Source of the DNA: Phoronis australis | Taxonomy: Eukaryota; Animalia; Phoronida | Direction of reading: 5' to 3' | DNA: 64,000 bases | Assembly: GCA_002633005.1 (NCBI GenBank) | Contig: NMRA01000191.1 | Coordinates: 426,466-490,465, forward strand | Shown here: piece by piece, positions 1 through 64,000 of the stretch | Position numbering within the stretch: position 1 is the first letter of the stretch | Layout of the letters: each line of letters starts with the position of its first letter | The notes under the pieces: generated by a model | The model's database searches: none | What the model was told of the DNA's origin: nothing | The model's input: the letters and a program-made list of their open reading frames with translations, nothing else | Program-made: the position numbers and the translations under genes

Positions 1-402
1 CCATACAAAATTAGCAGGACAAGCTTGGCATTTAAACACGTTTGCCTATCGTCACTACAGGTTTGTCATAACAGCCGGAGGGTCAAGAATTTCGACTTGG
101 ATTTTGTTGTTTTGACCTGGAAATTTCTTACGTTAAAGGCTGCTGCACTGAATTTTTTCCCTACTAGGACCAAACTCACCACCAAAGAATTACACTTACC
201 AGACAGCCTTTGTCTTTCAACCAGTGCTGTAATGGAAGCTCACTAACACCCCATACTTAGTCCATCTCAGAGCATTAAAGCATGCTATGAATAACACTTT
301 ATTGAGAGCGACACATGGACAAGCACAGAAAATCATGTGGACCGTATTACCTACATAACCACTGGTATAGGAATGTTGGCAACTCTGCAGCCCTTACCCT
401 AC

Positions 403-3400
403 CTGATGACGACTGGGCGTTGACATCTGCCCCATGAGCCAAAAGCAGCTTGACCATATCCACGAATCCCCCGCTAGCAGCCTCCATTAACGGCGTACAG
501 TCACCCTTCACACCACGGTCTTCAACATTGGCCCGCATAGCTAGCAGTACCTGTGGGTCAAGAAGACACATACAGAGGTTTGCACTAACAAATGGACCCA
601 ATCCATTTGACCAATAACTGTGCTTTCTTCAAGGAAGAAACTGATGGTGGTGTTAACACACAGAGAAAAGTTCAGGTAAAAGCCATGTTGTTTTGAAAAT
701 AGCATATCTAAAGGCAGATATAAAACTGCATTCTGTTCAAGAGGCAAACCTTTGATTTAAACTACTTACTACTGTAAAATAGGTCTCAACATGTTCCTAA
801 CTTGTATGAGAAGTGCTTTCTGGGTTTGAAAAGCTTTGAAATCAACTTCCATTTTGACCAAGGAACAATTTCAGTCTTAATTCATAATGTTAAGTGATTC
901 AAATCAAAGTTTTTGTGATGGAAGACAGGGGCCCATTCCAATAAAGTGACTGAAGTTGATTTTTGACTTAAGTCTAAGATTTGTCTCAACTTCCAAACAT
1001 TGAAACTTACACATCTAGTAAATTAGTCAAAATTAAGACAAATTCTTGGTCAAAATTAAGACAAATTCTTGGTCAAAAACTTAAATCAAACTAAGATCTC
1101 GTTCTTGAAACGGACAAGAAAAAAACATTCAGTTTCATCTTAAAATTAACTGAAATTTGACATTTATCTTTGCTAGGTCAGTTTTCTTGGAACAGCCCCC
1201 TGGTTTATTAACACTTTAAGGGAAGGAAACGCTTAGTATGTTCCTTAAATGCCATGGAAATCAGCGTTATATCGAACCATTTCTCCATGTTGATCATAAG
1301 AGAAATTACTGCATAAGTCAAAAATTCTTACACAAAATATTTAAAATAAATTATCTAACGTCACACATAAAGTAGATAAAGCCACAACTATATAAAAAAA
1401 TATGCAACCGCTGCCTGATAAAATCCTTTGCAGAATAGAATGTGGTTTAAACTATGGAATCCAAAATTGCATATACTTGGAATAGTAAACAACAACTAAC
1501 ACAGTTCAATAATAGTTCCATTAAAAAGTATCAGGATAACGAGAATTACGAGATGTAACCACACTCAATTGGCCATGCATACTTAATTGGCTCGTCCTGG
1601 TGACAATTAGCAGTTCAAACAGCTTCTACACAAACACCCACGTTCAATCTACACAAACTGTGGAGTGCACCATGCAAAACTAACATCATTAATAACCACT
1701 TATTATAATCACTAAGTGGTGAATGCACACTGCTACACCAAACAAACAAATGCAAGAAAAAGCTCAGGCCTGAAAACGTGTAGCAATGTATCAGAATTTG
1801 ACCCGACATGCCAATACAAAGCTTTGAGACAAACGCCAGTTCTGGGCTGACTTCCTAAGACACAAGAACCTCGTGAAGGAAGCTAGTGTGATAACGTGCT
1901 TCCATTGTAATACATGGCAATATCTTGCAAAATCTTGCACAATCTTGTATTTTCGCAAGGTTCTCGCATCTATTGAATGCACACGGTTGTATTGGCTTAA
2001 CTACCACCAGCCGAGGGTCTTACTCTTGACTAATTTTTTTAAAAAACTAGTCAAGGCATAAAGTTAGTAGTCAGTTCTTTAAAACTTATGCTCACAATAA
2101 AATTGCATTTGCCGTGTTCTCTAGCACGAAAACACTTCATGCAAATAAGCCAACTGTAATTATTGGTTATAAAACTAACGCAAAACACCTAGAACATACG
2201 GATTGCATCCGTGCCCAAACTAATCAATCAATTATACAAGATGTAGGTAAGGACCTACCTGTGCCAGTTCATAGTAGCCTGCTGAGCATGCCAGAGACAA
2301 CAGGCTCTCACCTTCCTTGGTTGTCTCGTGCACGCTCCGGCCCTCGTCCAGCAGCTTGCGCACCGCCCCGATGTCGCCGTCGCTGCACGCCTCAGCCAGG
2401 CTCCTGAAAAACACATCCTCACTGAGATCAGACACCGATACCATCCGGAGTGCAAACGCGCTCACGACAAAATTTCGAAACAGGGCTTCATCTAACACAT
2501 GCTAGGAGAGCAAAAAACCAACCAGACATCCACCTCTCATGATTTAAATTCTACAAAAACAAACCTTTAGCAAAGGATGAGTTTGTTCTTCTCCACTACA
2601 AAGTGAACTTTTCCAAGTTAGGACACCCAAGTGAAACAGTTTCACTAAATTTTGGGCATCACAATCCCTAGCGATGAAGCCCTGTTTCGACAACATGCCA
2701 GCCTGTGCTGAAATACCCTACCTCTCGCCCTGCCCCGTCAGTTGACCTTGCTGCTCAGCACGCATCCGTGTCAGCGCTGCCGCTGCCTCGTCCAGAGCAC
2801 AGCTCACTGATGACGATAGCTTCCACAGTACCTCTTGGTCAGCCAATGACTTGCCGTCCGCAGTAGACAACTTGCCGATACCTGGAAAGAAGACAAGTGT
2901 TGAAGAAATACCTTTAAGTTGTAGATGTGTAGCCATGCAGACCAAGTCTCGTAACAGTGGAATAGAGAAGGTGTCAAGGATAACTGAAAAGAAACTCAGT
3001 TGGTCAACCATGATTTAAACCCTGTCATGGTTAACTGCAAGGTGAAGCACCTAGATGTGCAACATATGCAGTAATGACTGCAATATGCTACAATGTGCTC
3101 CAGGTCTTTATATAGTGCTAACAAGTAATTCAAAGTATTATTACTTTACAACAGACGGAGACTTAACTACTGCAGAACTCCATCCTACTAGCGTCTCATC
3201 AAAATAAAAAACATCGAGGTTAATTTACGATGAAAACACACCGCAGAAAATTTACAACTTTTTAAAAATTATTCACTGTTGGGAAAACCTTCAGCTTTTC
3301 AAAATATAGTAAGACAGTAGCTATGATGGGCCACAGACTTCGAAAAAAAGGCTAAGTATTAATAAGCTTTAACTTATTTTTTTTTTAAAAATGATTGAGT

Positions 3401-6400
3401 GTTTTGTTTGTCCACCAGAGTTCAACACTGTTAAGATTCTATAGTGCACAAGAAACTGAACTGACCCGCAGCTTCTAGAAGTGCTTCCAGTTTTGCCTGA
3501 GTTTCAGGGTCCACTGTGCGCAGATCTTTACCCTCCAGGTTTTCGGGCGACAACAGGAACTTGGAGTTACTTATGATCTGATCACTGTCCTCAAAGTCCT
3601 GATCAATAATGAAGGAGTCCACCTATAACAAACAAACAAACGGTAAGTTTTTGTTGATCACATCAGTCCCAATCAATCAGCCACAAATAGCTGCAGCCAG
3701 AGCATGTCTAAGGAGAAATTATCCTTTCAACTGATTTTTCGTACAACTGTTAGAATGGTACTGAGGACACTTCGTACGGTTAAGCTTTCAAAGGTGTACT
3801 GAAAGTATGTTCAAGTTCAAATTCTGACAATGTTGTGTAGAAATTGATAGACGTTTAATTTACCAACCCTCGGTTTCCTTTCCATCTCTGGAAACTAGCT
3901 TTTGACGCACATTTATCATTTGTCGTTGGAATATAATATGTCAATAATGAACACATTTCCATCAGCTTAACTTTAGTTTGAGAGAATATTATAGTGGAAA
4001 AATGAGTTCACTTAAACCACTTGTTTGAAAGGTGATATGCTACGATACTGACAGCTTTGTCTTATTTCATTCAAAATATCATAATCACTTTATTTTTAAA
4101 TACAAAATTAGTTTCACATTTGCATATTTTTTGGTAAATAAAATTAATACAAGTGAATGGTTGCCGAATGAGCTGATAACTAAAGTCAAAGGCAATGAAA
4201 ATAATGCACCATTTTCGAATCTACAATTTTAGGATTGGACAACCCCAACAAACTCTGAATTGTTGTCTTCAGTTGCTGATCATTTAGATGTCTTGTTAGA
4301 AAAAGAAGGAGAATTCTATCACGGTAAGGAATAAACCGAGACCGATTTCATGAGAGTAAAAGGCCAAATTTGATTTTTAGCTAGCTTAACAGGCCAAAAT
4401 ACAGCTTTGACTGTTGCATCAACCATCTCGGAAGTTATCCTGAATATGTGAAATGTCCAATCACGACCATTACTAGCATCTTAAAATATTAATTGATAAA
4501 ATCCATAACTAAATGCCAAACTTGCTAAATCCGATGAATTTCATTCTTGAAACACATTTAAAATGTCTTACTGTGTAGATTTAAATGTCATCATCACAGC
4601 CATTACCACAACATTTTTCAAGAAAAATATGAACTCTCTCATTTTAATGATAGTCCCACAACGTCGTCATTCATTTTTGCCAAAAATAGAGTAGTTGAAC
4701 ATTCACTTTTTTCTCCCAGCATAACTTGAATTTCAAACACTGACGTCACACTTCAATTGCCCTCAGTATAAACATGTTCAGAATGAAACCAATACTGGCA
4801 GTCTCCTTAGAATACCACCCAAGAAAAATAATTATAATCAACAAGAACTGGTCCCAATTAGTGAGCTTGAGCATAACCAGCAACTTGTCAGAACAACCCA
4901 ATCACACTGAAGTTATGTAATCTAACTGGTGTGGGTTTACATTTTACAATCAAAATTTGTAAAATCAAGGGCAACAAATAGGTGTCAGTCACTTCAGCAG
5001 ACAGCATGTGTCCCTGCATCAATGGAAAGATTGTGTTCCAGTAGCAGTCTCATGGAGGGAATGGTAGTCACAAAGTACCAAGCGTGTTGCCTTAGGATAA
5101 TACTCAGGTAGAATCATTTTGACTTCGGTAAGAGTAACACCATGATAAAATAGGATGGATATTACCAGATGAATAAAATTAAAATGTATGTTGACTTTTT
5201 AAATTATCAAAGAATTAAACTTACACACTTGTATTCGAAATATCAAGTGTGAAGTTGTATCCTAACGTTGTTCGAAGCATTGATCATGAAAAGACCTGTA
5301 AAGCCATTCCACCTGGAGTTTTTTAAGAACCTTGCTAGAACTGCATGTCTAATGGATTTCAACGCAGTGGTCTCAAATAGTCAATTCATCAAGTAGCTAC
5401 CTTATGTATATCATCTACTCCAAATTTGAATTCTGTACAAGCTTATGGGATAAACGACCCTCAACCTGGATTTAGTAATTTTGCTTGTACACTTTGTAAC
5501 AACAAGGAAACATACTTGCAGCGTTTGTTTTATTTCAAGAGCTGAAAACCTGCAAAAAGCTTTTTTAATTTTTGGCTTAGTTACAAGTTTCTAATGTTAA
5601 AGCCAAAACACACTGAACCCTGAGTGGCTAATGCCCACCCACAAAATTTCGAAGCTCAACTAACTATGTACTTACCCCCAATTTATAAGATCGAGAGTTT
5701 ATCAAAAGTGCCTGTGTCTCGTGTGAATTTTAGCTCTCAAAATGCTGCTTACCTTTAAGAAGTGAGTTTCAGTGGCAGTGAAATAACTGTCACTTCTTCC
5801 TTAACTGGAAGCCAATTTCATAATGGTCAGTGACCTGAACTAAAACTTGACAGAAAGAAGATATTTAACGCTGCTTTAAATGCCCTGGGTGTTCACTTGT
5901 ATGGGATAACTATCACTGTGAGAATAAAATTTTAATTCTAATCATGTAGTCCTTTGTCAAATGTCTTTGTTTGCATTAATGTTTGAATGCTTTTCTTTTC
6001 AAGAAACTGCAAAATCACCGTAAATTTTCAGAAACCAGTGTATCAATTCCCTTCCTAACGACTTATTTCGCGTCTGAACATTTTTTATCTGTGCTGGTCA
6101 AGTGCACGGAGTGAATGTCAAGTGTTGATATAAATACATGTTGTTCCAACTTGAGCTCCTTGTGTTTGTTGAATACTACATGTAGGGTCCCATATCAATG
6201 ATTGATCATTCCTTACAATGTGATGATTGCTGGCAAGACATAGTCTAGTTCATTGTTTCTGTAATTCAGTTTAGGTGGAATCTGGAAGGTAAGTCTCTCT
6301 AGGCTTTGGGAGCTCGGCAATCGCAACAGAGTCCTTTCACATTAATTTGCATGAGGCAAAATCACGCAAAGCAAGCGAGTCTACGAGAGATTCAAACCAA

Positions 6401-7868
6401 TGAACACTGCAACAGTGAAAGGCAAGAATTGCGATGACAGCCACTCTTGTCAACATGCGTCAAGCACAGTGCCGTACTAAAAACAGAGCTCTAATCTATA
6501 AGATTTACAAGGGATCACGAATGTAAAAAGAAATATTTGTGTTCTGTATCTGCGATATTATGATTATGTTAGAAACTATACTTAGGGGACACAGGCTTGA
6601 ATAACTAAAATAAAAAAAATTGCCTGTCAAGTATACTTTCCACGAAACTCTCTTAGTTTACATAAACATGTTCACCAGTTTTTAAACGAAACGTTGAGGG
6701 ACCGTGACTGCAAGGGAGTGCCTGGTTTGTTAGTTGATGGTCCGGCATGCTTAAAAAATCGTACACATTTTCAGGTTCACTTCTGCATTCAGACACGTTA
6801 CTATAATCGCGTCCACCCACCAAGTAGACAAGAGAATTTTACAGATATTTTGCCATATAAGCAAACGCTCTTGCTTCACCATACATACAGAAAGCAAAAA
6901 ACAATTCACTTTTAACTGCACTCACGCTAAGTATTGTGTGCTCATGCCAACTTTTTGTTCTTCTGTGCACATGCACTAGGAATGTGAAAGGACTCTATTA
7001 TTGACACTGCGTGGTTTACTGTTTTTGTCAGTATTAATAAGTGTGGTAGATTATTTTTCTGGGTCATGAGTAGGCTTCATATCTAGAAGTGTCTTATGAA
7101 AGCAAATCATATCATAGGATGTAATGTGAATTTCCAATTCTAAGTATCATACACAGGCCAATAAAGGCCTTTAAACAGCTTGCTCAAGGGCATATTGCTT
7201 ATTGGTCAATCGGTTGAATGCTCGACTTATCGCATGCTGACAGCAAGTGTATGACACTAGCCATGGACAAATGGATTTTTTCTGCTGTTTGTAGTGAACT
7301 GCAAGGTCCTAACGATTTTATACCAAAAATTTATTCTGAGTAGCCAATGATCGCAAGACTGAAATTCACACCTCTCTTTGTTATCCTGTAATTCCTGTAT
7401 TCAGGTAAAAAACTGTTCAACATCTTTCAATTTCCTCAATGACACACATAAGCTAAATTTCGTAATAATTGATGTTAGTCAGACATTCAAATTTATGCAC
7501 TTAATTACCATCACTGGAATTTGTTAGTCAATGACTTCTATTTTGATAATTCTCACGCTAAGAAGTTCCATTTTCAAAGTGGCCAAAGTCTTTTTCAAAA
7601 TGGCAGAATTATGAATTAAACGCAAGGAGAAAAAATAGGTCAGCCTACAAAACCGTTCGAGTATTTGTGACTAGTGAGCTACCTCTGACGCTTCATCCTC
7701 TTCACTAGCTGACAAATCCGCCAGAATATCCTGTTCTGTGAAATCCTGGGGCGAATTATTTTTTGGATTCTCAAATGCTGGTGACGAAAGATTGCCCATT
7801 GCACCGACCTCCGATTTCACCTCGTCGTCTTCTGGTTCACATACACGATTTGCGTCAGTTTCCGACAT
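403..7868 (-). CDS. ANKHD1: Ankyrin repeat and KH domain protein (ANKHD1/ANKRD17/mask ortholog), 5' exons only; gene continues past the left edge
   Basis: Exons 7868-7683, 3622-3466, 2881-2722, 2403-2259 and 550-403, all GT-AG with consistent phases (0,1,2,0,1). They translate to VDSFIIDQD...VDPETQAKLEALLEAAGIGKLSTADGK...SSVSCALDEAAAALTRMRAE...SLAEACSDGDIGAVRKLLDEGRSVHETTKEGESLLSLACSAGYYELAQVLLAMRANVEDRG, the hallmark N-terminus and first ankyrin repeats of the ANKHD1/ANKRD17 family. The first exon is the least conserved. Confidence 0.95.
928..1199. mobile_element. MITE, Harbinger-like (GGG-starting TIRs); same family as 50469-50693
   Basis: Imperfect TIRs GGGGCCCATTCCAA / TTGGAACAGCCCC. Internal 23-bp tandem duplication (gtcaaaattaagacaaattcttg, twice). 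Internal similarity to the copy at 50469. Confidence 0.6.
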
Positions 7869-9497
7869 GATAACAGCAGGTATAATTTACGGCCTTCATT
7901 AAAGTTTACATACAATATACTTTAGTCAAAAGTAAGATAGTAAATGCAAATTTTGACTCATCTTCTTATAGTTGCCACCTCGGCCGCCATTATGAAAGTT
8001 ATTCTCAAAGTCCCGGATGAAGAGCAGTGCGCAAGACATGTGATCGAACTGGAAATTTAGCGAGCTCTGGTGGTGGTTATCAGTCCGTCGTCGACCGCCC
8101 GGTTCAGTGCGCGGCTCTAGATAGAAACGCGGTGCCTAGACTTAGGTGGTAACGCATGGGCAGCGCACCATAGGGTCCTGGGGGGAGGCTATAGCCCCAC
8201 TTTTTTCAGTGCTGCGCCGCCCATGGCAAACTGACGGCTAGTAGTGCTGAGCGCATCCCTCCCGGCACTGCACCCTGCACGTCTATGAGCCTGGCTGGGT
8301 GAGTCAATTTTCATAAACCCAGCCAGTGAATTGCTTTCGCCAGCATTTTTCAATAATTGGGAGACAGCCTCCCCGCTCAACCCCGGCCGGCCAAGTTCAC
8401 TGTAACTCTGCCAGCACCGCCCCATGGCCCACCCCTGCCGGGCCACACCAAGCCCATTCCCTACTACTTAGTGTCTAAAGCCCGGATACAATGCTCTCTG
8501 CGGTATTCGTGCTGAAATATTATTGTATTATATTTTTGTCATGTCTGAATAAATTGGTAACTTTGGAAAAAAAATCCTATTCTATGGCACTGACGACATG
8601 AGGTATTCATCGTGACCGTGAAGTTGCAATTCAAAGCTGTATTATCAAGTTATTGGATATTTTTCATGCATTTCCAAGCCTCAGTTTGAAGCTCTTGGCG
8701 GGCTCCAATTACGCCTGCAATGTAGGCTCAGACATGTGGACATTTGAGGTGAAAGTCTCCATATTGAGCAGTAAGTTTTAGTAAATTACTATAAAATAGT
8801 ATGATTTGACTATGCGACTGCTCAGTTTTGTTATATGACTTCGGGCTATTGTCCTGGCAGCGTTGTACACTGTCTAGTAATATATATTTATATATATTAT
8901 AATGTTCACAGGCGTGGCCCCTGACGGATACAGACAAGCCTGTTGTCCGACGGAGTCCAACAGGGATGAAGTGGCGTAAGTTAACCTAAGTGGGGTAATC
9001 AATTTAAGCTAGTTTAAATAGGGTCCAGACAGCGCTCAAACCTAGCGTCATGAGTGATTTGTTTTAGGGTTGAAATACTTTTCATTGTTCATGTTTATTT
9101 ACCCCATGCTTACAGTGACGCAATAGTTCTATTTGGTTACGTTTTAGTGGTCCCTCCGCGCTCAACTGGAAAGGAACTTCCGAGAGAAAGGAATTTTTTG
9201 TTGAGGGGAAAATCCCCTACCCTGGTTACAACTACTTCTACCAACAGTGGCCACGTTTCATTACCACCACTATCGTTTTGCTTAGGGGATTCTAATTTCA
9301 AGACTCCTTTTCAATTTTTGAAGGGACTTCTGCTTCATTTTTAATTACATTTCGTGGGGGGAAATGGGGGTCAATAATCGTCTTTGAGTGAAGGGATTGA
9401 GAGTCCAACGTTTCTGTGTAAGAATATTTTTAACATTTCGTCTCAAAAAGACATAATTTTACAAAAGGCGAAGAGAAAAAGAAAAAGCAGAATGTGA

Positions 9498-9570
9498 AGC
9501 CCCCGGAGAGATTTGAACTCTCGACCCCTGGTTTACAAGACCAGTGCTCTAACCACTGAGCTACGGAGGC
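9498..9570 (-). tRNA. tRNA-Thr (anticodon UGU)
   Basis: Minus strand GCCTCCGTAGCTCAGTGGTTAGAGCACTGGTCTTGTAAACCAGGGGTCGAGAGTTCAAATCTCTCCGGGGGCT folds into a cloverleaf. Anticodon arm CTGGT-CT-TGT-AA-ACCAG, intact A and B boxes, and a T5 Pol III terminator about 12 nt downstream. Confidence 0.97.
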
Positions 9571-10085
9571 TTAGTTGAGGAATCTAACAAAGTTGTAATA
9601 TTTGTACATTTTAAAACAAAATGTATTTTTCTGAGTTTTTCAGTGGACACAAATTGGTAAATTTTTGTGCATTCTCAAATTACTTGTAAGTATTGTTTGA
9701 AAAATGATATCCGAATTGTTTGCAAACCTCCATCGTTGATTGAACAAAGGTTGCCTAGTAAGCTTCCTTACTCCGATCTTCTGTGATTATGCTTGAGCTT
9801 TCGGAATGTAGTATTAAACTAGGCAATAAATTTCAAGCGTATTTGTCTTATTTATAAATTTCTCTTTATCTTCTCAGTAAAATTTCATGCACTAAAAGAT
9901 TACTTTAAAATAAATTATTAACTGGTTGTTTAAAAACGATAATTTCCGGAGGTGTTCGTGTGCTTACGTAGGTGCTCGTGACTGAACGTTTTAAAGGAAT
10001 CGTGCGAAGTTGAACGTAAACAAATACGTTTGCAAAGGACTAGCAAATATATTTAGTAGTTTTTCAAATTACATTGTTAATTAAC

Positions 10086-13000
10086 ATGTCTGAGACCGCC
10101 GCGGAAGCTCAGTTCAAGTCCACTAGCCGTGCAATTCCAACTAGGAGGGTTTTATTGAACGATCCTTCGCAGTTGTCGGGCCTGGATTACAGCACAACTC
10201 CAGGTGGAACGATTTTCTCTACAACTCCTGGAGGTAAGCTATTTAAACTTGTTTTAGGACACTGGCATAATGGGTTATGTTCATAAATTACTTTTTGCAA
10301 AGTTTTGCATGGTGCCATTTGACTTTTCCTCCCATTGCGTCATGTATTTCTGGTCTGTTTATGCTGATGAGACATTTCCAATATGGCTGACCGACCATGT
10401 GATTTTGTTTTGTAAATATAGAAAAATGGCGTTATCATGATTCAGGTGCAGCATTGAAGGCTTTGTATTTGCAAATCATAGAATGAAAACACAAACTCGA
10501 TTTATGGTGTTTATTGATTTTTTAAGCTTGTGAATGGATTTAGAATTGTTTACATCAAGTCCTGCTGACCTGGAATTGAACTTGACCTTGTACTTGACCA
10601 TGTTGACCGTGCACATATCACGTTGAAGTTTTTGGTGAAGAGTCTGGGAAATTTCTGATGTTTATAACGTCATGGATAGTTATGTCAACACCAATTAATG
10701 ACAAATTAAAATTCCAAACATCATTATTGATCTGTTTCTCTATGTGTCATCAATTTGTTTTTGAATGCAAAATTTTTGGTAAACCAAGAAACCATTTGGG
10801 TCACTTTTTAATGCCTGTTATCCAGTGAAGAAAAATTCGTTCTCAGAATGTGGGACCATTGTAAGTGACTATTAATGTCTGTCCATTAGGTGGAGATGGT
10901 TCTCAGAAACTGGCACCATTAAAGTTATATTGAGCACTATTTAGGTAATACAACTGCTAGCTTTGGATAGCCCATTACACACAATGGCGATGTGTAGGGA
11001 ATGTTATTAATTTTTGAGATGGTCACAAAAAATCAAGTTGTGAAATTGAGCGAGTTAATGCCAGGGCTCGACGCTATGAAAATCGACAGGTCGCATTTTG
11101 AGACCGAGCCAAAATCCTAGGTCGCATTTTCAAAATCCAGCTCGCATTCACAAATTCCAGGTCGCGAAAATTTCCCGTCATTTTTACGGACCAAAATTGG
11201 CTTTTACGTCATCAGAAAATGCCTAGATTATGCTCCTGCGACGTTGAATACTCACAAATTTCAGGTCGCAAAACTGAGTTCTTACAAGCATATCATGCAT
11301 GCACCTCGTTACCATTCTTCACTGGCGCCATCCAGTGAAAGACCCTGGAGAGCAAGGCAGTTGCCGACGTGAAAGTTAAATGCATTCGATTAGCTAAGTG
11401 TGCAACGTGAAAAAGAAGAAAATACTTGTTGAAAAAGTATCCGCGACTTTTCTAGGACTGACTTGCTATATGACTGTCATCAAAGTCGTTAAAGATCCAA
11501 AGATTGATAACTCTGAGTGCGAATTCCTTCCATTTGTTCGCAGGCCAAACTTTTCGACTTGACTTTTGAAAAAACATCTTGTCGGAAGAAATTCGTGAAA
11601 CGTTGCCCTACTCGCTGAATGACATATTGATACGCAGAAACAATTCACTGCAAATTTCACAACAAAAAATGTGGGACTTATTCTGTTTACCGGTACGTAG
11701 TCAATTAGTTTCCCATGAAATAAAAAGCCTCGAAATGATTTCCGACGGTGCGGGTTTCTACTATTCTGCCGAAAGCGCGTAAAGGCATGCCCGTCGTTTG
11801 GCGATTAATTCGGATGTCATTTTCACATTTGCTGTCTTTCGCAATAAAAAACGAGACGCATTTTTCCAAGTCACGACGATTGTCTGCCGGGACCGCTTTC
11901 CGGCGCTAACAGTGGAACCGACCAGTGCCGCAGTGCGACCAGGCATATTGCCGTGGGTGTTGCCGTAATTTGATATTAAGGACACCTTACGTGAAAAATA
12001 AATGTTTTCCACCACAAAGCTTGGTAATTTCGTCGTTTAAGAATTAGTAGAAACACCGCTGCTTTCTGACGTATTATCACGTGTTATTCGGAGGTCCGAA
12101 ACTTTCTTGGGCACATCCGGAAATTTGCAAAAGGCCGAAGGTATTGGTCAATAAAATGCGTCAGACCAATTCTGTATTCCCTTGTTCATGCGACATGTTT
12201 ACAAGTCATCGGGAGCGCTTTTCTCAATGAATTTTTTTTAACTTGATTTGGCAACAACCAAATAACGGTCGGAATCACCTGAGTTGCTCAACATTTCCCA
12301 AGTATCTGCCGCGAAGTTTAAAAACTCAGCTCGCATACGCTGGAAATTCCAGGTCGCATTTTGCGACTTAATGCGAGCTGGACAAAATTTCAGCTCGCAT
12401 TTCCAAATTTCAGGTCGCATTTGCGACCTGCAGCTCGTTATGTCGAGCCCTGAATGCGTCTTATTTTTGTGCTTTTGCTGTGATCGGAGTGGAACTCATG
12501 AGCGTTGTTTTGTGACTTGACCAATTTATATTATTTAAATTAGGCCATGTAGTACTCATTATGACTTCATAACTGGTTATTGACTTATATTTTTATAGAT
12601 TTATTTGCATGCTCCTAACAGCTAATGTATTGCAGGAACTAAATGATGCTGTTTGAACTTAATCTCTGCTAAACAAAGTCCAGTCCTGTTCATGGACAAC
12701 TTGCAAATGTGAAAACAAAAATTATGCGAACAAGTGACCTTTGTACTAATGACATACCTTGGGGGCTCACATAGCCCGTATCATGCAGTGTTATTCCCCA
12801 ACACCACGTCACGTCACGGTGCTTATTGGACACAGTTGAGTGATTTACGATGTATCGTGTTTAATTGACACAAAACTCGTTCTAGACTACGGGATATCCC
12901 TTTTACTCTGAGATTCCTGTTTTAATAGAACACCCTGTCATGGGTCCATTTAGCTTTTCGGGAGCAGACTAAAAGGCAAAGCCAAAAATCAACTTTTGGT

Positions 13001-16000
13001 TGTAGACTGTCAGAGAAACAGGCCCCTGGGATATTGGGGGGTAGGGAGGGTGCAATGCTTTGGTGAGACTTTGAATTGGACTTGGTGTAATCTCAACCCA
13101 GCACAAGATAGTAGTCTACATAGCCAACTCGAAAGCTGACTCTTAGGTGGAGGTGTTCTCGTTTAAAAAATACTTTGCTTTTAATCAATTAAGGTCATCT
13201 AAATCCCACACAGCTCTAATTACCATAGTTCAAGCCAAAACCACTAACTTCAAAATCGAATAAATCAAGTAAGTGGTAGTGAATTTTTCTGTTGAAGCAA
13301 CCAATGAACTCTTTGGTTTTATGTTTAATTAGGAACGCCAACTCACAGTATTAAAAAGCCAAACGAATTGAGGAGTTCACCCCAAAACATCAACCAATAC
13401 AATGGTTTTCACAGATGGCGCTGCACGGGGGTTTCAAGGAGTTGTTAGTGACCAAATTGACTGGATATTTTGTTTAAAAATTAAGTTGGATGCGTTGGTG
13501 TAGTATTCAAGAAGCAACATTATGAACTTTGCTAAAATTGATGTCGGTGGGTTTTGTTTCATTTTAAGCTGTGAGGTCCAGGTTTCAAAATGAATCATGG
13601 CGCATACCAGATGAGATAACCAATTGTTCCTTTTGCTTACAAGGCTTGGAATTTTCCGCAGAAACGCGGATTTCCGCTTTTTTCAAATGTTCTGTCCGCG
13701 TATTTTATAATATTTCCACGTAAAAAAAATCGGATTTGATACAAAATTTCCGCGGCAAAGTCCTTTCTTACCGCGGTGTTGCCGACGACTTTCACCTTGA
13801 AAAGCGGAAGTTTCTCTTTATGTTTCGAAGGAACGTAAATTGTCAACATTGCCAGGGCATCTGGGATAGCGTGGTGGATTTTTCAATGGCGACTCATGTG
13901 ATTGTAAACCGCGGTGACAAATACTAAGACTCTGCAGCCAAAAATGTGTGGTGTTGGGAGTGGACGGACGAGCTAAAAAGACGCAGATGGACAAGCTAAA
14001 AAGATGCAGACGCACGCTTCTGGAGATGGTACCGTTTTTTTTTTTTAGTCCTCCCGATTTTTGTGTGCAACATGAGGTCTCGAGGCTGGGGAGCGCGCTT
14101 CGGGCCGTAAAAGTTTCCGCGTTTTCCGTCTTCGGTCATTCCAATCCCTGTTTTTAACACTGCACATATTTTTGAGTATCTTTGCTTTTTAGGTTAGCCT
14201 TGTGAGTCGTGAGATATTCAGAAAAATATCAACATAGTTTTTGAACACTACATAATCTAATGATGCTTTACCTTTACTGTTACTCCAGCTTACTGAATCT
14301 CCATGACAGCCCCCCTTACCTTTCCCACTAACTCCTATATGGAAATGACATCAGAGTTACTGCTGGTTCTAGGGATTAAACACCAGATGGCATTCTTGAC
14401 TCACGTTATTGGTTAAACACATGTTTGGCATGGTGCGACCTCTGGTGAATTATCTGAGTGGCGTTAACCTTTCTTTTTGCAGGGAGATATTCCACTGCTC
14501 AATCCACATCTATTGTTTACACTTTTCTACTGACTGAAACTCGGCAAAACAGGGAAGTTGGTGGGAAAGTGATGTATATCACAGTTCACCGGGATTCAAA
14601 TTGAATTACAGTACACATCGTAACAACCAGAAATGTACTATATTTGAACTTCGTTTGACAGATCTACTAAATCTTGCAGTTAAAAGGGATGTTTATTACT
14701 ATAATTCTAACTAAAGGTCAGTTGGGGCATGAGTACCATGCGTGATATCCATAACCGCAATAACAACAGGTTTCGGTCTTCTCATCAGTCCTGATAACCT
14801 AATCTATTACGGTAAAAATCCCCGGATTGGGTCAAATTTTAGAAAGAGGCAATATTGGTCTTAAAAAAATTAATTAGTACAAGAAAGACGCGTACCCATT
14901 CCGAATTCTGTTTCATCAACTACTTCTTTCAATCTTTATTGCAGGCTAAGCTGATGCAAAACGTAATGTCCAATATCTGGTATGACGATGTACCAATCTT
15001 CAGAGTCAAGAAAATTCTATTTTGGCTCAAATGTTGTCGTCCCAAATTTCAGAGACTGTCAGAAGCAACTGGAGAATTTTTCCATACTTTTAAAATCTTT
15101 GTCGTTTCTTGAAAGTGTGAAGCAAATTCATTTAGCTGTTTTGTTTGCATGGAAATCATTGCTATCTTATCAGAATAAGAACTTACTGCTGGTTGAAACT
15201 TTATAATGATGCGTTATCTTGTTAGATCCATCAAAATAAAATAGATTGAAATTTGAAATAGGCTTCATTCAGTGATTGGTCTCTTAAATTGCATTTCTCT
15301 CTGTTGAGCTGGCTAAAAACAGAAATCAAATTAGTGTCATTTATTCTCATATAATCAACATCATGGTATTCCTTACTGTGATAAGGTTCTATTTCGGTTA
15401 CGAACTTGAACATAGTAACCCAAGGAAATGGTTTAGAATTTGTTGGCCAACCGTAAAATTGCGAATTCAAAAATGGTGCATGCACACATTGTCTGTGGCT
15501 GAGTTGCTAGTTCATTCAGCATAAATTCAAGATAAGTCAATGCTATTAAACCCTAGATCGCTTCAACATTGACTGCTAAACGGCAAAATGCATCTGATTC
15601 ACCTTTATGTACTGGTTTGAGAAACTTAATGGTAACTTAATTGTTCTTTTTGAGCAGCTTATAATTCAACATGTTTTAAGAGGATTGTGTAAAGCTTAGA
15701 AATTTCATAAATTTGCATCGACTTCTCACTCTTTCATATTTTTTGTCGTCTTTCATTGCATAGATTAACTCCATGAATTGTGTCAAATCTATGGTTACAT
15801 TTAGATGATGAGCAATATCATACATCCAGGTGAAAATTATAAATGATGAGTTGACTTCTTTCCGCACCTGGCTCCTTCTGGTGGTTGGTGATTGGCTGGT
15901 TCCTGCGGAAATTGCACCACCCTCTGCCGGTTTTCATTGACAACAACTGCTGGGCTCTGGATCATGAGTCAGACAACTTAAATTTGACCCCTACGTGTAT

Positions 16001-18697
16001 ATTCTAAGAGGAAACCCTGATTTTCAACCTCAGCTACTCTTACACCCTGCGCAAACCAAGAACACTGGCTTTCCAACACCCTCATGTTGGCTGTTTCGAG
16101 TATCTGACGAGTAGCTCATGTCATGTTCGTGAAAGTGCATGTCCCAGCACTCCAGGGTTAATATGCTAGTTGTTTAAATTCCACAGTGTTTCATTACTAA
16201 TTCAAGACGGCAGATGTGAGGGTGCTAGGCAGAAAGTTCTTGGTTTGAACTGGTTGTGAAAGAAGCTTTTAATAAAGCCAGCAGAGGGCGATGCAATTTT
16301 TTTCTGGAACCAGTTAATCCTCAACTCCCAGTAAAAGGAGCCAGGCGGCTCTGTATTGTTGAGAAAATATCACAATAAGCTGTAACTTATAATTTTCACA
16401 TCTATGTCTACGATTGCTTTTCATGAAAATGCATTTTTTGCAGGCTCTAGAATAGTTTACGAGAGGCAATTCCTGCTGAACTGCCGAGCGTCCCCATTAA
16501 CAAAGAGTCCACCAGCCAATCTACCAAAGATCCCCGGAGTCACTTGTCCCCTTGGAGAGGGAGATGAACCCAAGGAGAACGGCAGCGTGATCCATGAAGA
16601 ACCCGAGTCAGCTGCAGGTTTGTCACAGTTGTTGTAGTCTTCTGCCCACTTCGAGGGAATTTCATCTATGGTGCTCCCATCATTTTTCAAATGCATTTTG
16701 GGACGATTGTCGACTCGTAAATATCTGTTGTCATCGTAGATAACTTTGAGAGGTGTAAAAACTATGTCAGAAAACAACATTGTCACCAGAATTGAAAGTA
16801 TGGGTAAACTGCCACGTAGTGTAAGTTGTGAGTATGTAGCCATCCTACAGAAATAGAAGATTGAAAGTGAACCTCAAAATGCATTGAATTAATACATAAA
16901 TTAGCAAATGTTTTCAATCACGCTGAAGTTCAATCTTAACACCTATAATGCAGTCTGTAAATCTGGTTACATGAGCCGACAGCCGTCCCACAATGCATTT
17001 AAAAAGCGACGGCCGCTCTGTCCATGAAATGTCGAGTTTGAAAAACAGCTCCTGTTTGGTATTTAGAAGCGTAAATTTTCAAAAATGTGTCTGTCGCTTG
17101 TGTTTTTGCAATAAAAACCGTCTCGATGCAAAGAGATTTCATTCAAGTTCATGTGGCTTAGTCAAAGATTTGGTGTCGACTCAAACGAAAACCAGACTTA
17201 AAAATAATATAAAAACATTTGATAATAAGTAAAAAATAACAAGTTATCAAAAAATTCAACCAATTTCCAAGAAGAGGGAATTACATTGGCTTATTGTACT
17301 TGGGTCGTGCTACTGCTTAACGTAGACCGTCTTGAACATCACGGCAATATAGATTGTAGACAACAGATGCGCAACTCTGATATTTTTTGATACAGGTGCC
17401 ACTTCGTTTCAGTGCCCAACTCAACTTCCAATATGTGATCCGATGATGTACTTGCCAGAAGTAAAATGTGCATCACACCAGGCTTGCGCGCAGGATCACA
17501 AATTTTGAGAATATATAGAGAGTTGGCAGTCCACGTACTATAGTCTCTAGTCGTGTCCACACACAGACTTAGCCCAGAATAACTTGAACTTGTACAACTT
17601 GCCCCACTTTTAGCAGAGTGTCTACACACACATATATCCAATACTTAGCACAAGGTGGAAGTTGTTGCTTTACACATGACAATGAACAGCTGATATGAAT
17701 ACAGCTCGAAGTTGTCACAAGTGGGGCAAGTTGCACTAGTTTAAATAGCCCCAGGCAGAGCCCAAACCTACCGACATCCTGTTCCAGGAGTAACTTGTTC
17801 TAGGGTAAGTCCGTGTGTGGACGTGACTTATGATGGTTTGGCTGAGTCTGTGTGCAAGCATTTTGCTAAAACGGCCAATGTTTGGAGACCACACTGACAT
17901 TGACCTCAAATGATCAGAGATTAGTGGGATATCTGCATTTGGTTGTGAGGAGTCGGCATACCAGGCAGAGTAAAACTGGTCAACCGATGATAGTGGAAAA
18001 CTGGAATTAAACAAGTCGTGCAGTTCCATGCAACGTGTGGCGAGGAAGACGAATGTGCTATATTCTTCTAACCATAAAATGTCAATGGAACGTTACTCTT
18101 TGCTGGTGTGTAAGCTGTATATGACTTTCACACGAGTGGCGAAAACACTGGCAGTTTTTCTGTAGTGAAAGCATGACCATTTTAGTCAGAACGACCAGCT
18201 GTCCGTGAAGGCGTATTTTCCTCAGTGATTTCCTTGCAACTCAACACACTTTTAAAGGGAAAAATTAGTTTGAAAAGCGTTCACTCTGTTATTAGTTGAT
18301 GAACACAACTATAAACTAAAGTATCTTTCCAGTGGGCATGTGTGTCCTTTGAAGTAAGTTGTCTGACTACAAAAAAGCCAGGAGAGATACCAACAATTTT
18401 GGGGCAACTTGAAGTGCCATCAAGAGTGACACTTGCAACCACTCTGTCATTTTTTCACAACTGGCACAAGTGCTAGCAAAAATGCTGGTGTTCTAGCCAG
18501 TTTGTGAATGGGGCAGTGGTGAGCTACTAGTCTATGTGTCTTGTGGGCAACCAAACCAGAAGGCACGTAGACCGAGGGCATCACAGTCTAGCGAAAGTCT
18601 TGGAAAGGCACATTACTTAACGAAAAATTGTAAAATGGCTTTGTCTTTTTTTTCAGAAGTACCGAAGGAGGAGCCTCAGTTTGAAATGGATATTTAA
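10086..18697 (+). CDS. EIF4EBP: Eukaryotic translation initiation factor 4E-binding protein (4E-BP/Thor)
   Basis: Exons 10086-10233, 16444-16617 and 18657-18697 (phases 1,1). The protein has the RAIP motif, the [16 protein letters not shown] phosphosites, the eIF4E-binding motif YERQFLL (YxxxxL-phi), SPLTKSPP and the C-terminal TOS motif FEMDI before the stop. Confidence 0.97.
11062..12452. mobile_element. Non-autonomous hAT-like DNA transposon with 5-bp TSD
   Basis: Perfect 11-bp TIRs CAGGGCTCGAC / GTCGAGCCCTG. Direct repeat AATGC on both flanks. Clustered subterminal CAG(G/C)TCGCATT motifs at both ends. No transposase ORF. Confidence 0.85.
13640..14149 (+). mobile_element. hAT-like MITE family A, copy 1
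   Basis: TIRs CAAGGCTTGGAAT / ATTCCAATCCCTG. Highly similar inverted copies at 48996-49489 and 63711-64000. Confidence 0.85.
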
Positions 18698-21375
18698 AGT
18701 GGATGCTACCCATTCTGTCTTTCGTTAGAAGTATTGAGAAGACTGTGCGACTTGTGCTCACATCTCTGGAATTGGAAGATAATATTATTGTATGTTCATG
18801 TACTGTGCGTCCTGTGACACAGGTTGTGTGATGGGGATGTCTGTCTGTTATGGCTCGGTGTCTCTGAGACGGTCATCTAACTTGTACTACGAGAAAATTA
18901 AATGGAAGAGTCGAGGGGTCAGGAGGTTAATAGACAACAATCTGCATGTACTCAAGGATAATTTAATAACACAACATTTATTTGTTTTGATATTTTTGTA
19001 CTGACCGATTGTAGAAGCCTTACTTAGCTCGAAGTTTTGACGGACATATAGCAAGCTAGACCCAGCTGAAATCTTTTTCGTTTGGAGTTATATACAGATT
19101 TTTTTTTTTCTAGTCAGAGTGACGTACATGGTTCTTGTCATCTTGGGTTGTATGTTCTGTTGTTCATTATAGAAATACAGAATTATGGTAGGCCTTCATT
19201 TGTTCATTCTCAGTATTTTGAATTTTTATACCAAGAAGAAAATGGTTTCTTATCGTCGGAAATAAAGAATTCTGTAATGTACTCCTTTGTGCTTCTTAGT
19301 ATCATGGATTAGAAAAGGAACAGTAATGACTGGTTGAGTGGCGTGTGAAAATTATGGAAAGACTTAACATTTTGTTAAGTTGCTATTTGATTACTAATGA
19401 TGACCTTACCTGTTAAAGTGCAGTGTCTGTGTGAAGTTGTCATAGAAATGAGCGACATCTTTAGGGGTATTTGTAAACATTGTATTTTCCTCTACAGTAT
19501 GTTGCCTGGTTTGCTTTCAAAGCTTACTCACATTTTGTGCATCAAGACCTGGATTTCTATGTGTAATTAATGGTCGAGTTTTACAAGGAATGTGAATGGG
19601 AAGATAGCCTGTCCTTTGTTGTTAATTTCGAAATTTTGATCGTTCGCCACAGCTGTGCAAGTACACTGTGAATGCTAATCAATCATTTAATTTCAAAATT
19701 TTAATTTTGCGCCACAACTTGATAAATACACCGCGAACGCCAATCAATCATCCTGTTAAAAAATCTTTAGTTGGCTGCTTGCGAAGAGCGGATAGTATAT
19801 TTATAGAAGGAATGGGTTTAAAAAACTTGGTCCATTTTTGTCTCTAACCGACTAATCAAAATGCAGCTTCATCTTGAGTTGAGTTGCAAGTGCTGAATTT
19901 CATCCAGTTTTTTGCTCAAGACTTTTTGTTTCTTTTGCTAGAAGATCGACCAAACCGCGAGGTTGAGATTTGTTGATATAACGATATAATATTACTGTGT
20001 GACATTGTTAAGTGAGGCAAGATGGGAATGTCTGTTTGATACAATCTCTGAAGTATACATGTGTTAGACTATAACTGTGAAGGTGTACAACTGCGCTTCT
20101 TCAATGTTCCTGCAAATTTTGTGAAGTTTGTTCCTCTGCATTATTTTTTCATTGTTGCCAAATTGAAGACATTTTAATGCTTGCAAAGTCTAAGGAGAAT
20201 CGCGATCAGTTGGGATCATGAAAAATTGTGCTGTTCTATGCTTTGAAGATGCAATGTACGTTGACAGTTTGTGATTTGCATCTAATGACAAATTGTGGAA
20301 TAAATCGTCAATTGTCTTTGCTAATTATCTGAAGTAAATGATGACACAGGGTTAATACATAGGTATGTAATCAAAAATCACATTGCCAGTATCTCCTTGC
20401 TATTTCTTGGCTTACCCCAAATTGTAGCACTTTTAAGTATGTTGTGTTAAGCCCAAACTATGGCACGTTAAGTCTGTGTGCTAAACATGCCCAAACTGTG
20501 GCACATTAAGTTTGTGTTAAACAAGCCCAAACTGTGTCATGTAAGTCAATGTGTTATTCCCAAACTGTAACATGTTAAGTGTGTGTTAAACAGCCCAAAC
20601 TGTGGTGCGTTAAGTCTGTGTGTTAAACAATCGAGACCAAGTGGTGGTGCTTCTGAGCTAATGTGCTGTAAAATCTCATCAGTTTCGGGTGACAATAATT
20701 ACCAAAATTGCTATTTTTTAAAAGGCTTTTTAACATTGTTTTGAATTATTACATTTTTTTTCAAAATAGTGTCTGATGGTAGCTTAGGCACTGCACTTGA
20801 TCAGTGTAAAGCATTAATCTAGTGCTAGATATCTGTTACGGAAGAAATAAGAATTTGAAATTTCACATGTCAGCTATATTGTGTCCTAAATTGGTGATTT
20901 TGTCATAGTTTGGTCTTCCTGTCAGATGTGCTACGTTTGGTCAATGCTTATTGTTTCTGGACAGTTGCATGTGACAACCATATAAATATGGTAGTCTGAG
21001 TGTGTTGAACAGTCCCCTTTGCACACTTGATAAAGTTTACCACTGTCTTGTTCTTGACATCTCAGTTGTTGAGCAATCTTATGTACTGTGAAATTGGATA
21101 AGTCCTTTTACATTGCCAAAAGTTAGTTGAGTTGTGTGATTTTGCTGAATAGGGTTTGTTTATAGTAGACCATCTTTTGCCTTTGCTGATGTGTTGTTCA
21201 CTGAGCATGAATTGTTTCGCACAAGGAATGAATTGTCAATCTTCTGACACTGAGGTACAATAGGACGTCATCCAAGTGTAATGCTTGTGTTACAAGCAGT
21301 TAACAATGTGTTAATATAATGTGTGTAAGGTGATTGTTTTATTACAAACAGAATAAATGATTACCTTACCAGCTT
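18698..21375 (+). other. Probable long 3' UTR of 4E-BP
   Basis: U/GU-rich sequence after the stop. AATAAA at 21352-21357 is followed by a GT-rich downstream element. Earlier AATAAA hexamers also occur, so the end is uncertain. Confidence 0.45.
20417..20630. repeat. Minisatellite, six degenerate units of about 33-38 bp
   Basis: Unit consensus cccaaactgtggcacgttaagtctgtgttaaacaag, repeated six times. Confidence 0.85.
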
Positions 21376-24255
21376 GTCTGTCTTTTGTTTATTGATTTCA
21401 AATACCATTATGAATATAACTATCACTAGCGCTGTCTGGAGTGTATTTTTGTGTATTTTTGTCTATGCATCTCCCTATCTAGCAAGGCATGGGTTGACTA
21501 TGACAAAAAGGGGACAATCTTCCTGGTGATGTAGCGTTCCACAAATAAATGGGATTGTGCGATGGAAATAATTTTGTGTTGTAAAATTTAACTGAAATAA
21601 ACGTTTTTGCATGAATCAGTCAAAATAATGATGAAAAAGTAAACTGAAAATCAAATGAGAGGAAATCGAAGTTAAAAAGAGGAGACTTCCAAGTCTTGAT
21701 CCTGGTCCACGTTTGTTTTTGAAGTAATTGCTTTTTTCTGACTAATACAAAATGATTTTTGCTTATGTACTGCGTACATTTACGACTTCAGTCGCAACCA
21801 GGGTTGCGTTGTGTAGTCGCAAGGATCTTGTGAGTAACGATGGTATGGTCAGGCGCTTCACTTGCAATGCATGGTGATTTTTTGCGAGATTCTTGCGTTT
21901 ACAGAAGGCAACCCAGGTTTACATTGTGCACGCAAGTCATAAGTTTTTGGGTCATGATCATTCTAAGCGCATTAGCCTTCAAGTGCATTCGAACAGGCTT
22001 TGTAAAATTAGGCTGCATTTAGAAAACTTAAGCTTTAGTAGGAAAATTGTGCGTAAATCATGCTTTTCACACATAATGACACTGCACATGTGCTACACAG
22101 TAGTTATATTGTTCAGCACCATTGTTTCTTGATTCTAAATCCGAAACCAGTTTGCAGATTGGTGCAAGATAAATTTGCATAATCTTTGCATCTAATGGCC
22201 ACCATTATTTAAATTCTGTTTCTGTTTATGTCAACTTCCTTCCAGGCGCTACATGTAGATTCTTTACGTTTGCAAACATGTTTTTGTGGTCAGTGAATAT
22301 AACGAAATCAGTATGCAGGTCATTACCCTCATAAATTTGTATAATTTATGTACATTGAGACGGCGAAAAGTAGTTTGGCTCATCATCTTGGTTGCACGAC
22401 TGTCGGTGGTTTGATAATTAGTTTGAGAGACTTTTGTACCCGGCGACTGGACCATCTGAAACAAGAGTTGTATTGTACCTGCTTAAAAATAAATGTATTA
22501 GTGAATAAATGCATTTTAAATGAAAGCTTATAAAAAGGACAGTAAAATACCTATACTACATTTTATAAACTCAAAAATTTTTGATATTCACCCATAAGTT
22601 TTATTTTGTTTTCGGTATTGATTGACCAACCACTCACTGTTTCACAATGCAATTTACAATACAGTGCAACATAACACAATAAATGCAATTCATTATAAGA
22701 AACCCTAATATTAGAAGTAGTATTTGGCATGCAAATAAGTTACCACAGTCACCAATTTAGACACCGGACAATATGCTTAATTTTTTCATGAAAGTTAAAT
22801 TGTCATTTTTAAATTTTTAGTTTACCGCACTTACGATAAGACAATTTTGTGGGCACTCGCAGCAATGTCAGATTAAAGCTTTTAAAAAGAAAACTCTAAA
22901 AGATAATTTTTCTCCAAAACTAATGAGATTTTGAATAAAGCAACAGATAAGATTAGTCGACGGCCGGAAGAACGAAAATTATAAGCAAAGCATGAAGTAT
23001 TTCAGTATAATTACAGAATGGGATAGGCGCGTCGTAAACCACCTGAGTGCTTTACTAGTGGAGTTTAAGCATCGTCATTCTTAGAAGTTTCCATTCTGTT
23101 GCTCGGCACGGCGAGCATATTTGGACGGAAACGGTTCGCTTACCAAATTTCTCTCAGAATCCAGGCTTACGAGCCTTAATTAAGTAGTTGGCCTATGTCT
23201 TGAATAGAGCTATCACCATAATATGGAAAAGGCACATGAAAAGAGCTAGAGTTCAAAGCCGGCGCGCTGATCTAGTGAAAACGATATTTAGTAAGCCTAT
23301 AACTAATTTAAATGCATTCCCCGTCAAATAAGATAGGGAACCTTTCTGAGTTGAGTGGTTAATGAATTGGACTTGGTATTTATCAGTATCTCTGGTTTAA
23401 TGGCTAGATCTAGAGTTTATACACCTGAAAAAGCCCGGCGGCCCGGGCACCTCAAGCTTGCGGGCTTCAATCACGCTCTCGTCCAACTGAAGGCGCGGGG
23501 GGACAGGCGTTGGTGACAACTTGTATCTGTCTATGATGGTCAACTAAAACGTTCATTACATGGATTTATTGGGCAAGGTCAAAGCTATAATACATTTCTC
23601 CCCGTTTAGATAAGTACTAAAATGAAACTTGAATTGAAATCGTTCTCATAATATACCTCACCATGATCATGATCTTATACTCATCAACTTGAATTACAAG
23701 CAAAGCGTACTGTACGCGCCATTAGACTCGTTATCTCATGATTGGCCCGGCATGCAACTCAGTAAAATATTTTCTTGAGTAGCTGGTGGTTTTGACGTTC
23801 TTGTTGGCAACGAAATAGAATTTTCAACCATAGGTGCCTTAATTTGCACAATCTATGCAAATTTTAGATACCTCCACCCCCAAATTAAAGTGGCTGCATT
23901 AAATTCACTAACCATGGAGACATCAAAACAAAGCACGACTCCATAAGTTCGCCGGGCTACCCGGCCCGACCGCAGTGCCTGGTGAGAAAGCCAAAAATAT
24001 AATTTTGGATAAAAGCGGCCTTAATTTGTATACTTAAAAATGCTTAAGGTTGTCATGATTACAACCCATGAAACAAACAAGAAACTTTATTCTACCGAAC
24101 ATTTCTAGCTACCCATTTCTCATCGTGGCGACTGGACTTACAGTGCAAAGCGACCAATTCGTGGTGGTTTTCAGTTCGGCCACTAGGTGGATTACTAGTT
24201 GTGCAAAAAATACCGAACAAATCCGCAGTCATTTCCGATCAATAGACAGACAAAG

Positions 24256-27200
24256 ATGGCCGACTTATTGGGTGACGATCAAGTTCCCGAACTTCCACCT
24301 CAAGATGATGACCCTGCGGCTGACTTTTTAGCTCGAGAACAGTCAGAATTAGCAGCATTGGGGGATGATGACTTTGTGGGAGGTGTTTCTGGTGGAGGCC
24401 CACCTCCAGGTAAAGTAGAAGATGAGTTTCAAAGATGCGGTGACCGAACCGGCGGCGAACCCTCCCCCTCGCCGTCGGTGTTACAATGTACAAATACACC
24501 ATTCTCCTAAAATAGTCTTAGATTCTACTCTGACAACATGGCTTACCTGGTTGGAATGGTTAATGACGGTATTCCTGAATTTTATGTGTCTAAATTAACC
24601 TGAGGTGTTAAGAACCAGTCCTTCCACCTGTGACCTGTCCAATGGCAATAACCTTCCTTATAACGCCCGTTTTTCAAATTCAGTGCAGGTGCCTGGTTTA
24701 TTTATTACAACTCTCAGTAAACGCCTCAGTGCTTGTTTTAATGTTCTCACTGATGACTTAATTAAAATTTTACTGTACTCAGAGATCAGAGGTCGGCACA
24801 AGGCCACAAGGTCAAGGACTATAATTGTCAGTTCTGATGGTGGATGAAACTAAATCAGCGATCCAGTAACCATTGTTGATAGCATCAAACATAAGCAATG
24901 AATTCATTATGGCTTCTTTTGTGATAGTAATATAAACGTTTTTTTATATTTTAGATGATGGCTTTGACCCTATGGCACAGCAGGTAGGATCATGTAATGC
25001 TGTTATCAAGAGACATCGGTGATCAAAAATGAAAACCTGTAACGTTATTTGAAAAAGGGACTGTGATGACTGATATCTACCTTGTCAGATACAGAATAGA
25101 ATATACAATTCAAACACAAAGCCTCCCTCAAGTTGGATTTTTAATAAAAATCTTCGATCTAAAAATGATTATCTATTAAAAAATGGCTGTCCTGTGATTA
25201 CAACTTATCACGCGACGTTTTGAAACATTTATTAATTATTTAATATCATTGAGTATTCAGAAAATATGTAATAAATACTTTTATGTGTTCAAAGTGAATG
25301 TTGACAAATTTTACCTGCCTTGAATCATGAAGCAATACAACACGCAACTTTGTTACAAGGCACGGGCTGTGACTTTTGTAAAGTTTGGGTTGTACTATTT
25401 TTCTAAATTAAATTTTGATTTTGTATTATGTCAAAATTATATCTTTATGGCGGTTGTTGTACCTTTACTTTAGAGCCATCCATGTAAATAGTTTCACTAC
25501 ACTATTTCTTTTACCTCCTTATCTCAGATACCAGGGATTTTTACTTATTACTCATGTTATTGGCCATGTAAATTGATGTGTTTTTTAGATTTCCAAGTGA
25601 TATTTAGGAATGATTTTGACTGCAAGCATATTTCAAGATGCATATTTCACTGCTGAGCTGTGGTCTACACATTCAGACTATTATCAAATTGTCACAGAGG
25701 GACATGACTATTATCAATTGCATAGCAGATGATGCTACTACTTCTTGTGTTGTAACATGCCATTGTTTCCTTTTCTGTTAGTTATGACATGTTGTTTCTT
25801 CGTTTGTTGTTCTTGTCTGTGAGACTACTTGTAGTGTCATCTTGATCATGCCTGACCCCATAGTTTGAGTTGTGACCTTCACCTTCATTATGCATGTTCT
25901 TCAGTTTCAGTCAGATGGTTTGGTAGATGACTTTGGTGGCACTCCAACTAATGATTTTGTAAGTTCTCAGATGAGTAGTCGTATTACAGAGATTTTGACT
26001 TTTGAAATGTTTGTGCCTAGTTAGTTCCCAGATTTAAAGATACTCTTTCCGCTCAAACGGTAACACAAGTTAGATCTGTCGATACGTAAGCCTAAATAAT
26101 GGCCATTCAAGACAGCTCCGTATGTTTTCAAACTAAATTTGATATGAAATTTTTAGTTTAATTTTTATTTTCGGTAATGCACTACCACCTAAAATGGCTT
26201 TCATAGTGAGTGACAGCTGACTCATGCATTGGGTACTCACTCAACTGCCACCATGTCTTATGAGGTTTTCGCGGAAACCCAGCCCTTTTTAAAATAACCT
26301 TTAAAGAGTATCTTTAATGCATTGACCATTCTGTGTTTAGCTGCTAGTACATTATGTTAACCTTGATCTGTGCTTCTAGATGAGTTAACTGTTTTACTTT
26401 CTTCTGTTCATCTCTTATGTTTGTGAATTATTCATCTCCATATGCATTAACAACTTGAATTGCATTGGTTCACTGTGCATTACTTGACCACAATGCTCTG
26501 TAATTGTCTGTTCGGCGTGATATGCTTTAAATTCCATGGCACACAAAAGCTTGTATGAGAGCAGAAGTAAATTGATTCTGTTTCAATTTCTGCAAAAATT
26601 ATCCCATCAAGCTGGTTTTGTCCACATGCTGTGCTTGGATCCTTGGGTACCAAAATCTAAGTGTAAACCAAGTGTTAGTTTTTCATAGGGGGGGAGGGGG
26701 GGCTATGTTTCTCACGTGTCTCCCTAACACCGAGCATGGATGAGATCATAAGTTAACAGCTAAGAAGGAGCACACTGATCACCTTCGGTCCTGGATCCAT
26801 CGATGCTCGGATACACTCAGCTATACTGTGTTAATTTCTGCAGTACTGCATGTGTTCTTGATTGCTATGTTAAGTCTCTTTCCTACACGTGCACCTGTTT
26901 TAGATGCAACCCGCTGCTTCCAACGAAGCAGATTTCTTCGGTAATGAGCCCCAGCAAGATCCAGCCGGATACGATTTTCTTGAGGACGTAAGTCAACAAT
27001 ATGCTTCGTTACTGCTGGTTTTATTGAGCAGTGGGGGTCCTGGAACTAGGCTGTTGGTTTCTCAGATGGTTGCAAGCATTGGGTTCTTATGCTAGTCGGT
27101 GGGCCAAATCTCATAGCGTTCACCCTTGTGAGTACTTTGGGGGGGCAACCTAGTTTTTTCTATGTGGCTAGATAATATAACTAAAAATCAAATTCCAAAA

Positions 27201-30200
27201 AGTTCCCTCGTCTACACTTGCACATTTTTTTTAAAAAAAGGTGTTTTTGTTGCACAAAATATGATGCATATTCCTGCCACTTGATGGCGCTTTTCTAGTG
27301 AATTGACCAATCAGAGAGCCAGATTGTATTGTTGTGCTTAGTTACTTCAATATGGCTGCTCCCATGGAATGTGATGTCTGTATAATTCAAGGTTTATCAA
27401 ACAGCACAAAATTGTGATGTCAGAGCCTAAAGAAGCTTAGGAAAGCTTCCTGACGAAAGCTGATTGACTGTGGAACTCTGTAGATCAGTAGATCAAAAAG
27501 AAGAAGAGGTGTCACAAACGTTTGTGCAGAAAACAGCTGCATGTCCTGGTAGCCTACACAGTATACTGCTGAGTGCTATAGACTAGAATACCAAGTGTCA
27601 GACCAGAAAATTGAAAGGACATAGAACGGCATAGCAACGTTTCAAGGCACCAACAGTAGTACTAAAGCTGAAGTTGCTGAAAGTGATACAGATGTTATCC
27701 AAGATTTCCCAAGAAAATCAATCACTTCCAAAATCTGAAACACCCAATTAACCTGAACAAGATAGGAACATTCTGAAACATGAGTGCATCATTTGTTAGC
27801 AGGAAAAGTACATTATGGGCCACATTTCAAGAAAGAGAAAGAAGTATAGCTTTCAAAAACAGGTACGTGTTTTTTAAAAATACATTTTGGTGTTTTCCAC
27901 GTGTGATTCAGTATTATCACCAGTTGTTTTTTAACTTGTTCAGCCCCTTGACTGCCTAGGCCTTAGACAATACTGCTGACCCAGTAGAGACGATGATCAT
28001 ACTATAGGTACTTCATATGCCGGATACTTTTCGGCAAATTATGTTCCTATAAGTTTAGAAGTACCGCGTAGAGAGATGCCTCTGAGGAGGTCGTTAATGT
28101 TTTCATTTGTTCCCAGTTTAAACAAATACTCCTGCAATCCTGTTTTTCGAACACTCCATTCAGTTGCCACATCGACACTGCTTGCGCTAAGGGATAATCC
28201 TATGGCGTTATACTGTGGGTGTGATTTTAAAGCACTTTAAGTCNNNNNNNNNNNNNNNNNNNNNNNNNNNNNNNNNNNNNNNNNNNNNNNNNNNNNNNNN
28301 NNNNNNNNNNNNNNNNNNNNNNNNNNNNNNNNNNNNNNNNNNNNNNNNNNNNNNNNNNNNNNNNNNNNNNNNNNNNNNNNNNNNNNNNNNNNNNNNNNNN
28401 NNNNNNNNNNNNNNNNNNNNNNNNNNNNNNNNNNNNNNNNNNNNNNNNNNNNNNNNNNNNNNNNNNNNNNNNNNNNNNNNNNNNNNNNNNNNNNNNNNNN
28501 NNNNNNNNNNNNNNNNNNNNNNNNNNNNNNNNNNNNNNNNNNNNNNNNNNNNNNNNNNNNNNNNNNNNNNNNNNNNNNNNNNNNNNNNNNNNNNNNNNNN
28601 NNNNNNNNNNNNNNNNNNNNNNNNNNNNNNNNNNNNNNNNNNNNNNNNNNNNNNNNNNNNNNNNNNNNNNNNNNNNNNNNNNNNNNNNNNNNNNNNNNNN
28701 NNNNNNNNNNNNNNNNNNNNNNNNNNNNNNNNNNNNNNNTAATGTGAGTGTAATATTGTTCAATACAATGGCACTGATGGGACCATATTACTTGTTTTAC
28801 AAAAAAGTCACCAAAACTGTTGTTTTTACAAATATAAGTTTACTAAGCTCTTTGGTGATTATTAGGTAACTTCAAACTCAAATTTCTCAAAAATGTGCAA
28901 CTTTATATGTGGGAACTTTTTAGATTTTGAAAACACTCTAATAAATGAACTAAAAAACACCAAAATAAAATTGCCCCCCTAAAGTACTCACAAAAACCAT
29001 TTTCTAGAGGCCCTACAAAATCTGGCCCACCGACTATGCCTGAATTGTTTCTACTGTGTGTACTGTGTAGTTCTGTAGATTAGAAAGCACTGTTTTTAAC
29101 TATTACGTGTGTTCAGTCAACTTTATTTTCCATGAAATTGGGTTCCCTGTCAACTGTTTAGTTTTCATTTTTCTGGTGGCGGGTTGCATGTTGCATTCTT
29201 GGTACTAGTCGCATATAATGAAACCACATTTTGAGAACCAGCCTGTTGCCCGTTATTCAACGGGGAAAACTGGTTCTCAAAATGCAGGTACGTTACATCC
29301 GACAACTAACGCATTCTTTAGAACCAGCCACTTTTAATCCCAGTCAGGTATTATGTTCAATATTATCCAACATGCCAGATACTTGATTATTTATGAGGAA
29401 CTAAATTCGAAGCAATGCACTAGTCTGATGGCAAATATACAGATATACGAACATTTAATCCTGATAATGTTATTAAAGTTTGGCATATTGGTGTTTTTGT
29501 TGATATTCAAAAGTTAAAAGTAAAGGCTACTGATAAAAGTTAAAAACTAACTTAGACAATGGTTGTATAGTTCCCCGTGGTGTATTTGCTATTTATATTA
29601 CAATTCAAAGTGACATAAATGGTTCAGCAAATGGACCACACCTTGGTTTTGCATTTACTTCCATTCAGTTATCATGAGTGATTGTTGCAGTCTGTGTGCA
29701 ATAAGCAAGTACAATATTGGAAGTGAATGGAAAACTGAGATGCAGACCTTTGCTTGGCCATTCACGTCACTTTGTATTATTCCATGGATAGTAAATACAT
29801 GCCAGGGGAACAGAATTCAATGTGGAAAATATCTTTCTAAGGTGGTCTGTTTTTTTAAAAAGCTGTTTCGTGCCTCTCTTACGGTGAGGGTTAAAATTAC
29901 ACTAAACACCGCCTCATCAAACGTGTAGCCTTTACTTTTAAGATAGACGTTAGCTAGACACGTGCATGCTTATGTTCTAGACGGTGCCTCCTGCTTCAGA
30001 CGAAGCAGATTTCTTCAATTCTGCACCTGAGGACACATCTGGATTTGGCATGGATGACGTAAGATTTTCTTGATTACCACCAAATCTGTAGGCACTTCTG
30101 AGAAGAAGGGATATCCCTGTTTTGTAGCTTACTGGATAGTATGGTGTCGAATTGTTGTGTATTTTTGGTGTAAAATCCAACTGATTTTGTTTTATTTGCA

Positions 30201-33200
30201 TTGCTGACCTCATTGGTTCACAAGGAAAAAGTAACCCAGACTGTCACGTCACACTGCTAGGGTGACATGTTTATTATTTTAATTTTCATGCCAGGCACAG
30301 TTTTCTCCTAGTTACGTTTGGCTAGAAAAGCATGCTCTTCCCTGTATCAATTGTATTTGTTTGAATATCGGATGCTATACTTTCACTTCCCCAAAACGAA
30401 ATATACTCAGCTCTGCATTATCCGAACCCAGTGAATGTGGCCGACCCTTTCGACGCGTTCAGTGTGTTGCAAGTTTGCGTGGCTTTCTACTTCAGCAACT
30501 GCCAGAACAGAATGGTCCAAGCGATGCCTACTCTGCCATTAGCTCAGTAGACCGAGAACGGCAAGAACCTGAGAAGCTGAAGCAATGGAAGGCAGAACAG
30601 AAGGAAATGTTGACCAAGAAGGGTAAGTCGGGGCAAACTGCCCCCAGGCATGGGCGGCGCATCACAGGGGTGCTGGGGGCTGTAACCTTCACTTTTTCAG
30701 TGCTTTGCCCCCCATGCTAGGGGACTTATAAATATTGTTTTCACTTCTATTCGTTGAATTGGTGACCTATTATGCTCTATCTAATGTTTTAATGTTTTAC
30801 TTAGTGGTGTAGTGGTTGAAGTTATTTGGGTCTTCAGGGTGGTAAGTACTACTCTGACAAAATGTCTTTCAATTTTGTTGACGGTTGTTAATCCATCTGG
30901 TTTTTTTACTTTAACGTTTATTGCTGGGGATTACAAAGATCCCTGCCTGTTGAAATAAAGACAGCTTAACAAAGGCTTTATGCGGGAATTTTGTAGGAGA
31001 TTTTAGATGTACACCCATCATTTTGAAAGGAATTGGGCATTGTGGTGCCAAAGATGAGTTGATTAGTTTGTACGTAAGACTGCATATGTGTGCTTTTGGA
31101 AGTCCAAAAATCACAAATACTGCCTGTGAACTCCAGTCCATATGTAATACTACTGCAGAAAACTATAAGTGTACACTTGGCTCAGTTCATAATTTAATTT
31201 GTTTCTTCTGACAAATGTGTAATCAAAACGAAATCAGCATTTAAATATATACGAGTGCCACATTCTCTGAGTTGTTGCGTTTCTGAAATGCATTCATTGT
31301 GTTATTTTACAGACGCTGATGAAGAAGAAAAAATTAGTGAGTGGCAAGTGACAGCCAGGCAAGAACTTCAGGACTGGTACAAGCACCAGAACGAACAGGT
31401 GGAGAAAACAAAGGTGTCCAACAGGTAGGCCATCTCACTGAGCTTTGGGAACAGGTTTGTGCTGGTGACCTGATAGGTCAACATCTGGCACTTGTTTCAG
31501 CCCAATAATTTCTTGTCCATTTGTCTGTGCAGAAAAAACTGGTAGTCATCAGATCAGTTTTAAAATTGAACTTAGGAAATTGAAAAATAACTGTTTATGC
31601 TAAAGGTCATGTTTTGCAGTTGTGTTTGCTGTGCATTGCTTTGTTACTGCAATTATTTTTAAGTTTGTCACTCTAATATGATCAAAGACTGCTGTTATTA
31701 ACAAAATTGAACTCTCCGAGACACTCAGTAAAATTACGTCTAACCAGTGACCTTGCGAACACCGGGCCCCTCTACACCTCAACTACTTTTTTCAACATTT
31801 TGTCAGCTCATGACACGATGATCGTGGGTTGAGAGCTGAAGAAAACATCATTAAAGGCATTTACTGTGCATTGGAGCCTGCCATACATTCTGTAGACGTG
31901 AGAACTTTGCCAAAATGCAAAGCGTGTATTAGAAGGAAACATGCGAACACACTAGCTTTAGTCGCAAGACTCTTTAGTCTACACAACTCAGCCCTGGTAT
32001 TCAACAGAACACTGAATAGTGAAGGCACGCTTTTATTAGAAAACAGGTTGCTTCTGGCTTCCTATTTGATTTGGCATGGCAATTGACATTTTTCAAAAAT
32101 TGGCATTTTATTTTATTATTTGGCCAGAACATGCATCTGTTAATAGGTGATGTAGCACAATTTTGTTCTGTAATTGAATGTCTGATGACGGTGTTGCCCT
32201 AACCGATTCTAGAAATAATACGAATATTGAGATCTAACACAATGACATCATTCAGTCAGCAAAGCTAGACCACAGTGCCCCCTTTTGAAATCGTGGAGCA
32301 TCATTGTTAGTAACCCTGCACTAACACTTCTACTGCACAATCCTCACTATTGTATACTTTCTTTTGCCACGCTTATAGGATTGCCAACAAGTGAGTAATT
32401 CCTATGGCGTTTGTTGTTGCGGTCACCTGGTGCAAGGTGTTAGCCTGTTGTAGTTTTGGTTGTGTTTGTCGATATGGAGATGGTGGTTGCATAATTGTGT
32501 ACTACCCACGAATCTTAAATAAGTTCAGAAAAAGGTTCTCCATCAGAGAAATTGCTTGTAGCTGACCTCTTTAGGAATTTCCCTTCTGAGCCTCGTCACT
32601 TGTGGTTTGTGGTAGATATTAGTCCACATGTATTGTTTGTGCAATTGAAGTACTGTAGATATTCAATGTTAAGCGCAATTTACATTGGAGTGAAAAGTAC
32701 AGTTGTCTGCATTGGCCATACGTCACATCATTGTCAATCGGCAAAAACATTTCGGCTTTTTGTAGCAACTGTACACAGTTTACAACTGAAAATTTGTTCT
32801 CTTCTAGTGCCCTGTTACAAGTGAATATTTCAATCTGTTGTTCTTTGTATCTTATTGAGGATTCATTACATCGATACTGGGAGCAGTCATGCCCATAAGA
32901 GAACACTTCATATGTAGTCTTGTGCAGATGATGCATTGCATTGACCTAAAAATGTAAGAACGAGTGATTAAGTGAGATCTGGCGAGATGAGAGGCAACAT
33001 AGTTTACACAGGGCACTTCATTTCATAACTAATTAATCGTACTGTAAATCTTATTGATAGATGTGCTGTGTATATGCAGTCATTTATGAGAAAAACACAA
33101 CTACACTTGTTACCGAACTTTCAAAGGTTAGAGAAAGGAGTGACTAAGTTCGTTCCGGTCTCGTTTGTCACTCCGATGACTCGTTCTAGTAAGACATGTC

Positions 33201-33687
33201 TCTCTCGCTTGGACCTATAAATTACCATGCAACTGGCGTGTCGGTTTCACTAGATGAGTAATTGATTGCGCACTGTAGCAGTCACACTGAGGGAAGAGAA
33301 CTACTTTATGTGCACATTTTAGTCCCTGATATGAGTAAGATAATAGCCTTATGTAGCAAATGTTAGAATAGGTTCTTTTAAAATTCTTTGACAATACAGA
33401 ATGTAACATTAATTCTCTGCCTCTTCACAACTGTGAAAATACCTCTTGGTTTTTCTCATCTCAATTTCCAATGATTGGCTATTTGGTTTCTAAACTTGCA
33501 CCTTTGTCATTACAGAGAGGCAGAAGCAGAATTCGTCAAGGACAGGGACGAATCAGTGCCAGGGCAGGACTGGGAACGCATTGCTCGCCTGTGTGAATTC
33601 AACCCAAAAAATTCCAAGAACACAAAAGATGTTTCAAGGATGCGATCAATACTGCTTCAGCTTAAACAAACACCTTTAGTCCGCTAA
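24256..33687 (+). CDS. CLTA: Clathrin light chain (CLTA/CLTB co-ortholog)
   Basis: Exons 24256-24409, 24955-24983, 25905(or 25911)-25958, 26904-26987, 29981-30058, 30496-30622, 31313-31424, optional 32379-32390, and 33516-33687. Conserved DDDPAADFLAREQSELAALGDD consensus segment, EPEKLKQWK...ELQDWY helix, and C-terminal WERIARLCEFNPKNSKNTKDVSRMRSILLQLKQTPLVR. Inclusion of the small internal exons is inferred. Confidence 0.95.
26904..26987 (+). CDS. Clathrin light chain cassette exon A (84 nt, phase 0-0)
   Basis: ttttag|ATG...GAC|gtaagt; encodes MQPAASNEADFFGNEPQQDPAGYDFLED. Paralogous to 29981-30058. Confidence 0.8.
27093..29036. mobile_element. DNA transposon remnant with 17-bp TIRs, spanning an assembly gap
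   Basis: TAGTCGGTGGGCCAAAT at 27093 and ATCTGGCCCACCGACTA ending at 29036, with TGC on both flanks. The interior has decayed Cys-rich coding-like sequence. Superfamily not assigned. Confidence 0.7.
28244..28739. other. Assembly gap (N run)
   Basis: Run of N. Confidence 1.
29981..30058 (+). CDS. Clathrin light chain cassette exon B (78 nt, phase 0-0)
   Basis: ttctag|ACG...GAC|gtaaga; encodes TVPPASDEADFFNSAPEDTSGFGMDD. Shares ctgcttc..acgaagcagatttcttc with exon A. Confidence 0.8.
32379..32390 (+). CDS. 12-nt microexon of clathrin light chain
   Basis: ctttcttttgccacgcttatag|GATTGCCAACAA|gtgagt. Phase 2-2 and frame-preserving; gives NR-IAN-K-EAEAEF. Confidence 0.75.
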
Positions 33688-34471
33688 CAGAAAAAAATAC
33701 AGTCCAGTTGTCATAGTACAGCAATTACAAATTACCTTTAGTAGATCTCCGAGACGTCGGTGACTTCTTCAATAGGACTATGTAGTTTACCAGACATCTA
33801 TTGCTAATTTATGATGATTAGCACCAATTTTCGTCAGTTTGGGTCTGTCGCAGGTGGCAGGATTAAAGCAACGTATAGTCGATTATGTGTCATTAAATTG
33901 ATGTTGTATATATGTGTAATCTGGCATTAAAAAGTTCTGTTTATGTACAGTACTTGTCAAAAGTATTCAGACAAAATGACCACAGACTTCCCTGCAATGA
34001 TGGCTGAGTGGAAGCAGACTTCAATGCCAAGTAGTCATTCCCCATGCAGACCGAGAATTAAGGCAAATTAACAAGTTTATAAGGTTGCCAAGCCATCCTA
34101 TAACGAGAATTTCGCCATTTAGTTATTACCAGTCTGTTTGTTGTTCATGAATTAACTGTCGTGACTGGGAAAATGGGGTTATGCTTGATTACTTTTGTCT
34201 TGTACTGTAAACTCAAAGTGGAAGTCATAACCTTGTTAGTGAGCGTTAAGAAATTAAATCTGTTCGAAAGCCAACAGGTGGCAGCATCTCTTCAACACAT
34301 ACGTCTCTTAGTTTCACCACAGTTTGTGAGTTAGTTAAAAAATAATCCATAACCAAATACTTAGTTGAAAACTAAAGTCACCAACATGTAGGTGCTGAGT
34401 AGAATCCATGCCGATTGATTTCAGTTGTCAAGTAATTTACTATTTAGTTCTAATAACTTCAAACATTCATG

Positions 34472-35350
34472 TTTTTTGTGCCACACATTTATATTGATGT
34501 GGGTGCATTTTGCCATCGTCTCTGTCTGTACGTCCTGGCATCTGGAGCTGTATCTCCTAAACCCTTAACAGGATCGGGATGAGATTTGGCTGACATGTTC
34601 CCAAGAAGCTGAACGGATAGCGACGAATTTCGGGGAGTTCCGACTATCGGTGTGCTCCCCAGTAGCAATTTCAGCTTTTTACGTTCATCTCTGTATCTTT
34701 TTATGTTTACCTCTGTATCTTCAAAAGTCCTCAGTGGATTTTCACAAAATTTGGCACATAGGCATTAGTTAGTGAGATGATGCTATCGTACCGTTTTCAG
34801 ACAGATTCAAAGTATTTTGCACCACCTGGGGGGCATTTTTACTGTTTTCGAGTCTGTTTTTGGCGTTCGCCCCTCTATCAACCAAACCAGTCTAAGGATG
34901 ATTGTGAAAATTGGCATATATAGTGTGAAGAGAATGGTTGACGATGATTTTCCAATGACTTTGGCTACTGTGGCGGCTCCTAGCGGCAGTTTTTTTTGCA
35001 CCCATAGCTGTATCTCCTAAACCTATTGCAGGATCTTAATTAAATTTAGCTGGTGCATTTGTATGAAGTTGACAATGGACGACTGCTTTCAGACGGATCC
35101 TACGAATGCTGTGCCCCCTATTGGCAATTTCATTTTTTCTGTTTTTGTCCTATTCAGAAGTACCTCGACGGATTTTTATGAAATTTGGTAAAAAGCTTTC
35201 AATTAAGAAATGATATGTTCTCATTTCGAATGGTTTCGATGTATTTGGGCCATCTAGTGGACATTTTTATGATACAAATAAAGGCACCTAGAAGCACACC
35301 ATTTACGATTCATTCGTGGGTGCATTTCAATGCTTTGCGTTGCTGTTGTT
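34472..35350 (+). mobile_element. Helentron-associated non-autonomous element (HINE / pearl / DINE-1-like)
   Basis: 5' T-run, GTGGGTGCATTT at about 34499 and again at 35316, a (GTCT/GTCC)-like microsatellite at about 34518-34535, internal roughly 150-bp tandem units (gctgtatctcctaaacc at about 34547 and 35007), and a 3' palindrome CAATGC-TTT-GCGTTG followed by a T-rich end. Confidence 0.7.
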
Positions 35351-36384
35351 GCTATTCATGGACAAAGGATTTCCTAATAATTAAGATCATTGCAAACAAG
35401 ATCTACTTTCCCAGGAAAAAATAAGTAACACGGCATGTTCTTGTGATACATAACAATGTTGGACCCTTGTGTTTTTCCACTTGGAGCTTTCTGTAGTTTC
35501 CAATGTTACCATTAAGAGCCCCGTTTTCCAAAGGCTGCAGGAGTACCTACAGAATCTCCAAAGAACAGTATTTTTGAAAATGACATTAGGAGAACCAGTT
35601 TCCTGTTAAACAAGAGACTTAGGTGTTATCCCCTAGTTCTTAAAATCTAAACCAATTTATCTCATTTACCGTCTCTTATGAAGAGGTCTTATTAAAGATA
35701 AGCCCACAAATACCCGTGAACACCCAGATAAATCTAGTGCTGAACAAGTGACTTGGAAGGATAACGTTACTGGGCTGAATGCTTCAGGTTTCCATAACTG
35801 GGTAATAGTCACAGGGTACTGGATTTTGAGTATCAGTTGATGCCTGTTGTTCAGTGGAAGAAACTGACTCAACAGGTGGGGCCCCTATAACTATTGCCAT
35901 TCCTCACAAGACAAACATCTCGAGCTTCATAGAATTGAACAGTGCATGGTTCACCTTCCAGATTATTGCCATTTAACTACAAAAGGTTTATGGAATATAC
36001 AGTCCATTTCTCTCAACAAACTACCATAAAATGACTTCCAAGGGAGAGGCAGAACACCCGTTTAGCAAATAGTTTCATAAGAACAATTCCAGGAATTTAA
36101 AATACCCGGTAGATAATCTTTTTCTGAAAATGTCAAAATCTTCCAATAACCAAGTTATTTCATCCCCATATTTGCTGTATTCACCCAAAAATTCTCTGGG
36201 ATGATTCGTTCCATGTTCGCTTATGATGTACAATCATTCAAGAGCAAACGACGGGCAACACTCCTAGTTTTCAGCATCGTACTTTTTAAAAATCCACGAT
36301 GGTCTAGTTCCACTATCATAGTCAATGTCCTCTTTATTATTTACACTCACTAAAGACTGCAAGACAGACAAAACAAATACTTCA

Positions 36385-38618
36385 GAGAAAGCTCATGAAC
36401 GAACCTTTATTATAATCACTAGCGAAAAACACAAAAATTATACAATGGATTCCTTTATACAACCATTTACAGTAACACTACATCTACTACATTAAAATGT
36501 TACACTGAAATCTACACCGAGAAAGCAAAGTGTTTATTCACACAAACAATGATTTCAACCATTAAATAATTACACAAAAACGAAATTTGAAGATGAATGA
36601 ACTTTCCTTTCAATTCTGTACAAGGCATTTCAGATGGGCTATTTAAGAAAAATGTACAAATTGAAGAAGTAAATATACAGCCTAGAAATTATTTACGATT
36701 TATACAGAAAAAAATATAGACACGAGTGTTGCAGTGTACTATAATCCCGAGTTCCACTCATCTTTACATTATACAAAAATGACTTGTTTATTGCGAGAAC
36801 GCGTAGCTCTCCAGCACACCAGGTGACTTCCATAGTAAAATAAATAATTTCTTTACAAGATGTACACTTTACACTATACAGAAATTTACAGCCAGGCAGA
36901 TTATGATTACAGTAGACTGTAAGAAGTGTCCAAACTGACAGGAGTGTGCTCTGGAGCGAAAATCGAATGCAAATGTGAACGTGGAAAAACTAAATCTATT
37001 ATGGTTGTACCTAGTGCCTAGGCTACCACATGAAGACTACCACAATTGTTTATTAACATATAACAGTCACCCATGGATGGACACAACACAAAGTCAGCCC
37101 AGTGAATTCAGGTTGCACAAAATTACAATTTACAAATTTACACTCTTTCATCTATGCTTTACACTATGTTTACAGGTTACACGGACAGTACTAAAATAGT
37201 ATAATTTAAACTCTTGCCTATCACAAACACTCCCCACTGGTATAATTACAGAAAGCCGAATACATTTTTCTCCCAACACACACATGAGCCTCCCTAAATT
37301 ATACAGTAGGTAATCACGGCTGGCGCCTACATAGGCCCCCCTTGATGCACACGCAGTACTGATACTGAGGAGGAAAAGAAAGGTACACGTGAAAGTTATG
37401 AAACCAACGGCTACCCCTTGGGCTTTAAGACATTCTAAACAACCTTGCATACCTAGAAATTTACAGAGACCCTCATTGGAGTGATGTACAATTTTTACAA
37501 ATGGCTCTTAACAAAACATGGCCCATTTATACAACATGGTGGTATCAAAAATCGAGTTTCACAACTGTTCATAAGACTATACAAGCTTAGCACCACTCAC
37601 GCCAATAACCAAATGTTTGCTATTTTACAGCTAGAAAGTCGTTTTTTTACATTGGGCAAACTCAACATCAACTAGACCAAATGTACAAATCAGTTTGAAA
37701 AAATAGTGCATTTCACGTCTTATCTAATTGACACTGACCCTCTCATTTCCATTAATGTACAAATGCATTGGCACGCATGGGTTGTCGCCATGAAGAGTCT
37801 GTTGAATGAGCGAAAAATTATTCACATCCCAAGGGGCCGCGCAGAGACTGCACGTGAAATTTACATACTTACATTTGTCTTATTTACAATTTACATAGGA
37901 TCAACAGGCTCATGAAGAAAATGCAAAGTGAAATATTGAACAACAATCGACTACGGGTGGACGTGTCAGGAAAAAACCATGAAGCCTATTTCGTTATTTC
38001 ATTACGGACATAAGACCTAAACTAACTCTACGTTGGATGGTACAACGTAAATACAACCAGCAAGAAATAATACCAGCCCTAGTACAATAAACACTCACAA
38101 CCGAGAAATGGATACAACTGAAATAATACGAAGGGGGTGGTTAACAGACAACTCAAAGGAAACATCTAAACCCAGTGCAACAAATAAACAACCTGCCTAT
38201 TCAGTAGCCACCCTATTACCTCAACTTTGGCATACAACATCTGATGGAAATTTTAAACAAATACTAAGTATGGGCATGTGATGGCGCATCTGTGGCATGC
38301 AGAGGAGTACATTCAAATAAATCGGACCAGACATCAGACCAAACTGAATGAATGACAGTAGCTGATAAAGTTTCATGAGCCTACGGTAAACTACAAAATT
38401 TATAGTGTATTCAACTACGTAAATGCAATTACTGACACACGCATGGACCAAGTAAACTAAATGACGTATTGTAAAAAAAGATCAAACAAAACTGATCTCA
38501 AACCGTGCCATGGCATCTTGACAAGTGGTCCGACTCAAATGAACATCACCTCAACAATTTCTACCGAAGTGGTATCACAAATAACCCAAGAACATCAGTA
38601 ATCGCCCCTGCTCCCCGG
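36385..38618 (-). promoter_or_regulatory. Pumilio 3' UTR with dense Pumilio response elements and poly(A) signal
   Basis: AATAAA (minus) at 36411-36406 with a GU-rich downstream element. One canonical UGUAAAUA (37888-37881) and ten UGUAHAUU motifs counted by eye. Confidence 0.7.
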
Positions 38619-58783
<20,165 letters not shown>

Positions 58784-60193
58784 CTGTAAAGTAAGACACC
58801 GTCTTAAAAACACCGATACCTACTTTTGATCACTAAATGGCATCAAAGCACCCTACACACACACACACACACTTGCACATAAAGTCATAAAGCTAACAAA
58901 AACTCTGAAACCAAAACCAAAACCCAAACCAAAAGGCATAGCATAGCCCTCTGTCAATATTAGACCCCAGTTACAAACATGGCTTATAGGCTCAGTAAAC
59001 ACAGACTCACCAACAAGTCAAACTCATTGCACGATGCCGGAATAGCAAAAAAACAGCTTCCTGACTGAATTGGACAGTACACGGAGTCCTTGCACCATGT
59101 TCGACAGTCAGTGAGCAGTCTGCGCTATATCGGGCAAATTTTGTGAGCCCACCTTACTGAGCATGGAGATCGGAGGGAAGAGTTGAGAGTCCAGACACGA
59201 CTTTGAGAGATGGTGAACTGGGTTTACTAGGCCTGTTAACCGCTTTTTTAAGCAAAAAATTACATGCATGAGAGCGACAGCCATGTTGTTCCCGCCCCTT
59301 GAAAACTGGTGGTTAAATAGATAGTGTTGTCTGTACACTCCAATTCTAAATTCTATTTTCAGGTAACATTAAATGGTTTAAGTAAAAATAAAGTCCCAAA
59401 ATGATAACACTCCATGCCAACTTCAGGACTATACAGTAAAGACTGCAGCAAGGTGCATATACAGTCATATTAAGTGGAACAAAGGCAGATGGACATTTTC
59501 AAAATATAGAAAGGCTGTTATTTGTGACCACATCAAACTTCAAGGAAGTCATAATAAAATCCATAGCACCTACCCTAAATTCCAGGATCAAAACATTCCA
59601 ACAGTATCTTAGCTTTACTTAACTTTTTTCGTGACCAAACTGATGCATAATACCCAGTCAAGGTGAAAGGAGACTACTAAGCTGACAAAGCACTTTGGGA
59701 CAACTGCTAAGCTAACTGTTCATTTCAAACTGGGATGATAAAAAAGTTCAAGTATCCATCAAAAACATCAGTTTTAAGAACAGGGTGTGCCCGCACACAC
59801 CCACAAACACACTGCCAAGCACCATGACATTTTACATCATACATGTAACAGAGCAAATCTGTTTAAACAGCCATTGAGAATGCGAAATAATGATCCGTCA
59901 TGGCACATAATTGGTTTTGCAGGAGAAAAACATCACTTTTGCAATTATAGTAGGATGGGATGAACATCTTCAAATTACTAGCTATCAAAATAAAATCGGT
60001 TATGAAGATTTTGTGATTTTACTACCAATCGGAAGCAACACATTTGGAAGCAACACATTAGCTTTACTTAAGGCCCTGCTCTTCAGGTTTCAAAAATGGA
60101 GAAGTCTGTTCCAACAAAAAAATCCCCATTTCATTATTTAGTGAAATAGCATGAAATTTGGGAGTTGCTTTACTTGTCCCGTTGAATAATACC

Positions 60194-60999
60194 CAGTGTT
60201 CTCCACGGCCTGTTTTAACTCGACGCTGTAACGAGTTTGGATTTTGCAGCGTCGAGTTTGGAAAATGCGCGTCGAGTTTAGAAAGTGCTGCGTCAGGTTT
60301 GAACTTTTGTCCAGGCTTGGTATTTCAGCCCTCAACCCTAAAGCAGTGCCTGATTAACCAACATCAAGCCCAATACAGAACTTTAGAGGCAGTCAACACT
60401 ATATGTATAACTTCGTAAGACACTACAAAAGTTTAAATTATAATTAACAAAATCTGCAAAAAACTTTAAATAACAAACATTTCATGGAGTCACCTAGCTT
60501 GCTTAATTGAATGACTAATCTACTTAGTCATTCTAACTTTAAAATTTTGCAAGTCAACCTATAAAAAAGCAATTTAATTTGCTTAATAAAGACAATTTTG
60601 ATTTTGACTGACATCTAGTGGCAAGTTAGAGAACTTTATGAGCTTATTAAACTTGACAACAGGTGTCACTAAAAACTAGGTCACATCAGAACTCATGTTA
60701 GTAGTACTTAATATGTCTAATTGATATTAAAATCGGCATTGGTATTATTAAAGGAACTTTTGATCTTTTGTTTGCTGCTCTTGGTCTGTCAAATGCTTTG
60801 GAGAAATTATGAGATGCATTGGTAGGAAAGCTAAACTTTGAAGTGTCTAAGAAGTAGGTCACACCAGTGCAGTGTGCAGTTTTAAACCATATATAAATAC
60901 CTCCAGCATGACCATGGTTATGGGTAGACACAAAACAATGTCAATAACTGACATTCAACATTTGCGTCGAGTTTGGAATTTATAATGTGGAGAACACTG
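60194..60999. mobile_element. hAT-like non-autonomous element with 5-bp TSD
   Basis: Perfect 13-bp TIRs CAGTGTTCTCCAC / GTGGAGAACACTG, ATACC on both flanks, and subterminal GCGTCGAGTTT repeats. Confidence 0.85.
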
Positions 61000-61318
61000 A
61001 TACCACAGCTGTTTTACTGAAAATTTGCTGCACGCCATGTTCATTGTTTTTCAAAATTGGAAAAAAATAAGAAACCTTCACAAGAAGGAGTAACTGATAC
61101 TATAACAAATGTTGATCCATTTGTGGTCAGAACTCAGAATATATAGATTTTATTCTTAATTTTGGGAAATCAAAAATATTAGAATTATGGTATCTGCTAC
61201 TGATACGTGCAAATTCTGTTCAGCAGTTTTCCAAAATTGCAGAAAACCATGGTCTCTAAAAACAATTAACACACTTACAATACCCTGCCATTCAACAGCA
61301 TCAACAACTACTCAGATT

Positions 61319-61772
61319 CAGGCCTTTATCCAGGATTTCGAAAATAGGGTGTCCAAAATGGGGTTCCCAATATTCCAGGGCGTCCATGATTCCGACGCGT
61401 AACCCCCCACCACCAGCAATCCCCCCAAACACGCAGATTATTTTTTACATCTAAGTTTACAAAACAGCTTTCTGTAGTGAGCATTTTTACTAAAAAAACG
61501 TGCAGACCAAGACTTTTACAATGCTATCAACCAAGAGTGAGCATAGCAACATTGTATATACATTGTATATTTCTTCCTGCTTTGAAAAAAGAGCCACCAC
61601 TGTGAGTCTTTATAGGCTTCCTAGTGATCATTACAATGTTTGTGTCCAAACTTGAAAGGTTCCTATTGATAGTGGGCGTCCAAATGATACATTGGGCGTC
61701 CTTGCCAGGGCTTCCATATTAGTGCTTGGGCGTCCAAATGGACGCCCAGGACGTAAGCTGCATAAAGGCCTG
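61319..61772. mobile_element. hAT MITE with 8-bp TSD
   Basis: TIRs CAGGCCTTTATCCAG / CTGCATAAAGGCCTG, perfect TSD CTCAGATT, and GGGCGTCC subterminal repeats. A decayed relative lies at about 62900-62960. Confidence 0.88.
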
Positions 61773-63089
61773 CTCAGATTTATGGTAGCCTATGTTGCTA
61801 AATTCACTGGTTTTGCCCTCTAGAAAACAACTGAATGAAGACACAAGTGTCTTATTTCTACCACATTGCCCATGAGAGAACTCCTCAGTGACAACCAATC
61901 CCATATAACGTAGGACTATTGAAAAACCTAAGCTGGAGGAACCAATACACCACATCATCTCTCAACTTTTAAACATAACGGCAAATATTCCTATTTGGTT
62001 AACACACGGTGCAACATTTAAATACGACTGCACAACCAATACAGAGCACAGACAACCAAACACAGTTTCTATTCCCATGAGTAAGGGACCAACAGCCGCT
62101 TTCCAATACAGTGGCGACATGAGGGATTACGCCTTGTCACTAGATGGTGCTGGGGGTAGTTAGTGGACGACATTATGCATTCTTGTAGAACTTTTAATAC
62201 AGTCCGATGTTTTGCAGTGCTTTTTGCGAGTGTAAACGCAAGCAACGTTAGCACATCAGAATTCCTAGTTTGCTTTCAGACAAAACCTTTATGTACCTTC
62301 ACCCTTCACCAGAGCCTGGATTTTCTGTTTTCAAAAAGAGAGAAATCCTTCAAGCAAATCTGTGGTACTTAGCTCAGCAATCTGGGGTTGCCTTTTGTGA
62401 GGTGGCACTTGCCAAATCAGACATGAAGTGAATTGTTTGGTTGCTTACCTTTCCAGTGGTAATTAACATTAAAGCTTTAGACAAAGATATTGACACCAAC
62501 TGTCAACACATTACATGTGCCACATGTGGTTTAAGAAGTGGGATATTGATTTTACATTGTCACCTATGAGTTTTTCACAGGTCAACAGTTGGAAGTGATT
62601 GATGCCTACAGGTACGCTTAAATGCCACAAATAAGCCTCTGAATTGACAACAATGGCATCAGGAAGCTATTCAGGAGCAGTTATAAGACTTCACAGTTCG
62701 TTTTGGAACAGACTGAAACCTGTAAGGTAGCAAAATGGGAATGCTTGAAATCAAAACCAGGCAAATCTTGCCATGTCTATCATGAAACCTAGACTGCCAA
62801 GATATCTGTGAAAGATAGAGAGCAGTAGTACAAGATAAGCACATAAATTATGTACCGTAATTAATGTATACATCCCAGACTTCCACACATGCTCTCTCAT
62901 TCAGGATTTCAAAAACAGGGCATCCAAAATGGGATTTCCAATTTCGTAGGATGTCTATGACCAAGAACCCGCAATTGTTTTTACAAAAAAGTTTTTATAA
63001 AAAAAGAGTGGAGTTGGTCTGATGTCATATGCAGAGCATGAGACGTGAACAAACCTCATGATTAGGTCCATTGCACCAAACACCTGAGC

Positions 63090-63405
63090 TCAACACACAA
63101 GAGACCCATCATGGATCAACAGTTTTTTTGTGATGCCTGTCTCCTTTAAGAAAGCGGAGACTTTTCCATTTATTGCCTTGCACAATATGTTGTAGCCTTG
63201 TAGGCATAAAACTGTGCCATCCAGTAGGTTGCAACTGGGTAAAACTACCAGGTGTTTGGGGGTTTCAATGTCAGTACCACACACAGGACACACTGGGCTC
63301 CCCATATGCCCACTAATGTGTCTGTGCCTGTTACAATGTGGACATGGTCCTGGATTCTGCACTCGTTTTTTGTACCAATTCCTAAACCAAATCTACTGCT
63401 TTGGA
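63090..63405 (-). mobile_element. Decayed 3' fragment of a non-LTR retrotransposon (zinc-knuckle region)
   Basis: Translation HRHISGHMGSPVCPVCGTDIETPKHLVVLPSC resembles the C-terminal H..G...SP.C..CG...ET..H....C motif of LINE ORF2 proteins. No RT domain is visible. Confidence 0.4.
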
Positions 63406-63710
63406 TAGGTCAATGGGCTCCCAGAGATGCTGCCAACAAGTTAAAGTGACAACCAAGCTTACTTACTTCATTTGAACCAAATGCTGAACAGTGCATTCTG
63501 ACTAGGGTGACTAAATTTGTGCCAGGGTGTCTGTTTGGAAGCCTTAGACACCCTCTAGAAGGCCTACTTCCATTATGAACAAGTAGTGTTCTCTGCTCAC
63601 TTCTTTGACTTGTAGCAAATTAGGACTTTGCCACCAGTTTGCCTCCCCTGCCTCAAGTTTGAAAATCCAAAATCACAACTTCGAACAAATAAGGAAATTT
63701 TGGATGCCAC

Positions 63711-64000
63711 TAGGGCTTGGAATGACCCATGAAAAAAAAAAAGCGGAAATTTTTACGGCCCCAAACAGCAGCCTTGAAAATGGGGGGTCTCGAATTCTTC
63801 TCGATGCGGACCTTTTGCCAACAAAACATCGGGAGAGGACTTAAAAAAAAAAGTACCACCTCCAAGAGCGCGTGTCTGCATCACTTTAACTCGTCTGTCC
63901 TATCCCACCTTCACACATTTTGGCTGCAGTCGTAGTATTAGTCACGCGGTTTACAATCTCACGAGACGCCATTGAAGAAGACCACGTTATCCCAGGTGCC
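63711..64000 (-). mobile_element. hAT-like MITE family A, copy 3 (truncated by the window edge)
   Basis: Starts TAGGGCTTGGAATGACC and aligns with 48996 onward (cacatttttggctgcag, caatctcacgagacgccattgaaga). Confidence 0.85.

What the first reader, a model, noticed from the sequence alone, without database searches (positions are those of the whole stretch)
32320..32396. 12-nt microexon at the position of the vertebrate neuron-specific clathrin light chain insert
Seen: a branchpoint-like CTAAC (32321), a pyrimidine tract containing TGC (32365-32367) shortly before the AG, the exon GATTGCCAACAA and a strong donor gtgagt. It is phase 2-2 and inserts between ...KVSNR and EAEAEF... to give NR-IAN-K. 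Established: the vertebrate brain-specific LCa/LCb exons insert at this same NR junction and begin RVADE/RIADK. A UGC near the 3' splice site is the SRRM3/4 (eMIC) neural microexon signature. Inference: the neuronal light chain isoform has a pre-vertebrate origin as a microexon. Gene predictors would miss it.
Basis: partly seen in the sequence, partly recalled or inferred. Interest (0 to 1): 0.72.

Follow-up and report, generated by a model that had tools for sequence, protein, structure and literature searches.

The report
Ancient clathrin light-chain microexon
This invertebrate's clathrin light-chain gene splices a 12-base exon into about one in seven RNA reads, and its four amino acids match the start of the longer exon at the same site in amphioxus and vertebrates, so the vertebrate brain form likely descends from an early-animal exon that is likely nerve-specific here too.

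Summary
The microexon is real. RNA reads with the same species label show a 12-nt insert at the NR junction in 36 of 257 junction reads (14%). Its printed core occurs once in the intron, at 32380. The host is a protostome-type clathrin light chain. Amphioxus carries a 24-residue insert at this junction that starts VANK, against IANK here and IADK/VADE in vertebrates (p about 7e-5 singly, about 0.001 after 22 comparisons). Some snail and nemertean inserts share a nine-residue motif with the chordate ones. Best reading: an alternative exon from the bilaterian ancestor, likely longer, cut to 12 nt here. Against: insects, bivalves, octopus and a brittle star have unrelated inserts here, so convergence is a live rival. 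Neural inclusion is untested, and the UGC alone says little (5 of 7 other acceptors have one). Mouse Clta's exon is listed as eMIC-dependent. NCBI models already hold such inserts in other species. No paper in my searches and no earlier scan note describes the pattern.

The parts
32379..32390 (+). 12-nt alternatively spliced microexon, phase 2-2, adds I-A-N-K after NR
   Evidence: sequence; inclusion joint in 36 of 257 junction reads of three RNA runs
32321..32325 (+). branch-point-like CTAAC, 58 nt before the exon, inside a 66-nt AG-free zone
   Evidence: the only one of 8 acceptors of this gene with a CTRAY in its AG-free zone; use as branch point is inferred
32326..32378 (+). pyrimidine-rich tract (71% Y over -40..-3) with TGC at 32365-32367 and acceptor TAG
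   Evidence: TGC within 20 nt also at 5 of 7 other acceptors
32391..32396 (+). 5' splice site GTGAGT; reading on past it meets a stop at once, so no longer exon remnant follows
   Evidence: sequence
31313..31424 (+). upstream constitutive exon (end of the heavy-chain-binding helix, ends NR)
   Evidence: RNA joints; Pfam PF01086 E 1.1e-5
33516..33687 (+). coding part of the last exon (C-terminal segment, ends at TAA); the 3' UTR follows
   Evidence: RNA joints and depth; Pfam PF01086 E 8.9e-18
24256..24409 (+). first coding exon of the clathrin light-chain gene (ATG at 24256)
   Evidence: many molecule ends at 24245-24254; weak Pfam match E 0.019
24955..24983 (+). exon 2 (29 nt)
   Evidence: RNA joints
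25905..25958 (+). exon 3 (54 nt)
   Evidence: RNA joints
26904..26987 (+). N-terminal cassette exon (84 nt), skipped in part of the reads
   Evidence: RNA joints; similar to 29981-30058
29981..30058 (+). N-terminal cassette exon (78 nt), likely a tandem duplicate of the 84-nt exon
   Evidence: RNA joints; alignment
30496..30622 (+). exon 6 (127 nt)
   Evidence: RNA joints

Best explanation
The 12-nt exon is spliced into a minority of clathrin light-chain transcripts and adds four residues at the junction where vertebrates insert their neuronal exon; it is likely a shortened descendant of one alternative exon of the bilaterian ancestor and is likely included mainly in neurons. Shown: the exon, its splicing, its position, and that amphioxus, vertebrate, some snail and nemertean inserts begin with a related motif. 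Inferred, step by step: (1) the ancestral exon arose as a partial tandem copy of the first 9-10 codons of the last exon; (2) chordates kept it and lengthened it to 18-24 residues, while this lineage gained an earlier 5' splice site that left four codons; (3) the short exon is skipped by default and is switched on by a neuronal Srrm234/eMIC isoform acting on the branch point, long AG-free zone and UGC; (4) the extra four residues, about one helical turn, shift the C-terminal segment near the triskelion vertex and tune coat curvature for synaptic-vesicle recycling, as proposed for the vertebrate inserts.
For: Splicing: 36 of 257 junction reads. Position: same NR junction as bovine/pig-type CLCb chains in PDB 6wcj/6sct and in alignment A1. 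Sequence: IANK scores 18 (BLOSUM62) against amphioxus VANK; p 6.6e-5 against the window's own in-frame 12-mers, 2.4e-5 against light-chain helix composition, about 1.4e-3 after the 22 other inserts of 4 or more residues compared. It scores 14 against CLTB IADK (p 5e-4). IANK scores 0 against its own last-exon start and at best 12 against any of 70 last-exon starts, so a recent local duplication does not explain it. Over 9 residues the Littorina insert scores 22 with amphioxus, more than with its own last exon (17), while amphioxus scores 3 with its own; Pomacea and Lineus score 11-15 with the chordates (p 0.001-0.006). Amphioxus versus vertebrates over 18 residues: p 3e-4 to 8e-4. Duplication origin: vertebrate, Littorina and Pomacea inserts score 15-20 against their own last-exon start (p 2e-4 to 5e-3). 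Regulation: CTAAC, long AG-free zone and UGC match the eMIC architecture described in PMC8797185 (passages). The full combination with an in-frame donor occurs once in the window against 0.17 in shuffles (criteria set after seeing the site). The mouse Clta 54-nt exon is listed eMICdep and the Cltb exon Neural (supplement table S2). Function: neuronal inserts change cage size and budding in vitro (PMC7519287, passages).
Against: The window's match rests on four residues, and the last one was not read directly. Many inserts at this junction share no motif with it: insect ESAK/EAAK (scores 1 and 4), bivalve RGNM/RDNM/KHNM (0-2), pulmonate, octopus and brittle-star inserts. Several species carry two different inserts (Littorina, Magallana, Octopus, Scleropages, CLTA), so exons are born repeatedly in this intron. 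A 2026 preprint finds same-position convergence common and only two confidently bilaterian-ancestral neural exons, neither in this gene (10.64898/2026.09.05.749416). Beyond residue 4 the amphioxus-vertebrate likeness is weak (p about 0.01). No insert was seen in the three hemichordate proteins or in most echinoderm proteins retrieved. Tissue is unknown and inclusion did not differ significantly among the three runs (p 0.30). UGC is common at this gene's ordinary acceptors, the last exon has a longer AG-free zone (114 nt), and no UCUC run is present. The phylum is not fixed: the protein groups with lophotrochozoans without starred support and on a long branch. Exon status and phase in other species come from protein isoforms, not their genomes.
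Confidence: 0.5

Rival explanations
1. Same-position convergence. This intron is a hot spot for new exons. The 12-nt exon arose on its own in this lineage, and the likeness to chordates comes from chance, from selection for helix-continuing residues after NR, or from repeated copying of the last exon's start.
For: 25 distinct inserts at one junction among 62 insert-bearing of 341 anchored proteins, most of them unrelated. Two different inserts in several species. Some last exons themselves start VAEK or VAEA (scores 12 and 6 against IANK). The preprint reports frequent type I convergence.
Against: IANK/VANK is the only 4-mer reaching score 18 among 9,122 distinct light-chain helix 4-mers. IANK does not resemble its own last exon (score 0). 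The amphioxus insert resembles Littorina's (22) far more than its own last exon (3).
Confidence: 0.25
2. One reading: the bilaterian ancestor had a 12-nt neural microexon, kept at that length in this animal, insects and bivalves, and extended at its 3' end in chordates and some spiralians.
For: Four-residue inserts occur in three separate groups: this animal, Hymenoptera/Orthoptera and pteriomorph bivalves. Likeness to chordates is strongest in the first four residues.
Against: Residues 5-9 are also alike among snails, a nemertean, amphioxus and vertebrates, which would need parallel extension into similar sequence. The insect and bivalve 4-mers do not resemble IANK.
Confidence: 0.15
3. The exon is real but is not a neuronal eMIC target. 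It is included in another tissue (muscle, as for the vertebrate CLCa 12-residue exon) or at a low level everywhere. This can hold together with either history.
For: Inclusion is 6-17% with no significant difference among runs of unknown tissue. UGC is not special in this gene. The CLCa 12-residue exon is used in heart and muscle (PMC8712872, passages). No Drosophila clathrin light-chain row is among the 17 'Clc' hits of the fly tables.
Against: Branch point, AG-free zone and UGC occur together only at this exon. The matching mouse exons are neural and one is eMIC-dependent. Low inclusion is what a neuron-only exon would give in mixed tissue (inference).
Confidence: 0.25
4. Artefact: a chance AG..GT pair in an intron, never spliced.
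For: 102 in-frame candidates exist in this intron; the contig run X1 shows only the skipped form.
Against: 36 raw reads in three runs, from 12, 13 and 2 start places, carry the insert, whose printed core is unique in the intron.
Confidence: 0.02

Closest known systems
Vertebrate neuronal clathrin light-chain exon (CLTA/CLTB exon 5, 54 nt, 18 residues)
   Same: Same NR junction, frame-preserving, alternatively spliced, similar first four residues (IANK versus IADK, IADQ, VADE).
   Different: 12 nt instead of 54; lacks the AFY..IGYV part; no second 12-residue exon; neuronal use is shown in vertebrates and untested here.
Amphioxus clathrin light-chain isoforms X1/X2 (Branchiostoma, 24-residue insert; e.g. 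XP_035681986.1)
   Same: Same junction; first four residues differ by one conservative change.
   Different: 24 residues; database model only, tissue not checked here.
eMIC (SRRM3/4, Srrm234)-dependent neural microexons
   Same: Tiny in-frame exon, CUAAY branch point, long AG-free zone, UGC near the acceptor, membrane-traffic gene.
   Different: No UCUC run; strong rather than weak donor compared with fly targets; dependence on eMIC not tested.
Four-residue inserts in NCBI isoform models of insects (Megachile, Xylocopa, Vollenhovia, Schistocerca) and bivalves (Mytilus, Pecten, Mizuhopecten, Crassostrea/Magallana)
   Same: Same junction and same length.
   Different: Unrelated sequence (scores -2 to 4); their exon status was not checked on genomes.
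APBB1/2/3 (6 nt) and MADD (9 nt) microexons, the two bilaterian-ancestral neural exons of preprint 10.64898/2026.09.05.749416
   Same: Candidate deep ancestry of a small alternative exon at one position.
   Different: Those keep their length and have tissue data across species; this one varies from 12 to about 72 nt and lacks tissue data here.

Membership tests
Clathrin light chain (Pfam PF01086) | Profile match above the curated cut-off | tested here: met
   Last exon 65.5 bits and upstream exon 26 bits against cut-off 22; first exon 15.4 bits, below it
Microexon | Very short internal exon with AG/GT ends, spliced into mRNA | tested here: met
   12 nt; 36 of 257 junction reads
eMIC-dependent neural microexon | Frame-preserving, alternatively included | tested here: met
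   Phase 2-2, both forms in reads
eMIC-dependent neural microexon | UGC close to the 3' splice site | tested here: inconclusive
   Present at -14, but also within 20 nt at 5 of 7 other acceptors of the gene
eMIC-dependent neural microexon | Strong CUAAY branch point and long AG exclusion zone | tested here: met
   CTAAC at -58, 66-nt zone; no other acceptor of 8 has the motif, though the last exon's zone is 114 nt; features taken from PMC8797185
eMIC-dependent neural microexon | Polypyrimidine tract enriched in alternating UCUC (an enrichment, not present in every target) | tested here: not met
   No TCTC in the 70 nt printed before the exon (read by eye)
eMIC-dependent neural microexon | Inclusion restricted to neurons | not testable with these tools
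   Runs X2-X4 carry no tissue label
eMIC-dependent neural microexon | Inclusion depends on the eMIC domain; an Srrm234 eMIC exon exists in the genome | not testable with these tools
   No whole genome held; needs an experiment
Vertebrate neuronal CLC insert (18-residue exon) | Inserts directly after NR, before the last exon | tested here: met
Vertebrate neuronal CLC insert (18-residue exon) | Phase 2-2 in the same intron | tested here: inconclusive
   Phase 2-2 here. In others only indirect: NR becomes NS with another insert in P0461 (vertebrate type) and P0213 (oyster), as a split AG|N codon would give; no genomes available
Vertebrate neuronal CLC insert (18-residue exon) | Sequence likeness at the exon start | tested here: met
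   Score 14 with CLTB start (p 5e-4), 9-10 with CLTA and shark starts (p 0.003-0.01), 18 with amphioxus
Vertebrate neuronal CLC insert (18-residue exon) | 18 residues including the AFY..IGYV segment | tested here: not met
   Only 4 residues; no further candidate exon coding such a segment among the 25 best of 102 printed; no other joint in reads. Not filed as a member; treated as a likely homologue

The most novel reading that the evidence does not exclude
The neuron-specific clathrin light chain is not a vertebrate invention. One neural exon, born in the bilaterian ancestor as a partial copy of the last exon, survives from protostomes to mammals at lengths from 12 to about 72 nt under eMIC control. 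It would be a third bilaterian-ancestral neural exon, missed by length-based orthology, and would show a normal exon shrinking into a microexon.
Probability: 0.35. Interest if true: 0.72.

Novelty: new variant of a known kind. Interest (0 to 1): 0.57.

Why it matters
Reviews describe light-chain splicing as a vertebrate feature (PMC8712872, passages), and a 1999 paper's title reports no neuronal specialization in the fly gene (seen only in a reference list). A 2026 preprint could assign only two neural exons to the bilaterian ancestor. A spliced protostome microexon whose sequence matches the amphioxus and vertebrate exon start is a testable third case. It sits in a core synaptic-vesicle protein. 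It also offers a natural minimal insert (4 versus 18 residues) for asking which part of the neuronal insert changes coat curvature. If it is convergence instead, this intron is a striking hot spot with about two dozen different inserts.

Tried and rejected
No whole genome is held, so Srrm234 and paralogues were not searched. One search listed no holder on record as RNA in the index; the three raw-read runs were added by species label and then laid. A longer, vertebrate-like exon in the intron was sought and not found (no other joint). Alternative donor or acceptor use was rejected because the printed insert letters occur only at 32380. UGC as evidence on its own was rejected. Recent duplication of this gene's own last exon as the source of IANK was rejected (score 0). 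The tree (50 rows chosen by me from the stored proteins, one isoform each, no cnidarian or named minor phyla) did not fix the phylum. In one search, 8 rows with odd anchors and 10 unanchored rows were dropped from 359; one of the 25 inserts (P0017) looks like a gene-model read-through. The search of 50%-identity representatives (150 of 354 listed) gave no further IANK-like invertebrate insert among the 63 of 141 new rows that could be anchored; such representatives are mostly skip forms. Papers not held: Torres-Mendez 2019, Wakeham 2005, Stamm 1992. PMC6548504 and PMC12084633 had nothing on invertebrate inserts. No structure or complex was predicted, because the spliced protein is not a continuous stretch of the window and a lone helix model would not decide anything. 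Earlier scan notes: none relevant.

Full report
OBSERVATION. The window holds a clathrin light-chain gene on the + strand from 24256 to 33687 (Pfam PF01086). The exon is phase 2-2 and turns NR-EAEAEF into NR-IANK-EAEAEF. It ranked first of 102 in-frame candidates in the intron on a crude score.

SPLICING IS SHOWN. One search returned one contig run holding 10% of the words and three raw RNA runs with the same species label. Laid on the window, the raw reads show the skip joint in 95, 95 and 31 reads and a second joint with seven letters between in 15, 19 and 2 reads (re-lays the same runs and is not independent). The joint coordinates fix a 12-nt insert, and the seven letters occur once in the intron, at 32380. 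Pooled inclusion is 36 of 257 (14.0%, CI 10.0-18.9); the runs do not differ significantly (p 0.30). Caveats: the three runs are one study; only about a fifth of each run was read; five of the twelve letters were not printed; the reads are from other individuals or a near relative; the contig run shows the skip form only; tissue is unknown.

WHICH ANIMAL. The best matches to the last exon are molluscs, Lingula and nemerteans at 80-87%; full length is about 50%. In a 50-row tree the protein falls among lophotrochozoans (92/86, not starred), on a long branch, outside the starred branch holding deuterostomes and sponges. I read it as a protostome, likely spiralian; the phylum is not fixed.

RELATIVES AT THE SAME JUNCTION. 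Of 359 proteins examined (358 stored plus the window's), 341 were anchored; 279 have no insert and 62 have one, in 25 distinct sequences. Amphioxus isoforms carry 24 residues starting VANK. Vertebrates carry 18 residues starting IADK, IADQ or VADE. Littorina and Pomacea have 10 residues, Lineus 11. Four-residue inserts occur in insects (ESAK, EAAK) and bivalves (RGNM, RDNM, KHNM, SVYR). Pulmonates, octopus, Mya and a brittle star have other sequences. Three hemichordate proteins and most echinoderm ones show none. These are database isoform models; I could not check their genomes.

IS THE LIKENESS REAL. IANK against VANK scores 18: p 6.6e-5 against in-frame 12-mers of the window, 2.4e-5 against helix composition, and 1 of 9,122 distinct helix 4-mers; about 1.4e-3 after 22 comparisons. 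Against CLTB it scores 14 (p 5e-4). Against its own last exon it scores 0, and at best 12 against 70 last-exon starts. Over nine residues amphioxus, vertebrate, Littorina, Pomacea and Lineus inserts score 6-22 across phyla, while Amphiura, pulmonate and octopus inserts score -6 to 3 against them. The vertebrate and snail inserts also resemble their own last-exon start (15-20), but amphioxus does not (3) although it resembles Littorina (22). This fits one old partial duplication of the last exon, inherited and reshaped (inference). The nulls treat residues as independent and the chordate sequences are related, so the p values are guides.

REGULATION. PMC8797185 (passages) lists long AG-free zones, UGC near the acceptor, UCUC-rich tracts and CUAAY branch points for eMIC targets. 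The exon has the branch motif, a 66-nt zone and the UGC, but no UCUC. UGC alone is uninformative: 5 of 7 other acceptors have one within 20 nt. The whole pattern with an in-frame donor occurs once in the window against a shuffle mean of 0.17, with criteria chosen after the fact. In that paper's supplementary table S2 the mouse Clta 54-nt exon is eMICdep and the Cltb exon Neural; none of 17 'Clc' hits is the fly clathrin light chain. Neural, eMIC-driven inclusion here is therefore a fair inference (about 0.65) and not a result.

MECHANISM. Shown elsewhere: vertebrate neuronal inserts lie near the trimerization domain, give larger cages and alter budding; the authors propose contact with a neighbouring knee (PMC7519287, passages). 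Inferred here: four residues extend the helix end by about one turn and shift the C-terminal segment, a milder form of the same tuning.

RIVALS. Convergence (0.25) is serious: most inserts at this junction are unrelated, several species hold two, and preprint 10.64898/2026.09.05.749416 (passages plus sections 10 and 26) finds same-position convergence common. A 12-nt ancestor later extended (0.15) fits the three groups with four-residue inserts but not the shared residues 5-9. A non-neural exon (0.25) is not excluded and can go with either history. An unspliced artefact is excluded by the reads.

WHAT IS KNOWN. The vertebrate exon and eMIC microexons are well known, and NCBI models already contain inserts at this site in many invertebrates. 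Ten paper searches found none describing an invertebrate insert at this junction or its ancestry. The preprint's main text has no 'clathrin', 'CLTB' or 'Clc' and names only APBB and MADD as ancestral; its rule for unresolved groups allows 6 nt of length difference, which this family exceeds. Its supplements, the large supplement PDF of PMC8797185, Torres-Mendez 2019, Wakeham 2005 and Stamm 1992 were not seen and may bear on novelty. PMC8712872, PMC6548504, PMC12084633 and PMC2173062 were seen as passages only; the 1999 Drosophila paper only as a title. The scan's earlier notes hold nothing on this.

VERDICT. Observation confirmed, with RNA support. Interpretation partly supported: pre-vertebrate origin is likely, neural control is likely but untested, and the ancestor was more likely a longer exon than a microexon. 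New variant of a known kind; interest 0.57.

Noticed in passing
window 26904-26987 and 29981-30058: Two similar in-frame cassette exons (84 and 78 nt) in the acidic N-terminal part, likely tandem duplicates. All four combinations occur in reads; from the donor at 25958, 23 of 111, 18 of 70 and 28 of 44 reads skip the first, so run X4 skips it far more.
   Followed up: partly
window about 36000-56000, minus strand: A Pumilio gene (Pfam PUF, E 2e-39 at 39593-39961) lies tail to tail with the light-chain gene.
   Followed up: no
window 45251, minus strand: Within the Pumilio region, an acceptor-like site with a 90-nt AG-free zone, CTAAC and UGC, followed 32 nt later by GTGAG; not frame-preserving; no RNA test.
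   Followed up: no
window 27000-29550: Intron stretch with RNA reads from both strands and many variants, likely a transcribed repeat around the N gap.
   Followed up: no
window 31327: An extra A in an A-run in 18 of 200 and 8 of 132 reads (X2, X3), 0 of 48 in X4; would shift the frame; slippage or allele.
   Followed up: no
window 33946-33981: Short 3' UTR piece that draws many reads from elsewhere, on both strands; likely a repeat fragment.
   Followed up: no
P0318, P0358, P0387: Teleost-type CLCb proteins carry a further 7-residue insert in front of the 18-residue one at the same junction.
   Followed up: no
P0001/P0237, P0102/P0213, P0104/P0210: Littorina, Magallana/Crassostrea and Octopus each have two different inserts at this junction, which suggests several or mutually exclusive small exons.
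   Followed up: partly
window 16457-16873, minus strand: A 138-codon stop-to-stop frame with a hydrophobic start; not identified.
   Followed up: no
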